A stretch of DNA of 64,000 nucleotides from Candidatus Caldarchaeum subterraneum (GCA_000270325.1 BA000048.1:1346700-1410699); one strand, 5' to 3'; numbered from the stretch's first letter, positions 1-64,000 are shown. Notes: generated by a model not told the origin, from the letters alone. Translations and numbers: made by a program.

Positions 1-899
1 AGCTGTTCCTCAACATTTCTGTACATCAAGTCTTTCTCTTGACCTGGATAAATGCCGACACCTTCGACTAGGTCGCCGCCTATGACTAGATGTGTTAAGC
101 GTTTGACAACACCATCTCTACCACGGTTAAGCCAATCGAGGAAACTCTCGAAATAGTCTCTCCTAAAATGCTTGCTCCCTACGTGTATATCTGAGATAAG
201 ACATATGTAGGCTTCCTCGGTCTGCGGTGTTCTCCTGAACTGTTGTTCATCGATGTCGGGATGGATTATTTCGGTGAGAATGTTTATTCCGCCTAGACGT
301 TTTATTCTCATCGCCACAACGGTGTCGGTCAAAAGCTCAAGGGCTTGTTTGTAGAGTTGCTGGTTTCTTTTCGAGGCGACGACCTCCAGCTGTCCTGAGG
401 GGTCGTCACAAGTTATCTTGATGTTGCCGGGCCCCTCCTTCTTTGAAAGAATCATCACAGCCACAACCGTCTCTCCGCCGTCGCGGATGGCGGGAACCTC
501 TGAAACCGGTGTGAACTCGAGGCGACGTTTTGAGAGGATGCGTTTAATGAGATGATATCTGCTGAGAAAGTAGCTTCTGAACTCAGCTATGTCGCCCTCT
601 ATTCTGTAGTCGTTGTCGATGACGGAGATTGTCTCGAGACGCGGAACATGTATGGGCTTCTCCGAGGCAGGCGGTGGAGATGATTCGGCTGGTTTTTCCA
701 CCGGCTGCTGAAGGTCTTCGACGTCTATGACCACGGCCTCGGGCCTGTTTTTCTTCAGCCTCTCGATGGCTGAGGTGAGTGCTTGAAAGGGGTTGCTGTA
801 TTCCTCGAGGCGGCGTAGTGCTCTCTCCGTCAGTTGAAACCCTTCACTAACCGCTGTCGAGATAAGCTCTTTGTATAGCTGCCGCTTCTGCAGAGACAA
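1..899 (-). CDS. DNA polymerase II (PolD) small subunit DP1, N-terminal ~300 aa; the 3' end runs off the window start
   Basis: Absent from the ORF track because no stop lies in the window. My translation of the minus strand gives ...EEAYICLISDIHVGSKHFRRDYFESFLDWLNRGRDGVVKRLTHLVIGGDLVEGVGIYPGQEKDL.... These are the calcineurin-like phosphoesterase motifs (SDIHVGS, GDLVEG) typical of archaeal DP1. The only in-frame start candidate after the upstream stop is TTG at 899. Confidence 0.75.
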   Translation of the reverse strand, partial: MSLQKRQLYKELISTAVSEGFQLTERALRRLEEYSNPFQALTSAIERLKKNRPEAVVIDVEDLQQPVEKPAESSPPPASEKPIHVPRLETISVIDNDYRIEGDIAEFRSYFLSRYHLIKRILSKRRLEFTPVSEVPAIRDGGETVVAVMILSKKEGPGNIKITCDDPSGQLEVVASKRNQQLYKQALELLTDTVVAMRIKRLGGINILTEIIHPDIDEQQFRRTPQTEEAYICLISDIHVGSKHFRRDYFESFLDWLNRGRDGVVKRLTHLVIGGDLVEGVGIYPGQEKDLMYRNVEEQ

Positions 900-949
900 C
901 CAATTACGAGGCCCTATGCCTCCATAAATCCGTAAACGGTTATGAGGGG

Positions 950-2266
950 GTGGCCTGTGTTATCCACGTGTTTGCGGTAGCCGGCTGTAGGGCGCAGATA
1001 CTTTTCCAGAAAAGAGGATACACTCCGCATTTCGCCGAATACGTCGACGACCCTCTCACGGGTGACAGAGTTGTCGTCATGGCCGACCCACACACACGCC
1101 GCTCAGCATTCATCTACCACCCCGAGAAAAAACAAATCATATGGGAGCATAGGGTAACAGGCTCCCAGCTTACATCAAACCCCCACATCGCCCGCCTCAT
1201 CACCGAGCCTCTCCCATCCTTCAACGCCAAACCGGGAGACATAGTCTGCGCAGACCTCGACAACCGCTACATCGTCGTCGACCGAAAAACCAAATCAGTG
1301 AAATGGAGCACCGGCTTCAGCGACGCGAAATGGGCCCACGACATCATGCCGACAAAAGACCATGAACACGTGCTCACAACGGATTATGGCAACGGTATGC
1401 TGAGGCGGATAGACGGCTCTGGAAAAATTGTATGGAGCAGAGAGCTGGGGAAAGGGTTGGCTAAGCTATCCCGCGTAGCTGGTGAAACACCCAGCACCGT
1501 GCACAGCAACAGCTTTGGCGGAGACCTGCTCGCTGCGGTCAATCAGGATATCCGCGGAGTGTATGAGCTGCGTGAGGAGGATGGAGAAGTTGTGTGGAGC
1601 TGTCCACCTTTGAATCCTTCGAGGAACTGTACGTGGACGCTGAAGCCTCATGCGGCTGTGAGGATGGGGTTGGCTGAGCTGGATGGGAACCTGACGGTCT
1701 TCAACCAAGAAGCAGGAGGAGGGTTCGTAGCTGTTGACAGAGATTGCAGACCGAGATGGGGTGTCTCCAAGCCACTCTCCCTTATAGACGGCAGACCCAT
1801 CTACAGGCCAACGGCTCAAGGCCTGTTTGAGACCACGCACGTCTTCCTCACACCAAACGGGTTTCTGGGACTGATTGACTGGGACGGTGACAACTATTCC
1901 ACGGTATATGAGCTTCTCGAACCACCCCGCGGCGGAACACTAACATGGCTGCTGGCCTGGAACCACGAAACAGCGGGTGTTGAAGAGTTTCTCGACCCGC
2001 CTATCGAGACATGTGAGTGGCGGGAAACTGTGCTGCATGTCATCAACCATGGAGACGGCAGGCTGAAGCTGAAGCTGCTCGCCACACATTCACCCATAGT
2101 GGACACGGGGGAGACATGGGGCTGGAGCTGGTTCACGTATGAAACTTTAACGGTTGAGCCGGGTGGACACGGTGAAGCAAGAGTAGACGGTTTCTCGGCT
2201 GTGCGCGTGGCCGCTTCCTCGGAGGGGCGCTGCAGATACAGCGTCTTCGTCGTAAACAGGGGCTGA
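950..2266 (+). CDS. Hypothetical protein, probable beta-propeller plus beta-rich C-terminal domain
   Basis: 438-aa ORF without a signal peptide. Motifs IIWEH, VKWST, IVWSR, VVWSC and PRWGV recur about every 50 aa, as expected for propeller blades (PQQ-/arylsulfotransferase-like). The GTG start at 950 is uncertain; the first ATG is Met44. Confidence 0.45.
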   Translation: MACVIHVFAVAGCRAQILFQKRGYTPHFAEYVDDPLTGDRVVVMADPHTRRSAFIYHPEKKQIIWEHRVTGSQLTSNPHIARLITEPLPSFNAKPGDIVCADLDNRYIVVDRKTKSVKWSTGFSDAKWAHDIMPTKDHEHVLTTDYGNGMLRRIDGSGKIVWSRELGKGLAKLSRVAGETPSTVHSNSFGGDLLAAVNQDIRGVYELREEDGEVVWSCPPLNPSRNCTWTLKPHAAVRMGLAELDGNLTVFNQEAGGGFVAVDRDCRPRWGVSKPLSLIDGRPIYRPTAQGLFETTHVFLTPNGFLGLIDWDGDNYSTVYELLEPPRGGTLTWLLAWNHETAGVEEFLDPPIETCEWRETVLHVINHGDGRLKLKLLATHSPIVDTGETWGWSWFTYETLTVEPGGHGEARVDGFSAVRVAASSEGRCRYSVFVVNRG

Positions 2267-2323
2267 CGCATTTTCGGACAGCTCTCTCAACTTATCAACA
2301 GCCGCTGGAACAGTTTACGTGGT

Positions 2324-2620
2324 ATGGGGAGGAACGCCGCAACCTATCGCCAGCTCCTCGAGGAGGAGGTGCGTGGATGGTCAGGCTTCAGAGAAGCTCT
2401 CCGCAGAGAAGAACGTGAAGCCTTCGACAACCTGGTCAACCAAGCATTCCGCTACGTCCACGCGGGAACCATGAACCCCCTCCGCAGAGCCTTCGACAAC
2501 CTCACCATGTCACTCCTCCTTTCACACGAGGAACGGCTCCGACAGCTCGAGGAAACCCTGCGAAAAACCATGCAAATAGACAACCGATACCCAACCCTCA
2601 ACCACTTCCTCGAAAAATGA
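2324..2620 (+). CDS. Hypothetical small helical protein (98 aa)
   Basis: ATG-initiated ORF with charged, helical composition and no recognisable motif. Confidence 0.4.
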   Translation: MGRNAATYRQLLEEEVRGWSGFREALRREEREAFDNLVNQAFRYVHAGTMNPLRRAFDNLTMSLLLSHEERLRQLEETLRKTMQIDNRYPTLNHFLEK

Positions 2621-2633
2621 GTTATATAATCCC
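2621..2633 (+). promoter_or_regulatory. TATA box (GTTATATAATCCC) for the downstream tRNA
   Basis: TTATATAA at 2622-2629 lies about 30 nt upstream of tRNA position 1 (2658), the usual archaeal spacing. Confidence 0.5.
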
Positions 2634-2657
2634 GAAAACATCCAAAAAAGGCGGACA

Positions 2658-2732
2658 GGGCCCGTAGCTCAGCCAGGTTAGAGCGCCAGGCTCATAACCT
2701 GGTGGCCGTGGGTTCGAATCCCACCGGGCCCA
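2658..2732 (+). tRNA. tRNA with CAU anticodon (elongator tRNA-Met, or tRNA-Ile2 if C34 is agmatidinylated)
   Basis: Hand-folded cloverleaf: acceptor GGGCCCG/CGGGCCC, D arm GCUC..GAGC, anticodon arm CCAGG-CUCAUAA-CCUGG, T arm GUGGG-UUCGAAU-CCCAC, discriminator A. No intron and no encoded CCA. It is not an initiator, because it has G1:C72 rather than A1:U72. Confidence 0.9.
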
Positions 2733-2740
2733 CAGAGCAG

Positions 2741-3454
2741 CTATAGTCCAAGATATGTTTTTTTGAGATGTTCGTTGTTGGCGACTTCTGTGCTTGGGCC
2801 CTGTATGGCTATTTTGCCGTTTTCCATGACATAGGCGGTGTCGCTTATAGACAGGGCTCTTTCGACGAACTGGTCCACGACGAGGATGGTTAACCCTGTT
2901 TCACGGAGTTCTTCGAGTTTTTTGAAGATTAGGTCGACGAGCTTAGGGGCGAGGCCGCTGCTCGGCTCATCAACTATGAGGAGGTCCGAGGGTGTTATGA
3001 GGGCCCGTGCTATGGCGAGCATCTGAGCCTCTCCACCGCTCAGCAGCCGAGCGGGCTGGTTTCTCCTCTCCTTCAACACCGGGAAAAGCTCTAAAACAAT
3101 CTCAAGCCTCTCCTCAAACTCGTCCTGCCGCCGAAGCATGTAGGCCCCCATCAACAGGTTGTCCATCACCGTCAGATTCGGGAAAAGCCTCCGCCCCTCA
3201 GGCACCAACGACAATCCCATCTGCCTCATCCTGTGAGCAGGATACCCTGTAACATCCACTCCCTTGAAAAAGACATGGCCGCTGTAGGGCTTGAGCAACC
3301 CTGTCAAAACCTTTATCAAAGTCGTTTTGCCGGCGCCGTTGGCCCCTATCAAGGCTGTGACAGACTTTTCCTCCACCTTGAAGTCTATGTTCCAGAGAAT
3401 CTGGAGAGGGCCGTAGCCGGCGTTCAGAGCTTTTGTTTCGAGAAGCGTCATCAT
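2741..3454 (-). CDS. livF: Branched-chain amino acid ABC transporter ATP-binding protein LivF
   Basis: Walker A GANGAGKTT, signature LSGGE, and the LivF-type motif VPEGRRLFPNLTVMDNL. I prefer the ATG at 3454, preceded by GGTGAGG 10 nt after the livG stop, over the track TTG at 3487. Confidence 0.9.
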   Translation of the reverse strand: MMTLLETKALNAGYGPLQILWNIDFKVEEKSVTALIGANGAGKTTLIKVLTGLLKPYSGHVFFKGVDVTGYPAHRMRQMGLSLVPEGRRLFPNLTVMDNLLMGAYMLRRQDEFEERLEIVLELFPVLKERRNQPARLLSGGEAQMLAIARALITPSDLLIVDEPSSGLAPKLVDLIFKKLEELRETGLTILVVDQFVERALSISDTAYVMENGKIAIQGPSTEVANNEHLKKTYLGL

Positions 3455-3464
3455 CCTCACCTCT

Positions 3465-4199
3465 TCATGACCCGGTTTTTCCACCAAGATAGGCTTCGAT
3501 GACCTTGAGGTTGCTGCTCACTTCGCTGGGCGAGCCCTCAGCGATGACTTCGCCATAGTTCAGCACAACCACCCTATCCGAAATATTCATCACAAACCTC
3601 ATAACATGCTCCACAAGCAGAACCGTGACACCCATCTCATCCCTAATCCTCTTCACGAGCGCGGTCATGGAGTCAACCTCCGCCGGCGTCAACCCCGCGA
3701 CAATCTCATCAAGCATTAGAAGCTTCGGCTGCGTCGCGAGACTCCGCGCCAGCTCCACAAGCTTCAGCTGAGGAGTGTTCAGCTCACGTGCATATCTATC
3801 CCTAAGATGATAGACGCCTGTGAGCTTCATGGCTTCCTCAGCCCGCTGCCTCGCACTATCTTCGTTTCTTTCTCTAAGGTATGCCCCGACGAGAACGGTT
3901 TCGTAGACGGTCATGCCGAGGAATGGTTTGACTATCTGGAAGGTGCGTGCTACGCCTCGTGCCGCTATCTGGTGAGGCTGTAGACCTGTTACGTCTTCTC
4001 CGAAGAGCTTCACCCTGCCCCTGTCGGGTTTTATGAAGCCTGTGACGATGTTGAAGAGCGTTGTTTTGCCCGCGCCGTTCGGGCCTATCAAGCCCACAAC
4101 CTCGCCCACTTGGACACGCATGTTGACGTTGGTTAAAGCCGCGAGTGCTCCAAAGTTCTTGGATATTCCCTCGAGAACCAAGGCGTCCATGGAATTCAC
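3465..4199 (-). CDS. livG: Branched-chain amino acid ABC transporter ATP-binding protein LivG
   Basis: GPNGAGKTTLFN Walker A, LivG-type layout, and 4-nt overlap with livM. Confidence 0.9.
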   Translation of the reverse strand: MNSMDALVLEGISKNFGALAALTNVNMRVQVGEVVGLIGPNGAGKTTLFNIVTGFIKPDRGRVKLFGEDVTGLQPHQIAARGVARTFQIVKPFLGMTVYETVLVGAYLRERNEDSARQRAEEAMKLTGVYHLRDRYARELNTPQLKLVELARSLATQPKLLMLDEIVAGLTPAEVDSMTALVKRIRDEMGVTVLLVEHVMRFVMNISDRVVVLNYGEVIAEGSPSEVSSNLKVIEAYLGGKTGS

Positions 4200-5161
4200 C
4201 GTCCCGAAGAGACTGTGAAACGCTTAGCCAGAGAGTCGATCAGAGGACCAAGACCATCTGGCTTGAACATGATTATGATGACGAGGATGATGCCGAAGAT
4301 TACTTGGTGGAGGCCGATTATCACGGCGCCGAGGGTGATTCTCAGATATTCCTGGACTGTGAGCAGGATTATTGAGACTATCGGTGGCCCGAGAAGGTGG
4401 CCTAGTCCTCCGACTATTGCAAGGGTCGCTGTCTGGATGCTTATCCAGCTGTCGAAAAGTGTTGGATGATAGAAGCCGACCATGCTTGCGTAGATTCCAC
4501 CCGTCACCGCGGCTATGAAGCTGTATATCATCAGTGCTTGTAGCTTGTAGCGTCTGACGTCGACGCCCAGCATCTCCGCAGCCTCTTCGTTCTCCCTGAT
4601 GCTTATGAGGTAGAGGCCCGTTTTGCTCCGCCGTATCCGCGAGACTATTAGGAAGGTGGCTGCGAGGAGCGCTGCCGTGATGTAGTAGTAGAAGATTTTC
4701 GTGCCTGCTCTCATGAAGAGGGGGTCAAACTCGGCATAAGGAATGTATCGCTCGAGAGGGCCAGCTACATCTGTCCAGAGGAGGAAAATTTTCTGCAGTA
4801 TGAGGACGAGGGCGAGAGAGGAGAGGGCGTACCACACCTCCTTAAGCCCAAGCCTGAAGCTCGGGTACCCTATGAGAAAAGCTACACCCGCCGCCGCTGC
4901 TCCGCTCACGAGAAGCCCAACCCATCCCGATACCCCATAGTTCACCATCAGAAAACCTGTTATCACAGCCCCGAGTCCATGATAGGCTCCTGCGCCGAGG
5001 TCAAGCTGTCCACCATAGCCTCCGATAAGCTGCCAAGCCACCACAATAGTCGTGTACAAAAGAATCAGGGTTACGAGAAAGAGGTAATATTCGTTGAGTC
5101 CGACGAGAAACGGTACAGCGGCTAAAGCGATTACCGCCCCCAGCGCAGAAAATGTTTTCAC
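4196..5161 (-). CDS. livM: Branched-chain amino acid ABC transporter permease LivM
   Basis: Polytopic membrane protein in operon position between livH and livG. Confidence 0.85.
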   Translation of the reverse strand: MKTFSALGAVIALAAVPFLVGLNEYYLFLVTLILLYTTIVVAWQLIGGYGGQLDLGAGAYHGLGAVITGFLMVNYGVSGWVGLLVSGAAAAGVAFLIGYPSFRLGLKEVWYALSSLALVLILQKIFLLWTDVAGPLERYIPYAEFDPLFMRAGTKIFYYYITAALLAATFLIVSRIRRSKTGLYLISIRENEEAAEMLGVDVRRYKLQALMIYSFIAAVTGGIYASMVGFYHPTLFDSWISIQTATLAIVGGLGHLLGPPIVSIILLTVQEYLRITLGAVIIGLHQVIFGIILVIIIMFKPDGLGPLIDSLAKRFTVSSGR

Positions 5162-5164
5162 GGC

Positions 5165-6043
5165 TTACCTCCTCCCGAACAATCCCTTCGGCCTAATCCA
5201 GAGAATCAGGATGAAGAGGCCGTAGAGAACTATTTCTCTTCCTCTTGGGTCCCAGAGTCCCGACGCCAGAGAGTCGGCTAAGCCGAAGATGATTGAGGCG
5301 ATGAGGATTCCTTTCACGGTTCCGAGGCCTGCCAACGCTACTATGGCCCATGTGAGGAGGCCGAAGAGTAGGCCGGAGGTGGGTGTGACTGCTTGGTAGG
5401 TCATGATAAGGGAGCCTGAGAGACCCACGAGAGCCAAGCTTATCCCCGCTGTGAGTAGGAAGAGGCGATTAGTGTCCACACCCATCAGCGAGACCGCCTC
5501 AACATCGTCGGCTGACGCCCTCATAGCGACCCCGAGTCTCGTCCTCTCCAGAAACAGGTTTAGTACAAGAAGGGTGACCAGGCTCACCAACATGGCGAGC
5601 AGCTTATCCAGAGGCACAATAACGGGCCCTATGTTAAAGGATGTCGCGAAGACGGTGTAGGGCGGCGCCTTTGGCTCGGCTGCCCAGATAGCCAGAGCAA
5701 GGTTTCTGAGCAGAACCAGTATTCCGACTGTTGCCGCTATCTGGGAGAGGGGTGGAGCCTTGATAAGCCTCTTGAATATGCCTAGATAAGTTATTACACC
5801 GATTGCGAAGAACAGGGGTATGTTGAACAAGGGTGTAAGGACGGGGTCCTGGAAAATTGTGACACTGAAAACAAAGGCCATGTACATGGCGAGCATGATG
5901 TACTCGCCGTGAGCAAAGTTGACGAGGTTCGCTACTCCGAAGAGAAGAGCCAGCCCCATGGCGGCCAGAGCATATACACCGCCCAACATAACACCGAACA
6001 AAATAGTTTGAAGAAGCTGGACACCGAAATCTGCACCCAACAA
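5165..6043 (-). CDS. livH: Branched-chain amino acid ABC transporter permease LivH
   Basis: Polytopic membrane protein with LivH-like N-terminus (LLQTILFGVMLGGVYALAAMGLALLFGV). Confidence 0.85.
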   Translation of the reverse strand: MLGADFGVQLLQTILFGVMLGGVYALAAMGLALLFGVANLVNFAHGEYIMLAMYMAFVFSVTIFQDPVLTPLFNIPLFFAIGVITYLGIFKRLIKAPPLSQIAATVGILVLLRNLALAIWAAEPKAPPYTVFATSFNIGPVIVPLDKLLAMLVSLVTLLVLNLFLERTRLGVAMRASADDVEAVSLMGVDTNRLFLLTAGISLALVGLSGSLIMTYQAVTPTSGLLFGLLTWAIVALAGLGTVKGILIASIIFGLADSLASGLWDPRGREIVLYGLFILILWIRPKGLFGRR

Positions 6044-6078
6044 GGCAAATCACCTATGAAAAATAAAAAAGGTTGGGT

Positions 6079-7368
6079 TTAAGGTCTTGGAAACACTGGT
6101 TTGGCCTGGGCTTTGTCGAAGGGGTAGACGAGAACCGGCTTGCCTCCCTGAACCTGTAAAGCGACTGCCTGTGCGTATAGGTTATCGCCGTTGGGTGCCA
6201 GCCTGATATGACCCGATGGATAGGTTTCCGCCGCGGGGCCGCTTGTCAGGTCCAGAGACATAAAGGCCTTCATCAGGTTATCGCCTGACAGAGGGTCATT
6301 TGGATAGTTTTTGCCGCTGACCTCAAGCGCCTCCTTGAGAGTCCAAAGGGTGTAGAATATGATGCCCGCGGCTTCTGTGGGTAGTTTACCGTAGCGGTTC
6401 TGGAAGGCCTGAACCAGCTGCTTGTTGTAGTTGGTGGGGAGGAACGGGTCGTAGCTGTAGGTGTTTATCATGTATTCTGCGGCTTCTCCCGAGGCCTTAA
6501 TAGAGTCGGGGTCGGCGAAGCCTGTTCCACCAGCGCCAACTATAAGCGGAACCTTCAGGCCAAGCGATGCAACAGCTTTCGCGAACAACACCGAATCTGC
6601 ATAGTATGGAACCACGAAGACAACATCGGGGTTCGCCTGCCTAATCCTCTCAATTATGGGGGACATGTCTGTTATGTCGGTGGGATACTTTATACGGTCA
6701 ACAGGTCTTATGCCGAGGTCTCGGAGTCTTGTGTACACACCGTCTGCTGTAACCTCCCCGAACAACCCGTCAAAATGCACTATGACTGGCCGCTGAATTT
6801 TCATACCGTTTTGCTGGAAGACTCCGATGGCGAAGTCTACGGCTGTTGCTCCGTGGGCGGATGCCTTGGGTGGCAGCCTGACGATGTATTTGAAGCCGCG
6901 TGCGGTGAGGTAGTCGACGAGAGCGTCCGCCATAACCACCACTTTCTTCGGCTCTGTGACGTCGAGCATCGTGAGTGTATGGGAGCTGATGAACGCCCCG
7001 ATAATCACGTGAACCTTGTCTACGTTGACGAGCTTCTCAGCCGCGAGCCTCGCACCGTCGGCGGTGCTTTTGCTGTCCTCGACAAATAGCTTGAGCTTGG
7101 CGCCGCCCAAGCTGGCTATACCGCCTTTGCTATTAATTTCTTCAATCACCAACTCCGCAGCCATGCGGGCCTCGTTGCCGAAGACGGCGTAGTTGCCGCT
7201 GAGAGGCTCAACCAGCCCCACTCTTATCTCAGAGACGCTGGATGTCGGTTGCGAAAGAGGCAGAACCCTGGTGAAGACGCTGATACCCACGACCGCTGCT
7301 ATGACAACCACCGCAACTACGACAATCGTCACCGTTCTCGACACAGCTTTGACTAAGCTTCTTTTCAC
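6079..7368 (-). CDS. Liv-type periplasmic-binding-protein family substrate-binding protein, N-terminally membrane anchored
   Basis: 429 aa. N-terminal TM helix (VTIVVVAVVVIAAVVGISVF), then a type-I PBP fold sequence (GLVEPLSGNYAVFG...). First gene of the liv operon, with a TATA-like CATATATACAT about 28 nt upstream. Confidence 0.85.
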   Translation of the reverse strand: MKRSLVKAVSRTVTIVVVAVVVIAAVVGISVFTRVLPLSQPTSSVSEIRVGLVEPLSGNYAVFGNEARMAAELVIEEINSKGGIASLGGAKLKLFVEDSKSTADGARLAAEKLVNVDKVHVIIGAFISSHTLTMLDVTEPKKVVVMADALVDYLTARGFKYIVRLPPKASAHGATAVDFAIGVFQQNGMKIQRPVIVHFDGLFGEVTADGVYTRLRDLGIRPVDRIKYPTDITDMSPIIERIRQANPDVVFVVPYYADSVLFAKAVASLGLKVPLIVGAGGTGFADPDSIKASGEAAEYMINTYSYDPFLPTNYNKQLVQAFQNRYGKLPTEAAGIIFYTLWTLKEALEVSGKNYPNDPLSGDNLMKAFMSLDLTSGPAAETYPSGHIRLAPNGDNLYAQAVALQVQGGKPVLVYPFDKAQAKPVFPRP

Positions 7369-7505
7369 AAATCATACAACCTATCTTGGATGTATATATG
7401 TGTTTGAATAGGTATCCGTGGATTTGCTGGGTAAGGTTGCGGCGATACGTGGGTATTGGCTGTTGTTTAACGTTTATATAAACAGGGGGCGGGGATGGGG
7501 TTGGA

Positions 7506-8837
7506 TTGGTTTCCGACGTTGTTTCATCGGAGGATATGATGGTTTGGGATGAGAACTCTGGCTACATGGGTGTTTCGAGGCTTATGCTGATGGAGAACGC
7601 GGGTGCGGCTGTGGCTCGTCAACTTGTCTCTCATCTTGGTCAAGCCGCTGGAAAAAAGGTGCTCGTTTTATGTGGGCCAGGTAATAACGGGGGGGACGGG
7701 TTAGCTGCGGCACGTCACCTCGCCTGTATTGGCGCCGACGTAACCGTGTTTCTTCTCGCGGAGCCGGAGAAGATAAGAACTGTTGAGGCGCGGGTGAATT
7801 TTGAAGCTGTCCAGAACATGAGGGCTTCTATAAGGCTGTTTACTGTAGACACTGTTGAGAAGCTTCTCGAGCTTGCTAACGTGTTTGAGGAGGTTGACGC
7901 CGTTGTTGACGCTGTGCTTGGGACGGGTGCGAAACCAGGTCTTCCCGACCTCTACAAGACGGCGATAAAGCTCTCCAACGCCGTGAACTGCACACGGCTC
8001 GCCGTCGACCTGCCTACTGGCCTTGACACCGACACAGGCGAAGGAGAAACATACTTTGAACCAGACATAATCGTGGCTCTTCACATGAAAAAGCCTGTGC
8101 ATCAGAAGTTTGTCGAGAAAACGGTTGTGGAGCCGATTGGGATGCCGCCTGAAGCATCTTTTCTCGCCGGCCCTGGGCAGCTTAGGCTTTTGCTGAAGAA
8201 GATTGGTTTGGGCAAGCTTTCATCGGCTCGGCTTGCGTATGTCTTTGGGGAGAAGGGCCCTGTTGACTATGTGCGGGATTTTCTCACGGGGTTGAAGGGC
8301 TCGACAACGTTCTGCAACCTAAACATGTTGGTGGATAACCCTGAGCTAAGATACGCTGTCGCATCCTCTCGCGCAGTACTCCTCTCCCCGGATGTAAGCC
8401 CGACTAGCATCAAGCCATTTCTTCCACGAAGCCAGCCCATAATACTCACCGCGCCCACCGGCTTCCTCACAAACCCGATTTACGTCCTCTGGAGCGATAA
8501 GCCTATGCTCCAAGATTTCAGGGAAAAGCATCGTGATTATCTAAAGGACGTTGAGGAGCTGTGTAGAAAACTGGCGGCACCTGTGTATGTTGTGGGCGAG
8601 GTGGACATGCTCTCCAACGGTGTCAAGTCTCTCGCCAACTGGCTGGGCAAGCCGATTAAGCAGAGTCACTTCCCTTACGCTGCGGCTCTGGTGGCATGGT
8701 TCGTTTCATCGGGGGCGGACCCGCTTCTCTCTATGGCATCCGCTAGCTATTTGCTACGCTCAGCCGAGCTACCGCTGCTCGAAAACCCGAAAAACCTCGC
8801 CGACTATGTTCACAGCTCTATCGAGCGGCTGGCCTGA
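7506..8837 (+). CDS. nnr: NAD(P)H-hydrate epimerase (YjeF_N) fused to a divergent YjeF_C-like domain
   Basis: N-terminal LMENAGAAVA...CGPGNNGGDGLAAARHL is the YjeF_N signature. The C-terminal ~220 aa aligns only loosely with the carbohydrate-kinase-like dehydratase half. TATA TTTATATAAA lies at 7463-7472. Confidence 0.7.
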   Translation: MVSDVVSSEDMMVWDENSGYMGVSRLMLMENAGAAVARQLVSHLGQAAGKKVLVLCGPGNNGGDGLAAARHLACIGADVTVFLLAEPEKIRTVEARVNFEAVQNMRASIRLFTVDTVEKLLELANVFEEVDAVVDAVLGTGAKPGLPDLYKTAIKLSNAVNCTRLAVDLPTGLDTDTGEGETYFEPDIIVALHMKKPVHQKFVEKTVVEPIGMPPEASFLAGPGQLRLLLKKIGLGKLSSARLAYVFGEKGPVDYVRDFLTGLKGSTTFCNLNMLVDNPELRYAVASSRAVLLSPDVSPTSIKPFLPRSQPIILTAPTGFLTNPIYVLWSDKPMLQDFREKHRDYLKDVEELCRKLAAPVYVVGEVDMLSNGVKSLANWLGKPIKQSHFPYAAALVAWFVSSGADPLLSMASASYLLRSAELPLLENPKNLADYVHSSIERLA

Positions 8838-10101
8838 TTATTTTCTGCCCATGTAGATAGTGCTGAAGAGGCTCGGGTATTTCGACAGCGCCGTCACGTG
8901 TTTGGTAGTTTTCGAGGATTGCAACTATTGTTCTCTCTGTGGCTATCAAGGTGCTGTTCAGGGTGTGGACGTAGTCTGTTTCCTCGATGTGTGGAGCCTC
9001 TCTGTATCTAATGCCGAGGCCCACGGCTTGGTAGTCTGTGCAGTTGCTGCATGAAACCACTTCACGGTATTTGTTCTGGGCAGGCATCCATACCTCGAGG
9101 TCGTATTTCTTCGCGGCGACAGGCCCCAGCTCACCGACACAGATGTTCACAACCCTGTAAGGTAGGCCAAGGCTCCTGTATAGCTCCTCTGCGTTGGATA
9201 TGAGAAACTCGTGCTCGGCCCATGACTGGCTCGGCTTCGTGAAGCTGAACTGCTCAACCTTCTCAAACTGGTGAACCCTGAAGATGCCTTTGGTGTCCTT
9301 GCCATGGGCGCCCGCCTCTTTCCTGAAGCATGGGCTAATCCCAGCATAGCGTAGAGGAAGTTTTCTGCCGTCAAGAATTTCACCGGCATGCAGGCCTGCG
9401 AGAGGATGCTCAGCCGTCCCTATGAGGTAAAGGTCTTCACCCTCAACCTTGTAGAGCATGTCCTCAAAATCCTGAAAGCTCACAACACCCTCCATAATTT
9501 TTCTCGTGAGCATGTAAGGGGGCTGAACCAGCCTAAACCCTTTCCCCTTCAAGAAGTCGAGTCCATACTGGACAAGGGCCCAATTTAGGAGAACAAGGTC
9601 GTCGAACAGGTAATAGAACCTCGCGCCCGCCACCTTGGCCGCTGTCTCGAGGTCGGCGAGACCCAGCGCAGCCAGAACATCCACATGGTCCCTCATCCAT
9701 TCACCTCTTCTAGGCTCGCCCCAGCTCCTAACCACCACGTTGTCCTCCTCTGTCTCTCCGTCCGGCACAGACTCATGCGGAGGGTTGGGAGCGGTTTTAA
9801 GCAGCGTCTCAAGCCTGTTGTCGACTTCTGTGAGCCGGGACTCGAGCTCCTCGATTTTCTGGTTGACCTCCTGCATCTCTAAAAGGATGTGGTCTGTTTT
9901 TTCTCCACGTTTCTTTGCAGCAGCTATCTTCTCAGCCGCAAGGTTTCTTCTATGCCGCAGCTCCTGAAGCGTCTTCATAATAGACCTCTTCTCCTCATCC
10001 AACCCTAGAATCTCATCAACGATTTCCGGGGGCCGGCGCCGCTTCTCCATCCCAGCCCTGTAGAAACCCGGGTTCGTCCTCACCGCCTTGATGTTCAGCA
10101 C
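8818..10101 (-). CDS. serS: Seryl-tRNA synthetase
   Basis: N-terminal coiled-coil arm followed by class II core motifs (FRKEAGAHGKDTKGIFRVHQFEKVEQF; GLGIRYRE; TLNSTLIATERT). Confidence 0.95.
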   Translation of the reverse strand: MLNIKAVRTNPGFYRAGMEKRRRPPEIVDEILGLDEEKRSIMKTLQELRHRRNLAAEKIAAAKKRGEKTDHILLEMQEVNQKIEELESRLTEVDNRLETLLKTAPNPPHESVPDGETEEDNVVVRSWGEPRRGEWMRDHVDVLAALGLADLETAAKVAGARFYYLFDDLVLLNWALVQYGLDFLKGKGFRLVQPPYMLTRKIMEGVVSFQDFEDMLYKVEGEDLYLIGTAEHPLAGLHAGEILDGRKLPLRYAGISPCFRKEAGAHGKDTKGIFRVHQFEKVEQFSFTKPSQSWAEHEFLISNAEELYRSLGLPYRVVNICVGELGPVAAKKYDLEVWMPAQNKYREVVSCSNCTDYQAVGLGIRYREAPHIEETDYVHTLNSTLIATERTIVAILENYQTRDGAVEIPEPLQHYLHGQKIIRPAAR

Positions 10102-10140
10102 AGCCTAATCCAGAATCTGCCTCAATAAAAACACAGCAAG

Positions 10141-11403
10141 CTACTCTCTTCGGAGAGCCTCAACAGGCTCAAACCTCGAAGCACGATAAGCTGGCAGCAT
10201 TCCGGCGAGAACAGAGACACCGACGGCGACAGCCACCCCCATCAAAATCAGCTCAGGAGATATCAACGGAGTTATCCGAGGCCCTTCTCCTGCAGGCCCT
10301 GTGACAAAGCTTCCGGGACGTGTATCAGCGGGCGGGCCTGAGAATATGCCCGAGAGTGCGAAGGCTGCCACCACGCCGACAGCTGTTCCGAAAACGCCTC
10401 CCAGTATGCCTATTATTACTGCCTCAGAGAGGAAGCTTAGAAGCACGTCTCGGGTGCGGAAGCCCAGAGCCTTAATCAACCCGATTTCCCTAACCCTTTC
10501 CGTCACCGAGGTAAACATCGTCGTCATTATTCCGAGGAATGCGACGAGGAGGCTCATCGAAGCAACCGTGGAGAAAAAGACGTTCAGGGTTCCGATTATC
10601 TGCTGAACGGTCGCGGCTATCGCGGTGATAGAGAAGACGCGTACGTCTCCTCCATATTTCTGCTCTATGGCGAGGACGACTTGGTCGCTATACCCGGGGT
10701 CCGTCAACTTGACGAATACTCCGCTGTAGCTTCTCCGGTTTGTAATCAGCCTCCCCGCCTCCGGTGACACAAATATCTGGTTGTCAGGGTTTAGGAACAG
10801 TGATTGCCCGTATTTGCCGAGACGCGCCGTCACTGTGAAAGAGCGTGTTGTGCCTGTTCCCGAAAGCGGGGTCACCGTGAAGATGGAGCCTACGTCTATG
10901 GGTGGTAGGTCGGGGTCACGTGGGTTCCAGGCGTTGTAGCCCACGACCGCTGCCGATGGATTGTCTACAATAGCCCCCGAGTCGACTTTGATGTTTGGGA
11001 AGAGTTTGGGCAGGTCTCTCAGCTCTACGGCGAGAACCGTGTATGACTTCGTCGGGTCCATCGGGAAAGTTTTTCCACGGGTCTTAATCTCCCCCGACGC
11101 TATGAGATAATATGGATAGGTCTCTTTTACTCCTTGGAGAGAGCTGATGTAGTTTACCACGTTGTCGTCGAAGTTGAAGTCGCCCACTCTCTGGACGAGT
11201 ACAAGGTCTGTTCCAAAAACTTCAAGATTCGAGACGATGGATTGTGTCAAGCCCGCTGTGGTGGCGTTGAGCGCCGTGATCAACGCGGGGCCGACAACTA
11301 TGCCGAGAACGGTCAGAGTTGTTCGCAGCCTTCTATCCTTAAGCGCAGACCACGCATACTTGATGTAGTCACCCGGCTTCACGGCGTCCACGCCTCCGCA
11401 CAA
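10141..11403 (-). CDS. MacB/FtsX-family ABC transporter permease
   Basis: N-terminal TM, large extracytoplasmic domain, and C-terminal FtsX module (REIGLIKALGFRTRDVLLSFLSEAVIIG). Confidence 0.85.
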   Translation of the reverse strand: MCGGVDAVKPGDYIKYAWSALKDRRLRTTLTVLGIVVGPALITALNATTAGLTQSIVSNLEVFGTDLVLVQRVGDFNFDDNVVNYISSLQGVKETYPYYLIASGEIKTRGKTFPMDPTKSYTVLAVELRDLPKLFPNIKVDSGAIVDNPSAAVVGYNAWNPRDPDLPPIDVGSIFTVTPLSGTGTTRSFTVTARLGKYGQSLFLNPDNQIFVSPEAGRLITNRRSYSGVFVKLTDPGYSDQVVLAIEQKYGGDVRVFSITAIAATVQQIIGTLNVFFSTVASMSLLVAFLGIMTTMFTSVTERVREIGLIKALGFRTRDVLLSFLSEAVIIGILGGVFGTAVGVVAAFALSGIFSGPPADTRPGSFVTGPAGEGPRITPLISPELILMGVAVAVGVSVLAGMLPAYRASRFEPVEALRRE

Positions 11404-12838
11404 TAAGGATTACCGCCGCCAGAGCAGCCGCAACCACCAGCAAAACAATCAGCGGATTCACCGGGGACGACGACTCAGGCTGAGGCAGTATGATGCTTGT
11501 CTGCTGTCTCTCAACAACCTGGTAGACAAGTGTTCTGGATGCTTGGAACTCGTCGCCGAAGCCGTTTTTATACACAACCTTCACGTTTACTTCGTATGTT
11601 CCGGGCTTCGCCTGCGAGTCTACGATGAAGTTGAGGGTGAAGGCGGCTACCTGAGACGGGTTGATCTGTCCTATGAAGGTTGAAGGCTCTCCTAAGACTT
11701 TGAAAGGTGGCTGACCATCTATTTCGACGTAGACGGCGCGGGCTATGCCTGTACCCTCGTTGACAACGTCGCCAGCGATGTCAACTGTTTCTCCGGGCTG
11801 AACTCTCTGAGGAGAGAGTGCGAGGCTTCGGAGCCTTATGGAGATGTCTGCGGTGACTGCCAAGTTTATGTCAAGGGTTTCGGTGACAGATAGGCCGATG
11901 TCGTCCTTGTATTCGAGGGATGTTTTGATGGGGATGACTGTGTCTCCGGCCTGCGGTATGGCGAGTAGTCTGAGTTGCGTGGATATGGTTTGGCCTGGTT
12001 GGATGACTGGTATGAAGAGGTCTGTGTCGCCTTCTATGATGACAACCTGTTGTGAAGACGAGCGTATGGCTATTTTTACGTCTCGTGCGGGGAAGGGGTT
12101 TTTGTTTGTGAAGATTATGGATACAGGTGTGGTGTGTGCCGCGGTTATGAATGGTTGTGATGTCCGTGCTGTGAACCCTGGTTTCGCGTTCTCCTCAACC
12201 ACGAAAGGCATGCTGAACTGCTTTGAACGTATGTTGCCCTGGAGGTCTCGATAGGATATTGTTGAAGACAAGCCGTATAATGATGGCTGAGTTGTCTTGT
12301 CTATGAATATCGGCACAGGGACTTGGGTTGTTCGGCCTGGCTCAATTGTTCCAATCGTGTAGACGGGCTGGAGAACCCTGATGGTTGGGATTTCGCTTCG
12401 GATGTTTAGCTCGACGTTGTATGCGGGTGCTGTTCCGTTGTTGGTTATGAGGTAGTTTAGGATTGAGACGCTGTTGGCGGTGAAGGACGGTGTGTAAATA
12501 ACCGCTGAAACATCAGCCCTGCCGCCGACATCCACCTGAATTGAGTAATCAGTTTTGATGAGTGTGCCGAACTTGTTTCGGTGGCTTAGGGTTAGACCGA
12601 AGTTTTTCTCTCCAACTTCTACCGTGTCTGGGACAATAATGGGAAACATAAGCCTGAAAACACCCGAGGCAGGTATCTGTTGAAGATAGTTGGCGTAAAC
12701 CACTCCGCCGCCGAATTCATCGGGCAGGGTTAGCCAGCCCTCCACGTTTGCCACAGACGATTCCACAGGGGCCTCGAAAACCAGCTCCAGAAAAGCCTGC
12801 CCAGTCCCGGGACCTACCGTGGTTTCGACACCGTCCAC
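11369..12838 (-). CDS. Cell-surface repeat-domain protein (COG1361/CARDB-like) with C-terminal TM anchor; lacks its own signal peptide
   Basis: Beta-rich repeats and the C-terminal PLIVLLVVAAALAAVILIVRRRGRR anchor. Its reading frame stays open upstream to 12964, with no start codon between 12839 and 12964. See the frameshift finding. Confidence 0.6.
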   Translation of the reverse strand: MDGVETTVGPGTGQAFLELVFEAPVESSVANVEGWLTLPDEFGGGVVYANYLQQIPASGVFRLMFPIIVPDTVEVGEKNFGLTLSHRNKFGTLIKTDYSIQVDVGGRADVSAVIYTPSFTANSVSILNYLITNNGTAPAYNVELNIRSEIPTIRVLQPVYTIGTIEPGRTTQVPVPIFIDKTTQPSLYGLSSTISYRDLQGNIRSKQFSMPFVVEENAKPGFTARTSQPFITAAHTTPVSIIFTNKNPFPARDVKIAIRSSSQQVVIIEGDTDLFIPVIQPGQTISTQLRLLAIPQAGDTVIPIKTSLEYKDDIGLSVTETLDINLAVTADISIRLRSLALSPQRVQPGETVDIAGDVVNEGTGIARAVYVEIDGQPPFKVLGEPSTFIGQINPSQVAAFTLNFIVDSQAKPGTYEVNVKVVYKNGFGDEFQASRTLVYQVVERQQTSIILPQPESSSPVNPLIVLLVVAAALAAVILIVRRRGRREAG

Positions 12839-13338
12839 AATCCATCTATAGTCGATGAACTTGGGCCTCGGCGGCTCGTAGATACAAGGTTCAGTGGGAT
12901 GGTTTGCGTTGACTGGGGGAGAAGGTCGCTTGACGAAGTGCAGTCGCGGTAGCTTAGCCTCAGCTCAGCAGTGTAAACACCGGGTGAGACATCGGGTCTT
13001 ACGTTCACCTTGTATGTGAGAGACGCCAAGACTCCGGGCTGTATTGGAGAGGCCACGCTGGCAGACAAGACAGGCCGGCTGTCCCAGCTCGTTATAGGCA
13101 GCGACTCGCCTGGCCTTGGATATAGCTCGCCGACTAGGGCGCAGATTGGCGATTTTCCCACGTTTGCAACCGTTATGGTGAGGTCTATTTTCTGGTCTCC
13201 CGGTATAGCTTTTTCAGGGTTTGCGGAGTTTCCCCAAAAGATGTCGATGAGCTGAATGGTGGAGGAGCCTGCTGATAGAAGCGATGCTGGGAATACAAGA
13301 AATACGGCGAGAAGAATTACCGTTGTGATGGTTTTCAT
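12814..13338 (-). CDS. Secreted surface-domain protein fragment (signal peptide plus one COG1361-like repeat)
   Basis: Signal peptide [26 protein letters not shown]. It overlaps the downstream ORF in the -1 frame and is probably the N-terminal part of one larger gene. Confidence 0.55.
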   Translation of the reverse strand: MKTITTVILLAVFLVFPASLLSAGSSTIQLIDIFWGNSANPEKAIPGDQKIDLTITVANVGKSPICALVGELYPRPGESLPITSWDSRPVLSASVASPIQPGVLASLTYKVNVRPDVSPGVYTAELRLSYRDCTSSSDLLPQSTQTIPLNLVSTSRRGPSSSTIDGLWTVSKPR

Positions 13339-14045
13339 GCCTGCTGCACCGTGACCGTGTTTATCTCCTCTTTCTCTATTTTTCCGTCCCTGATGTAGAT
13401 TATTCTGTCGGCTTCGCGGGCGACTTCCATGTTGTGTGTGACGACGATGACGGTGTGGCCTTTCTGCGCCAAATTTTTGAGAAGCTGAACCACGATGGCC
13501 CCCGACTTTGAGTCAAGGTTTCCAGTCGGCTCGTCCGCGAGGATGATGCTGGGCTTGGTAACGAGAGCCCGTGCGATGGCCACCCTTTGCTGCTCCCCAC
13601 CGCTTAGCTGGGTGGGCTTCTTGTAGGCCTTGGATTCGAGGCCCACTTCCTTCAGCATCTCGAGGGCCAGTTTCCGCCGCTCCTGCTCCGGCACGTTTTG
13701 TATCGCGAGAGGCATCTCGACGTTTTTAATGGCTGTGAGCCTGTTGATGAGGTTGTAGGATTGGAACACGAAGCCGATCAACTTGTTTCTGATGAGGGCT
13801 CTTTTGTCGTCGTCGGCGTGGCTTATGTCAACACCATCTATTATTACTCTGCCCTCGGTAGGTCTGTCAAGCGCTCCCAACATGTTGAGAAGGGTTGACT
13901 TGCCGCTTCCACTTGGCCCAACTATGGCAACCATTTCCCCACGCCTTACCTTGAAGTCTACACCGTTCAGGGCGACGGTCTCGATACCGTTGTTACGGTA
14001 AACCTTCTTCAAATTCTCCACCACAAGCACATAATCCCCCGACAT
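13335..14045 (-). CDS. MacB/LolD-type ABC transporter ATP-binding protein
   Basis: Walker [11 protein letters not shown]-loop, signature [15 protein letters not shown], Walker [12 protein letters not shown]. Confidence 0.9.
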
Positions 14046-14052
14046 CCCCCTC

Positions 14053-15387
14053 TCACCTTATTCTGACGTAGTCATACGCTCCTGTGGCGTTCTCAAAACA
14101 GTAATGCACTTTCCGATAATTGCTACGGAACTCAGCCACATCCTTGGCCACTTTGGATGGTTCTTTGCCTCTTACGATGACGTCGGCTATGAACTCTGCT
14201 ATTTGCTTCATCTCAGACTCCTTCATCCCCAGCCTCGTGACCTCCTGGCTTCCAAGCCTTATTCCGCTGGGTCGTCTGTAGTCTGTTTTAAGCCTGTAGT
14301 CCTTGGGTATGAGGTTGCGGTTCACAATTATCCCTGCCTGTTCAAGTCTCTCTTCAGCTGTTCTTCCATCCATGTATTTTGAGACGTCTGCGACAATTGT
14401 GTGTGATTCTGTGAAGCCTTTGTTGGGGTATAGAGCATCTATGCCGAGCTCGTAGAGTGATTCGGCGAGGATTTTGGCGTTCCTAATGATCTGTGAGGCG
14501 TATTCCCTGTAGAAGGCGAGGGCCTCTGCAAGAGCTATGGCAAGGCCTGCGACGGCGTGGAGATGATGGTTGGATAGAAGCCCTGGGAAAGCTATCTGCT
14601 TGAGCCGCTCGCCGTATTTGTTCCATGAAACAACCATGCCATGCTGCGGTCCCGCCAAGGTTTTGTGGGTGCTCATCGTCATGCAATCCGCTCCTTCTCT
14701 AAGCGGGTCCTGGAACATGCCCCCAGCTATCAACCCCGCTACATGAGCAGCATCATAAACAACATATGCACCATATTGGTCGGCGAGGCTTCTAATTTCT
14801 TTGACAGGATGAGGAAATAGGAAGACGCTGGCCCCCAGCATGAAGAGCCTCGGCTTCTTACCGGTCTCGGCCTCTATTTTCCGCAGTCTCCTCGCTGTAG
14901 CGTCCACGTCTATCTCAAAATTTTCTTCGTCAAACTCGTATCTTTCAACGTCAAGTCCCCTAACCACTCCTGCTGTTCCTCCCCATTTTTCTTTTCCGTG
15001 GCTGATGTGTCCACCGTGGGGTATTGTTAGCGCCACCATCATGTCTCCGGGTCTCGCGAAAGCTGAGTAGGCTACGAGGTTAGCCACCACACCTGAGATA
15101 GGTCTTACGTCGACAAATTCAGCCCGGTAAACGGCTTTCCCCAACTCTATGGCCAAAAGCTCCACCTCATCGATGTAACGGCAGCCTGCGTACAGTCTCT
15201 CACCGGGCCACCCCTCAGCGTATCTATGCATAAAGTCGCTGACGAGAGCTTCTCTGACGGCTGGGCTGACGACGTTTTCGCTCGCAATAAGGGGAAGAGA
15301 CCTCCTCATCATGCTATGATGTTTCTCCAAAAGGTCGAGAACCTTTTGGTAGACGGCTTCAGGCTCCGCCAAAGTGGCTGTGGTCAT
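14053..15387 (-). CDS. glyA: Serine hydroxymethyltransferase
   Basis: SHMT motifs including the PLP-lysine region MSTHKTLAGPQHG. ATG at 15387 is preferred because TATA TTGATATAGG (15411-15420) lies about 25-30 nt upstream. The track start is GTG at 15399. Confidence 0.9.
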   Translation of the reverse strand: MTTATLAEPEAVYQKVLDLLEKHHSMMRRSLPLIASENVVSPAVREALVSDFMHRYAEGWPGERLYAGCRYIDEVELLAIELGKAVYRAEFVDVRPISGVVANLVAYSAFARPGDMMVALTIPHGGHISHGKEKWGGTAGVVRGLDVERYEFDEENFEIDVDATARRLRKIEAETGKKPRLFMLGASVFLFPHPVKEIRSLADQYGAYVVYDAAHVAGLIAGGMFQDPLREGADCMTMSTHKTLAGPQHGMVVSWNKYGERLKQIAFPGLLSNHHLHAVAGLAIALAEALAFYREYASQIIRNAKILAESLYELGIDALYPNKGFTESHTIVADVSKYMDGRTAEERLEQAGIIVNRNLIPKDYRLKTDYRRPSGIRLGSQEVTRLGMKESEMKQIAEFIADVIVRGKEPSKVAKDVAEFRSNYRKVHYCFENATGAYDYVRIR

Positions 15388-15646
15388 GTCCAACCCCACC
15401 CCCTCCAGCCCCTATATCAAGATATATCTACTAAACGATGGCAAAATAGACTAGGGAGAATAGAAACGCCAAGTCGGCGGCTATCAAGAGGATGCCGAAT
15501 ACTGTCCTCCGCATTTTGTGATTAGGTTTGTCTGCGGGATGTTTAACTTTTTTCGGTGATGAGGCGGGTGGATATGGCCTAGATATGACGCTGAATTTTT
15601 CTGGATAGTATGCGATGTTTTTATTGACGCGTGTTTGTGAGGGGTC

Positions 15647-16924
15647 GTGGACCCTGCGGTTTTCGAGGAGGCTCTCCGGTATCTGCCGGGAGGCGTTTCA
15701 TATGGTGTCCGCTATGTTGACCCTGTTCCTGTCTATGTTGAGAGGGCTGAAGGCGCTTATGTCTATGACATCAGCGGCCGAAGGTTTTTGGATTGTTGGA
15801 TGGGTCATGGAGCCTTGTTGATGGGCCACGGCTACAGGCCTGTGATTGAGGCGGCTATGGACCAGCTGGCTAAGGGCGCTCATTTTGGATATCCGCACAT
15901 CTGGGAGGTTAAGTGGGCTAAACAGGTTTGCAGCATGGTTCCCTCGGTTAAGATGGTTAGGCCAACGAATAGCGGCACAGAGGCCAACATGTATGCCGTC
16001 CGCACGGCTCGTGGATACACTGGACGCAAACTCGTGGGCAAGATTGAGGGAGGCTGGCACGGCGGATACGACGGCCTCCAAATAGGTGTAACATATCCGA
16101 TAGACAAGCCATCAAGCCTCGGCATACCGCCCGAAACAACCGCCAACACAATCCTCCTCCCCTACAACGACCTCGAAGGCGTCGAAAAAAGAATAAAGGG
16201 AAAAGAACTTGCCGCTATAGTGGTCGAGCCTGTTCTCGGAGCCGGCGGCTTCATACCCGCCGACATAGAATATCTAAAAGGAGTTAGGGAGATTTGCGAC
16301 AGAGAGGGCATCTTGCTTATTTTTGACGAGGTCATCACAGGGTTTAGGCTCGCGCCCGGAGGGGCTCAGCAAAGGTTCGGCGTGTTGCCCGACATTACTG
16401 TTCTCGGCAAGGTTATTGGTGGAGGGCCTTTCCCCGCGGGCGCTTTCGGTGGAAGAGAGGATGTCATGGAGGTTCTCGACCAGCGTAAAAGGGTGAATTT
16501 CTATGAGCGTGTTTTCCACGGCGGAACATATAGCGGAAACCCGTTGACTATGAGGGCTGGCTACGTGTTGTTGAAGGAGCTGGAGAAGGGTGAAGTCTAT
16601 GAGAGGCTGGAAAAGCTGGGTGAAAGAGCCCGCAGAGGTTTACGGGATGCTCTTGAACCTCTCGGAGCATACATAACCGGGATTGGCTCGCTTGTCTGCA
16701 TACATTTCACTAGAGAGGAGCCGAGAGACATCCACACAGCCAACAGAACAAAAGACCTCAAGCTCACCATCGAGTTCAGCAAACATCTTTACCGAAGAGG
16801 AATACTTTTCGTCCCACCCTACAACCCTCACCTCTTCATCTCAGCCGCCCACAGCCAAGAAGACATCGACAACCTTATAGAGGCCGCGGAAAGTTTCGCC
16901 TCTCTAAATAAAAGCCGACTGTAA
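15647..16924 (+). CDS. hemL: Glutamate-1-semialdehyde 2,1-aminomutase-like class III aminotransferase
   Basis: YLPGGVS...DEVITGFRLAPGG...LGKVIGGGPFPAGAFGGR are HemL-type motifs. GTG start, with TTTTTATT about 25 nt upstream. Confidence 0.75.
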   Translation: MDPAVFEEALRYLPGGVSYGVRYVDPVPVYVERAEGAYVYDISGRRFLDCWMGHGALLMGHGYRPVIEAAMDQLAKGAHFGYPHIWEVKWAKQVCSMVPSVKMVRPTNSGTEANMYAVRTARGYTGRKLVGKIEGGWHGGYDGLQIGVTYPIDKPSSLGIPPETTANTILLPYNDLEGVEKRIKGKELAAIVVEPVLGAGGFIPADIEYLKGVREICDREGILLIFDEVITGFRLAPGGAQQRFGVLPDITVLGKVIGGGPFPAGAFGGREDVMEVLDQRKRVNFYERVFHGGTYSGNPLTMRAGYVLLKELEKGEVYERLEKLGERARRGLRDALEPLGAYITGIGSLVCIHFTREEPRDIHTANRTKDLKLTIEFSKHLYRRGILFVPPYNPHLFISAAHSQEDIDNLIEAAESFASLNKSRL

Positions 16925-17437
16925 AACGGAGATTAAACGAGCTGTCATCCCCCATATCAACTCCCCTCCATAAGAGTAGGCCTCCGTGACAACTTCGCGG
17001 TTGAGATGCCGTGAGTAAACTTTGGCGTAAAACATCTGAAGATTATTCAAGGGAAGCCAGAAGACTTTCGAAACCTCTGCGCCCGGATGTGGAGATGTTT
17101 CGTGTAACAGTCGGAAAACCACTGGCTTAACCTTCAGGGTTGGCATGTTGCGGGGTGAGACTGCTTCGAGAAAGCCTATAAAACCTACGGCCTCCGCAGG
17201 CAGGGAGGCTTCCTCATGAAGCTCTCGAAGAGCTGTCGCGGCGAAGTCCGCGTCCTCGGGTCTCCAGCGTCCTCCGGGAAAAGCTACCTGGCCTGACCAC
17301 GGGTCGTCGTCTCTCTCAACTCTCTTTACCAGAAGCACCTCTGGCCCGTCTCTCAATACGATGGCCACAGCCGCTGTGCCTGGCCCAGGCTCGACATCAT
17401 CGCTGTTTCTAAGGATTTTTCGGAGCTTATTTTCCAT
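16904..17437 (-). CDS. NUDIX hydrolase (CoA pyrophosphatase-like)
   Basis: Nudix box GGRWRPEDADFAATALRELHEEASL. Confidence 0.8.
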   Translation of the reverse strand: MENKLRKILRNSDDVEPGPGTAAVAIVLRDGPEVLLVKRVERDDDPWSGQVAFPGGRWRPEDADFAATALRELHEEASLPAEAVGFIGFLEAVSPRNMPTLKVKPVVFRLLHETSPHPGAEVSKVFWLPLNNLQMFYAKVYSRHLNREVVTEAYSYGGELIWGMTARLISVLQSAFI

Positions 17438-18911
17438 AGCGGTATTTGTAGTGGGTGCCGAACAGGCTTGTGACCGTTACCTCGGGCTCTTCAAACAACT
17501 CTGTGAAGGCTCCGCCCCACTTGCTTTCCAGAAGAGTTCGGAGACCCCAGCGTACCTCGTTGAGGTCTATCATGGAGACGACGGGCTCGAAGAAGCCGAG
17601 TGCAAGCATCTTCCGAGCCTCCTGCTCCGGTATCCCACGTGCCATCAGATAATAGAGCTGCTCAGGGTCTATCTGGCTGACGCTGGCTGAGTGGGTCGCC
17701 TTAACCTCGTCAGTCATAATCTCGAGCGATGGGATGGCGTAAGCCCTTGCCTCGGGGCTCATAATCATAGCATGCTCGGCGAGATAGGCGCTGGTGTTTT
17801 TGGCCTGTTTCTCTATGGTTATCACGCCTTTGAAGATTGATTTGGCCTTATCCTTCACAACTCCTTTGGCTAAGACCCTTCCCTGTGTGCCGAAGCCTAT
17901 GTGGTGAAGGTTGGCTGTCACGTCAATTCTTTGCTCCGCATCGCCGAAAACAATCTCGAGGTCGTTGACGGATGAGCCGTCGCCATGCATCGAGCTGTCC
18001 ACCCTCACTTTCGAAACCTGTCCACCGATGACCGCGCCGACAACCATCGCAGATGACCCGCGTCCAACATCCGCAACCCTGTTAGAGACATATGTCTGGC
18101 CATGTGAAAGATTCTGTAGAGTGCTGTGCTTCAAGCTGCTATCATCAAGGGAATAGAGGTGGGTGTGATGCCCGAAGACCGATTCATCTGCTCCCGGCAG
18201 ACCATGAACCTCCTCTATAATAGATGCAACCGCTCCCGGCTCCGTCACGGCAACAACCTTGCTAAAAACAGCTTCTCTCGGCTTATCGAGAACATAGACA
18301 ACGCGTATTGGGCGGCTGAGCTGGAGGTTTTTCGGTATTCTCAGAAACACTCCAGCGTTTGTGAGAGCGTGAACAAGGTAAGTGTATTTATCGGCGTAGG
18401 ATGAATTCGTTACACGTTGATACAGCTCCCGGATAAATGGTTCATGTTTTTTCAGGGCTTCTGCGAGCGGTAGCAGCTCGATTTGTTGGGCTTCAAGGTT
18501 CCTCGGTATGCTGATGTGGACCAGTTTGCTTCCGACGAAAATCGCTGTGGGATGCTCTGTGTCCTCTGCGAGGTGTCTAAAGTCTGCCGGTATCTGCCGC
18601 TGGTCACCGGGGTCGGTCATCTCTATCAAGCTTTCTTCGGGGAGAGATGGTGCCTCGTAATGCCTCACATAGAGCTCCGAAACTTCAGGCGGAAGCGAGA
18701 AATACATCTCAAGGCTACGGGCCCTCAGCCTCGATAGCCACTCAGGCTCGCCGCGAAACCTCCTGCTTAAAATGCTTAAATGCCCACTCAAACCCTGTAC
18801 AAAAACCCGTAGCCACCTCTCTATTAGCTCTATCGCGGCCAAACCTTTTATTGGATAAACAGCCCAGAGCTTCTTGATGCTTGGACACCTAGGGAAACGG
18901 GCTGAGAACAT
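17427..18911 (-). CDS. SufB/SufD-family Fe-S cluster assembly protein
   Basis: C-terminal beta-helix region and KATHSASVSQIDPEQLYYLMARGIPEQEARKMLALGFF motif. The true start is probably downstream of 18911, because that extension overlaps the divergent gene. No sufC lies adjacent. Confidence 0.7.
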   Translation of the reverse strand: MFSARFPRCPSIKKLWAVYPIKGLAAIELIERWLRVFVQGLSGHLSILSRRFRGEPEWLSRLRARSLEMYFSLPPEVSELYVRHYEAPSLPEESLIEMTDPGDQRQIPADFRHLAEDTEHPTAIFVGSKLVHISIPRNLEAQQIELLPLAEALKKHEPFIRELYQRVTNSSYADKYTYLVHALTNAGVFLRIPKNLQLSRPIRVVYVLDKPREAVFSKVVAVTEPGAVASIIEEVHGLPGADESVFGHHTHLYSLDDSSLKHSTLQNLSHGQTYVSNRVADVGRGSSAMVVGAVIGGQVSKVRVDSSMHGDGSSVNDLEIVFGDAEQRIDVTANLHHIGFGTQGRVLAKGVVKDKAKSIFKGVITIEKQAKNTSAYLAEHAMIMSPEARAYAIPSLEIMTDEVKATHSASVSQIDPEQLYYLMARGIPEQEARKMLALGFFEPVVSMIDLNEVRWGLRTLLESKWGGAFTELFEEPEVTVTSLFGTHYKYRYGK

Positions 18912-19290
18912 AGTTTGTAGGGTGTGTGGAGCCGTGGCCGAGAAACCTGATAGCCATCACTACGTTACGGGGTTCGGCTATGTTTGCAGAAGATGTGGGC
19001 TGCAGCCGGTGGTTTGCGACGGATGTGGTGCGAAGGTGAGGCGGATGACCGTGACTGTTTTGAGAGGCAGGACCCTCTGCCTCAACTGCTATAGGGTAGA
19101 GCGTGAAAAAGGTGAGAAGAGAATTTTCAAAGAACATTCTGCGAACTCGGTTGAAGAAGCTTTTGCAGCGGCCCTCGAGAACTCCCCCGAGGGATATGTC
19201 TTTGTAGGCATCAGGCTTAAACCGAGCTCTAAACAGGTTTGGGTCGCTGAGTATGAGAGGGAGGATATTTTCCTCTCACGATGCAGCTGA
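18874..19290 (+). CDS. Double zinc-ribbon protein (4 x CxxC), function unknown
   Basis: CRVC...CRRC...CDGC...CLNC followed by a ~60-aa C-terminal domain. ATG at 18877 is likelier than TTG at 18874. Confidence 0.5.
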   Translation: MMLGHLGKRAENIVCRVCGAVAEKPDSHHYVTGFGYVCRRCGLQPVVCDGCGAKVRRMTVTVLRGRTLCLNCYRVEREKGEKRIFKEHSANSVEEAFAAALENSPEGYVFVGIRLKPSSKQVWVAEYEREDIFLSRCS

Positions 19291-19386
19291 GAGAATAGCG
19301 GTGTAGTAACACGGTATTAGCTCAAGAATACCAGTCAAGCCGAGGAGGTTGAAGATTATTAACATCTCAGTTGGGGTAGGTGCTGG

Positions 19387-20163
19387 ATGTTCGGGTTTCT
19401 GCGCAGAAAAGACGACTGGGTTGTCGAAGAGCAGCCTGAGCCACAGCCGTTCGAGATCACTGAAGAATTTAGGGCGAGGGTTGAGAAAGCGGTAACATCC
19501 CTAAACGCGCATATCGAGAGGCTCAACAACAAGTACAGAGACATGCTCGCGAGAAGCCGTGAATACTTTAACAGAACAGTAGAAGCACTTCAAGCCAAAG
19601 ACGACGCAAAAGCCAAGCTCTATGCATCGGAGATCGCGGAGATTAAGAAACTCGCGGGCATCGTGCTTCACAGCCAACTCGTGCTGCTGCAGGTCAAGAT
19701 AAGGCTTGAAAGCATTCTTGAACTCGGGGAAGCCCTCACACTGCTCAAACCACTGGCAACACTGCTCGAAAACGTGGCCGAGGAGATAAGCTACGTGACA
19801 CCGGAGGCATCGGAGCATCTCCGAAGCCTGATGGTGATGATTGACGATTTCATGGCAACCGCGGGCGTCTACGTTGAGCCCTCATCGGAGAAGATGCCCG
19901 AGTTTTCGGAGGAGGCCTCCTTCATTCTAGAGGAGGCGAGGAAAATCGCGGCCGAGAAGGTGCGGGAGACGTTCCCCGAGGCGCCGAGGCTAACTGATGT
20001 TGAAAAAGCTGTCTACGAGTATGTCTTGGGAGCAAATATCGAGGAGCTTGACCTGGAGACGTGCGCCAACGCTCTTAGCCTCGACCCTGAAACAGTCTCA
20101 AACATATTGAAGAACCTACATGAAAAAGGCCTGATACAGCTGGAGTTCGCTGAAACCACTTAG
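19387..20163 (+). CDS. cdvB: CdvB, ESCRT-III (Snf7-family) protein with C-terminal winged helix
   Basis: About 190 aa of helical ESCRT-III-like core, an acidic linker, then a wH (VEKAVYEYVLGANIEELDLETCANALSLDPETVSNILKNLHEKGLIQLE). Tail-to-tail with cdvC. TATA AGATTATTAAC lies about 25-30 nt upstream. Confidence 0.8.
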   Translation: MFGFLRRKDDWVVEEQPEPQPFEITEEFRARVEKAVTSLNAHIERLNNKYRDMLARSREYFNRTVEALQAKDDAKAKLYASEIAEIKKLAGIVLHSQLVLLQVKIRLESILELGEALTLLKPLATLLENVAEEISYVTPEASEHLRSLMVMIDDFMATAGVYVEPSSEKMPEFSEEASFILEEARKIAAEKVRETFPEAPRLTDVEKAVYEYVLGANIEELDLETCANALSLDPETVSNILKNLHEKGLIQLEFAETT

Positions 20164-21302
20164 GTGCCGTGTTTAGAGTTCCAGTCAAGCAGCTTTTTCA
20201 GGTTCTCAAGCACCACTGATTGCTTTCTCTTCTTTATTATCTCCATGAAGTCATCCATGGTTATCGGCCTCGGCTCTCCTTTCTCACCTGTGTTTGATGC
20301 AAAAAATTCGCTGACCACTTTCAACTGAGCCTCCATGCAGATGTCGTGGATGTCTGCGGCGGAGTAGCCGTCGGTTATTTTAGCCAGTTGGGAGAGCTCG
20401 ACACCGGCTTCGAGACGCAGGCCTTTGGTGTATTTCTCGAAGAGCATTATTCTCGCATCTATGTCGGGCAAGGGCACGAAAATCCGTTTCTGAAACCTTC
20501 TGATGAATGGTTCGTCTAGGTGCCATGGCTTGTTTGTGGCCGCTAATACGTAGAGAAAATCCCGCCGCCCTTTGTCGAGGATGCCGTCCATCTCCTTGAT
20601 TAACTGGTTTCTAACACGCGCCTCTCCACCGACCTCCATAAACCTCTCCGCGGTCAGCGAGTCGATTTCATCGATGAAGATGATGCAGGGCTTCCCATTT
20701 CTCGCCTCCTGCCTGCACTGGTTGAAGATTTTTGAGACGTTTCGCTCAGACTCGCCCAGCCACTTTGACATGATGGAGGCCGCGTCAAGAACGTAGAAGC
20801 TTGCGTCAAGCTCCGCAGCCACGGCAGCCGCCAGCAGTGTTTTGCCGCAGCCCGGAGGGCCGAATAACAGTATTCCACGTGGCCAGCCAAGCGGGAAAAG
20901 GTCGGGTCTCCTCGTGGGGAAAACTATGCTCTCCCGTATTGCTTTCTTCGCCTCCTCGATGTTGACGATGTCGTCCCAGCTCACGTTTGGTTTCTCACTC
21001 TGAAGCTGCTGCCGCGGCTGCGGCGACTGCTCGGCAAAAGTATCCACCCGCACAGAGGGTCCTTCAACACCGTTCTGAAGCTCCTCAATCCTAGCCTGAT
21101 ACTCCTTGATCTTCTCCGCGTATATGCGCTTAACCGTGCCATCGGGGCTGAGGCGGTAAAGTTTCCACAACACGTCTATCGCCTCGCGGTACGACTTTAT
21201 CGCCTTGTGACGCTGCCCGCTCCTATCATACTGAACAGCTTCACGGGCCCTCGAGGCAGCTATCCTCTCCAGCTCCTGAGACATATCCAAACCAGCCGAC
21301 AA
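20160..21302 (-). CDS. cdvC: CdvC / Vps4 AAA+ ATPase with N-terminal MIT domain
   Basis: MIT-like three-helix N-terminus, Walker A GPPGCGKT, Walker B IIFIDEID, and Vps4-type C-terminus. Confidence 0.9.
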   Translation of the reverse strand: MSAGLDMSQELERIAASRAREAVQYDRSGQRHKAIKSYREAIDVLWKLYRLSPDGTVKRIYAEKIKEYQARIEELQNGVEGPSVRVDTFAEQSPQPRQQLQSEKPNVSWDDIVNIEEAKKAIRESIVFPTRRPDLFPLGWPRGILLFGPPGCGKTLLAAAVAAELDASFYVLDAASIMSKWLGESERNVSKIFNQCRQEARNGKPCIIFIDEIDSLTAERFMEVGGEARVRNQLIKEMDGILDKGRRDFLYVLAATNKPWHLDEPFIRRFQKRIFVPLPDIDARIMLFEKYTKGLRLEAGVELSQLAKITDGYSAADIHDICMEAQLKVVSEFFASNTGEKGEPRPITMDDFMEIIKKRKQSVVLENLKKLLDWNSKHGT

Positions 21303-21456
21303 GGCGTCAACTCTTTATATCTTATCGCAGCAACGACTCACCGTAATAGCCGATAACATACAAGGCTATGTCCTCGGGCATATTTGAAGCCGGTTGAAGC
21401 GTGATGTTTGAGGGAATTTATATTATAGCCAGAAGCTGGCCCCGCGGGAAGGAAAG

Positions 21457-23211
21457 TTGTCAACATCTGCGGAGGCTCGGCCGAAGCCTTACATCAGGGA
21501 GGTTATTCTGGAGAATTTCATGTCTCATGAGTATAGCCGGATACCTCTTCGCAGGGGGCTTAACGTGATTGTGGGGCCTAATGGGGCGGGGAAATCCTCG
21601 ATACTGCTGGCTATTTCTGTCGCGCTCGGTCAAACCTACACCGAGAGAGGCCAGAGGCTGGCTGACCTCATTCGTAGAGGTTACGAGTCGGCGAGGGTTG
21701 CGGTTGTTTTTGACAACAGGCCCGTGGACGGCGTCCGCCCCATACCCTCGATAAACTCCGACACCGTGACCATAACACGTTTCCTCAAAAAAACGGGCGA
21801 ATACTGGCACTATGTAAACAATCGTTTCAAGACAAAGGCCGAGGTCGGTAACCTTCTCTCAAGGATTGGGATAAACCCAGACAACGTACTCATCATCATG
21901 CATCAGAACATGATTGAGCAGTTTGTGAGCCGAGACAGCAGGGAGAAGCTAGCGTTGATAGAGGAGGCTGTTGGTGCCGCTGGACTGAGGGAAAGAATCA
22001 GGGACACCGAGGCGAAGCTCTCAGCATTATTGGCGGAAGAGGCTGTGCTGCGTAAAACCCTTGACGAGGCACGCTCCGCAGTCGAGTTCTGGAGAGAAGA
22101 ATACGAGAAACTCACCATTCTTCGGCGTCTCGAGGAGCGGAGAAAACTCCTTGAGCTAGAGTATCTCTGGTCACTTGTCAGAGAGGCCGAGAAGTCGAGG
22201 GAAAGGCTTGAGGAGAAAATTGAGAGCATCAGAAGGGAAACCGAGAGCCTTGAGGCGAAAATTACAGAGGCGCGTAACACGGTCTCCACATATTACCAGT
22301 CGCTGGTGAAAGGGCTGAGAGAGGGCTGGAGTGAGAGGGTTTTGATGGAGACGGTTGACGGAATAGTGGCTGCGGCGGAGTCGCTGGGCCGTTTTCTCGA
22401 GAGACGAGAGATACGGGAGGATGAGCTGAGGCAGCTCCGCTACGAGGTCACTGCTCTGGACAAGGAGATTATCCGTAGACGCGGGGAAGCCGAGGCCAAG
22501 GGGCCGCGGACGGATACTGGACGAAAGCCCGCCGAAGTCTCGGAGGAGATAAAGGCAGTGGGCCTCCAGATAGCGGCCCTCGGAACACCCAACCCTCAGG
22601 CGGAGGAGATGTATCTCATAGCCGAGTCAAAATACCGTGAAGCCGAGCTAAAGGCCCAGCAGCTCAGTGAAAACGCGAAGAAAACCATGGCCGAGGTAGA
22701 GTATAGGAAGCAGAAATGGGCCGAGTTCGTAAGAGAGCTCGTCAACTCTGTTGAGCCAGAGTATCAGCATATCCTCTCCTTGGTCGGAGGCGCTGGAAAG
22801 ATTGAGCTACGAAACCTCCACGACATAGACAAGGCTTCTATCGAGATATACGTAGGGTTCCGCGGGGTCGAGCCAACTCTTCTCGACACCCATACACAGA
22901 GCGGTGGAGAGCGAATAGTCGCGACCATGGCTTTTCTCCTCGCCGTCCAGAAACACATCAAATCACCGTTCAGAGCCGTCGACGAGTTCGACGTACACCT
23001 CGACCCTCTAAACCGCGAGAGAATAATCCACATACTCACGTCCTCTGCGAAGAACGACCCAAATACACAGTACATAGTTATCACTCCCGGCCGGGTGCCT
23101 TTCACAGAGGAGATGAACGTGATAATAGTGCAGAGCGTTAAGGGGAAGTCAGCTGTGCTTGTCCCCGCTCAGACGGAGGTGGTTTCGGGTGACGAGCGTC
23201 AAGGTGGCTAG
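21457..23211 (+). CDS. Short SMC-like ABC ATPase with SMC5/6-type head motifs; no hinge and no zinc hook
   Basis: ILENFMSH...GPNGAGKSS (Walker A, nt 21574-21600), Q-loop MHQN, signature QSGGER (from nt 22897), and Walker B/D-loop AVDEFDVHLDPLNR (from nt 22981). About 270 heptad-rich residues separate the head halves. The protein contains no cysteine. TTG start, with TATA AATTTATATTATAG about 30 nt upstream. Confidence 0.8.
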   Translation: MSTSAEARPKPYIREVILENFMSHEYSRIPLRRGLNVIVGPNGAGKSSILLAISVALGQTYTERGQRLADLIRRGYESARVAVVFDNRPVDGVRPIPSINSDTVTITRFLKKTGEYWHYVNNRFKTKAEVGNLLSRIGINPDNVLIIMHQNMIEQFVSRDSREKLALIEEAVGAAGLRERIRDTEAKLSALLAEEAVLRKTLDEARSAVEFWREEYEKLTILRRLEERRKLLELEYLWSLVREAEKSRERLEEKIESIRRETESLEAKITEARNTVSTYYQSLVKGLREGWSERVLMETVDGIVAAAESLGRFLERREIREDELRQLRYEVTALDKEIIRRRGEAEAKGPRTDTGRKPAEVSEEIKAVGLQIAALGTPNPQAEEMYLIAESKYREAELKAQQLSENAKKTMAEVEYRKQKWAEFVRELVNSVEPEYQHILSLVGGAGKIELRNLHDIDKASIEIYVGFRGVEPTLLDTHTQSGGERIVATMAFLLAVQKHIKSPFRAVDEFDVHLDPLNRERIIHILTSSAKNDPNTQYIVITPGRVPFTEEMNVIIVQSVKGKSAVLVPAQTEVVSGDERQGG

Positions 23212-23953
23212 GGAGGAGCTGGAGAGGCTTATCGCCTTATGTGAAGCCGTCGCAAAGTCGGGAACTGACCCGTATAACCTTGACGTGAAAGCGATGCTCA
23301 GCAAGCTGCGTGGCATTTTGGAGAAATCCCGGAACGCAGAGGTTCTGGTCCTCGACGCAGAGACGCTCTACAGAATAGCTGTTGTGGTGGCGCTTCAGCA
23401 TAAATGGCTCAAGGACAGGGCCAACTCCCTTTTCCTCGACAGCCAAGTTATAGCTCTCAAGATAGCTTCGTCGGACAAGAAATCGCTAGCAGCAGCGTTT
23501 GTCTCCAGCTGGAGGCCCATCCTCTACACCGAGCAACTCACCATACACATGCTCAACATGGGTCTGGAGCATTTCCTCAGCCTACCCACGCGTGGAGAGG
23601 AAACAGCCGAGGAGACGCTGCCTTCAGAGGGCCTTGCCCTAGAGAACCTGTCTAAGACTTTTTCTCAGTATGAGCGGCTCGAGGAAGACGTTAGAAGGAT
23701 TCACGGGGAGCTGCTGGAGGCTAGGGATGTTGATGGGAGTGTGGATTATCTTAAGTTCATCAACGCCGAGGGCCCTTCTAAGGTTGTTGAGAGAGCTTTT
23801 CTTACAGCTTTTGTGGTAAGCGAAGGATACGCTGATTTGAAAAAGAACCCGTTGACGGGCGAGGTACGCATCATACCTTATACCGAGAAGGTGAAACGAA
23901 GCAGCGTCGCCTCGCTTGTTGTAACGGTCAAAGGTGGTGAACTCGTTGTCTGA
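23159..23953 (+). CDS. Kleisin-like (ScpA/Nse4-like) protein
   Basis: The N-terminal helical segment (DPYNLDVKAMLSKL...AETLYRIAVVVALQHKWL) resembles the ScpA N-terminus. The C-terminal segment (VDYLKFINAEGPSKVVERAFLTAFVVSEGYADLKKNPLTGEVRIIP) resembles the kleisin C-terminal wH. It overlaps the SMC-like stop. GTG at 23189 or 23204 is the likelier start. Confidence 0.55.
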   Translation: MSPLRRRWFRVTSVKVAREELERLIALCEAVAKSGTDPYNLDVKAMLSKLRGILEKSRNAEVLVLDAETLYRIAVVVALQHKWLKDRANSLFLDSQVIALKIASSDKKSLAAAFVSSWRPILYTEQLTIHMLNMGLEHFLSLPTRGEETAEETLPSEGLALENLSKTFSQYERLEEDVRRIHGELLEARDVDGSVDYLKFINAEGPSKVVERAFLTAFVVSEGYADLKKNPLTGEVRIIPYTEKVKRSSVASLVVTVKGGELVV

Positions 23954-24521
23954 ACAGAAGCCAGAACAGTCCACGGCGAGAAAACGTCTACAAACAGCCA
24001 TGGCCATGCTGCTCTTCACAAGCCATAGACTACCCGGGGTACGTGGCTACGAGCTGCGGCGAAGACTGGGCAAAAACTATCTCAAAGTCATCGAGGCCCT
24101 CAACCACAGGCTTGAGCCGATGGGGCTGCGTGTAAAGATTTTGTTCGAAACTGTTGTCGAGCAGCCGGGTGAGGAGGATTATGATAGAGCGAGGTATTTC
24201 ATCACGTTGGCGGAGCCTTTGACTCTTTCGGAGGTTGTTGCCGCGGGGTGGCGTGTTGATGAGTTGGCTGTCTTGGCTGCGGCCTTGGCGCTGCTTTTCT
24301 CAAGGGGTGGAAAGGCTCCGCGGAAAGATGTGATGGAGCTTCTGGAGGCTAAGATGCCGAAGTGGAGGGTTGAATCGGCCCTGGAGAAGTTTATGCGACG
24401 AGGCTATCTCGTTGACTCGGGTGACGGTGTTCTCTCCGTGGGTTGGAGAGCTGTTGCAGAGGTTGATCAGAAGCAGCTGCTCAAGGCCTTGACAGACCTA
24501 CAGACACGGGAAGTCACCTAA
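23934..24521 (+). CDS. Tandem winged-helix kite-like protein (ScpB / MAGE-Nse3-like)
   Basis: Two wH-like halves. LAVLAAALALLFSRGGKAPRKDVMELLE and VGWRAVAEVDQKQLLKAL recall my memory of the MAGE homology domain motifs GNxAPEEEIWEEL and WGPRAxAExxKxKVLEFL. 20-nt overlap with the preceding ORF. Confidence 0.5.
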   Translation: MVNSLSEQKPEQSTARKRLQTAMAMLLFTSHRLPGVRGYELRRRLGKNYLKVIEALNHRLEPMGLRVKILFETVVEQPGEEDYDRARYFITLAEPLTLSEVVAAGWRVDELAVLAAALALLFSRGGKAPRKDVMELLEAKMPKWRVESALEKFMRRGYLVDSGDGVLSVGWRAVAEVDQKQLLKALTDLQTREVT

Positions 24522-27381
24522 ACATACTCTGGATGCGTTGTTTCTCAGCATCGACAATCAGCTCCACAAGCCTAACACCGACAGAGCTCTCCTTCTCAAG
24601 GATAGCCGCGGCCTCCTCGATGTCTAGATATTTGCTGGCCAGGGTGAAGACAGCAGCTTTCCCATACTTCTCAACCAGCTTGGAGGTTGCCAAGGCCCTT
24701 CGCCGCATTTGTCTCTCAACACTGTTAACAGGCTTCCCCTTCCTAGAGACAAGATTCATCACAGCCTCCGGCTCCTCTCTCAATACACCGAGACGTCTTG
24801 AGCCACATGACCCACAGCTGGGCCACTGCTCCAGCTCCCGCACCAAACTCCTACCGAACCAGTTCCAGCAAACGGTGCAAACGAGCGTCACAGGCTCGTT
24901 GTTAAGTCGTCCGCGGACGGCGTTGACAACCAGCCTCTGCAAACGCTCCGACGCAATCACATCGATGTCGCTTGCGTATCTCTTGACCGTTAAACTCGTT
25001 AGCGGCGAGGGTTCGAGAAGCCTTACGACTGTTAGCTCTAGTTCTCCTGAGTAGATGCTTTTTAGAAGATTGTGGGCTTTCTCGGGTTCAAAATCAGCTA
25101 GAAAACAGTGCTGTAAAGCCTCCTCATATGTGACTGTGTCCTTCAAAACATCCGCAAGCTTGGCTGTGTCGATGTCCAGCAGGCTCGCGTCCTTCGCTAT
25201 CATCCCCATCTTACGGGCGACGTGGACAAGTCTTCTCCTGAACAGGCTAGACGACTCAACCGCTTTCCTGAAGCTCTCCCACCAGCTCCGTTCATCTGCA
25301 AGATTTTTCACAGCGTTGAGCACGGCGTCAGCGGTTATTTCACGTGACTTGTAGACGATTCTATATGCATCCTGCTGGACGGTGACGGCTGTTCCCAGCT
25401 CGGAGGAGACTTGGTAAGCGATTGTGCGGGCCAAGGTTCTGTTGACCTTAAGGCCTCCGCAGACATGTAGCACGACGTATTCAGGTGTCTCCTCGAGCAT
25501 CACAAGCCTGTCCGATGGGACTGGCAAACCCTGTTCATGATGCATCTTAACTTCTCTCAGCGACTTCTTCAACAGCGTTGTGGATGTGCGGTATTGTTGG
25601 GCAAGCATCTCGAGAGCCTTTTCCTCTTCACCGTTAGACAGGGCCTCGGCATATGTTCTCCTTATTGCTCCGACTTCCTGTGCCACCTCGTAGGGAACAG
25701 GTATTTCTTCCCCGACCCATGAGGGAACAGCTCCCTCGAGGCTGTCGAGCTGTGCCACGTAAATGCGTTCACCACCAGTCTGTATGATTTCCCACGCCTT
25801 TCCCATCAATATGAAGCGTGTTCCGGGTTCACCGTATTCGGCGACAAACTCTTCATCAAGTATGCCGACGGCTTCGCCTGTCGACTCGTTGACTACAAGA
25901 TACTGTTTCTCCTCTGGTATCATGGTGAGGTTGTTGAAATAGTATTCGTAGAGGATGTTGGTTCTGGGAGGTGTCTCAAGGATGTTGTCCGAAGTGAGAA
26001 CGGCTGCTCCAAGCTTCTCTAGATGCTGAGCTGTTTTCAAAAGCTGCTCCATGGTGAAGTTTCTGTAGCAGTAGGAGCGTTGGAAAATCTTGAGAGCATC
26101 CTCTAGTTTGACACGTTTCCGCTCGATGAGCAATCCCGCGAGCTGATGCGCCGCGACGTCATAGCTGTTCTCAAACACTGTGACATCTTCTATCAAGTCG
26201 CTGTAGGCTCTTCTGATGATTGCGAGGCTTTCCAACGCGTCGTCCGAGTCTGTGACGATGATAACACCTTTTGCTGTGCCTGAGACGGTGTGGCCGCTTC
26301 TGCCCACACGCTGGACAAGCCTTGTCACCTCACGGGGGGAGTTGTATTGGATGCATAGTTCTATGCGGCCCACGTCGATGCCCATCTCGAGGGATGAGGT
26401 GCATATGACTCCCGAGAGGCCTCCTGCCTTCAGGGCCTGTTCAGCGCCTATGCGGGTGGATTTGGCGAGGCTTCCATGATGTATGCCTATTGGTGCCGCT
26501 TCGTCCCATGCCCTGAACCTGTTGGTCAAAATCTCTGAGAGCGGCCTTGTGTTGGTAAAGACAAGGGTGGACTCGTGCTGTTCAACGAGTCTTCTGATTA
26601 GACTGAGCCTCGCGGCCACCTCGGGATGAACAGAGAGCTTCTCAGCCAATTCGTAATCATTTTCGTCGGGGTCGGGATACTCCACCGAGAGCTGAAGCGA
26701 CTTGGATAATGGCACCCTCACCACCGCGCAGCTTCTTCCATGGCCCACGAGAAACTGTGCAATTTTCTCAGGCGTCCCCACAGTGGCCGACAAACCTATC
26801 CTCTGAAAATCTCTCCCAGTTATCTCCACAAGCCGTTCCAACGCGAGGGAAAGCTGGCTGCCTCTCTTGTCACCTGCGAGTTCATGCACCTCATCGACCA
26901 CAACGGCCTCAACACGTTTCAGATACTGCCTCAATATCCGAGCTGTCAAAAGTATCTGAAGCGTCTCAGGAGTGGTTATCAGGATGGTCGGCGGCGAGAG
27001 GGCCTGGGCTCGTCTTTCCCGCTGGCCTGTGTCGCCGTGTCTCACGCCCACCGTCATGTCGAAGCGGCTCGCCCACCACTCTATTCTGTCGAGAAGGTCA
27101 CGGTTAAGGGCCCTTAGCGGCGTTATGTAGAGGATTTTCACACCTTCAAAAGAAGATGACAGCAGCAGGTTGTTGATTAGGGGGATGAGTGCGGCCTCTG
27201 TTTTGCCTGTTCCGGTCGGAGCCATCAATAGAATGTTCTCACCGTTCAATACATGTGGAATGGCCTGTATCTGCGGAAGAGTGAGGTCGCTAAACCTCTC
27301 CAGCACAGCGTCTCGCAAAACTTTCGCTAAGCTGTTGAGGACCTCAAGCCCTTCCTTGGACGCTTTCACCCGATTCTTCAC
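24514..27381 (-). CDS. lhr: Lhr-family large ATP-dependent DNA helicase
   Basis: SF2 motifs MAPTGTGKTEAAL, DEVHEL, SATVG, TSSLEMGIDVG and QRVGRSGH, followed by a long DEAD-associated C-terminal region with a CxxC...CxxC zinc ribbon. Confidence 0.85.
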   Translation of the reverse strand: MKNRVKASKEGLEVLNSLAKVLRDAVLERFSDLTLPQIQAIPHVLNGENILLMAPTGTGKTEAALIPLINNLLLSSSFEGVKILYITPLRALNRDLLDRIEWWASRFDMTVGVRHGDTGQRERRAQALSPPTILITTPETLQILLTARILRQYLKRVEAVVVDEVHELAGDKRGSQLSLALERLVEITGRDFQRIGLSATVGTPEKIAQFLVGHGRSCAVVRVPLSKSLQLSVEYPDPDENDYELAEKLSVHPEVAARLSLIRRLVEQHESTLVFTNTRPLSEILTNRFRAWDEAAPIGIHHGSLAKSTRIGAEQALKAGGLSGVICTSSLEMGIDVGRIELCIQYNSPREVTRLVQRVGRSGHTVSGTAKGVIIVTDSDDALESLAIIRRAYSDLIEDVTVFENSYDVAAHQLAGLLIERKRVKLEDALKIFQRSYCYRNFTMEQLLKTAQHLEKLGAAVLTSDNILETPPRTNILYEYYFNNLTMIPEEKQYLVVNESTGEAVGILDEEFVAEYGEPGTRFILMGKAWEIIQTGGERIYVAQLDSLEGAVPSWVGEEIPVPYEVAQEVGAIRRTYAEALSNGEEEKALEMLAQQYRTSTTLLKKSLREVKMHHEQGLPVPSDRLVMLEETPEYVVLHVCGGLKVNRTLARTIAYQVSSELGTAVTVQQDAYRIVYKSREITADAVLNAVKNLADERSWWESFRKAVESSSLFRRRLVHVARKMGMIAKDASLLDIDTAKLADVLKDTVTYEEALQHCFLADFEPEKAHNLLKSIYSGELELTVVRLLEPSPLTSLTVKRYASDIDVIASERLQRLVVNAVRGRLNNEPVTLVCTVCWNWFGRSLVRELEQWPSCGSCGSRRLGVLREEPEAVMNLVSRKGKPVNSVERQMRRRALATSKLVEKYGKAAVFTLASKYLDIEEAAAILEKESSVGVRLVELIVDAEKQRIQSMFR

Positions 27382-27916
27382 CAGTCTCGACGAGCTTGGC
27401 TCCGCACATGGGGCAGAACCGCGACTCTCCCGGAATCACGCTGGAGCAAAACTTACAGATTTTCATAACCTGCTGCACGTTTTCCTGCGGCGGGGAAGTT
27501 GCTGGAGATGGTTCAATTTTTTGGGTCGCCGACGATTGCTGAATGGGTTTCTCTGCTTCAACAGGCTTCGAAACGAAAACATTACCCGCAACATATCCCA
27601 TCAACCCGGCCAGAAACGTTGCGCCGCCTATTAGGAGCAGCCTGGACACAACCAAGTCAGTCTCAAGCTGTGAAGGACTCCAAAGAGAGAAGTTGAGAAA
27701 CCGGGATAAAGCGAACGCGGCCACGCCACCAACCGCCGCCGCAAGTGCAGATTTGGCGGAGGCCCTCGCCACCAAACCGGCAGCCGAAGCAGTCAACAAC
27801 ATGGAAAGTATAGCTGGCTGAAGTGGATTGAGGTAAATGTTTTCCAGATAAATTAGTAGGAATGCGATGACGAAGGACAGGACTGTGGCGGCGGCTAAGC
27901 GTAGATAACCCCGCAT
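27344..27916 (-). CDS. Membrane protein with C-terminal cytoplasmic zinc ribbon
   Basis: Four predicted TM helices, a Pro/Ser-rich linker, then CKFCSSVIPGESRFCPMCGAKL. 38-nt overlap with the lhr start. Confidence 0.55.
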   Translation of the reverse strand: MRGYLRLAAATVLSFVIAFLLIYLENIYLNPLQPAILSMLLTASAAGLVARASAKSALAAAVGGVAAFALSRFLNFSLWSPSQLETDLVVSRLLLIGGATFLAGLMGYVAGNVFVSKPVEAEKPIQQSSATQKIEPSPATSPPQENVQQVMKICKFCSSVIPGESRFCPMCGAKLVETGEESGESVQGRA

Positions 27917-27970
27917 CTCAACCGAGAAATTAATCTGACCCGGCTTTTTAAAAGCCTATCTCATACGAAT

Positions 27971-29176
27971 TTAGTCGACATCCATGCCGAAAGCAGTCTT
28001 CATCATCTGTCGGAGTATTACAAGTTTCTGGATGTCGTTGGCGCCTTCGTAGATTTTGAAGACCTGCGAATCCCTGAGAAACCTTTCAACCAATCCGTCT
28101 GTCGCCACTCCGACGCCGCCGTGGACAGTTATAGCCTTAAGCGCGGCTTTTTCTGCCACTTCTGTGGCATATAGTTTGGCCATCGACGCAGCCATTACAG
28201 CCTCGGGCCTATTCTTGTTGGCTAAGGTTGTTGCCCAGTAGAGCATCAGCCTCGCGCCCTCGAGCATGGTGAGCATCTCGCTGACATGAAACTGAACCGC
28301 TTGGAAATATATCAGCGGCCTCTCGAACACTCTACGCTGAAGCGAATATTGTAGTGTTTTTTCGAGACAGGCTTGGGCAACTCCGACAGCTTGAGCCGCC
28401 ACACCTATTCTACCGTGGTCGTAGGTGTCCATCGCGATTTTGAATCCCTGCCCCTCTTCCCCCACCATGTTCTCCTCCGGCACGTAGACGTTGTCGAGTA
28501 TGACTTCGCATGGATGGCTGCCCCTGATTCCTATCACCTCGATTTTTTCACCTACCCGGAAGCCGGGTGTGCCTCGTTCCACGATGAAGAAGCTGAGGCC
28601 CTTATGCCTCTCTTTCCTGCTGGGTGGAGGAGAAGTTCTCGCGAGGACGATGAAATAATCTGCTTTATCGGCTCCTGAGATGAAGTATTTTCTTCCGTTG
28701 ATTTCCCAGCCCCCGTTTTTCCGTTTGGCCGTGGTCTCGATTCCCGCCACGTCTGTGCCCGCCCCAGGCTCTGTTGTGGCGTGTGCCGCGAACTTTTCTC
28801 CACGTGCTATCGGTGGAAGATATTTGCGTTTCTGTTCCTCGGTGCCGTAGACCATCACGGGGTAGGTGAAGAGAACTCCCACCAACGTGGCGACCGTGAA
28901 CGCGGGGCATATGCGGGAAACCTCCTCGACGAACAAGGTGGAGTACATCATGTCCGTTCCCTGTCCATCATAGGTTTCGGGAATGCCGAGGCCGAGGTAC
29001 CCCTGCTCCGCAGCCTTCTTCAAAAGAGCCTTTGGAATAGTGTTGGTGCGCTCAATCTCCTTAACCAGAGGCTCAATCTCCTTCTCGGCAAATGCCCTGA
29101 CAGATTTGCGGAAAATCTCGTACTCTTCCTTCACCTCTACGGCGAAGTCAAAAACAGAGGAGAATGGGAAAACCAT
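27971..29176 (-). CDS. Acyl-CoA dehydrogenase
   Basis: Full-length ACAD architecture ([11 protein letters not shown]; catalytic-base region [12 protein letters not shown]). Confidence 0.9.
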
Positions 29177-29218
29177 GCAAATAGAGAGGTGTGGCGGAAT
29201 TTAAGGAAGCAGCTGATG

Positions 29219-29650
29219 TTAGGGTTTTTTCTCCGCTTTTCGTCTCTGGATGGCTGCGACGAGGCTTACAACCAGCCCGAGGACAAGGAGGATGTAGGCT
29301 GTGCCGCGGTGGCTTTCTTCAAGCGCCCCTTGACCAATCCCGAGGTCAACCCATCGCATAAGCCCCATCCCCATCGCCACCTGAGTAAGCGTAACCAGAA
29401 GCACCACAGCCGTCAAAGCTGTCACCACGCGGCTAACTCTTCCCGTGGCTAGATAAGCTCCGACAACAAATATCCCCAAAATACCGATGGCTGCGTGAAC
29501 CAGCTGCAGAGAACCAGCGGCAAACCCAGACTCCCCTATCGCAATCTGCACCAGCACACCTACGCCTATCAAAGCACCTATAACCATGCGCGTATTCATA
29601 GTGAAAAAATTTTGCAAAATGATTCTAAAAAACCTTGGGAGGTTTAACAA
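29219..29650 (-). CDS. Small integral membrane protein (about 4 TM), unknown function
   Basis: Hydrophobic segments throughout. The likely start is the internal Met (MNTRMVIGAL). Confidence 0.45.
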   Translation of the reverse strand: MLNLPRFFRIILQNFFTMNTRMVIGALIGVGVLVQIAIGESGFAAGSLQLVHAAIGILGIFVVGAYLATGRVSRVVTALTAVVLLVTLTQVAMGMGLMRWVDLGIGQGALEESHRGTAYILLVLGLVVSLVAAIQRRKAEKKP

Positions 29651-29658
29651 AAATAGGT

Positions 29659-31287
29659 TTAGAATTCAGGTGTCTCTGATTCGCCTTCCTTCTTCTTTTC
29701 CTCCTTCTTCTTGGAGGCGGCGACGACGTCGTCTATTCTCAGTATCATCGAGGCTGCTTCGAAGCTCGAGCGGAGAGCGTGGAGCTTAACCTTAGCCGGC
29801 TCTATAACACCGTTGGCCAACATATCGATGACCCCGCCGCCGAAGATGTTGACGCCCACGGCTCTCTGTCCGTTTTCATGGGCGTGACGTATCTGGGCCA
29901 TTATCTCCACAGGCTCGAGTCCAGCGTTTTCGGCGAGGGTTCTCGGTATTGCTTCGACGGCTTCGGCGAATGCGAGGTAGGCCAGCTGCTCCTTGCCTGA
30001 AAGCTTGCCCGCCGTCTGTCTCAGCTGTCTCGCTATCTCCTCCTCGATAGCTCCTCCGCCCGGAACTATACGTGGGTCGTCGACCAGGTCAATCATGTTC
30101 ATGATGGCGTCGTTCAGAGCCCTTTCAGCCTCGTCAAGCTGCCTCTCCAGCCCAGCCCTCAACAACACCGCCACGGCCTTGGGGTTCTCGCATTTCTCGA
30201 CAAAAACCATCCGGTCCTCGCCTATCTTCCTCTCCTCGACGAGTCCAGCTCTTCCGAGGTCTTTTGGCGAAAGGTCCTCAAAGTTAGTTACAACCCTTCC
30301 ACCTGTTGCTTTGGCGAGCTTCTCCATATCGCTCTTCTTGACACGCCTAACAGCTAGAATGCCTTCTTTCGCGAGGAAGAACTGAGCCGCGTCATCGATT
30401 CCCTTCTGGCAGAAGACAACGTTGGCGCCGACGGCCTTCACCTTGTCAACCATGCCCTTGAGGATGTTGGTCTCCTCGTCGAGGAACTCCTTTATCTTCA
30501 GCGGGTCCCTTATGCGGATTTCGGCGCTGAACTCCGTCTTCTCGATCTCGAAGGGGCTGTCGATGAGAGCTATCCGAGCGTTCTCCACACGCTTTGGCAT
30601 GGCGGCGTGAACAACCTCCTTATCCACCACAACACCGCGAATAAGCTCAGTCTCCCCGAGGCTTCTGCCAATCTTCTTAACAATCTGGATATCGTCTTTA
30701 TCGGCCCTCTGTTTGCCGTTAACTTCCTTCACCACGCTTAGGACAGAGTCGACAGCGATGTCGACGAGCTTGTCCAAGGCGAAGCCGAGAGACTTGCTTC
30801 CAAGAGATGTGGTTATCACTTTTCTGAGTGTGGCTCTGTCTTTGAGGTCTATTTTGATGGCGTTCTCGTTTATGACCTCAAGGGCTTTGTCTAGGGCTTT
30901 TTTGTAGCCAGAGATTATGGTGCTTGCGTGAATCTTCTGCTCAATCAGCTCCTCGGCTTTTCTCAACAGCTCCCCAGCTAGGATGACTGCGGTTGTGGTT
31001 CCGTCGCCTACCACGTGGTCCTGCGACTTGGCCACCTCTATAATCATCTTGGCAGCGGGATGTTCGACATCGATTTTCTCGAGAATTGTTGCGCCGTCGT
31101 TTGTTACGATGACGTCGCCGATGTTGTCCACCAAAAGCTTGTCCATTCCCTTGGGCCCGAGAGTCGTCCGCACAATCTCGGCGATTATCTTGGCGGCGGC
31201 TATGTTGTTGCGCTGAGCAGACCTACCCTGTGTCCGCGTCGTACCTTCCTTCAGAATTATTACTGGCTGACCTGGTGCTAGAGACAT
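29659..31287 (-). CDS. ths: Thermosome subunit (group II chaperonin)
   Basis: [28 protein letters not shown] and [10 protein letters not shown] motifs, with a Lys/Glu-rich C-terminal tail. Confidence 0.95.
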
Positions 31288-31333
31288 GCTTCATCAACCT
31301 CTAACGGTCTCGGATGTGCGGAATAATTTAAGT

Positions 31334-31579
31334 CTAACCTGTCGGAAGGTTGCGGAGAACGGTTTTTGCAGCTCTCTCAACATCCTCTTTCTTCACGGTC
31401 CGCCGTCCCGCGTACTGGGCGAGCTCAAAAGCCTCCTTCGCTATCATGGCTCCGACGTTTTCCAATATTTTGCGGAGTTCATCGGCGGCGTCCTCGCTCA
31501 CCCTCGCGGCTCCGGCCTTCTTCATTATGCGGTGAATCGGCGCCGATGGAATATCGGCTTCTTTCTCGGACATCGCCAT
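31334..31579 (-). CDS. Archaeal histone (HMf family)
   Basis: Histone fold IPSAPIHRIMKKAGAARVSEDAADELRKILENVGAMIAKEAFELAQYAGRRTVKKEDVERA, with short N- and C-terminal extensions. Confidence 0.9.
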   Translation of the reverse strand: MAMSEKEADIPSAPIHRIMKKAGAARVSEDAADELRKILENVGAMIAKEAFELAQYAGRRTVKKEDVERAAKTVLRNLPTG

Positions 31580-31744
31580 TTCATATTTCTACCTACATAA
31601 AACCCTTACAGTCCCACGGACTTTAACAGGTCTTCCGCGAATTTCCACGGGATACCATATAGCATTCCTGGGTATTTATGGCCAAATATGGGTTTAAAAG
31701 CCATCAGTAACTCTTTTTAAAAAGGAAACTGAGGCGTAAATGGT

Positions 31745-32584
31745 TTGGCGACCACAAGAATCGAGTGTCCTAATTGTCATAGGCTAACTATCAAAGGAAA
31801 GTTTTGCATATACTGCGGCTATACTTTGGAGCAGCCAGTTGAACCGCCGAAGCCGGAGGTGGAGGAGGCAGAGGAGGTTGTCGAGCAATTGCCGGAGTCA
31901 CCTGCGGAGTCCGCTGAGCAGCAGGCAGTTCAGCCGCCCGCTGGAGAGGATGTCGCTGTTGAGGAGAAGAGGCTTGTGGACCAGATGTCCACGGTTTATC
32001 TGTGGTATTTCCGTCTCATCGACCTGTTTCTCGACCGCGAGGCCGACCCCGAGGTTTTCGGCGAGCTTTTCCACGAGTATCGCTCTAGGCTTAAGACCCT
32101 TGACGAGAGGAGACAGGCTGAGATAGCGAAGGTTGAGGAACGTATCAACACCCTTAACTCGTCGCTTGAGAAGCTTAAGGTCAAGCACGAGGTCGGAGAA
32201 ATTCCAGACAGACAATACATTACGCAGAAGCTGGAGATTGAGAGAGAGATGGGTCGTCTTAGGCCCAAGTTGATGTATCTGAGAAACCCGTTCAACATCC
32301 GTTTGGCCGACCTGCCAACCTTCAAGACACAGTTGGAGGAACGTCTACAGAAGGTAAAAACAAACGGACGTGATCTAGGAATGCAGGAGGAATTCATAAA
32401 CATGTTTGAGCAGGATGTTCAATCCGCTTTGAAGGCTCTCGAGGTCTTGATGGAGCAGCATCAGAAGATTAAGAAAGAGCTCAACAAGCTGGAGCTGCGG
32501 TACAAAATCGGCGAGCTGAAGCAGAGCGAGTACCTGTCGCTTAAGCAGAAGCTTGAGAGACAGCTGGAGCTACGGGGAGGTTAG
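31745..32584 (+). CDS. Zinc-ribbon / acidic linker / coiled-coil protein with two SHOCT-like motifs
   Basis: CPNCHRLTIKGKFCIYCGY, then a ~60-aa Glu/Pro-rich stretch and a helical region containing LEKLKVKHEVGEIPDRQYITQKLEIE and LNKLELRYKIGELKQSEYLSLKQKLE. TTG start, with TTTTTAAAAAGG about 25-30 nt upstream. Confidence 0.5.
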   Translation: MATTRIECPNCHRLTIKGKFCIYCGYTLEQPVEPPKPEVEEAEEVVEQLPESPAESAEQQAVQPPAGEDVAVEEKRLVDQMSTVYLWYFRLIDLFLDREADPEVFGELFHEYRSRLKTLDERRQAEIAKVEERINTLNSSLEKLKVKHEVGEIPDRQYITQKLEIEREMGRLRPKLMYLRNPFNIRLADLPTFKTQLEERLQKVKTNGRDLGMQEEFINMFEQDVQSALKALEVLMEQHQKIKKELNKLELRYKIGELKQSEYLSLKQKLERQLELRGG

Positions 32585-32614
32585 ATATTTTAGCCCGCGA
32601 GTCTTTGGTCGGGT

Positions 32615-33211
32615 GTGAAGGTTATAGTAACAGCTCTTCCGGGGTCTGGAAAAACCACCACCGTCAAGAAAGTTGTTGAGAAGATGCCCAGCCTCGTGGT
32701 CATCAACTATGGCGACCTCATGTTCGAAGAGGCCTCAAAGCTCTACGGCATATCGCACAGAGACGATATGAGGAAGAAACTCGGACTCAGAGACTACCAG
32801 AGACTTCAGAAGAGTGCGGCAGAAAGGATAGCAGCTATGGATAATGTCGTCGTCGACACACACTCGGTAATCAAAACCCCTTTTGGCTATTATCCGGGGC
32901 TTCCTTCTGAAGCGGTTCGAATAATGAACCCCCATTTGATTGTTTTTCTCGATTGCAGGCCTGAGGACATTCTGAGTAGAAGGCTTAAGGATGTTGCTGA
33001 GGGTGTTGACAGAAAACGTGAGACAGAGAGTGTTGAGGCGATTGAGGCCGACCAGCAGATGGGCAAGTTTTTCGTGGCCGCCGCGGCTAACACGGCGGCA
33101 TGCTATCTCAAGGTTGTCTCACTACGATATGAGCAGAAGAGGCCATATGAGCATGCGGAGGCCGCGGCTGAGGAGATAGTGCAGGCGATCAAGTCTCTTT
33201 CAAATGTTTAG
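32615..33211 (+). CDS. adkA: Adenylate kinase, archaeal type
   Basis: MKVIVTALPGSGKTT P-loop, and length and layout typical of AdkA. Confidence 0.85.
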   Translation: MKVIVTALPGSGKTTTVKKVVEKMPSLVVINYGDLMFEEASKLYGISHRDDMRKKLGLRDYQRLQKSAAERIAAMDNVVVDTHSVIKTPFGYYPGLPSEAVRIMNPHLIVFLDCRPEDILSRRLKDVAEGVDRKRETESVEAIEADQQMGKFFVAAAANTAACYLKVVSLRYEQKRPYEHAEAAAEEIVQAIKSLSNV

Positions 33212-33984
33212 CGCAGTATTTTCCGAGCCGTGACGAGGTATGTCGTGTGTCCTCTCATGAGAAATTCGGGCCTCGTCATACCACGTTTTACTCTCATGTT
33301 TCTGAGAAGCAGCTCGACACATGAAAGGTCTGAAAACCCGCCTGCCTCGAGAGCCTCGTAGGTCTGAACGACCTGCTCAACGGTTGGACTTAGCGAGACC
33401 CATACACCGCTCGGCTTCAAAGCATCATAACATGATTGAACAGCTCTCCACGGCTCTGGAATGTCTATGACCGCCGCGTCCAACTCCTTCTCCACAATTT
33501 TTTCACACACATCCCCCTGCTTCAGCTCGATGTAGTCAAGCAGCCCCAGCTGCCTCATCCTAACAGTTGCTGTCTCGATGTTCTCAAGCCTGACATCATA
33601 GCTGTACACTCTCCCCGTTGGCCTGACGAGGTATGTGAGAAAAGCTGCCAAAACACCGGTGCCCGTGCCCGCCTCAACCACCCGATAACCCGGCCCCACG
33701 CCAGACACAGCCGCTATGTAGCCAAGGTCCTTTGGATAAACTATCTGAGTCGTGCGCGGGAGAAACATAAGCAGGTCGAGGAACGTCGGCTTAAACACAT
33801 GCATGACAGCTCCTGTGTTGGAATGGAGAACGCATCCGCTCGGCTGTCCAATGAGGTTTGAGAGGTCTATGAATCCTTCGCTTGTGTGAAACTTTTTCCC
33901 GCTTCTAAGCTGCACCATGTATCTTTTCTTTTTCTCCGTGACAATTAGAACGCGGTCCCCCTCCTGGAAAGTATGCTGCTGCAT
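33208..33984 (-). CDS. trmI: tRNA (adenine57/58-N1)-methyltransferase TrmI
   Basis: Gcd14/TrmI layout: N-terminal beta domain, RTTQIVYPKDLGYI, and SAM motif VVEAGTGTGVLAAFL. Confidence 0.85.
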   Translation of the reverse strand: MQQHTFQEGDRVLIVTEKKKRYMVQLRSGKKFHTSEGFIDLSNLIGQPSGCVLHSNTGAVMHVFKPTFLDLLMFLPRTTQIVYPKDLGYIAAVSGVGPGYRVVEAGTGTGVLAAFLTYLVRPTGRVYSYDVRLENIETATVRMRQLGLLDYIELKQGDVCEKIVEKELDAAVIDIPEPWRAVQSCYDALKPSGVWVSLSPTVEQVVQTYEALEAGGFSDLSCVELLLRNMRVKRGMTRPEFLMRGHTTYLVTARKILR

Positions 33985-34025
33985 CTCTGAAAAAGTTTAG
34001 ATATAGTGTTCACTATTTATGTGAC

Positions 34026-34086
34026 GCGGCGGTGATGTCTCAGAGTTATGCCGATTGGTGAAGAGAAGGCATTTGGCTGAGCCGCC
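34026..34086 (+). ncRNA. Box C/D sRNA (2'-O-methylation guide)
   Basis: Layout 5'-GCGGC-g-GUGAUGU(C)-12 nt-CCGA(D')-UUG-GUGAAGA(C')-12 nt-CUGA(D)-GCCGC-3'. A 5-bp terminal stem (34026-30 with 34081-85) abuts the D box, leaving a 3-nt bulge on the C-box strand, which is K-turn geometry. Both guides are exactly 12 nt and the D'-C' spacer is 3 nt. A TATA (TTTAGATATAG, 33996-34006) lies about 25 nt upstream. Confidence 0.8.
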
Positions 34087-34124
34087 ATAAAACCTATATT
34101 CCCCATCCCCGAGCTATTCACACA

Positions 34125-36725
34125 GTGCGGACAACGCTAACACTGTTACTGATAATCGCCTTGACGCTTCCGGCCGCCACATCAACCAAGCCAGACAAAT
34201 TCACCGAAATCACCATCCCTTTGCAGAGTGTATCCGAGGAGGTTTCCATCGCCCAGACATCCAGCGGCTCTATCGAGGTTTTGGGTGCCTGGGGAAAGAA
34301 AACACTCAGCGTCTATCTCTACTCCTCCGGATCCGCCGCTTTGGATGAGGCCGCGAGAAGAGGTGTGGAGGTTTGGTATGGAAGCATCAGGGCATTTGTC
34401 CAAGAATATGGCTACAACTATCTTCTCTCACTATCTATGACCTTTGTCACACGCGATGAAGACGCAGACATAACTATACGCTATGTCTCGACGCTGGGAG
34501 GGAACATCTGCGGAGTAACTACGATTAGGTATGGGGGCTTCCTCTATGAAATAGTCAGCGCCACCATACAGATTTCGAGGGCATGCGTAGGCTCTGACGC
34601 CGAACTCGCCTACAAGGTGGTGGCGCACGAGTATGGACACGCTCTCGGCATAGGCCATTCAAGCAACCCAGTTGACCTCATGTATGAGAGGGTAAACACA
34701 GCAACCTATCCATCAACGCTAAACGTTTACGCGCTTGCGGTCGCCTATTCATGGGCCGAAGACAATCTCTACAGACCTCCCCCCACTCGTTCAATAAACT
34801 CGCTCCCCTCATCCATAGAATACAAACAGCTTCCACCACTTACAGAGATACGTCAGGTACGAGTCTACCTCCAGTCGGAGCTTGGGCGACTTCTTCTCAA
34901 CACCTACGCCCTGCCTCGTGGAACAGTTTTTAGACAGGTCGCAGAGGTGGAGAAAATTTTCGGCAACAGGACCAAGCTGGTTTTTGACCGCTGGGTTGTC
35001 AACGACATGAGCGCGAGCCGTTCGCCGACTCTCCAGGTTCGTGTTGAAGACGATACGGAGATTGTTGCGGTTTACAGTGTCTTCTACTTTGTAAGGGTTC
35101 AATTGTTTGAAGAGCTGGTGTCGGGCTGGTATCGTTTTGGTGAGGAGCTGCCGGTTACGGCGAGGGAGTTCATCAACTTTGAGAACGCTACACGAATGGT
35201 CTTCAGTGGATGGAGCGACGGGGTAGACCAGCCTGCTAGGAAAATCGTGGTCGACGGTCCGGTCGACATAGAGGCCCTTTACCTCCGCCAGTATCTTGTT
35301 CAGGTAGATTCCTCCGTTGATGTTTTCGAGGGTGAGGGCTGGTATAACGAGGGCGAGAGAGCTGAGATTGTTGTGGTGAGTAAGATGGTGTACCTGGGGG
35401 ATGATGTGCGTCTGCGTCTCTTCAACATGTCTCTACCCAGTGGTGGCGAGGTTGATGACGATGTGATACGTTTCATGGTCCATGGTCCTGTGACGGTTAC
35501 GGTGGATTGGGTGAAGGAGTACAGGGTTGTGGCGAGGGCCACCCACGGCGATACCAGTTTGTTTGACGGCTGGGTTGCTGATGGAACGGTTTTGAACCTG
35601 CAGGCCCCGCCTGAGATTACGTGGAACAACGGCACAAAAGCACTCTTCCAGGGCTGGAGGCCAGTGGACAATTCCAGCCCCCTTTTATCCATCACAGTCG
35701 ACAAGCCCTTGAACCTGCTGGCTCAATACGATGTCTACTACTTTGTCCAAGTGGTTTCCCTTTTTCCTGTGAATGTTTCAACTGGCTGGGTTAAGAGAGG
35801 TGACATCATTTTGCTCGACCCCGGTCCGCGGCTCAGAATGCATGGAGAAGGTGTCCGCAGCCGTTTCATGGGATGGGAAAAGATTGGGAACCAGACAAGC
35901 ATAACAGTTGAGGGACCGTTAACAGTTGAGGCGGTATGGGTCGAAGAAGCAAGGCTGCTGGTGAAAGGTCTTAACGAAGAAGCGGAAAGCTGGCACTTTT
36001 TGGGGGAGACTGTCCAGCTAGCCGCTGAAAAGCTTGTGGAAACAGAACCCGGTAGAAGATTTCTTTTCCTTGGATGGGGTGGCGACATCGAGAGTAAGGA
36101 GCCCGAGATAACGGTGGTTGTTGATGGCCCGAAATTCTTGAAACAGGTTTACCGCGAAGAGGCGTTGGTTGAATTTGTTTTCGTCGACGCTGAAGGTTTT
36201 CTCGTCCCAGCGGAAATGGTCCTGCGCGATGAAGCGAACCAGCATGAATATGTTCTAAAACCTTTGGATAAGCTTTGGCTTCCGACTGGAGAATACATGG
36301 TGGAGAAAATCAGCTTTAACTCCGCCGATGTCAAGACATCAGCGGAACTCCGCGTAACTGGCCCGGGGCGCTTCAACATTCCTGTGCGTGTTTACCGTGT
36401 GGAGGTCGATGTGTCAGATTTGCTGGGGTTGCCGCTTGCTGGTGCAAGGGTCACGCTCGTGAACAGCATGGGCGTGGCCGAGGTCTCTGGAGTGGTTGAC
36501 CGAGCTGGCCGGCTTGTCCTCCACCCTGTCAGCCATGACGCGAAGACTGCCGTGCTTGACTACGTTTTCTGGAGCCAAAAGGTTGCCTTAGAGCCGGAGA
36601 CGGGGCATGCTTTTGTCCGGGCTGGTGTATCGCTTCAAACCCTACTTATCCTGGCTGCCGTTTTAGCGGTTTTCTCAACAGCTTTGATAAAGGCTAAAGA
36701 GAGACGCATGAGGAGACTTGGCTGA
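34125..36725 (+). CDS. Membrane-anchored secreted metzincin (matrixin-like) metalloprotease with six F-x-GW repeat domains
   Basis: Signal peptide, then HEYGHALGIGH (H168-H178, nt 34626 onward) plus a downstream Met-turn candidate DLMY. Repeats are marked by FDRW, FSGW, FDGW, FQGW, FMGW and FLGW. A carboxypeptidase-regulatory-like beta domain and a C-terminal TM plus basic tail follow. Confidence 0.7.
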   Translation: MRTTLTLLLIIALTLPAATSTKPDKFTEITIPLQSVSEEVSIAQTSSGSIEVLGAWGKKTLSVYLYSSGSAALDEAARRGVEVWYGSIRAFVQEYGYNYLLSLSMTFVTRDEDADITIRYVSTLGGNICGVTTIRYGGFLYEIVSATIQISRACVGSDAELAYKVVAHEYGHALGIGHSSNPVDLMYERVNTATYPSTLNVYALAVAYSWAEDNLYRPPPTRSINSLPSSIEYKQLPPLTEIRQVRVYLQSELGRLLLNTYALPRGTVFRQVAEVEKIFGNRTKLVFDRWVVNDMSASRSPTLQVRVEDDTEIVAVYSVFYFVRVQLFEELVSGWYRFGEELPVTAREFINFENATRMVFSGWSDGVDQPARKIVVDGPVDIEALYLRQYLVQVDSSVDVFEGEGWYNEGERAEIVVVSKMVYLGDDVRLRLFNMSLPSGGEVDDDVIRFMVHGPVTVTVDWVKEYRVVARATHGDTSLFDGWVADGTVLNLQAPPEITWNNGTKALFQGWRPVDNSSPLLSITVDKPLNLLAQYDVYYFVQVVSLFPVNVSTGWVKRGDIILLDPGPRLRMHGEGVRSRFMGWEKIGNQTSITVEGPLTVEAVWVEEARLLVKGLNEEAESWHFLGETVQLAAEKLVETEPGRRFLFLGWGGDIESKEPEITVVVDGPKFLKQVYREEALVEFVFVDAEGFLVPAEMVLRDEANQHEYVLKPLDKLWLPTGEYMVEKISFNSADVKTSAELRVTGPGRFNIPVRVYRVEVDVSDLLGLPLAGARVTLVNSMGVAEVSGVVDRAGRLVLHPVSHDAKTAVLDYVFWSQKVALEPETGHAFVRAGVSLQTLLILAAVLAVFSTALIKAKERRMRRLG

Positions 36726-37807
36726 TGCCGGGAAACATCATCGGCGAGCGGTTTGTCGTAGCTAGTTTCGGGGAGAGTCATGGAAGATGCGTAGGGGTTC
36801 TGGTTGACGGCTGCCCACCGGGCATAGAGCTAACTGAGGCTGATGTACAGGTTGAGCTTGACCGCAGAAGGCCGGGGCAGTCGCTTGTCACGACAACCCG
36901 TGCAGAGGAAGACCGTGTGGAAATCCTGTCAGGTGTCTTCCAGGGAAAGACAACAGGAGCACCCATACTTATGCTTGTTTGGAACAAGGATGTAGACTCA
37001 CGGCCCTATGAGATGCTTCGCAACACACCCCGACCGGGACACGCAGACTATCCGGCATACATCAAGTACCGAGGATTCAACGACTATAGAGGCGGTGGAA
37101 GGTTTTCGGGACGAATCACAGCAGGCTACGTGATGGCTGGCGCTGTCGCGAAAAAATTGCTGAGCAAGCTCGGTGTCGAGGTTCTTGCCTACTCGCTGGA
37201 AATCGGCGGTGTAAAGGCCCGTCAGCTATCTGTTGACGAAATCAGGCGAAATAGGTATGCGAACGAGGTGCGGTGTCCGGATTTTGAGGCCGCGGAGAGG
37301 ATGAAGCAAGTGGTGCTCGAGGCGAGGAAACAGGGTGACAGTGTCGGCGGCATCGTCGAATGCATAGCCCTCAACCTACCAATCGGCCTCGGAGAGCCTG
37401 TTTTCGACAATCTTGACTCCGACCTTGCCAAAGCCCTGTTCTCCATACCTGCGGTGAAGGGTGTGGAGTTTGGGCGAGGGTTTGAGGCTGCACGGCTGCG
37501 GGGAAGCGAGAACAACGACCCCTTCATCCTCGTAGATGGAAAAATCAGGACCGCATCCAACAACTCGGGTGGAATACTCGGCGGCCTATCCACTGGAGAA
37601 CAGCTTGTAACAAGAGTGGCGTTTAAACCCGCCTCCTCGATAGCGCGGCCTCAGAAGACCGTAGACATCGTCGAGAAAAAGGAGACCGAGATAGTGGTGC
37701 CGGGGAGGCATGACCCAACCGTCGTTCCGAGAGCGGTTCCCGTCGTCGAGGCGGTTGTAGCCTTTGTCCTCGCAGACCATGTCCTGCGAATGGGGCTGAT
37801 ACAATAG
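36725..37807 (+). CDS. aroC: Chorismate synthase
   Basis: FGESHGRCVGVLVDGCPPG, RRRPGQS, RPGHAD and GRHDPTV motifs. Confidence 0.95.
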   Translation: MPGNIIGERFVVASFGESHGRCVGVLVDGCPPGIELTEADVQVELDRRRPGQSLVTTTRAEEDRVEILSGVFQGKTTGAPILMLVWNKDVDSRPYEMLRNTPRPGHADYPAYIKYRGFNDYRGGGRFSGRITAGYVMAGAVAKKLLSKLGVEVLAYSLEIGGVKARQLSVDEIRRNRYANEVRCPDFEAAERMKQVVLEARKQGDSVGGIVECIALNLPIGLGEPVFDNLDSDLAKALFSIPAVKGVEFGRGFEAARLRGSENNDPFILVDGKIRTASNNSGGILGGLSTGEQLVTRVAFKPASSIARPQKTVDIVEKKETEIVVPGRHDPTVVPRAVPVVEAVVAFVLADHVLRMGLIQ

Positions 37808-37856
37808 ACACGTGTATGAGGCATCAGCATAAATCCCGTCACATCAAAACACTTCC

Positions 37857-38156
37857 ATGGCTGTGGATGAATACCGTTTGCTCAAGGAAGAAGAGCTGGC
37901 GAAAGCCCTCAAAACTATTGAAGGATGGGGGTTGAAAGATGGAAAGCTGTACCGCAAACTCGAGTTCAGGGATTTTGTCGAATGCATCGGCTTCATGGTT
38001 AAAGTGGCCATAGAGGCTGAGAAGATGCAGCATCACCCCGAATGGTTTAACGTCTACAACCAGCTGGAGATTTGGCTCGTCACACACGACCTCGGCGGCA
38101 TAAGCACCTTTGACGTGAAGCTGGCGCAGAGGATAAACGAACTACTTGCTGAGTGA
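37857..38156 (+). CDS. Pterin-4a-carbinolamine dehydratase (PCD/DCoH)
   Basis: HHPEWFNVYNQLEIWLVTHDLGGIS motif; 99 aa. Confidence 0.85.
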   Translation: MAVDEYRLLKEEELAKALKTIEGWGLKDGKLYRKLEFRDFVECIGFMVKVAIEAEKMQHHPEWFNVYNQLEIWLVTHDLGGISTFDVKLAQRINELLAE

Positions 38157-39152
38157 ATCTTTCGTCGCGAGGTTGATGGCCGCCTCCGAGATGTCTGCAG
38201 CATACTCAGCAACCCGCCGCAAACTGTTTATCACGACAAGCTCCGTCAGCCTCTGCTCCAAATCCAGATTCTTTTTCTGTGAGCTGAGGTAGGCGTTCAT
38301 CTCAGACGCTAAATCAGCTATCTGGTTGAGGGTCCTGTTCGCGAGGTCGGTGCTGGGATAAATGAAGGAGGTCAAGGAAGTTTTGAAGAGTTCCACGACC
38401 TTTGCGTTGATCTTGGCTATGCGCTGGTCTGGTTTGGAGATGTTGGTTGTAGTGAGGGTTCTGTTGCTGATTGTGACTGCGTGGTCTGCCGCTCTCTCGA
38501 TGCTTTTCGCCACAAGCACATAGTTTATGCACTCACTCGGGTCAGAGAGGTTAAGGTTCCTAAGTGTAGCGTAATCTCTCACGGCTATGTTGAGCTGGCG
38601 CACTATGAAGTGGTAAAACCTGTCTACCTCGTCGTCTCGTCTCACCACATCTTCTGCGAGTGCTTTGTCGTTTCTGTAAAACGCTGCAAAAGCCTCCTCC
38701 AGCATATGCGTCGTGATTTCCCCCATCCTTTCCAAAGACATCTTTAAAGGTAGTTTATCGCTGACGGGTAGAACTTGGGCCGTAAGCTCCGTGGCGGTCT
38801 CTCCGATTATCTCCACGCCCACGAGCCACCGCCTTATCCTGTCCTTCAGGACGGATATTGTCTGTGGAGAGTAAGCAGTGAGCTCAACGCGTATCCTTTC
38901 GCTGCCGTCGAGATATTTTGAGAAGAAGAGTCGCACAACCTCGTCAGGCGTCTCGCTCCCACCTAGGCGAATAACCGATTCACGTCCCTCTTCACCCCCA
39001 TCAGTCGTGACCAGCAGCCCAGACGGCAAAGTAACAATCTTCACCGTGTCAAGCTTTTTGAGACCTGCTTTCTCCACCCATTCCTTTGGAAGAGATATTA
39101 TGAAGGTGGAGCGGCCTGTTTTCTGGACCCGTCTCGTGTACGCGGGCTGCAT
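38142..39152 (-). CDS. AbrB/SpoVT-domain plus PhoU-domain phosphate-regulon regulator
   Basis: N-terminal RRVQKTGRSTFIISLPKEWVEKAGLKK (AbrB-like swapped hairpin), a middle domain, and C-terminal PhoU repeats (ERAADHA, AEYAADI). Divergent from pstS. Confidence 0.75.
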   Translation of the reverse strand: MQPAYTRRVQKTGRSTFIISLPKEWVEKAGLKKLDTVKIVTLPSGLLVTTDGGEEGRESVIRLGGSETPDEVVRLFFSKYLDGSERIRVELTAYSPQTISVLKDRIRRWLVGVEIIGETATELTAQVLPVSDKLPLKMSLERMGEITTHMLEEAFAAFYRNDKALAEDVVRRDDEVDRFYHFIVRQLNIAVRDYATLRNLNLSDPSECINYVLVAKSIERAADHAVTISNRTLTTTNISKPDQRIAKINAKVVELFKTSLTSFIYPSTDLANRTLNQIADLASEMNAYLSSQKKNLDLEQRLTELVVINSLRRVAEYAADISEAAINLATKDSLSK

Positions 39153-39174
39153 GGTTTTGTCCTGTTGTTGCTGG

Positions 39175-39221
39175 TATATAGATTTGTTTTAGGAAAATAT
39201 TCCAGCCACTCAATCTATATA
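39175..39221. promoter_or_regulatory. Divergent promoter pair with identical TATA/BRE elements (AATCTATATA in each gene's orientation)
   Basis: TATATAGATT at 39175-39184 is the exact reverse complement of AATCTATATA at 39212-39221. The elements lie about 27 nt upstream of the regulator ATG (39152) and about 30 nt upstream of the pstS ATG (39249). Confidence 0.6.
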
Positions 39222-39248
39222 TCGCAGAGAATCCACCCCCCAACCGCC

Positions 39249-40364
39249 ATGATGAGTCAGAAAAAAGCTGTGTCAACAACCTTGGTTGTAGGAGTCGTTT
39301 CAGCGTTGGTGGTAGGGCTTGTGCTAGGTCTATTGACTGGCCCCTCTTTACTGGGAGGAGGTGTTTCGACGGTGACGGTGACAGTCGGCGGAACAGGTGG
39401 CGGGGTGCAGACAGTCACCCGGACGGTCACGGTAACAACGGGTACTCAAACATCTGTTCAGCTGGCGGGAGACATCGAGGTCGACGGCTCGAGCACCGTT
39501 TATCCTCTCACTGAGGCGGCGGCGGAACAGTTCATGAACATTCACAAGGGCGTGACTATTAGCGTCGGCATATCGGGGACGGGAGGCGGATTCAAACGAT
39601 TCGTAATAGGTGAAACAGACATCAACGACGCTTCGAGACCAATACTTAGAGCCGAGGCGGAGACTGCGGCCAAGAACGGTGTCGAATGGATTGAGGTTCC
39701 GGTAGCAATAGACGCGCTGGTGGTAGTTGTTCATCCTTCCAACAACTGGGTGGACTGTATAACGATATCCGAGCTTAGGGCGATATGGAGGCCCGACAGC
39801 ACCGTCAAGCTCTGGAGCGACATCAGACCCGAGTGGCCAAATCAGCCCATCAAACTCTACGGTCCGGGGCCTGACAGCGGAACGTTTGACTACTTTACCG
39901 AAAGAGTAGTTGGAAAATCAAAGGCCAGCCGAACAGACTATGTTGCATCAGAGGATGACAACGTACTTGTAGCTGGTGTAGAGTCTGACCGACTCTCGCT
40001 TGGATACTTCGGCTTCTCATACTTCGCTGAGAACAAAGACAGAATTAAGGTACTGAAGGTGAAGGACGACCTTGCAGGCGGAGAATGTGTCGAGCCAAGC
40101 GACGAAACCGCCAGAACCTTTACATATCCACTGGCAAGACCTCTGTTCATCTACGTCAACAAGAAATCATGGGACACCAAACCACATCTGAGGGAATTCG
40201 TGATCTACTACGTTGAAAACGGGGCCATGCTTGCTCACAAAGTGGCTTACACCCCGTTCCTCGACCACTACTACAAGAAGGCCGCAGCACTACTACGAGC
40301 AGGTATAACAGATGGGCTGTATGAGCTTACAAACTTAAAAAACAAGAACGCTGGACCACATTAG
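39249..40364 (+). CDS. pstS: Phosphate ABC transporter substrate-binding protein PstS
   Basis: TM/signal anchor, Thr/Gly/Val-rich linker, then DGSSTVYPL and the PBP fold. The ATG at 39249 fits the promoter; the track start at 39165 overlaps the promoter. Confidence 0.9.
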
Positions 40365-40374
40365 ATGGGTAGGA

Positions 40375-41301
40375 ATGTCCCGAAACATTTTTTTCAACAA
40401 AAATTTTTTGGCAAACCTTAGAAGAAGACAGCGCGCCACCAATCTTGTAAACTCGCTTTTGCTGGCCGCGGCGTCTGTCTCTTTCATAGCAATTGTGGTG
40501 ATACTTGGCTCCCTGATACTGGAGTCATCCATCTTTTTTGGCCAGGTTTCGCTGGTCGAGTTTTTGACTGGCACAGAGTGGACGGTTCTATTCAGTGATA
40601 AGAAGTTTGGCGTTCTTCCTCTTCTCACGGCCACCGCGCTCACTTCCGCGATAGCGTTAGTCGTGGCTATTCCCGCGGGTCTCGCGACTGCGATTTACCT
40701 CAGTGAATACGCACGACCCGGTATAAGGGGTGTGATAAAAAACATCATCGAAGTGCTGGCCGGCATACCCACTGTGGTGTATGGCTATTTCGCGCTGTAT
40801 TTCATATCACCAAACCTGTTGATGAGGTTTGTTCCGGGAACAGGTGTTTTCAGCGCCTTGGCCGTTGGCTTGATGATAGGTGTTCTCATAATTCCTATAG
40901 TAGCCTCGTTGAGCGAGGACGCGTTATACTCTGTTCCGGAAGATTTTCGACTGGCCGCCTACAGCCTTGGTGCTAGAAAAATCGACGTGGTTTTCCGGGT
41001 GATTGTGCCAGCAGCTCTGTCGGGAATTCTCGCAGCCATCATACTTGCTTTCACTCGTGCGATGGGTGAGACGATGATAGCGGCGATAGCTGGCGGGTTT
41101 AGGCCTTTTTACAGCTTCGACCCACGGGAAGCCATGCAGACCATGACAAGCTTCATCGCACAGGTTGCCACAGGAGACGCCCCTCATGGAACAATAGAGT
41201 ATCAATCCATATTCGCGGTGGGCATTCTCCTCTTCATCATCACTATGGTCTTCAACCTTGTGGCCTTGGCTGTTGTGAGGAGGTGGCAGATACGTTACTG
41301 A
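40375..41301 (+). CDS. pstC: Phosphate ABC transporter permease PstC
   Basis: Polytopic membrane protein with an EAA-like loop (SEDALYSVPEDFRLAAYSLGA). Confidence 0.9.
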   Translation: MSRNIFFNKNFLANLRRRQRATNLVNSLLLAAASVSFIAIVVILGSLILESSIFFGQVSLVEFLTGTEWTVLFSDKKFGVLPLLTATALTSAIALVVAIPAGLATAIYLSEYARPGIRGVIKNIIEVLAGIPTVVYGYFALYFISPNLLMRFVPGTGVFSALAVGLMIGVLIIPIVASLSEDALYSVPEDFRLAAYSLGARKIDVVFRVIVPAALSGILAAIILAFTRAMGETMIAAIAGGFRPFYSFDPREAMQTMTSFIAQVATGDAPHGTIEYQSIFAVGILLFIITMVFNLVALAVVRRWQIRY

Positions 41302-42176
41302 GTCAACGGGATAAATTCAGGAGAAGAGATAGAGCCAAGCAGGTTCTCGACCGCATCGCACCTTTTCTGCTTTCTCTGGGCGTCTTCGTAGGCGTGGCCG
41401 CTGTTACTGCTCTTCTCTTCACCGTCATAACAACTGGTTGGCATAGGCTTTCATGGAACCTAATTTTCGAGTACCCGTCCGCGAACCCGGAGGTAGCGGG
41501 GATGCGCTCAGCATTTCTAGGCAGCTTCTGGACTGTCAGCCTCTCCGCTCTGGTCAGCATCCCTCTTGGAATAGCATCAGCCCTTTACTTGACCGAGTGG
41601 TCATCTCACCGAAGGCTCAGAAGGTTTCTCGAGTTCAACATGGCCAATCTCGCAGGCGTTCCCTCCATCATCTTCGGCCTCGTCGGACTAAGCATCCTCA
41701 CCTATGGACTTGGTCTCGGACGATCAATAATAGCTGGCGCGTTCACCCTCGGCATAATGACCCTGCCCCTCGTTACAGTATCGGCAGCAGAGGCAATCAA
41801 GTCTGTGCCGGAGGCGTTGAAACACGGAGCCTATGCTCTAGGAGCAACCAAGCTACAGGTTACGCGTCACATAATTCTCCCAAGGTCCCTGCCTATGATG
41901 ATGACCGGAGCGATACTGGCCATTTCCCGGGCTATTGGCGAAGCGGCTCCGATACTTGTCATAAGCGGTCTGCTGTTCATCCGCACTGACCCCACATCGG
42001 TTTTCGACAGGTTTACGGTGATGCCTCTCCAGATATTCAACTGGGTAAGTAGACCTCAGCCCGCGTTCCAAGAACTATCCTCCGCGGCGATAATTGTTTT
42101 GCTGGCTTTGCTGATGATGTTTAACGCGGCTGCAATAGCTATTAGGTATCGCTACCAGAGGAGAGTGATGCTATAA
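41283..42176 (+). CDS. pstA: Phosphate ABC transporter permease PstA
   Basis: EAIKSVPEALKHGAYALGATKLQV loop in operon position. Confidence 0.9.
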   Translation: MADTLLSQRDKFRRRDRAKQVLDRIAPFLLSLGVFVGVAAVTALLFTVITTGWHRLSWNLIFEYPSANPEVAGMRSAFLGSFWTVSLSALVSIPLGIASALYLTEWSSHRRLRRFLEFNMANLAGVPSIIFGLVGLSILTYGLGLGRSIIAGAFTLGIMTLPLVTVSAAEAIKSVPEALKHGAYALGATKLQVTRHIILPRSLPMMMTGAILAISRAIGEAAPILVISGLLFIRTDPTSVFDRFTVMPLQIFNWVSRPQPAFQELSSAAIIVLLALLMMFNAAAIAIRYRYQRRVML

Positions 42177-42198
42177 ATGACGATGCTGAAAAAAAATA

Positions 42199-43008
42199 TT
42201 GGTGGAGAGAGAGTCCATGGATTTATCTGATAGTGACAAGGTTGTTGTCGAAACAGTCGGCCTAACGGTTGTCTATGGTCGCAAGTATGCGATAAAGGAT
42301 ATCAACCTCAAGTTTGAGCGTTCACGGATAACCGCTATCATAGGACCATCGGGCTGCGGAAAATCAACCCTCCTCCGATGCATAAACCGAATGAACGACC
42401 TGATACCGGACGCTAAGGTGCAGGGCAAGGTCTACTATAGGGGATTGGACATCTATTCAAAGGACGTCGACCCCGTGGCTGTGAGAACAGCCATCGGAAT
42501 GGTTTTCCAGAGGCCCAACCCATTCCCCATGTCGATTTTCGATAACGTGGCTTTCGGGCTTCGCGTTAACGGAGTTAAGCTCACTAAACAACAGATGTAT
42601 GAGAAGGTCAAGGACGCTCTCGAGAAGGCGGCTCTCTGGGACGAGGTGAAAGACAGGCTTGATGCACAGGCCTTCTCTCTCTCAGGAGGCCAGCAGCAGC
42701 GCCTCTGTATTGCAAGGGCTCTTGCAGTCGACCCAGATGTCATTCTGCTCGACGAGCCAACCGTTTCTCTCGACCCAATATCAACCGCAAAGATTGAACA
42801 ACTTCTCCGAAACATTTCACAGGACTACACAATAATCATAGTCACCCACAACATGCAGCAGGCCGCGCGCGTCTCCGACTACACAGCCGTGATGATGCCT
42901 GACGAGAACATGATAGGCAGGCTCATCGAGTTTGGGCCGACAAAGGAGATTTTCACCAACCCGAGGGATAAGAGGACGGAAGACTATATCTCGGGAAGAA
43001 TAGGTTGA
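42199..43008 (+). CDS. pstB: Phosphate ABC transporter ATP-binding protein PstB
   Basis: [35 protein letters not shown], and the PstB-typical C-terminus; the start may be an internal Met. Confidence 0.95.
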
Positions 43009-43015
43009 GGATGGT

Positions 43016-43648
43016 TTGCCGCGTCTGATGGACATAGGGTTGGAACGGCTTGTCAACATGCTCAACGACATGGCTACACTCAGCCGAACCGCTGTCGAAG
43101 CCGCTGTAGAAGGGTTCATCAAAGGCACACCCAACGAGGACGAGGTTTTCCAGCTCTCGGAGAAGCTTCGCTGGCTGCAGGACGAGGTGGCCGACCTCGC
43201 AGTAGAGCTGATAGCGCGTTACCAACCCGTGGCAACTGACCTCCGTTTTCTCCGTTCATGTATGGAGGTGGCCTACGGGTTCTCACGCTTCGGCAGATAC
43301 GCCTACGACATATCACAGGTGATAACAACGTTCGGCGAGCTACGTGAATGTGAGAAAAACGAGGTCCTCGAGACAGCTGAAGTGGTGAAGGCCATGATAG
43401 AGAAGAGCGTGAAAAGCTTCGTGGAGAAAAATTTGGAGCTCGCCGCCGAGCTTGAGAAGCTGGACTCGGTAGTCGACAAAGCCTACAAGAACCATCTACA
43501 ACGGAGCCTAAACAAGCCAGGGTCCAAGAAATGCGACATGGCGACCATGCTTATTCTAAGATATCTTGAGAGAATAGCGGACCACGCCACCTACATAGGG
43601 GAGGCTGTTGCTTACATCTTGGAGGGGCAGCATAGGCCCAGGAAATAG
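43016..43648 (+). CDS. phoU: Phosphate transport system regulator PhoU
   Basis: Two PhoU repeats, including YLERIADHATYIGE. Confidence 0.85.
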   Translation: MPRLMDIGLERLVNMLNDMATLSRTAVEAAVEGFIKGTPNEDEVFQLSEKLRWLQDEVADLAVELIARYQPVATDLRFLRSCMEVAYGFSRFGRYAYDISQVITTFGELRECEKNEVLETAEVVKAMIEKSVKSFVEKNLELAAELEKLDSVVDKAYKNHLQRSLNKPGSKKCDMATMLILRYLERIADHATYIGEAVAYILEGQHRPRK

Positions 43649-43673
43649 ACACTTGGCGCGGGAAGTTGTAAAA

Positions 43674-44036
43674 ATGCGTAGAGAGGTTGCGGCGCTTCTT
43701 CTCGAAATATCCCGCAACATCCACCCAAATGAGATGATAGTTCTCCTCCACGGCCGCCGAGAGAAGACCAGCTACTTTGTTGAGGAAATCTCTTTCCCAC
43801 CTCAGTCAATATATGGAGAAAGCTTCTCATCCTTCAACCCCTACCAACTACCTATCGACCATTCCTTTCTCGGGGTAGCTCACTCCCATCCCTCAGGCGC
43901 TCCTCACCCCTCTGTCGAAGACCTTAACAACATGATGGGTGAGCTGATGGTTATTGTGACAGCTCCCTACCGTGACGAGAGGGATATCCATGTCCTCGAC
44001 GGAGAAGGCAGAAGATTGACGCTCATGATTGTTTAG
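43674..44036 (+). CDS. Minimal JAMM/MPN+ metalloprotease-fold protein
   Basis: HSHPSGAPHPSVED matches HxHx7SxxD, with an upstream Glu (PNEMIVLLHG). About 120 aa counted from the ATG at 43674; the track start at 43608 overlaps phoU. Confidence 0.7.
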   Translation: MRREVAALLLEISRNIHPNEMIVLLHGRREKTSYFVEEISFPPQSIYGESFSSFNPYQLPIDHSFLGVAHSHPSGAPHPSVEDLNNMMGELMVIVTAPYRDERDIHVLDGEGRRLTLMIV

Positions 44037-44713
44037 CGAAGAGCTGCTTCACACATCTTGAGGAGAAGAGCAAAGGGGTCGCTCGCCTTAACAAAGGCGC
44101 TGGCCAATAGAACACCATCCGTCCCCAGCTCAAGCGCCTTTGAAACATCCTCGGCCGTCGAAACACCCGCTCCACAAAGAACCCTGACACTCGGCGCTAT
44201 GGCCTTGACTCGTGAAACCGTCTCGGTAACCACCTCGGGCTTCGCCCTCGAAACTGATATACCGGTGCCAATCAACTCAGGAGGCTCCACAGCCAACATG
44301 TCGGGGCCCAGGGCAGCCGCGGCCGTGGCAGCATAGTGGTCGTCGGCGCAAACAATAGATACAAGACCGTTAGCTCTAAGACGATTCACTGCCTCGGACA
44401 AATCGCTCAGCTTAAGCTTTTTCTCAGAATGGTTGAGAAGGGAGCCAGCCGCTCCCGATTCCTTCAACGCCTCCGCCACAACGGAGCCTGTATATGCTCC
44501 GGGCATGTAGGGGTCGCAGTGCTGTGCAAAAACATGCACCGAGACATTCGCCGCCACCGTCGCAAGGTCAACTAGGGATGGGCAAACCGCCACGGACACA
44601 CCCGTCTCCTCAGCGGCCCTCTCAGCTATTTTAGCCAGCTCGAGTGCTTTTTTTCCGATGGATTCCCTAAAGGTCTTGAAGTTGAGCACAATCAGGGGGT
44701 AACGGATGTTCAC
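44033..44713 (-). CDS. tpiA: Triosephosphate isomerase (archaeal short type)
   Basis: 226 aa with NFKT, LNHSE and AVEPPELIGTG motifs; GTG start. Confidence 0.9.
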   Translation of the reverse strand: MNIRYPLIVLNFKTFRESIGKKALELAKIAERAAEETGVSVAVCPSLVDLATVAANVSVHVFAQHCDPYMPGAYTGSVVAEALKESGAAGSLLNHSEKKLKLSDLSEAVNRLRANGLVSIVCADDHYAATAAAALGPDMLAVEPPELIGTGISVSRAKPEVVTETVSRVKAIAPSVRVLCGAGVSTAEDVSKALELGTDGVLLASAFVKASDPFALLLKMCEAALR

Positions 44714-44784
44714 GAAGTCTCTTAATCTGGCTTGTTTTAAACGGTATCGGTATAAGTATCACTCAATAATTATGTGGACGGAGT

Positions 44785-46155
44785 ATGGACAAGGTTTTTC
44801 CCTACATCGGGCATCACACGGACGAAGACCTGCGTCAGATGCTTCAGGCGATAGGTGTCAAAGACATTATGGAGCTTTACTCAGACATCCCTTCCAAGTA
44901 TATTCTCAGCTCTCCGCCAAGTATTGAAGGGCCCCTGACTGAACCGGAGCTAATCAAACGTGTTAAAGACATTTTGGCGAAGAATAGGCAGGGCCTCCGC
45001 CTTTTCTTGGGGGGAGGTGTGTGGCCGCATCATGTTCCTGCTGCTGTTAAAGAGATTGTTTCGAGAAGCGAGTTTGTCACAAGCTACACCCCTTACCAGC
45101 CCGAGATATCTCAAGGAGTTTTAACAGCCTTGTTCGAGTTCCAGAGCCTCGTCGCAGACCTCTACGAAATAGACGCCGTCAACTCCTCCATGTATGACTG
45201 GGCCACAGCCGTCGGAGAGGCCTTTAGAATGGCGTATAGATACAACGGCCGAAACAAAATCGTCTACGCGGGTCACTGCGGCCCCGGTAGAATACGTGTG
45301 GCCGAGACATACGTCAAGCCCCTAGGCCTCAGGCTTGTGAAAGCATCATTCGACGACAGGGGTAATGTGGATGAGGAGAGTTTGAAAACCTTGGTTGACC
45401 GTGAGACTTCGGCTGTCTATGTCGAGAACCCATGCTATCTGGGCGCCGTTGTAGAAAATGTTGAAGCCGTGGGCGAGATTGCGCATGATAGAAACGCACT
45501 GTTCATAGTTGGTGCTGAGCCAACTTCTCTCGGGCTTTTATGTCCTCCGGGTGCTTTGGGAGCTGACATCGTCGTCGGCGAGGGTCAGCCGCTGGGGCTT
45601 CCGATGAATTTCGGCGGCCCCCTGCTCGGAATACTGGGATGCAGAGAAGACCGCAAGCTTATCCACAGTATGCCGGGCCGGATGGTGGGGATGGCTGAGA
45701 CACTCGAAGACAAGAGACGAGCCTTCACGATGGTGCTAAGGGCCCGCGAACAAGACATCAAACGGGAAAAAGCCACCTCAAACATATGCACCAACCAGGC
45801 CCTCTGCGCCATAACGGCCGCAGCATATTTAGCGCTTCTTGGCAAACATGGTTTACAATCACTCGCCCGCCACATCTTCGAAAAAACATGCTACTTCATC
45901 GAAGCTCTTCAGAAAGTGGACGGGGTAAAGGCGCCACTGCTCAAAGCTCCACACTACATGGAGTTCACCTACAGAAAAGAAGGGCATTCATCTGAAAAAC
46001 TGTTGTCAAAGCTTCTCAACGTCGGCATAGTTGGCGGCATCAGAATAGGAGAGGATTTTCCACAGCTGGGCGACGGAGTGCTGACATGTGTAACCGAGGT
46101 GCATAGCGTCGAGGACATCCAGGAATATGTGGAGACACTGAAGGAGGTGGCTTAA
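44785..46155 (+). CDS. gcvPA: Glycine dehydrogenase (decarboxylating) subunit 1
   Basis: TSYTPYQPEISQG motif; length and order as in split P-protein operons. Confidence 0.9.
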   Translation: MDKVFPYIGHHTDEDLRQMLQAIGVKDIMELYSDIPSKYILSSPPSIEGPLTEPELIKRVKDILAKNRQGLRLFLGGGVWPHHVPAAVKEIVSRSEFVTSYTPYQPEISQGVLTALFEFQSLVADLYEIDAVNSSMYDWATAVGEAFRMAYRYNGRNKIVYAGHCGPGRIRVAETYVKPLGLRLVKASFDDRGNVDEESLKTLVDRETSAVYVENPCYLGAVVENVEAVGEIAHDRNALFIVGAEPTSLGLLCPPGALGADIVVGEGQPLGLPMNFGGPLLGILGCREDRKLIHSMPGRMVGMAETLEDKRRAFTMVLRAREQDIKREKATSNICTNQALCAITAAAYLALLGKHGLQSLARHIFEKTCYFIEALQKVDGVKAPLLKAPHYMEFTYRKEGHSSEKLLSKLLNVGIVGGIRIGEDFPQLGDGVLTCVTEVHSVEDIQEYVETLKEVA

Positions 46156-47681
46156 TGTATCGACAGGCTTGCTGGGATGAGAAACTCGTCTACGAGTTGT
46201 CGAGGCCCGGCGTCACAGGGTTCACGGCGCCAATCAATCCACAAATGGTTAGAGAAGCGGGTGAGAGAAACCTCGGCAAAATTCCGAAAAAACTTCTCAG
46301 AGACAACCTGAACCTGCCAGAGCTCTCCGAGCTGACTGTGGTGAGGCACTTTACCCGCCTAAGCCAGATGAATTACAGCATATCCACAGGCTTCTATCCA
46401 CTCGGCAGCTGCACCATGAAGTACAACCCCGTAGTCAACAACCAATTGGCCGAGCAGGTGGCCGACATTCATCCACTCCAGCCAGCGGAAACCGTGCAGG
46501 GGTGTCTCGAGATTTTATACAACCTTGAGCAGGCTCTGAAGACGTTGACCGGCATGGATGCTTTCTCTATGGTTCCAGCGGCAGGCGCACACGGGGAGCT
46601 GGTTGGATGCCTAATCATCAGAGCATACCATAGTGAGAAAGAGGGTAAGCCGAGGCCGAAAATCATCGTCCCAGACTCAGCCCATGGAACAAACCCGGCG
46701 AGCGCAGCCATGGCGGGCTTCGAGGTATCGGTTGTGAGAACACGCGAAGATGGATGCGTCGACCTCGAGATGCTCGAGAAAATGGTGGACGGCGACATAG
46801 CCGGCATCATGCTGACAAACCCCAACACCGTAGGATTGTTCGAGAAAGACATCGAGGATATTGTCCGAATCATGCATCAAAACGACTCCCTGCTATATTA
46901 TGACGGTGCAAACCTCAACGCCATAGTAGGCGTCGCGAGGCCGGGAGACATGGGCTTCGACATAGTCCATCTCAACCTTCACAAAACCTTCTCCACACCC
47001 CATGGAGGAGGAGGCCCCGGAGCAGGCCCAGTCGGAGTCGTCGCCAAGCTAGCTAAATACTTGCCTCCGCCGAGAGTTGTGAAAAACGCCGACGGCCGAT
47101 ATGTGTTGGACAACGGGGGTTCATCGAGCATAGGTCCTGTCAAGCTTTTCACCGGGAACTTCGCGGTTCTCCTACGTGCATACGCTTACATTCTTGCGAT
47201 GGGTGGTGAAGGTTTGAGGCGGTCAGCCCTCTACGCAGTCACAGCCTCAAATTATTTGCTGAGCAAGGTGAGGCAGCTGCGGGGCGTCACACTTCCCTAC
47301 GACCCATCACGTCCAAGGAAACACGAGTTCGTGGTTAGCCTCGCCAAGCTGAGAAAAGAGACAGGGCTAGGCGCGCTTGAGGTCGCTAAACGTCTCCTCG
47401 ACTATGGTGTCCATGCTCCCACGATATATTTCCCACTGATTGTTGAGGAGGCTTTCATGGTTGAGCCGACAGAGACAGAGAGCAAAGAAACGCTGGACAA
47501 TTTCTACGAAGTCTTGTCCAAGGTGGTGCAGGAATGTTATGAATCTCCCCATCTTGTCAAGTCGGCGCCCCACAACACATCGGTTGGCCGCATAAACGAG
47601 GCCAAGGCCTCCCACCCAATACACTTAACCCTCAGCATACGTATGCAGAGGAGGAAGAATGAACAAGATACCTCTACTTGA
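46155..47681 (+). CDS. gcvPB: Glycine dehydrogenase (decarboxylating) subunit 2
   Basis: GSCTMKYNP and the PLP-lysine region NLHKTFSTPHGGGGPG. Confidence 0.9.
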   Translation: MYRQACWDEKLVYELSRPGVTGFTAPINPQMVREAGERNLGKIPKKLLRDNLNLPELSELTVVRHFTRLSQMNYSISTGFYPLGSCTMKYNPVVNNQLAEQVADIHPLQPAETVQGCLEILYNLEQALKTLTGMDAFSMVPAAGAHGELVGCLIIRAYHSEKEGKPRPKIIVPDSAHGTNPASAAMAGFEVSVVRTREDGCVDLEMLEKMVDGDIAGIMLTNPNTVGLFEKDIEDIVRIMHQNDSLLYYDGANLNAIVGVARPGDMGFDIVHLNLHKTFSTPHGGGGPGAGPVGVVAKLAKYLPPPRVVKNADGRYVLDNGGSSSIGPVKLFTGNFAVLLRAYAYILAMGGEGLRRSALYAVTASNYLLSKVRQLRGVTLPYDPSRPRKHEFVVSLAKLRKETGLGALEVAKRLLDYGVHAPTIYFPLIVEEAFMVEPTETESKETLDNFYEVLSKVVQECYESPHLVKSAPHNTSVGRINEAKASHPIHLTLSIRMQRRKNEQDTST

Positions 47682-48741
47682 TTTTCATGAGAAGACTGCG
47701 AAGGAGCTGGGTGAGTTCGCTGGCTGGCGGACTGTAATCACCTTCTCCTCCCTCCGCGAGGAACACGAAGCCGTTAGAAAAGACGCTGGCATATTTGACA
47801 TAAGCCACATGACTCGAACTAAGATTTCCGGGCCACATGCTACTAAGTTTCTGCAAGAGGTTCTGACAATAGATGTCGAGAAGCTGAAGCCCGGGCGGAT
47901 GAAGTATGGGTTGATTCTTAACATGGATGGAGGCATCATAGACGATGTGACGGTCTACAAGGTGACGGATGATAGTTATCTCATGGTTTCAAACGCCTTG
48001 ACGAGGGTCCGTGTGCTCGGGTGGTTGAGGGAAAAAATGGATGGCGAGGTGTTGGTTGAAGACATCACGGAGAGCAGCGCATTCTTCGCTGTGCAGGGCC
48101 CACATTCGTCCTCTTATGTTTCGAGCCTGGTTGGTGCTGTTTCTGGTTTTAAGTGGTTTGAAGGCGGGTTCAGGACCGTGGACGACTGCAGGCTACTGGT
48201 GACACGAAGCGGCTACACGGGAGGAGACGGATACGAGTTGATGACTCTATGCGGAGAAGAGCAGCTCTATGAGAAAGTTTGGTCATTCTTTACGGAAAAA
48301 GGAGTTAGGCCATGCGGGCTGGCTTGCCGCGACGTCTGCAGAATAGAGGCAGGCTTCCCGCTTTATGGTCAAGATTTTGACGAGAAAAACGACCCACTCG
48401 AAGCGGGGCTTTTCTGGGCTGTCAAAATGGATAAACCGTTTTTCATCGGAAAAGAGGCGTTGGAGAAAAAACAAGCCACAGGCCCAGTCAAAAAACTCTC
48501 GTTAATCGAGATGGTGGACCAGGGTGTGCCGCGGCCGGGCTACAAGGTGTATGTGGGGGATGTTGAGGCTGGTGTTGTGACAAGCGGTTGTCTATCGCCG
48601 ATGATTAACAGGGGGGTTTGCCTTGCGTATCTTCCGCCCTCGCTTCAGGTTGATGGTTACGAGGTATATGTTGATGTTAGAGGTCGTCGCCGCAAAGCGG
48701 TTGTCAGGACTAAGCCGTTGATAAGCTTGTCGCGGCCCTAG
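47659..48741 (+). CDS. gcvT: Aminomethyltransferase (glycine cleavage T protein)
   Basis: HEAVRKDAGIFDISHM, SGYTGGDGYEL and LRIEAGFPLYG-like motifs. Confidence 0.9.
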   Translation: MNKIPLLDFHEKTAKELGEFAGWRTVITFSSLREEHEAVRKDAGIFDISHMTRTKISGPHATKFLQEVLTIDVEKLKPGRMKYGLILNMDGGIIDDVTVYKVTDDSYLMVSNALTRVRVLGWLREKMDGEVLVEDITESSAFFAVQGPHSSSYVSSLVGAVSGFKWFEGGFRTVDDCRLLVTRSGYTGGDGYELMTLCGEEQLYEKVWSFFTEKGVRPCGLACRDVCRIEAGFPLYGQDFDEKNDPLEAGLFWAVKMDKPFFIGKEALEKKQATGPVKKLSLIEMVDQGVPRPGYKVYVGDVEAGVVTSGCLSPMINRGVCLAYLPPSLQVDGYEVYVDVRGRRRKAVVRTKPLISLSRP

Positions 48742-49525
48742 AGAGAGCAGTCAGTTGTTTGACACGTTTGTCCAGCGGATAGCCTATGAAGATGTCTATG
48801 TTGTTCTCAGACAAATTCCGCAGTAGTTGGGCGAATTCGCCGGGTGGCCCTGTGTATACGAACTGCCGCCACGCTTCATCTATGTTTTTGTTTCCGACAC
48901 GTCTCGAGACATAGGCATTAACCTTCTCCGCCACCTCTCTCGGCAGCTCTTCGCCGAAAAAGTAGGGAACATAAACAGCTTTTCGTAAACCATTAAGAGT
49001 ATAAAGCCTTGTCTCCTCGAGTAGGCGGGGTGTCATGAGCATCACTGGGACGGCCCGGTAATTCGCCGCTATTTTCGCCGCCGTTTTCTCGACACGCTCG
49101 GTCCCGACCATCAACAGGTTAAACCGGCATTTTCTACGAAATGCTTCCGCGGCCTCGAGCAACAACCTGCCTGCCCTCCGCGATTTTTCCTCCGCTGTAA
49201 GGTATGCGGAGTTTCCTGCGACAAGGCAAACACCACCGAACCCCTCTTGGCCCAACACATCGATTACAGTGTCAAGCCTTTCCCAACAATCGCTGCGCCT
49301 AACAGGAACAGTGATAACCGGCTCCGGGAAACCGAGAAGTTTACAGACCGAGATAAGTTGCTCGAAATCCTTCAACGACAAGTCATCAGCAGCTCTCTCC
49401 GAGTCGACTACGAGGTACCTGTATCCAAGCCGTGTCAAAACCTTCGCATAAAATATGGATGTCTCGAGCTTGTTTTCGCCTAATAGGCTGGGCTTAAACG
49501 CTGCGCCCAGCTGGAAGGCCACCAC
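48710..49525 (-). CDS. Hypothetical protein, possibly a divergent methylenetetrahydrofolate-reductase-like TIM barrel
   Basis: Only weak resemblance by eye to MetF (GVCLVAGN vs ALRGD; C-terminal IDIFIGYPLD vs FHFYTLN). Supported only by context next to gcvT. Confidence 0.3.
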   Translation of the reverse strand: MVAFQLGAAFKPSLLGENKLETSIFYAKVLTRLGYRYLVVDSERAADDLSLKDFEQLISVCKLLGFPEPVITVPVRRSDCWERLDTVIDVLGQEGFGGVCLVAGNSAYLTAEEKSRRAGRLLLEAAEAFRRKCRFNLLMVGTERVEKTAAKIAANYRAVPVMLMTPRLLEETRLYTLNGLRKAVYVPYFFGEELPREVAEKVNAYVSRRVGNKNIDEAWRQFVYTGPPGEFAQLLRNLSENNIDIFIGYPLDKRVKQLTALSRAATSLSTA

Positions 49526-49655
49526 CTCTCTGGAAGACGTCCACCTCCAGCCACTCCACGCACCTCAAAAAATCAGCATGAATACAGTATTTAAGAATTT
49601 TCAGAAGACCTTATGCAAAGCTGGTTTTTATTTAATCATGGGCACTTATTCTGGG

Positions 49656-50990
49656 ATGCGCGAAGAAGACCTCGAGAGAGCAATCCTTGAGAGGAACCCT
49701 TCGCTGGACAAGTCGGCTCTAGACAAAATGGTTGATGAGAAGCTTCGGAGCTCGCCTTTTCTAACGAGGCGTGGAGCCCTGTTGATATTACTCGAAGAGA
49801 TGAGAATCGCTCAGGAGCTCATATCAGAGAAGGACTTCGGCGAATATCTCCAGCTGAAAAACATCACTCCAGGTCTTCAAAACATCAACATCGTTGGAAG
49901 AGTTGTCGGAAAAAGGACTGGTGTCTCGCAGGATGGACGAGCATACATCGTGCTAAAGCTATCAGACGGCACAGGTTCGGTAGAAGTTTTGGGAGACGTC
50001 GCAGATGTTCTGCGGGAGATACGGGTAGGAGATGTTCTGGCCGCCCACGGCTGCACCGTAGTCAGGAAAAACAACAAGATAACAATCCGTATGTCTCCCA
50101 CCACAGTCATAAAGAAAGATGCAGCAGACACCCCTTCTCTTGAAAATCTTGTAAAGCCTTTGAATGAGGCCGCCGAAGATGAGAGCTCTGACACCTGGGG
50201 TGTTGTTGTTTATGACACAGGCCCACGGGAAAGCGGAGACGGAATCATTTTGAACGATGTGATTGTCACCGATGGAGAAAGAATTTACCTGCTTCATGCA
50301 TATAGAGAGCATGCTTCTTTTTTCATAGGCGCCCGCGGGAAGAAATTTGTAGCCGCCAACCTCCAGCGCCGCGGAAAGGAGTTTTTCACATCTTACGACA
50401 CATGCATAGAGTATGTTGGCGAAGACAATTCACTTGTTGAACGAGTGCTGGAAAAAGCGGGGAATGCTAGGGCACGTCCTGTGGCACGTTGCTTCGACGG
50501 AGTCACCGTCCTATGGGACGGGAAAAAACTTTACAGAGCGCCCCAGCTGGAGAACGTTTCTCATGATGTTTTTTGCAGAAACGTGTTTGTTCTCGACTTG
50601 AGCAGCGTGCCACACATCTACTGTGAAAACTATGAGCCTGTAGACGAGTCGAGTGAGTTTGGAGAGTTGCCTTTGTTTGGAGGCGAGCTTGAATCTTTTG
50701 ACGGAAGACTTGTCGACGTTTGTCTACAGGCGGAGCTCCTGAGGAAAACACAGCTATCCATGGTTGAGACACGGTTTGGCGCACGACAGCTAATACGCTT
50801 CTGGCTCAAGGTTAGAGACAAAATCTACAGCGGAGCCGCATGGGGCCCAATATCGGAGAAAGTCAACGAGCTAAAAGAAGGAGAACCGCTAACCTTGGTC
50901 TTTCCACTGATAAAGAAAAATCAATTCGGCGAATCCGAGGTTCACTTCGACAGATTCACTGCTATCCTGTGGAGAGAAAAAACAAGTTAA
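49656..50990 (+). CDS. Replication protein A (RPA)-like ssDNA-binding protein with OB folds
   Basis: N-terminal helical module (MREEDLERAILE...RRGALLILLEEMRI), then an OB fold (ITPGLQNINIVGRVVGK...LKLSDGTGSVEVLG...VGDVLAAHGCTVV) and further beta-rich domains. The ATG at 49656 fits the TATA TTTTTATTTAAT at 49626-49637. The track start at 49455 overlaps the divergent gene. Confidence 0.65.
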   Translation: MREEDLERAILERNPSLDKSALDKMVDEKLRSSPFLTRRGALLILLEEMRIAQELISEKDFGEYLQLKNITPGLQNINIVGRVVGKRTGVSQDGRAYIVLKLSDGTGSVEVLGDVADVLREIRVGDVLAAHGCTVVRKNNKITIRMSPTTVIKKDAADTPSLENLVKPLNEAAEDESSDTWGVVVYDTGPRESGDGIILNDVIVTDGERIYLLHAYREHASFFIGARGKKFVAANLQRRGKEFFTSYDTCIEYVGEDNSLVERVLEKAGNARARPVARCFDGVTVLWDGKKLYRAPQLENVSHDVFCRNVFVLDLSSVPHIYCENYEPVDESSEFGELPLFGGELESFDGRLVDVCLQAELLRKTQLSMVETRFGARQLIRFWLKVRDKIYSGAAWGPISEKVNELKEGEPLTLVFPLIKKNQFGESEVHFDRFTAILWREKTS

Positions 50991-51025
50991 ATAGTAAACT
51001 CCAGAAATTAACGAGGAAGACTGAC

Positions 51026-52258
51026 ATGTTGATAATCTGTCTCGTCAAAGGAGTTCCCGCCAAAACCACGCAGGTTGTGACTGTTTCGGGTGTTCTACGT
51101 CGTGAGGAGATGGAGCTTGTCCTCAACCCACATGACGTAAAAGCAGTCGAGGCCGCTTACTATGTTAAGAAAACTGTTGGGGGAAAAATCGTGGCTATGA
51201 CCATGGGCCCCGAGCCCAAGCTCGTCCCCATAATGGCAGACCTCATGGAGCCACGTGAAGAAAGCAAATATGTGCCAAGAATATCCTTCGAAGGGTTTGA
51301 TGAAAGAATAATTCTAAGTGATAGACGCATGGCCGGGGCGGATACCTGGGCCACCTCCTACACTCTCGCCTGCGGAATCAAACGCTATCTGCAGAATCAT
51401 TTTGAAGCCGTCGACAGGCTTAGAGAGGTTGTTGAGAAAGCTTCTGTCACAGAGTCTCTCAAGGTTGCGGAAGAGCTGTATGAACAGAATTATCTCCCAC
51501 ACCATATCTACAGCAAGCTACCGTCTGTGAAGGACAGCGTTTTCTCGCGTTACGCAAGGGGAGAAGTAGGCAAAGAGGAGGTTTTGGCTGAGCTGGAGAA
51601 GTATAGGACTCGGTTGTCAAAATTCATTATTTTGACGGGTATGAAGACCAGCGACGGGGAGACGGGGAATGTTGGGCCGCAGACGGCTGAGGCGTTGAGC
51701 CAGATGCTCGGTGTAACCATACCAAGCATAGCATTTACAAGGGACTTTGAGATTTCGCCGGAGCTTGACCATGTTATGGCGGAGAGGAGAATAGGAAGGG
51801 TTATACAGAGGATGCGGACGGTGCTCCCCTGTCTTCTCACAATTGACCACCATTACGAGTCGAGAACGCCTCCTGCCAGCAGCCAGAGAAAAGCAAGGGC
51901 GCACAGCTATCCGCATAGGATTGACAAGCCACTTGTGTGGAACGCCGACTACATTAACGCCGACCCATCTAAGCTGGGGCTTATGGGTTCTCCGACGATA
52001 GTTGGCCCTGGTTATGAGATAGGCAAGCCTCCTACTCAGAAGTTTGTCGGCGAGACCCTTGTCTTCAAGAAAGATGTTGAGAAGCTTGAGTGGAACGGGA
52101 AAACATATGGCCCGTTCAAGAAAGGCGACCCTGTTAACAACCTTCCAAAAGAGCTTGTCGACTCCCTCACCGCCCAAAAAGTTGTCGACGTGTTTACTCT
52201 TGAAGACCTCGTGGAGGAGGTTTTCGGAGGGGTGAAAGTTGTCGCTCGAGCAGTATAA
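51026..52258 (+). CDS. etfB: Electron transfer flavoprotein beta subunit (FixA/EtfB) with large insertions
   Basis: MLIICLVKGVP...NPHDVKAVEAA...GADTWATSYTLA...ILTGMKTSDGETGNVGPQTAEAL...GLMGSPT. 410 aa counted from the ATG at 51026; the track ORF from 50840 overlaps the RPA gene. Confidence 0.8.
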   Translation: MLIICLVKGVPAKTTQVVTVSGVLRREEMELVLNPHDVKAVEAAYYVKKTVGGKIVAMTMGPEPKLVPIMADLMEPREESKYVPRISFEGFDERIILSDRRMAGADTWATSYTLACGIKRYLQNHFEAVDRLREVVEKASVTESLKVAEELYEQNYLPHHIYSKLPSVKDSVFSRYARGEVGKEEVLAELEKYRTRLSKFIILTGMKTSDGETGNVGPQTAEALSQMLGVTIPSIAFTRDFEISPELDHVMAERRIGRVIQRMRTVLPCLLTIDHHYESRTPPASSQRKARAHSYPHRIDKPLVWNADYINADPSKLGLMGSPTIVGPGYEIGKPPTQKFVGETLVFKKDVEKLEWNGKTYGPFKKGDPVNNLPKELVDSLTAQKVVDVFTLEDLVEEVFGGVKVVARAV

Positions 52259-53333
52259 GGATGTGTGGGCCTACTGCGCCTTGGATAATGGGAGACTTAC
52301 GAGGCCGAGTCTCGAAATCATCGCAGCAGCTCGGAAAGTTGCTGACAAAATTGAGCAGAGAGTTGGAGCCGTTATCATCGGACATGATTTGGACAACGCG
52401 GTAGAGGAGGCAATTGCACGAGGAGCTGACGTTGTCTATTACGCTGACGAGCCCTGGCTAAGGAGCTACCAGTGTCTACCCTACACCCGTATCGTCTGTG
52501 AGATGGTGGAAAAATACAAGCCCTATGCCCTGCTTTTTGTCGCCGACGAACTTGGTCGAGACCTTTCGCCACGTGTCGCCTACAGGCTCAACACCGGTCT
52601 CGCCACAGACAACATAAACCTTGCCGTCGAGGATTACTACTTCGGGCCTCTAAACACAACCTTCAAAAACGTTTTGGCCCAGATCAGACCCGACTTCGCA
52701 ACACGTGTGGCGAAAATCTACACACCCCGCCACAGGCCCCAGATAGCGAGTATTAGGCCCGGGAACTTCGACCCACTGCCCGAGGACAGAAGCAGAATAG
52801 GTGAAAAGATTAGGCTGAGGCCCGAGCCGAACCCTGACGATTTTCTTGTGCAGGTGCTGGAGGAGAGAGAGGTGCCGAAGAGTCCTGTCGAGTTGGAGGA
52901 AGCTAAGGTAGTGGTTAGTATTGGGTTGGGGATACTCAAAGATGGCAGCGGAAACCCCCGCAACCCGAGAGAAGGCTATGAGCTGGCTAAGAAGCTTGTA
53001 GAAGTCATCAAAACACACTTGGGCGTAAAAGCCGAGCTGGGAGCTACCCGTGCGTTGATACACGCGGAGCTGAAGGAGCTGGAGGGTTTGATAACATCGG
53101 AAAGACAGGTTGGGCAGACAGGTAAAACAGTGTCACCAGACATCTACGTAGCTCTCGGGATTAGCGGCTCTGTACAGCACAGAGTGGGCATGATAAAATC
53201 AAAGAAAATAGTTGCTGTCAACACCGACCCAAACGCTCCCATATTCGAAATCGCTCACTACGGTGTCCGGGGAGACCTTTACCAAGTCGTGCCGCGTTTG
53301 ATTGAGTTGATAGAGGGCGGATACAATGGTTGA
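52239..53333 (+). CDS. etfA: Electron transfer flavoprotein alpha subunit (FixB/EtfA)
   Basis: C-terminal FAD-binding motif QVGQTGKTVSPDIYVALGISGSVQHRVGM...IVAVNTDPNAPIF. Confidence 0.9.
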   Translation: MSLEQYKDVWAYCALDNGRLTRPSLEIIAAARKVADKIEQRVGAVIIGHDLDNAVEEAIARGADVVYYADEPWLRSYQCLPYTRIVCEMVEKYKPYALLFVADELGRDLSPRVAYRLNTGLATDNINLAVEDYYFGPLNTTFKNVLAQIRPDFATRVAKIYTPRHRPQIASIRPGNFDPLPEDRSRIGEKIRLRPEPNPDDFLVQVLEEREVPKSPVELEEAKVVVSIGLGILKDGSGNPRNPREGYELAKKLVEVIKTHLGVKAELGATRALIHAELKELEGLITSERQVGQTGKTVSPDIYVALGISGSVQHRVGMIKSKKIVAVNTDPNAPIFEIAHYGVRGDLYQVVPRLIELIEGGYNG

Positions 53334-55014
53334 CAAGTTTGATGTTGTTGTTGTGGGGGCGGGGCCTGCGGGAAGCGCCGCTGCCATTAAACTCGCCCGG
53401 GAAGGGTTTGACGTCCTCGTGCTGGAGAAGGCGCAGCTGCCGGGTCAGAGAAACGTTTCCGGCGGTGTATTGTTCGGCGGCTTTGAGAACGGGCTGGGGC
53501 TCGTTGACCTACTGCCTGAGTTCGAGGAACAGGCGCCAGTTGAGCGGAAAATAGTGGGACATGAGCTTTACATGCTGAGCGAGCCGCGTAAATTGAACGG
53601 TGAAGCGAGTTACCGATACATCAAGCTCGACAAATCCTCTCTCTTCACCAAACTCGGCCTCACCATGCTCGACGCCACTACCGGACATGACTACTCTGTT
53701 TTGAGGACTCGCTTCGACCGATGGTTTGCGGGAGTCGCGACCGAGGAGGGCGCTATGCTTACTACCCGTAAAACCGTCGAGGACCTTATCTGGAAAGATG
53801 GTCGAGTTGTCGGTGTGAAAACCGTTGACGAAGAGGTTTACGCGGACCTGGTGATAGACTGCGGAGGCGTCACCAGCCTACTTCCCGAGAAGGCAGGAAT
53901 AAGGCCAAAGCTCACTCCTGACCAGGTTTACCACGGCGTCAAACACGTCTTCAAAGTCAACCCCGAACGCATAGAAGAATTTTTCGCCACGGGAGATGGC
54001 TACAAATCCGTTTACCTCATCGGTCCGTTTATGCATGGTGTTGTTGGAGGAGGGTTTGTTTACCCGAACCGGGACTCGGTCTCGGTCGGCATAGTCATAG
54101 ACCTCTCATCAGGTATAGAAAAGTTCACTAAAAGTTTCACTGAAGTCGGTAAGCCTCTTGACCTTTTGGAGGAGATGGAGATGCATCCGTTTCTCGGACC
54201 CTTGCTCGAGGGCGCGACCCTCGTTGAATATTCTGCCCACAACATACCGCGTGGCTACAAGATTTTGCCTCAGAAGCCCTACGCACCTGGTTTCCTTATG
54301 GCAGGCGACTCACTCGGCGTCTTCTATAAAATGGGTGCCTTAATCGATGGAATGAGGCCCGCCATAGCCTCGGGAATCGCCGCTGCAAAGACCTTCATAG
54401 AAGCCAAGAAACGCAACGAGTTCGGCGACGCCTCTTTATCTGTTTACCGTGCCTTGCTGGAGCCTCTGTATAGGAGGGTGGAGAAATCGCGGTCGAACAG
54501 TAGGTTGACGGAGGGGCGTTTAGCCTACTCGGTTCTACCATCTATCGGCTTCAGCCTTGGCTTCGGTAAATCTGCGGTGGGCCGGGTGATAAATATGAGA
54601 GATGTGCAGCGGGATTCTGTTCAGAAAATTCAGCAATACATCGGCAAACTCGAGTATCACGAGGACAAGGTGCGTAGCCACATAACGGTGGACGAGGAAG
54701 CCGCCTCTCGAGACCCGTTCAAAGCATGGATACCGCTGTGCCCTGTCAGCTGCTACACCCTTGTAACAGAGAAAGGTGTTTTCTCCAGCTTCAAAGACCT
54801 ATACCTACATAACTTGAGGAAACAGGGTGAAAACTCGGCGGAGGCCGTGAAAAAGGCGCTGGAGACGACTTGGAGCGACATACGTAATGGATTGCTGAAG
54901 TTTGACCATGTGGCATGCGTTGCCTGCGGCACATGCGGAGTCATCGGCCCACCTGAGGTTGTGAGGTTTAGCCACGAGTGGCACGGTCATGGGGTTAAGT
55001 TCAGGTACGGCTAA
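53326..55014 (+). CDS. FixC-like FAD-dependent ETF oxidoreductase fused to a FixX-like ferredoxin
   Basis: FDVVVVGAGPAGSAAA dinucleotide fold. C-terminal CPVSCY...CVACGTCGV...HGHGVKFRYG is FixX-like. Confidence 0.85.
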   Translation: MVDKFDVVVVGAGPAGSAAAIKLAREGFDVLVLEKAQLPGQRNVSGGVLFGGFENGLGLVDLLPEFEEQAPVERKIVGHELYMLSEPRKLNGEASYRYIKLDKSSLFTKLGLTMLDATTGHDYSVLRTRFDRWFAGVATEEGAMLTTRKTVEDLIWKDGRVVGVKTVDEEVYADLVIDCGGVTSLLPEKAGIRPKLTPDQVYHGVKHVFKVNPERIEEFFATGDGYKSVYLIGPFMHGVVGGGFVYPNRDSVSVGIVIDLSSGIEKFTKSFTEVGKPLDLLEEMEMHPFLGPLLEGATLVEYSAHNIPRGYKILPQKPYAPGFLMAGDSLGVFYKMGALIDGMRPAIASGIAAAKTFIEAKKRNEFGDASLSVYRALLEPLYRRVEKSRSNSRLTEGRLAYSVLPSIGFSLGFGKSAVGRVINMRDVQRDSVQKIQQYIGKLEYHEDKVRSHITVDEEAASRDPFKAWIPLCPVSCYTLVTEKGVFSSFKDLYLHNLRKQGENSAEAVKKALETTWSDIRNGLLKFDHVACVACGTCGVIGPPEVVRFSHEWHGHGVKFRYG

Positions 55015-55076
55015 TATTTCTCCAATATTATTGTAGAATAATAACCTATAAATTAAACAACACATATACAGACACC

Positions 55077-55928
55077 ATGACCTATGCAAACCCATCGGTT
55101 CTAACCGAAGTTGAATGGCTCAAAGCCAACCTCGGCAAATCGGGCATAGCAGTTATAGAGGTCGACTACGACCCGAAGCTGGCGTATGAACAGGGGCACA
55201 TCCCCGGTGCTCTGCTGATAGATTGGAGAAGGGACATGAACAAGCCCAATGAGAGGGACATCATAGGCCCTGAGGAGTTTGAGAAACTCATGAGCAGACT
55301 CGGAGTCTCAAACGATACACACGTTATCCTCTACGGCGACTACAACAACTGGTTCGCAACTTTTGCCTTCTGGGTCTTCGAAATTTATGGACACAAGAAA
55401 GTCCAGATACTCAACGGTGGAAGAAAAAAATGGATAGACTCGGGCGGAGAGCTGACAAAGGAGGTTCCAACACCCAAGCCCGCGGTTTACAAGGTTGAGA
55501 AGGTCAACTACGCGAACCGCGTCTTTCTTGACGAGCTTCTCAGAGAGAAGGTTGGTAAAGCCGACCTCGTGCTTGTCGACGTCCGCTCACCCGCCGAGTT
55601 CACAGGCGAGATAACCGCTCCACCAGAGTATCCCAACGAGCATGCACAGCGAGGAGGCCACATCCCAGGAGCCATAAACATCCCATGGGGACAAGCCATC
55701 AGAGAAGACGGCACCTTCAAGTCAGCTGAGGAGCTCAAACAGCTTTACACCTCAAAAGGTGTGACACCAGACAAGGACGTGGTGACATACTGCCGCATCG
55801 GTGAGCGGGCCAGCGTAACGTGGTTTGTCCTCAAACATCTACTAGGATATCCGAGGGTAAGAGTTTACGACGGCAGCTGGACTGAATGGGGAAACCTAGT
55901 CCGTTTCCCAATTGAGCGACAGCGTTGA
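55077..55928 (+). CDS. Tandem-rhodanese thiosulfate/3-mercaptopyruvate sulfurtransferase
   Basis: Two rhodanese domains, GHIPGA twice, and active-site loop YCRIGERAS. Confidence 0.9.
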   Translation: MTYANPSVLTEVEWLKANLGKSGIAVIEVDYDPKLAYEQGHIPGALLIDWRRDMNKPNERDIIGPEEFEKLMSRLGVSNDTHVILYGDYNNWFATFAFWVFEIYGHKKVQILNGGRKKWIDSGGELTKEVPTPKPAVYKVEKVNYANRVFLDELLREKVGKADLVLVDVRSPAEFTGEITAPPEYPNEHAQRGGHIPGAINIPWGQAIREDGTFKSAEELKQLYTSKGVTPDKDVVTYCRIGERASVTWFVLKHLLGYPRVRVYDGSWTEWGNLVRFPIERQR

Positions 55929-56581
55929 CCTCGGCTGACGACTGCATCTACCCAAGCGACAGACTATACCTAGTGGAACAGGACCTCTGGGTACAGACTC
56001 TCTCAGACAACATCTACCGGGTAGGCGTCGTCAAACCTTTCCTATTTTTTGTAGGGAAACCTCACAAGGTCACGGTTAGGCAAGCAGGTAGCTTGGCGAA
56101 GAAAAACACCATGCTGGCTGTGTTCTCCAACCCACGGGCTGACGCAGCCTTGCTTGCGCCGGTTGACTGCTACATCCTCGAGACCAACCGGGATTTAACA
56201 CCAGAGCTTCTGGTGCAAAAACCCTACGACGAGGGATGGCTAGCCAAAATTCGTGTAGAAGAACCCTTAACGACAGCGGTCAACTCCTCGGCCGCCGCTG
56301 AGAAATTCGCCAACATTAACGCGGAAAGGGGTGTGGCCTGTATGGAGACACTTGCAGACTATCGTTTCACAGTCTTCGGCGAAACATGCGAAAACATCCT
56401 TACACAGGTTGGCGACTTTATCTCCAGATATCTCAAGGTAGGGGAGAGCTTACACGTAATCACAACCGACCCCGCCACAGAGGTTGACATGATTGCCTAC
56501 GCAGACCGCACTGGACACAAGCTGCTCGAAATCAAGAAAATCGGCAAACTACTCCACGTCATCTACATGCGCGCAGTCTAG
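55925..56581 (+). CDS. GcvH-like domain (no lipoyl lysine) fused to a TusA-like sulfur-carrier domain
   Basis: The N-terminal half aligns by eye to the H-protein (YRVGV...PYDEGWLAKIR), but the ESVKA lipoylation site reads FSNPRA. The C-terminal half matches TusA (FGETCENI...GESLHVITTDPATEVDMIAYADRTGHKLL) with the cysteine retained. The TTG start overlaps the rhodanese TGA (TTGA). Confidence 0.65.
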   Translation: MTSADDCIYPSDRLYLVEQDLWVQTLSDNIYRVGVVKPFLFFVGKPHKVTVRQAGSLAKKNTMLAVFSNPRADAALLAPVDCYILETNRDLTPELLVQKPYDEGWLAKIRVEEPLTTAVNSSAAAEKFANINAERGVACMETLADYRFTVFGETCENILTQVGDFISRYLKVGESLHVITTDPATEVDMIAYADRTGHKLLEIKKIGKLLHVIYMRAV

Positions 56582-57114
56582 GCTCTCCACCATTCAAACA
56601 TCAGGTAAACAACTTTCTCCTCGGCTGGGACAGATATCGTGAAATGTTTTTTGACGGAGGTCGCGAGGCGTCCGGCCCTTATAATCTCCAGGGCAGAGAG
56701 CTTTTCATCACCTTTCTTAATTTGTATGATGAAGGGCGCATGGTCTATGCCGGGGCCGTGTCGATAAACAGCGAAGTCGCTGCCGAACTTTATGCCGGGA
56801 AGGACCACGAAACCGCGGTCACGGAGGTCTGAGTATACACGGTATTTTGTTGGGAAATTCGGCTCCACAGATGAGGCGTATTCCTCAAACTCCTTTGGAG
56901 AAACCTCCACACCGCCGCGGAGTATTCGAAGCTTCCGCTGCCTGGCGAGGTACAGGGCTTCGACAAGGTCTAGGACCAGCGGTGCGTCAAAGTTCATGTC
57001 CTTGGGCTTCGGTATGCCGAGGGGTTTTCCATAGAAGCCGAGGCGGTACAGTTGCCGCGCCTGCTCAACATCCCATACGACTACGCTGTCTCCCAGCAGG
57101 AGGCCCTCAAACAA
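56578..57114 (-). CDS. endA: tRNA-splicing endonuclease
   Basis: YSDLRDRGFVVLPGIKFGSDFAVYRHGPGIDHAPFIIQI catalytic domain; 178 aa. Confidence 0.85.
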   Translation of the reverse strand: MFEGLLLGDSVVVWDVEQARQLYRLGFYGKPLGIPKPKDMNFDAPLVLDLVEALYLARQRKLRILRGGVEVSPKEFEEYASSVEPNFPTKYRVYSDLRDRGFVVLPGIKFGSDFAVYRHGPGIDHAPFIIQIKKGDEKLSALEIIRAGRLATSVKKHFTISVPAEEKVVYLMFEWWRA

Positions 57115-57125
57115 GGGGGTGCACT

Positions 57126-57791
57126 TTATAGGATGACGAAGGATAGTACGCGGAGTGTTTCTCCGGATTCCTCGGCCTTGTCGGCGATGTCCTCCAGCAT
57201 CGAGACGATTTCGCGGAGAAGTAGAAGCTGTCCAATCTTCATTTCCGACATGAGGATTGTCAAGTCTATGTTTCTGTAGAGCTCGTCCACTTTTCTCTCA
57301 AACTCTTCAGTTTCCTTGAGTTTTTGGTAGAAGGTTTCGCTGTTGAGTGTGACGGCGAGTATGGCTTCTCTCAGTCTGGTAACTGTTTGGAGAACAAGTT
57401 CACCCAATTCCAGCACCTTGGACGTTATCTCTTTGTCGAGTTTCATCTTGGATTTTACGAGGCTGACAACCCTGAATGCAACCCCCTCCGCTATGTCGGC
57501 TATCTTGTCTATGGAGTTGACTAAGCGGATAAAATCCTCTCTGTTGGTGAGTATGGCTCCTATCTCAGACACCTCTTTCTCCACCTGTCTGCGGCAGTTT
57601 TTCGCCGCCTCGTCAATCTGCAAAACCTCGGAGTAGGCCTCCTCAATCTTCTTGATGTCGGGTTCTCTGGTCACCATCTCCACCATAACAACGGTTTTGC
57701 GGAGAAGGTCGAGAATTCTCCTCATCTGGTCCTGTGTGAGCGAAAGCAGCCTTGAACGATAATCCTCAACTCTTTCTCTAGCTGCGTACAA
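57126..57791 (-). CDS. DUF47/TIGR00153-family PhoU-related protein
   Basis: Helical bundle with LTNREDFIRLVNSIDKIADIAEGVA and LREIVSMLEDIADKAEE, matching the two DUF47 repeats. Confidence 0.6.
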   Translation of the reverse strand: MYAARERVEDYRSRLLSLTQDQMRRILDLLRKTVVMVEMVTREPDIKKIEEAYSEVLQIDEAAKNCRRQVEKEVSEIGAILTNREDFIRLVNSIDKIADIAEGVAFRVVSLVKSKMKLDKEITSKVLELGELVLQTVTRLREAILAVTLNSETFYQKLKETEEFERKVDELYRNIDLTILMSEMKIGQLLLLREIVSMLEDIADKAEESGETLRVLSFVIL

Positions 57792-57813
57792 CCTGTAAAC
57801 ACCTGTTTACTAT

Positions 57814-58461
57814 ATGATGAGTCGAGTTTTAAATTTTTTTAAATGGTCTACGTGTCGTTGTGTCGTGTTCGGGGTGGCCGCGGCTGTTCTCGCCTCGGGG
57901 TTTGCGAAGAGGTTTGGAGCGGATAAACTGTCCACTATGTTGGGTGGAAAGCCTCTCTACACTTGGGCTCTGGAGGGTACTGCCCTCTGTGATTATAGAG
58001 CATTTGTTGTAAGGCCTGAGCAGCTGGGCAAGTACAGTGTTCCCGAGCATGTCTCGGTGCTGGTGAACAGGAGAGCGGATAAGGGCATGTCGGAGGCGTT
58101 GAAGCTCGCCGTCTCTTGGACACCGTATCAAGCCAGCGGCCTCTTGATTGTTTTGGGCGACATGCCTTTCATAAAACCCGTGGTGCAAAAGCTGTTAAAA
58201 ATTTTTCATGAAACGGGTGCGGAGGCTGTAGCCGCTGGATTAGACGGCAAGCCTTTGACGCCTGCTGTGTTCAGCAGACGGGTTTTCCAGAGGCTTCTGA
58301 ATCTGAGGGGTGATGTTGGCGCCCGCGGTGTGCTGTCGGAGATAAGGCCTGTTTTGGTTGATGTGGAGGAGTGGATGCTGCTGGATGTCGACAAAGTAGA
58401 GGACTTGAAAGAGGCTGAGAAGCGGCTGGAACTATGGAGACGTTTCCAACACGTTGACTGA
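57814..58461 (+). CDS. MobA/MocA-like nucleotidyltransferase
   Basis: AAAVLASGFAKRFGADKL (LAxGxSxRxG-like) and LGDMPFIKP motifs. A GTG at 57865 or 57874 is the likelier start, since TATA GTTTTAAATTTTTTTAAA lies at 57828-57848. Confidence 0.6.
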   Translation: MMSRVLNFFKWSTCRCVVFGVAAAVLASGFAKRFGADKLSTMLGGKPLYTWALEGTALCDYRAFVVRPEQLGKYSVPEHVSVLVNRRADKGMSEALKLAVSWTPYQASGLLIVLGDMPFIKPVVQKLLKIFHETGAEAVAAGLDGKPLTPAVFSRRVFQRLLNLRGDVGARGVLSEIRPVLVDVEEWMLLDVDKVEDLKEAEKRLELWRRFQHVD

Positions 58462-59361
58462 GTCTATTTTTCCGTCACCGTTGAGGTCGAGGCCCTCGAC
58501 GACCGCGGCCCATCTCTCCTGCCCCCCGTAGCCGCTCAAAAGATTCTGCCAGTGGTTTGTGAGAGCTATCACCGCCGCCTTTGTTCCAGCGGCCCTCAAC
58601 CCAGCCAAAACTATAACCCTCCTACTCTCGTTGAATGGGTTAACGGTTTTTGCAACCAGTCCCGTGAACTCGCTTGTGTAAACAGTCTTGGGAGAGACGA
58701 GACCACCCCAATAGTTGTTTTCTAGAAAATTGATCGGCATCTCTTTGTTGACGGCTGCTGTTAACAGGTTTGTTCCGGGCCCGCCTATTAGAAATAGGTT
58801 TTCGGTGTAGAGTTTCTCCGACTTGACGTCCACGTCCAGCCGCACCGCAAAATCTTTCTGAGAATCGATGTATTTTCCGAGGAACAGTCCTAGCTGGAAA
58901 CCATAGTGTCCGTCGGTTGCGGTGGCTCTAAAGGGACCGTGTGGATGAGGTGAGCCGACCACGACAAGTCCGTCAAGCACCCCGTCATGGATGATTGGGT
59001 TAAGAAAACTAGCCAGCTGCTCAGGCATCCACCGTGCCTGACGACTCGGTCTCCAGCATTTGCGGGAGTATACGGCTGCGATTCCCGATGAGGTGGTCTT
59101 GTAAATCCTCGCGTAACCACCCCTGCGAACAGTCTCACCGACCTCCTTCAACAAGCCAGCTTTCACCATACGCTCGACATGGAGGCTGACCAGCTGCTTG
59201 CTTAAACCTGTCTGAGCAGCCGCTCTCGAAATGTAGTTCCCGTCCACGAAAGCCCGCAAAACTTTCCAAGCCGTTGGTGTCGAAAGAGGGCGAAGACTAA
59301 CCGGGTCTGCGAGGATAACATCGGCCTCCGCGTCGTGTTTGACGACCTTAGCTACACGCAT
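58432..59361 (-). CDS. Winged-helix DNA-binding domain fused to an S-layer-like/LIGGPGTN domain with a dockerin/EF-hand-like loop
   Basis: N-terminal wHTH (AWKVLRAF...ISRAAAQTGLSKQLVSLHVERMVKAGLL) and no signal peptide. The C-terminal part contains LFLIGGPGTNLL and DLNGDGKID. Confidence 0.5.
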   Translation of the reverse strand: MRVAKVVKHDAEADVILADPVSLRPLSTPTAWKVLRAFVDGNYISRAAAQTGLSKQLVSLHVERMVKAGLLKEVGETVRRGGYARIYKTTSSGIAAVYSRKCWRPSRQARWMPEQLASFLNPIIHDGVLDGLVVVGSPHPHGPFRATATDGHYGFQLGLFLGKYIDSQKDFAVRLDVDVKSEKLYTENLFLIGGPGTNLLTAAVNKEMPINFLENNYWGGLVSPKTVYTSEFTGLVAKTVNPFNESRRVIVLAGLRAAGTKAAVIALTNHWQNLLSGYGGQERWAAVVEGLDLNGDGKIDSVNVLETSP

Positions 59362-59434
59362 GCTGTAAAGAATTTTTTGACCGGTCTTAAGTTTTTTGAA
59401 ACGACTTTATAAGTTAGCCAAGCCGCTTCCCGAC

Positions 59435-61252
59435 ATGTGCGGTATTGTAGGCTACGTGGGAGCCGGAGCGGCGGCGCCTATTCTTGTCAGGGGTCTTAAG
59501 CGGCTGGAGTACAGGGGGTATGACTCAGCAGGTGTTGCGACTATCTCCGGTAATGTTTTGTTGGTGGAGAAGGATGCGGGCAAGGTTGATGAGCTGAACG
59601 CTAAGCTGTCGCTAGACAAGATGCCCGGCAATATCGGTATAGCTCACACGAGATGGGCCACTCATGGAGCTCCATCAAAGGTCAACGCACACCCACACAC
59701 TGACTGCACAGGAACTGTTGCCGTCGTCCACAACGGTGTATTGGAGAATTTTCTCCAGCTGAGGAAAGAGCTCACCGACCTCAACCACAACATAGTCTCC
59801 AGAACAGATACAGAGGTTGTACCTCATCTTGTTGAGGATTTCATGAAGCGTGGCATGGGGTTTGAGGAAGCATTCGTCAACGCGGTTCGACGGCTTGAGG
59901 GGAGCTACGCGCTTGCAGCCATCTGTTTAAGAGAGCCTGATTTGATTATGGTTGCGCGTAAAGAGGCGCCGCTCATCATCGGTGTCGGCGACGGGTTTAA
60001 CATGGTTGCTTCTGACATGACTGCTTTGATAGAGATGACAAATCAGATGGTTTTTCTGCATGACGGTGACGCAGCGGCTGTTAGGGCTAACGGCTATAGG
60101 GTCTTCCGTGTAGCGGATGGGCAAATTGTTGAAAGGCCTGTTAAGACGGTTGCGCTGACCGTTGAGATGGCTGAGAAACAGGGTCATCCACATTTTATGT
60201 TGAAGGAGATTTTTGAGCAGCCCAATTCTCTGCGAGATGCGTTGAGAACCCAGAGAGAATATGTCGATTTGCTGGCGGAGCTATTGGACAAGGGGCGTGT
60301 GGTTTTTCTACTGGGTGCGGGCACCTCCTACAACGCGTGTCTCGCAGGCTCCTACCTTTTCTCAGCGGTCGCACGCATGCCCTCGTACCCAGTTATTGCC
60401 TCGGAGTTTGTGGCAAACTATGGTGGAGCTGTTGGAGCTGACACTGTCATTCTTGCCGTGAGCCAGTCGGGCGAGACAGCCGATGTCTTGAATGCCCTTG
60501 ACTTCGCTAGGATGAGGGCATGCACAATCCTTGGACTCACAAACACCGTCGGCTCAACGCTTACCCGTGTATCACGGGCGTATGTTCTCCAGAACTCGGG
60601 GCCTGAAATAGGTGTAGCCGCCACCAAGACATTTACTTCACAGGTTCTCGTCTTGGCGCAGATTGCGCTAAGGCTATCAAGGCTTAGAGGTAAGATTTCA
60701 CAGTTTGAGATGGATGATTTTGGACACGAGTTGTCAAAGGTTCCGAGGCTTGTGGAGGATGTTTTGCTCACCGCACCTGCCAAGGTGAAGGAGCTGGCGG
60801 AAACACTAGTAAACTCACCGTTCCTGTTCATCCTGGGCCGAGGAGTGTCAGTCAGCACGGCCTACGAGGGCCGGCTGAAGGTTATGGAGCTCTCCTACAT
60901 ACCCTGCATAGCCTATCCATCGGGGGAAAGCAAACACGGCCCCATAAGCGTGATTGAGGAAAAAATCCCCGTCATCTTCGTGGCACCTCCCGACGAATTC
61001 AGAAAGCAGAACATAGGCAGCATAATGGAGATGAAGGCCCGCGGAGCAAAAATCATCATCTTCGGCGACAGAGAAGATGAAGAGCTCAGGAGCCTCGCCG
61101 ACCACTACATCGGTCTTCCCAAAACTCATCCTCTTCTCTCCCCTATAATCTACACGGTTCCTTTCCAGCTTCTCGCCTACTACTTGGCCGTCCTCAAAGG
61201 ATACGACCCCGACAAGCCGAGAAACCTCGCCAAATCGGTAACAGTTCTCTGA
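59435..61252 (+). CDS. glmS: Glutamine--fructose-6-phosphate aminotransferase
   Basis: MCGIVGY N-terminal nucleophile (ATG at 59435; the track start at 59396 would bury Cys1), two SIS domains, and C-terminal NLAKSVTV. TATA CTTTATAAG lies about 25 nt upstream. Confidence 0.95.
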   Translation: MCGIVGYVGAGAAAPILVRGLKRLEYRGYDSAGVATISGNVLLVEKDAGKVDELNAKLSLDKMPGNIGIAHTRWATHGAPSKVNAHPHTDCTGTVAVVHNGVLENFLQLRKELTDLNHNIVSRTDTEVVPHLVEDFMKRGMGFEEAFVNAVRRLEGSYALAAICLREPDLIMVARKEAPLIIGVGDGFNMVASDMTALIEMTNQMVFLHDGDAAAVRANGYRVFRVADGQIVERPVKTVALTVEMAEKQGHPHFMLKEIFEQPNSLRDALRTQREYVDLLAELLDKGRVVFLLGAGTSYNACLAGSYLFSAVARMPSYPVIASEFVANYGGAVGADTVILAVSQSGETADVLNALDFARMRACTILGLTNTVGSTLTRVSRAYVLQNSGPEIGVAATKTFTSQVLVLAQIALRLSRLRGKISQFEMDDFGHELSKVPRLVEDVLLTAPAKVKELAETLVNSPFLFILGRGVSVSTAYEGRLKVMELSYIPCIAYPSGESKHGPISVIEEKIPVIFVAPPDEFRKQNIGSIMEMKARGAKIIIFGDREDEELRSLADHYIGLPKTHPLLSPIIYTVPFQLLAYYLAVLKGYDPDKPRNLAKSVTVL

Positions 61253-61286
61253 AAAAATTTATACAGCCTCCAAACTATCGGGAGAC

Positions 61287-61748
61287 GTGGGTTTCTGGAT
61301 ATTCGTCGTCAAAGACCATGTTCACGGCAAGGAAGTTATCCCCGCGGGAGCAATTGCTTCAGAAAGAGTGAAGCACGGTTTTTGGCTGGTGAGCTCGAGG
61401 ATAGCGGCCATGAAAGAGCTTGCGGAAGGCGGATCAGCCATTTTTTTCTCGACAGGCTCTGAGGGAAGGCTGTTTATCGGTGAGGGTGTTTTTTCCCAAC
61501 CGCCCATGCCCATAACTGATGAGATGAGGTTTCATATCAAGGGCTATCCCTCGGAGAAGCTCACACACTTCATCAAGCTTGACATGGCAAGGCTCTGGAC
61601 AACCCCCATCAAACTCGAAGAGGTTTTGGAAAACCTGAGCTTCATCAAAAACAAGCTGCGATGGTATGGATACTTCCGCGGAAGCGTTAGAAAAATACCT
61701 GAACAAGATTATCAATACCTTGTCTCGGCAGCGAGTTCTCAATCATAG
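61287..61748 (+). CDS. Hypothetical protein, possibly an EVE/PUA-like fold
   Basis: Weak pattern match only (FWIFVVK..., GFWLV..., MKELAEGGSAIFFSTGSEGRLFIGEGV). GTG start, with TATA AAATTTATACA about 25 nt upstream. Confidence 0.3.
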   Translation: MGFWIFVVKDHVHGKEVIPAGAIASERVKHGFWLVSSRIAAMKELAEGGSAIFFSTGSEGRLFIGEGVFSQPPMPITDEMRFHIKGYPSEKLTHFIKLDMARLWTTPIKLEEVLENLSFIKNKLRWYGYFRGSVRKIPEQDYQYLVSAASSQS

Positions 61749-63145
61749 ATACTTTTTATGCCAAGGGCCTCGGCGACGTCTCTCCCTGTTGCCCTGATGT
61801 CCTCGGGGCCGAGGCTTGCCACGCTATATTTACCCACAGCTGATGTGAGGAGCTGAACCTCCATCTTAATTGTCTCGAGATATTTTTTCACACCCTCGAC
61901 CCCTGCGGCATAGGCTGTTACCACGAACGGGCGTCCGAGGCCCGCGGCCCGTGCTCCGAAGCAGAGGACCTTCACGACGTCGGCGCCGTCGACGAGTCTC
62001 CCGCTGGCGACATAATCCATGTTTGTTTCACGGCTTAGCTTCATGATTTTCCCCAGCAGGGCCAGCAGAGGTAGGCCGAGGTCTTTTAACGCGGTGACGG
62101 GACTCAGCCCAGTTCCCCCTTCTTTTCCATCAACCCAGAACGCGTCCACTTTCTCTTGGCTGCAGAGCCTCGCAACATCCTCGATGTCTCTGTAGGGCCC
62201 CATCTTAACCCATATACGTGCCCGTGGATAGTTATTCCGCATTATCCTTATCATGCTTCGGAGAATTTCTTCAGTGTATGTGCCGGGTGCAGAGTGTCTC
62301 TCGTAAAGTTTTTTCTGAACATTGCGAGGGTCTGCGTCGAACACGTATTTGTCCGCCAGCTTTATGGCAAGCTCTCTTTCAATTAATGTTTCGCCTCCTA
62401 GGCCTGGCTTGGCTCCCTGTCCCAGCTTAATCTCGAACCCGACAAGTCCTTTGTCTAGGTAGGGTGTTATGTCGGGGTCTGAGTAGACCCTGTTCCAGAG
62501 CTCGTCGTATGCGTCTTCTACGCTTTGCTGTATATAGACGCCGCCTTTTCCATCGTCTTTGAGATTTTCGAGGTAGGTCATCACTCGTTCCTTGAAGCAT
62601 GGCTGGCTAGGTTTCACGCGCTCAGAGTATCCCCAGACGGTTGCCACGTTTTCACCCACACCCATGGGTATACCCGCTTCCGCCGACGCCTTAGCGACGT
62701 CGAGTGAGACCTTGTTATATACGGGTGTGGAGCCCATCGAAGCTACGGCGACGGGGAGACTGGACATGAAACCGCCAACCCTGCATGAGGTGTCCACATC
62801 CGTGAAGAGGGGTTCGCGCATCAGCTCCTCCATTTTCCGGAGTCTCAACGGTGTGTATAGTGGAGGAGTTATCAGGATTTTCTCGAGGGTGTCGTAGCGT
62901 GTTAAGTGGCTGGTGTAGATGGGAGCGCCCAGGAGAGCTTTACCGAACTCGTCAAGCTCCGATAACGGGAAGACTGATTGGCGGCCTTTCTCCGCTTTTT
63001 CAACCAGCTCCGTAACAGGGTATTGTTGAAAGAGTGACCGTGCAGCTCTCGGGTTCCGCGCAAGCTTTGTAAGTATGCTCAGTATGTTGGATGCTTTCAC
63101 GGCGAGTATATACCCGCGACCTTGGGGTAGGGACGAGCCTCCCAC
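61739..63145 (-). CDS. Glutamate synthase large-subunit domain-2-like FMN-binding protein
   Basis: KLGQGAKPGLGGE, the FMN-barrel sequence (SAPGTYTEEILRSMIRIMR...VWVKMGP...VDGKEGGTG) and GRLVDGADVVK. The start may lie downstream of 63145, which overlaps the upstream gene. Confidence 0.75.
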   Translation of the reverse strand: MGGSSLPQGRGYILAVKASNILSILTKLARNPRAARSLFQQYPVTELVEKAEKGRQSVFPLSELDEFGKALLGAPIYTSHLTRYDTLEKILITPPLYTPLRLRKMEELMREPLFTDVDTSCRVGGFMSSLPVAVASMGSTPVYNKVSLDVAKASAEAGIPMGVGENVATVWGYSERVKPSQPCFKERVMTYLENLKDDGKGGVYIQQSVEDAYDELWNRVYSDPDITPYLDKGLVGFEIKLGQGAKPGLGGETLIERELAIKLADKYVFDADPRNVQKKLYERHSAPGTYTEEILRSMIRIMRNNYPRARIWVKMGPYRDIEDVARLCSQEKVDAFWVDGKEGGTGLSPVTALKDLGLPLLALLGKIMKLSRETNMDYVASGRLVDGADVVKVLCFGARAAGLGRPFVVTAYAAGVEGVKKYLETIKMEVQLLTSAVGKYSVASLGPEDIRATGRDVAEALGIKSIYD

Positions 63146-64000
63146 ACGGCTTGGAGGCCGCAGAGATATCTTGTCAACCTCTCGACGCCGATGCCGAAGC
63201 CCGATGTCGGCCTAATTCCCTCCCGAAGCATGTCGAGATACCAGCCATACTTAGCAGGGTTCTCTCCGCTCTGTTTAAGCCTCTCCAACACTTTGCTGTA
63301 CTCGTATTCTCTCTCGGCACCGGATGCTGCTTCTCCATAGCCTTCAGGATACATGAGGTCAAAGTCTTTGAGTATGCCGGGGCGCTGTGGGTCCTCTTTG
63401 TCGTAGAAGCCTCTGGCGCCTTTGGGATAGTCTGTGATGAAGAAGGGCTCGTTGATGATTTTTGAGAGTTTCTCCTCCTGCGGCCACGGTATTTCGGCGT
63501 TGGGTTGGACTTGTTCCCCATGGGCGCGCAGTATCTCGATGGCTTCGGCGTGTGTGATTTTCCTGAATGGTGTTTTGAACCTTGGCAGCTTGCGGCCCAG
63601 CTGCTCCAGCTCTTGTCTGGCTGTTTCGGCGACGGTGTTGACCACGTATGCGAGGAGGTTTTCCGCAGTTGACATAGCCGCCCTATAGTCCACATCCGCT
63701 TCCTCTATGTCTATCTGGACAAATTCTACGAGATGTCTGCCTGTTGTAGCTGACTCGAGGGGCTCCAGTCTAATGTTCGGGGAGAAGAAGTAGATTTTGT
63801 CGAAGGCTGTTGCAAGCATCTGCTTGTAGAGGATTGCGCTGCTCATCACCTTATATTCTCGGCCATAATAGTCTATGGTTACTTGTTTGGCGCCACGTAT
63901 GCCGGGGTCGGTGACAGGGCCTATGATGGGTGGAAGAAGTTCTAAGAAACCGTGAGAGTCCAGCCAGCTTCTAACGGCTCTGTTTGCCTCTGCCTGCACG
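63097..64000 (-). CDS. Class II AsnRS/AspRS-type catalytic core (asparaginyl-tRNA synthetase or archaeal AsnA-like paralogue); the 5' end may lie outside the window
   Basis: Motif 1 region FLELLPPII, motif 2-like GRHLVEFVQIDIE, and motif 3 GFGIGVERLTRYL. The frame is open to the window edge, so the presence of an anticodon-binding domain cannot be judged. Confidence 0.7.
   Translation of the reverse strand, partial: VQAEANRAVRSWLDSHGFLELLPPIIGPVTDPGIRGAKQVTIDYYGREYKVMSSAILYKQMLATAFDKIYFFSPNIRLEPLESATTGRHLVEFVQIDIEEADVDYRAAMSTAENLLAYVVNTVAETARQELEQLGRKLPRFKTPFRKITHAEAIEILRAHGEQVQPNAEIPWPQEEKLSKIINEPFFITDYPKGARGFYDKEDPQRPGILKDFDLMYPEGYGEAASGAEREYEYSKVLERLKQSGENPAKYGWYLDMLREGIRPTSGFGIGVERLTRYLCGLQAVWEARPYPKVAGIYSP

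Follow-up and report, generated by a model that had tools for sequence, protein, structure and literature searches.

Organization of the operon and its neighborhood

Within the 64,000-nucleotide window from the hot-spring archaeon Candidatus Caldarchaeum subterraneum analyzed here, three overlapping genes on the plus strand encode a 584-aa SMC ATPase (ORF1), a 254-aa kleisin (ORF2) and a 195-aa tandem winged-helix kite (ORF3; Table 1). Translational coupling of the three genes, proposed in an earlier note made from this DNA sequence, agrees with the measured overlaps, that between ORF2 and ORF3 being exactly 20 nt as had been claimed. The same note had ORF2 overlap the ORF1 stop and encode about 250 aa. 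Both points stand, but the start needed correction: the longest reading frame begins at TTG 23159, whereas alignment with 28 homologs, mostly 254 aa in length, identifies GTG 23189 as the true start, with a GGAGG located 9 nt upstream. With this start ORF2 comprises 254 aa, and it overlaps ORF1 by 23 nt.

The operon lies in an ordinary chromosomal context with uniform GC content and housekeeping genes as neighbors. No Toprim/JetD, Mre11, HerA or NurA gene is present among the flanking genes, and neither the operon nor its flanks contain a gene for a further subunit (second SMC, second kite, Nse2, Nse5/6). The 154-bp region that separates ORF1 from the divergent cdvC gene contains a TATA-like element some 35 nt ahead of the ORF1 start and is a putative promoter. 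The lack of Toprim/JetD, Mre11, HerA and NurA neighbors and the divergent region shared with cdvC had been described correctly before.

Table 1. Features of the operon and adjacent genes. Positions are counted from the first nucleotide of the window.
Feature	Position	Strand	Details
cdvC	20160-21302	-	divergent, upstream of ORF1
Intergenic region cdvC/ORF1	21303..21456	.	154 bp
TATA-like TTTATATTATA	21417-21427	.	~35 nt upstream of ORF1 TTG start
ORF1, hinge-less SMC5/6-related SMC ATPase	21457..23211	+	TTG start, 584 aa
ORF1 N-terminal head half	21493..21972	+	residues 13-172; Walker A and Q-loop MHQN
ORF1 Walker A GPNGAGKSS	21574-21600	+	residue 40
ORF1 ascending arm helix	21979..22323	+	residues 175-289, ~115 residues, ~17 nm; AF2 secondary structure
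ORF1 arm apex, 3-residue turn	22324..22332	+	residues 290-292; position expected for a hinge or zinc hook
ORF1 descending arm	22333..22779	+	residues 293-441; AF2 secondary structure
ORF1 C-terminal head half	22789..23127	+	residues 445-557; signature, Walker B/D-loop, ITPG at H-loop position
ORF1 signature QSGGER	22897-22914	+	residue 481
ORF1 Walker B/D-loop AVDEFDVHLDPLNR	22975-23016	+	residue 507
ORF2, predicted Nse4-type kleisin	23189..23953	+	GTG start, GGAGG before start, 254 aa
ORF2 C-terminal winged helix (Nse4_C match)	23753-23887	+	residues ~189-233
ORF3, predicted Nse1/Nse3 (MAGE)-type tandem winged-helix kite	23934..24521	+	GTG start, 195 aa
Lhr-type helicase gene	24514..27381	-	tail-to-tail with kite gene, 8-nt overlap; Pfam DEAD, DEAD_assoc, WH_Lhr

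A survey of related genomes, as suggested in the earlier note, found the genes for SMC, kleisin and kite as a contiguous triad at 59 of 68 informative loci, and the kleisin gene adjoins the kite gene in 72 of 76. The arrangement is not due to chance, since dozens of genomes keep the three genes together. CdvC occurs in 9 of 80 loci, eight of which are Caldarchaeum-type loci with CdvC located divergently upstream of the SMC gene; the cdvC link is confined to the genus Caldarchaeum. On the 3' side lies the gene for an Lhr-type helicase, a neighbor absent from the earlier note. Lhr is convergent at a distance of at most 500 bp from the kite gene in 29 of 64 informative loci, found in Caldarchaeales, Bathyarchaeia and Methanomethylicia, and it is missing from about half of the loci. 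Given its convergent orientation it is not co-transcribed with the operon, and we consider it a conserved neighbor outside the operon and a possible functional partner.

The head of ORF1 resembles SMC5 and SMC6

ORF1 possesses the split ABC head of the SMC family. In addition to the motifs listed in Table 1, ILENFMSH is located at residue 17 and the Q-loop MHQN at residue 148, such that the head is complete as originally described. It matches Pfam SMC_N with an E value of 2e-36, and in the AF2 model (pLDDT 84.7) its fold matches SMC heads. The best Foldseek match was 5xei, an engineered Pyrococcus Smc construct consisting of head, coiled coil and joint; the DNA clamp state of the yeast complex (7tve) was also among the matches.

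Several comparisons point to an affinity of these heads with SMC5 and SMC6. A phmmer search of the PDB with ORF1 returned Smc5 (1e-35) followed by Pyrococcus Smc (4e-30), Smc6 (1e-29) and Rad50 (1e-8). With the profile of the ORF1 family, Smc5 and Smc6 scored 153-178 bits, compared to 124 for archaeal (Pyrococcus) Smc, 98 for Smc3 and 45 for Rad50, and the ten top distinct PDB sequences were all Smc5 or Smc6, outscoring Rad50 and all remaining SMCs. When 1.84 billion representatives were searched exhaustively, 55 archaeal representatives ranked first, and the named proteins that were looked up in the tier below are without exception SMC5, SMC6 or eukaryotic members of the SMC family. The likeness to SMC6 and SMC5 noted earlier for ILENFMSH and DEFDVxxDxxNR is real in alignments with actual eukaryotic sequences: NFMSH aligns with NFMCH of SMC6, DEFDVHLDPLNR with DEFDV[FY]MDxVNR, and ITPG with LTPQ of SMC6 and TPKLL of SMC5. 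A rough neighbor-joining tree of the heads, restricted to the archaeal ORF1 family and eukaryotic SMC5/6 to the exclusion of other SMC classes, separated archaeal from eukaryotic sequences with 76% bootstrap support and carries no information on placement relative to other SMCs. In published trees the Caldarchaeum SMC falls in the SMC5/6 clade (van Hooff et al., bioRxiv 10.1101/2024.01.07.573240). Sequence comparison thus supports the view that the ORF1 heads are closer to SMC5 and SMC6 than to other SMCs or Rad50.

The arms of ORF1 lack a hinge and a zinc hook

Between the head halves, some 260-270 residues are predicted by AF2 to fold into a hairpin of antiparallel helices that is closed by a 3-residue turn and contains no globular insert. 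The descending arm is broken at residues 349-357 and 376-381, and these breaks flank a short helix, which gives rise to a joint-like discontinuity; the same arm contains a conserved loop, KGPRxxTxRKP. The long arm ending in a globular hinge that is part of the description of SMC proteins is therefore missing from ORF1. Pfam SMC_hinge did not match ORF1, and the AF2 model contains no Gly-rich or globular element at the apex. A zinc hook is absent because ORF1 has no cysteine. This agrees with the earlier description of about 270 heptad-rich residues with neither a Gly-rich hinge nor a CxxC zinc hook. As modeled, ORF1 is shown to be a reduced SMC consisting only of a head, a neck, a joint and a short distal coiled coil that closes in a tight turn. 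The short form is the norm in the family: 51 of 55 cluster representatives are smaller than 700 aa, none of these 51 has a mid-molecule CxxC, and the SMC ORFs at contiguous triad loci measure 576-681 aa.

RecN and similar hinge-less relatives of SMC proteins dimerize via their distal coiled coil. By this precedent the short arms of ORF1 might associate tip-to-tip to form a small closed ring or rod that entraps DNA topologically. The arm helices are amphipathic right up to the turn, and the single-chain AF2 model is compatible with such an arrangement. Moreover, some other members of this head family are equipped with a zinc hook or a hinge where ORF1 has its apex, from which it follows that apex dimerization is used in this family. 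We nevertheless consider tip-to-tip dimerization of ORF1 unlikely, if far from negligible. The apex is devoid of cysteine and of any Gly-rich or globular element, and it is the least conserved segment of the protein (0.39-0.47 versus 0.8-0.96 for the heads). It is also the sole site of internal indels in the family alignment, with insertions of 10-40 residues being tolerated and insertions occurring only after residues 292 and 294.

ORF2 and ORF3 are related to Nse4 and to Nse1/Nse3

The kleisin-like nature of ORF2 that had been noted before is upheld by a search of the PDB with the profile of its family, in which all seven matches are kleisins. Yeast Nse4 (1e-5) and human EID3/NSE4 (3e-5) came first, followed by the N- and C-terminal domains of ScpA (0.13-0.25). 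Of 30 family members, 22 matched Pfam Nse4_C (best E value 2.7e-8), and the link of the N-terminal kleisin domain to ScpA-N is weak at the sequence level (E=0.13). By its profile, ORF2 is a member of a kleisin family whose nearest relative is Nse4, and it is the predicted SMC partner.

Among 40 homologs of ORF3, Pfam SMC_Nse1 was matched in 17 and MAGE in 10 (best E value 8e-6). For the AF2 model of ORF3 (pLDDT 84) the top Foldseek matches were 5hvq, a MAGE-G1/NSE1 complex, and 7dg2, an Nse1-Nse3-Nse4 complex (6e-6 to 3e-4); JetB, in fifth to sixth position (1e-3), and MukE matched less well, and ScpB was absent from the top 50. The proposal that ORF3 resembles MAGE/Nse3 rather than ScpB holds accordingly: judged by its model, ORF3 is a kite of two tandem winged helices whose closest counterparts are NSE3/MAGE and NSE1. 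It contains no cysteine and thus no RING.

Smc-ScpAB follows the same logic of SMC, kleisin and tandem winged-helix kite, has a kleisin of similar size (~250 aa) and provides, with the Pyrococcus Smc fragment, the best structural match of ORF1. The operon might encode a diverged condensin-like Smc-ScpAB without specific kinship to SMC5/6. SMC_prok_A is indeed the best NCBIfam match of ORF1, albeit with 195 bits against a cut-off of 729 and in a library that contains no SMC5/6 model, and the ScpA matches of the kleisin profile, though weak, point in the same direction. All three subunits are nearer to SMC5/6 in sequence and fold, however, and ORF1 lacks the hinge. Smc5/6 scored 30-50 bits above archaeal Smc, Nse4 matched about 10,000-fold better than ScpA, neither Pfam ScpA (PF02616) in 30 kleisin family members nor Pfam ScpB (PF04079) in 40 kite family members was matched at E≤1, and the kite model matches NSE3/NSE1. 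In addition, a separate SMC-ScpB-ScpA cluster has been reported for C. subterraneum in the description of a related genome (Nunoura 2011), while the down-sampled table of van Hooff et al. lists ScpA-like and ScpB-like genes but no canonical SMC for Caldarchaeum. We thus regard kinship restricted to Smc-ScpAB as highly improbable, and the operon probably represents a second, specialized SMC system alongside canonical Smc-ScpAB.

Relationship to other SMC-like systems

Wadjet JetABC and MukBEF are likewise complexes of SMC, kleisin and kite, but their arms are long and end in hinges whereas those of ORF1 are short and hinge-less, and a MukF-type kleisin is lacking in the Caldarchaeum operon. A role as a Wadjet- or Lamassu-like system against plasmids or phages could be suspected from PADLOC matches of ORF1 to mad3 (1.5e-33) and LmuB (2.4e-23), of the neighboring helicase to BrxHI, an Lhr-family helicase, and from the structural match of the kite to JetB. 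The matches of ORF1 are generic for ABC ATPases, however, and PADLOC returned none, JetA and JetB included, for ORF2 or ORF3. A JetD/Toprim or LmuA effector was not found in the flanks, the neighbors are housekeeping genes with uniform GC content, and the synteny and the vertical conservation across the order differ from what a defense island shows, all of which leaves a defense function with very little probability.

In RecN, Rad50/ASRP (ClsN, Sph) and LmuB, as in ORF1, the head halves are separated by a short antiparallel coiled coil and an SMC hinge is missing, but these proteins are without kleisin or kite partners. Rad50 and ASRPs dimerize by a zinc hook and RecN by its coiled-coil tip, whereas ORF1, with its SMC5/6-like heads, lacks both a CxxC and a conserved tip. 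With the NCBIfam recN model ORF1 scored 32 bits, where the cut-off is 408. [quoted passage not shown]

The eukaryotic Smc5/6-Nse1-Nse3-Nse4 core shares with the Caldarchaeum operon the head motifs NFM[SC]H, DEFDVxxDxxNR and TP at the H-loop position, an Nse4-type C-terminal winged helix of the kleisin, and a MAGE/Nse1-type kite. It differs in having two SMCs (Smc5, Smc6) and two kites (Nse1, Nse3) where the archaeon has one SMC gene, whose product is presumably a homodimer, and one kite gene. Its arms are ~35-50 nm long and carry a hinge, as opposed to ~17 nm and none. The RING, the Nse2 SUMO ligase and the Nse5/6 loader of the holo-complex have no counterpart in the operon; heterodimeric SMCs, the Nse1 RING, Nse2 and Nse5/6 are considered eukaryotic additions (van Hooff et al., 10.1101/2024.01.07.573240).

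A proposed hinge-less DNA clamp

Taking these data together, the archaeal SMC5/6-related complex is likely represented in Caldarchaeum by this operon, in a hinge-less form that would act as a DNA clamp gated by ATP. If Smc5/6-Nse1/3/4 and Smc-ScpAB serve as a guide, two copies of ORF1 would assemble with one kleisin and two kites. One SMC would be bound at its neck by the N-terminal helical domain of the kleisin, and the other at its cap by the C-terminal winged helix of the kleisin. ATP would be sandwiched between the two heads, and the kite-kleisin module would clamp DNA on top of the engaged heads, as in the structure solved for yeast (7tve). With arms that are open at the far end, the compartment formed by kleisin and heads would be the only closed one, which argues for an ATP-gated DNA clamp or sensor and not for a hinge-closed ring or long-range loop extruder. 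[quoted passage not shown]

A role in DNA repair or replication stress appears most plausible because of the SMC5/6 affinity and the conserved Lhr neighbor, and the clamp may be linked to this helicase. More tentatively, and with somewhat more doubt than confidence, we extend this to Caldarchaeales, Bathyarchaeia and Methanomethylicia, which would possess an SMC5/6-type complex without arm-tip dimerization, held together by kleisin and ATP only and partnered by Lhr, with the apex module (none, zinc hook or hinge) being exchanged within the head family. If this is true, the DNA clamp formed by head, kleisin and kite is a self-sufficient functional unit, and the partnership with Lhr ties it to the repair of stalled forks or broken DNA.

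Relation to previous work

The assumption that a dedicated kleisin and kite had not been characterized for such a mini-SMC proved incorrect. Archaeal operons of an SMC5/6-related SMC, an Nse4-like kleisin and an Nse1/3-like kite were described bioinformatically by Yoshinaga & Inagaki (2021) and van Hooff et al. (2024/25, bioRxiv 10.1101/2024.01.07.573240), and the Caldarchaeum operon combines the same three families, in the same operon organization and in the same lineages (TACK archaea). In these studies, SMC-kleisin adjacency was found in 2 of 9 species, as compared with the 59 of 68 loci counted here for the triad, the coiled coils were removed for phylogeny, and the complex was drawn with an SMC dimerized by a hinge, unlike the hinge-less Caldarchaeum form. 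We found no mention in either study of the hinge-less form of ~580-680 aa that most members adopt. Hence, the family is known, and its lack of a hinge seems to be unreported. For C. subterraneum, the table of van Hooff, Raas, Tromer & Eme lists one SMC5/6-related SMC, one Nse1/3-related kite and zero Nse4-related kleisins; the kleisin is present as ORF2.

Organization of the operon and its surroundings

Three overlapping genes for an SMC ATPase (ORF1, 584 aa), a kleisin (ORF2, 254 aa) and a tandem winged-helix kite (ORF3, 195 aa) form the operon. Its surroundings are even in GC content and contain housekeeping genes for SufBD, a thermosome subunit, an acyl-CoA dehydrogenase and chorismate synthase. 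The GTG start of ORF2 was assigned by alignment with 28 homologues, nearly all of which comprise 254 aa, and is preceded by GGAGG at a distance of 9 nt. ORF2 therefore overlaps the 3' end of ORF1, including its stop, by 23 nt, and ORF3 overlaps ORF2 by 20 nt; both overlaps agree with the earlier note.

The nearest named proteins belong to Caldarchaeum MAGs (65–78% identity), and the same locus is present on L001, a contig that GTDB lists as Ca. Caldarchaeum subterraneum (kite identity 98%). Neither a canonical smc-scpAB nor Rad50 or Mre11 is encoded within the 64-kb window, whose remaining large ORFs specify a metallopeptidase-like protein, Lhr, a thermosome subunit and similar proteins. A defence-system reading of the operon was considered and rejected. 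The 866-aa ORF located directly upstream of chorismate synthase has a short matrixin/zincin motif as its sole match.

Features of the operon, of neighbouring genes (window coordinates) and of the ORF1 AF2 model (residues)
Feature	Position	Strand	Remarks
Coiled-coil protein, 258 aa	19387-20163	+	winged helix at C-terminal end; CdvB-like layout
CdvC/Vps4	20160-21302	-	MIT, AAA, Vps4_C; convergent with 258-aa coiled-coil protein
cdvC-ORF1 spacer			154 bp, genes divergent; TATA-like element ~35 nt upstream of ORF1 start
ORF1	21457-23211	+	SMC ATPase gene
ORF2	23189-23953 (longest reading from 23159)	+	kleisin gene; start GTG 23189
ORF3	23934-24521	+	kite gene
Lhr-type helicase	24514-27381	-	DEAD, DEAD_assoc, WH_Lhr; tail-to-tail, 8-nt overlap with kite 3' end
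866-aa ORF	34125-36725	+	
ORF1 N-head	residues 13-172		
ORF1 single continuous helix	residues 175-289		
ORF1 3-residue turn	residues 290-292		
ORF1 descending arm	residues 293-441		two breaks flanking short helix 358-375
ORF1 C-head	residues 445-557		

SMC5/6 affinity of the three subunits

ORF1 contains every ATPase motif quoted in the earlier note and matches Pfam SMC_N at 2e-36. As a single sequence compared with the PDB it retrieved yeast Smc5 (1e-35), Pyrococcus Smc (4e-30) and Smc6 (1e-29), with weaker matches to Smc3 (~1e-20) and Rad50 (1e-8). When a family profile built from 40 sequences was used instead, the top ten distinct PDB sequences were all Smc5 or Smc6 (153–178 bits), followed by Pyrococcus Smc (124 bits), Smc3 (98), Smc2 (96), Smc1 (82), Smc4 (76) and Rad50 (45). 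When 1.84 billion cluster representatives were searched exhaustively with HMMER, an archaeal family of 55 representatives came first (E down to 1e-84); proteins of 1040–1200 aa came next, and the named ones that were checked are eukaryotic SMC5, SMC6 or SMC-family proteins. In the alignment with these eukaryotic sequences, NFMSH of ORF1 corresponds to NFMCH of SMC6 and DEFDVHLDPLNR to DEFDV[FY]MDxVNR of SMC6, QSGGER is the same in ORF1 and SMC5, and ITPG occupies the position of TPKLL in SMC5 and LTPQ in SMC6. The likeness to SMC6 motifs described in the earlier note is thus real, and profile ranking, HMMER search and motif alignment all support an SMC5/6-like head.

Taken individually, ORF2 and ORF3 gave Pfam matches too weak to be informative by themselves (Nse4_C, E=0.17, and SMC_Nse1, E=0.049, respectively); these became convincing only after family-wide scans and profile searches. 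With a Caldarchaeales ORF2 profile, the PDB match to yeast Nse4 had an E-value of 0.0024. A broader profile of 30 members, including Bathyarchaeia and Methanomethylicia, reached 1e-5 for yeast Nse4 and 3e-5 for human EID3, which is an NSE4 paralogue. Apart from these, the broader profile matched nothing but N- and C-terminal domains of ScpA (0.13–0.25), so that all seven PDB matches are kleisins. Nse4_C is found in 22 of the 30 family members (best 2.7e-8) and Pfam ScpA in none of them. In the alignment a variable linker separates a conserved helical region at the N-terminus from a conserved domain at the C-terminus, which is the layout of a kleisin.

Among 40 ORF3 homologues, 17 match SMC_Nse1 and 10 the MAGE homology domain (best 8e-6), with no match to Pfam ScpB. 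AF2 models ORF3 as a tandem winged helix (pLDDT 84). Foldseek gave this model four significant matches, all of them to chains of either 5hvq (MAGE-G1/NSE1 complex) or 7dg2 (Nse1-Nse3-Nse4 complex); JetB and MukE rank next, and ScpB is missing from the top 50. The proposals that ORF2 is kleisin-like and that ORF3 is nearer to MAGE/Nse3 than to ScpB are therefore supported.

ORF1 lacks a hinge

In the AF2 model of ORF1 (mean pLDDT 84.7) the ascending helix and the descending arm are joined by a turn of three residues. Its top PDB match in Foldseek is 5xei, an engineered 'head + coiled coil + joint' fragment of Pyrococcus Smc, followed by Smc5/6 head structures. Column conservation within the family is 0.8–0.96 in the heads, 0.64–0.79 in the neck and 0.39–0.47 around the apex, the arm tip where a hinge or zinc hook would sit, and internal insertions in family members occur at the apex only. 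Because of the modelled layout and the poorly conserved, insertion-bearing apex, ORF1 is a natural SMC that ends shortly past the joint and has no hinge, zinc hook or conserved tip. The absence of hinge and zinc hook had been noted before and is consistent with both the short turn and the complete lack of cysteine, which we confirmed.

Conservation of the gene triad

With each GTDB species represented by a single genome, a scan with the kite profile yielded 544 confirmed loci, the best 80 of which were examined; these are distributed over Caldarchaeales, Bathyarchaeia and Methanomethylicia. [quoted passage not shown] The SMC ORFs measure 576–681 aa (median 588), and when the family is clustered at 50%, 51 of its 55 representatives fall below 700 aa. 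Since the operon is conserved with SMCs of this size and nearly all representatives are short, the hinge-less form is the rule in the clade and no truncation artefact.

A few loci deviate. In L032, L037 and L071, all from uncultured Nitrososphaeria MAGs, 2.5–3.3 kb separate the SMC from the kleisin gene; the insert inspected, that of L032 (2652-5149), contains two unrelated ORFs that by eye resemble metabolic enzymes, namely an aldolase of the HpcH type and a dehydrogenase of the Ldh_2 type. L052, L056 and L061 contain a solitary kite gene (~7970-8590) with no SMC or kleisin gene within 8 kb upstream; in L052, the locus inspected, this kite gene adjoins the genes for arginyl-tRNA synthetase (ArgRS) and ABCE1. 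These three may represent split operons or kite paralogues. The exceptional loci were treated as rearrangements or paralogues rather than as a sign of extra subunits.

The convergent Lhr-kite pair is found within 500 bp in 29 of 64 informative loci of Caldarchaeales, Bathyarchaeia and Methanomethylicia. Divergence of cdvC from the SMC gene is confined to Caldarchaeum-type loci (8 of 9 loci having CdvC), and because of this limitation to the genus Caldarchaeum the linkage was rejected as a functional clue. The 258-aa coiled-coil protein gave no Snf7/ESCRT-III Pfam match at E<=1.

Relation to published work

Yoshinaga & Inagaki (2021) defined 'SMC5/6-related aSMC' proteins, mostly from TACK archaea, using input sequences of 500–1500 aa from which coiled coils had been stripped. 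Nse4-related kleisins and Nse1/3-like kites of TACK and Asgard archaea, encoded in operons with SMC5/6-related SMCs, were described by van Hooff et al. (bioRxiv 10.1101/2024.01.07.573240; 2024, v2 2025), who suggested that the entire complex was duplicated ancestrally. For Caldarchaeum subterraneum, their Supplementary Table 3 records a single SMC5/6-related SMC and a single Nse1/3-related kite, together with a ScpA-like and a ScpB-like gene side by side; an Nse4-related kleisin is not listed. Nunoura et al. (2011) reported an SMC-ScpB-ScpA cluster in this organism. Judged from these two sources, which concern a related genome, a canonical Smc-ScpAB is probably encoded outside the window. Given the published assignments, the evolutionary identification of the family is not new. 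The SMC5/6-type reading of the earlier note is supported; its claim to novelty is not. We found no mention of the absent hinge in Yoshinaga & Inagaki (2021), in van Hooff et al. or in their supplementary material, and searches of openly accessible full texts turned up no SMC5/6 or archaeal 'mini-SMC' that naturally lacks a hinge and has both kleisin and kite. A hinge-less architecture that retains both partners is therefore apparently an unreported variant, and one that is worth experimental follow-up.

Possible mode of action

SMC complexes are usually pictured as hinge-closed rings, and in models of loop extrusion and DNA entrapment the hinge and long arms are essential. A widespread, vertically inherited SMC which has kept its kleisin and kite and ends just past the joint offers a natural experiment for asking what the head/kleisin/kite module achieves alone. 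This SMC is also small and thermostable, properties that recommend it for structural and single-molecule studies. It has a bearing, too, on where eukaryotic SMC5/6 and MAGE proteins came from, an evolutionary link that has already been published.

By analogy with Smc5/6-Nse1/3/4 and Smc-ScpAB, one kleisin would bridge two ORF1 molecules, its N-domain binding the neck and its C-terminal winged helix the cap, and would carry two kites. ATP would engage the ORF1 heads, and the kite/kleisin module would clamp DNA against the head surface. Hinge-less sub-complexes of yeast Smc5 and Smc6 associate only in the presence of ATP (Taschner et al. 2021, PMC8327961), and for this reason kleisin and ATP may be the sole links between the two ORF1 copies. 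Alternatively, the arms might dimerise tip-to-tip as in RecN; this is the main rival explanation, yet we consider it rather unlikely as the apex is unconserved and tolerates indels. In the arrangement linked by kleisin and ATP, arms of ~17 nm would be open at the top and would not enclose a hinge-closed SMC lumen, and the complex should, if the analogy holds, act as a clamp gated by ATP or as a sensor of DNA structure. A role in DNA repair or replication stress is suggested by the SMC5/6 affinity and, through synteny only, by the Lhr-type helicase.

Relatives with other arm tips

That the apex varies among members of one head family suggests that dimerisation modules of SMC proteins can be exchanged in evolution. 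The cluster representatives P0294, P0310 (both from Bathyarchaeota) and P0318 are long-armed proteins of ~1016–1047 aa that share the SMC5/6-like head family and 38–40% identity with ORF1. Common to all three is a mid-molecule motif, I[KRT]C[DE][KR]CGS, a putative zinc-hook-like CxxC resembling that of Rad50/ASRP. At L082, the P0294 locus and the sole zinc-hook-type locus examined, the SMC gene has neither a kleisin nor a kite gene beside it.

P0322 (982 aa) has a globular insert of ~170 aa at the apex, and its gene is followed by homologues of ORF2 (E=9e-30) and ORF3 (2e-31), with an Lhr gene nearby (L081, 4001-8248). The insert has no meaningful PDB sequence match and no Pfam SMC_hinge, and is therefore termed only a 'globular insert at the hinge position'. 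By its Pfam match (4.6e-11), P0350 (835 aa) contains an SMC_hinge; at its locus (L083, 4001-7632) a kite homologue is located downstream (7e-13), and the 211-aa product of the middle gene is barely detectable by the kleisin profile.

A rough NJ tree was computed from 293 head columns with eukaryotic SMC5/6 as the root. In this tree the hinge-type long forms are basal, which would bear on the polarity of hinge loss; with a bootstrap of just 40% for the short-form crown, this branching is suggestive only. The zinc-hook trio is monophyletic in 98% of the replicates and the short forms alone in 0%, and nesting of the trio inside the short forms is robust in this head alignment.
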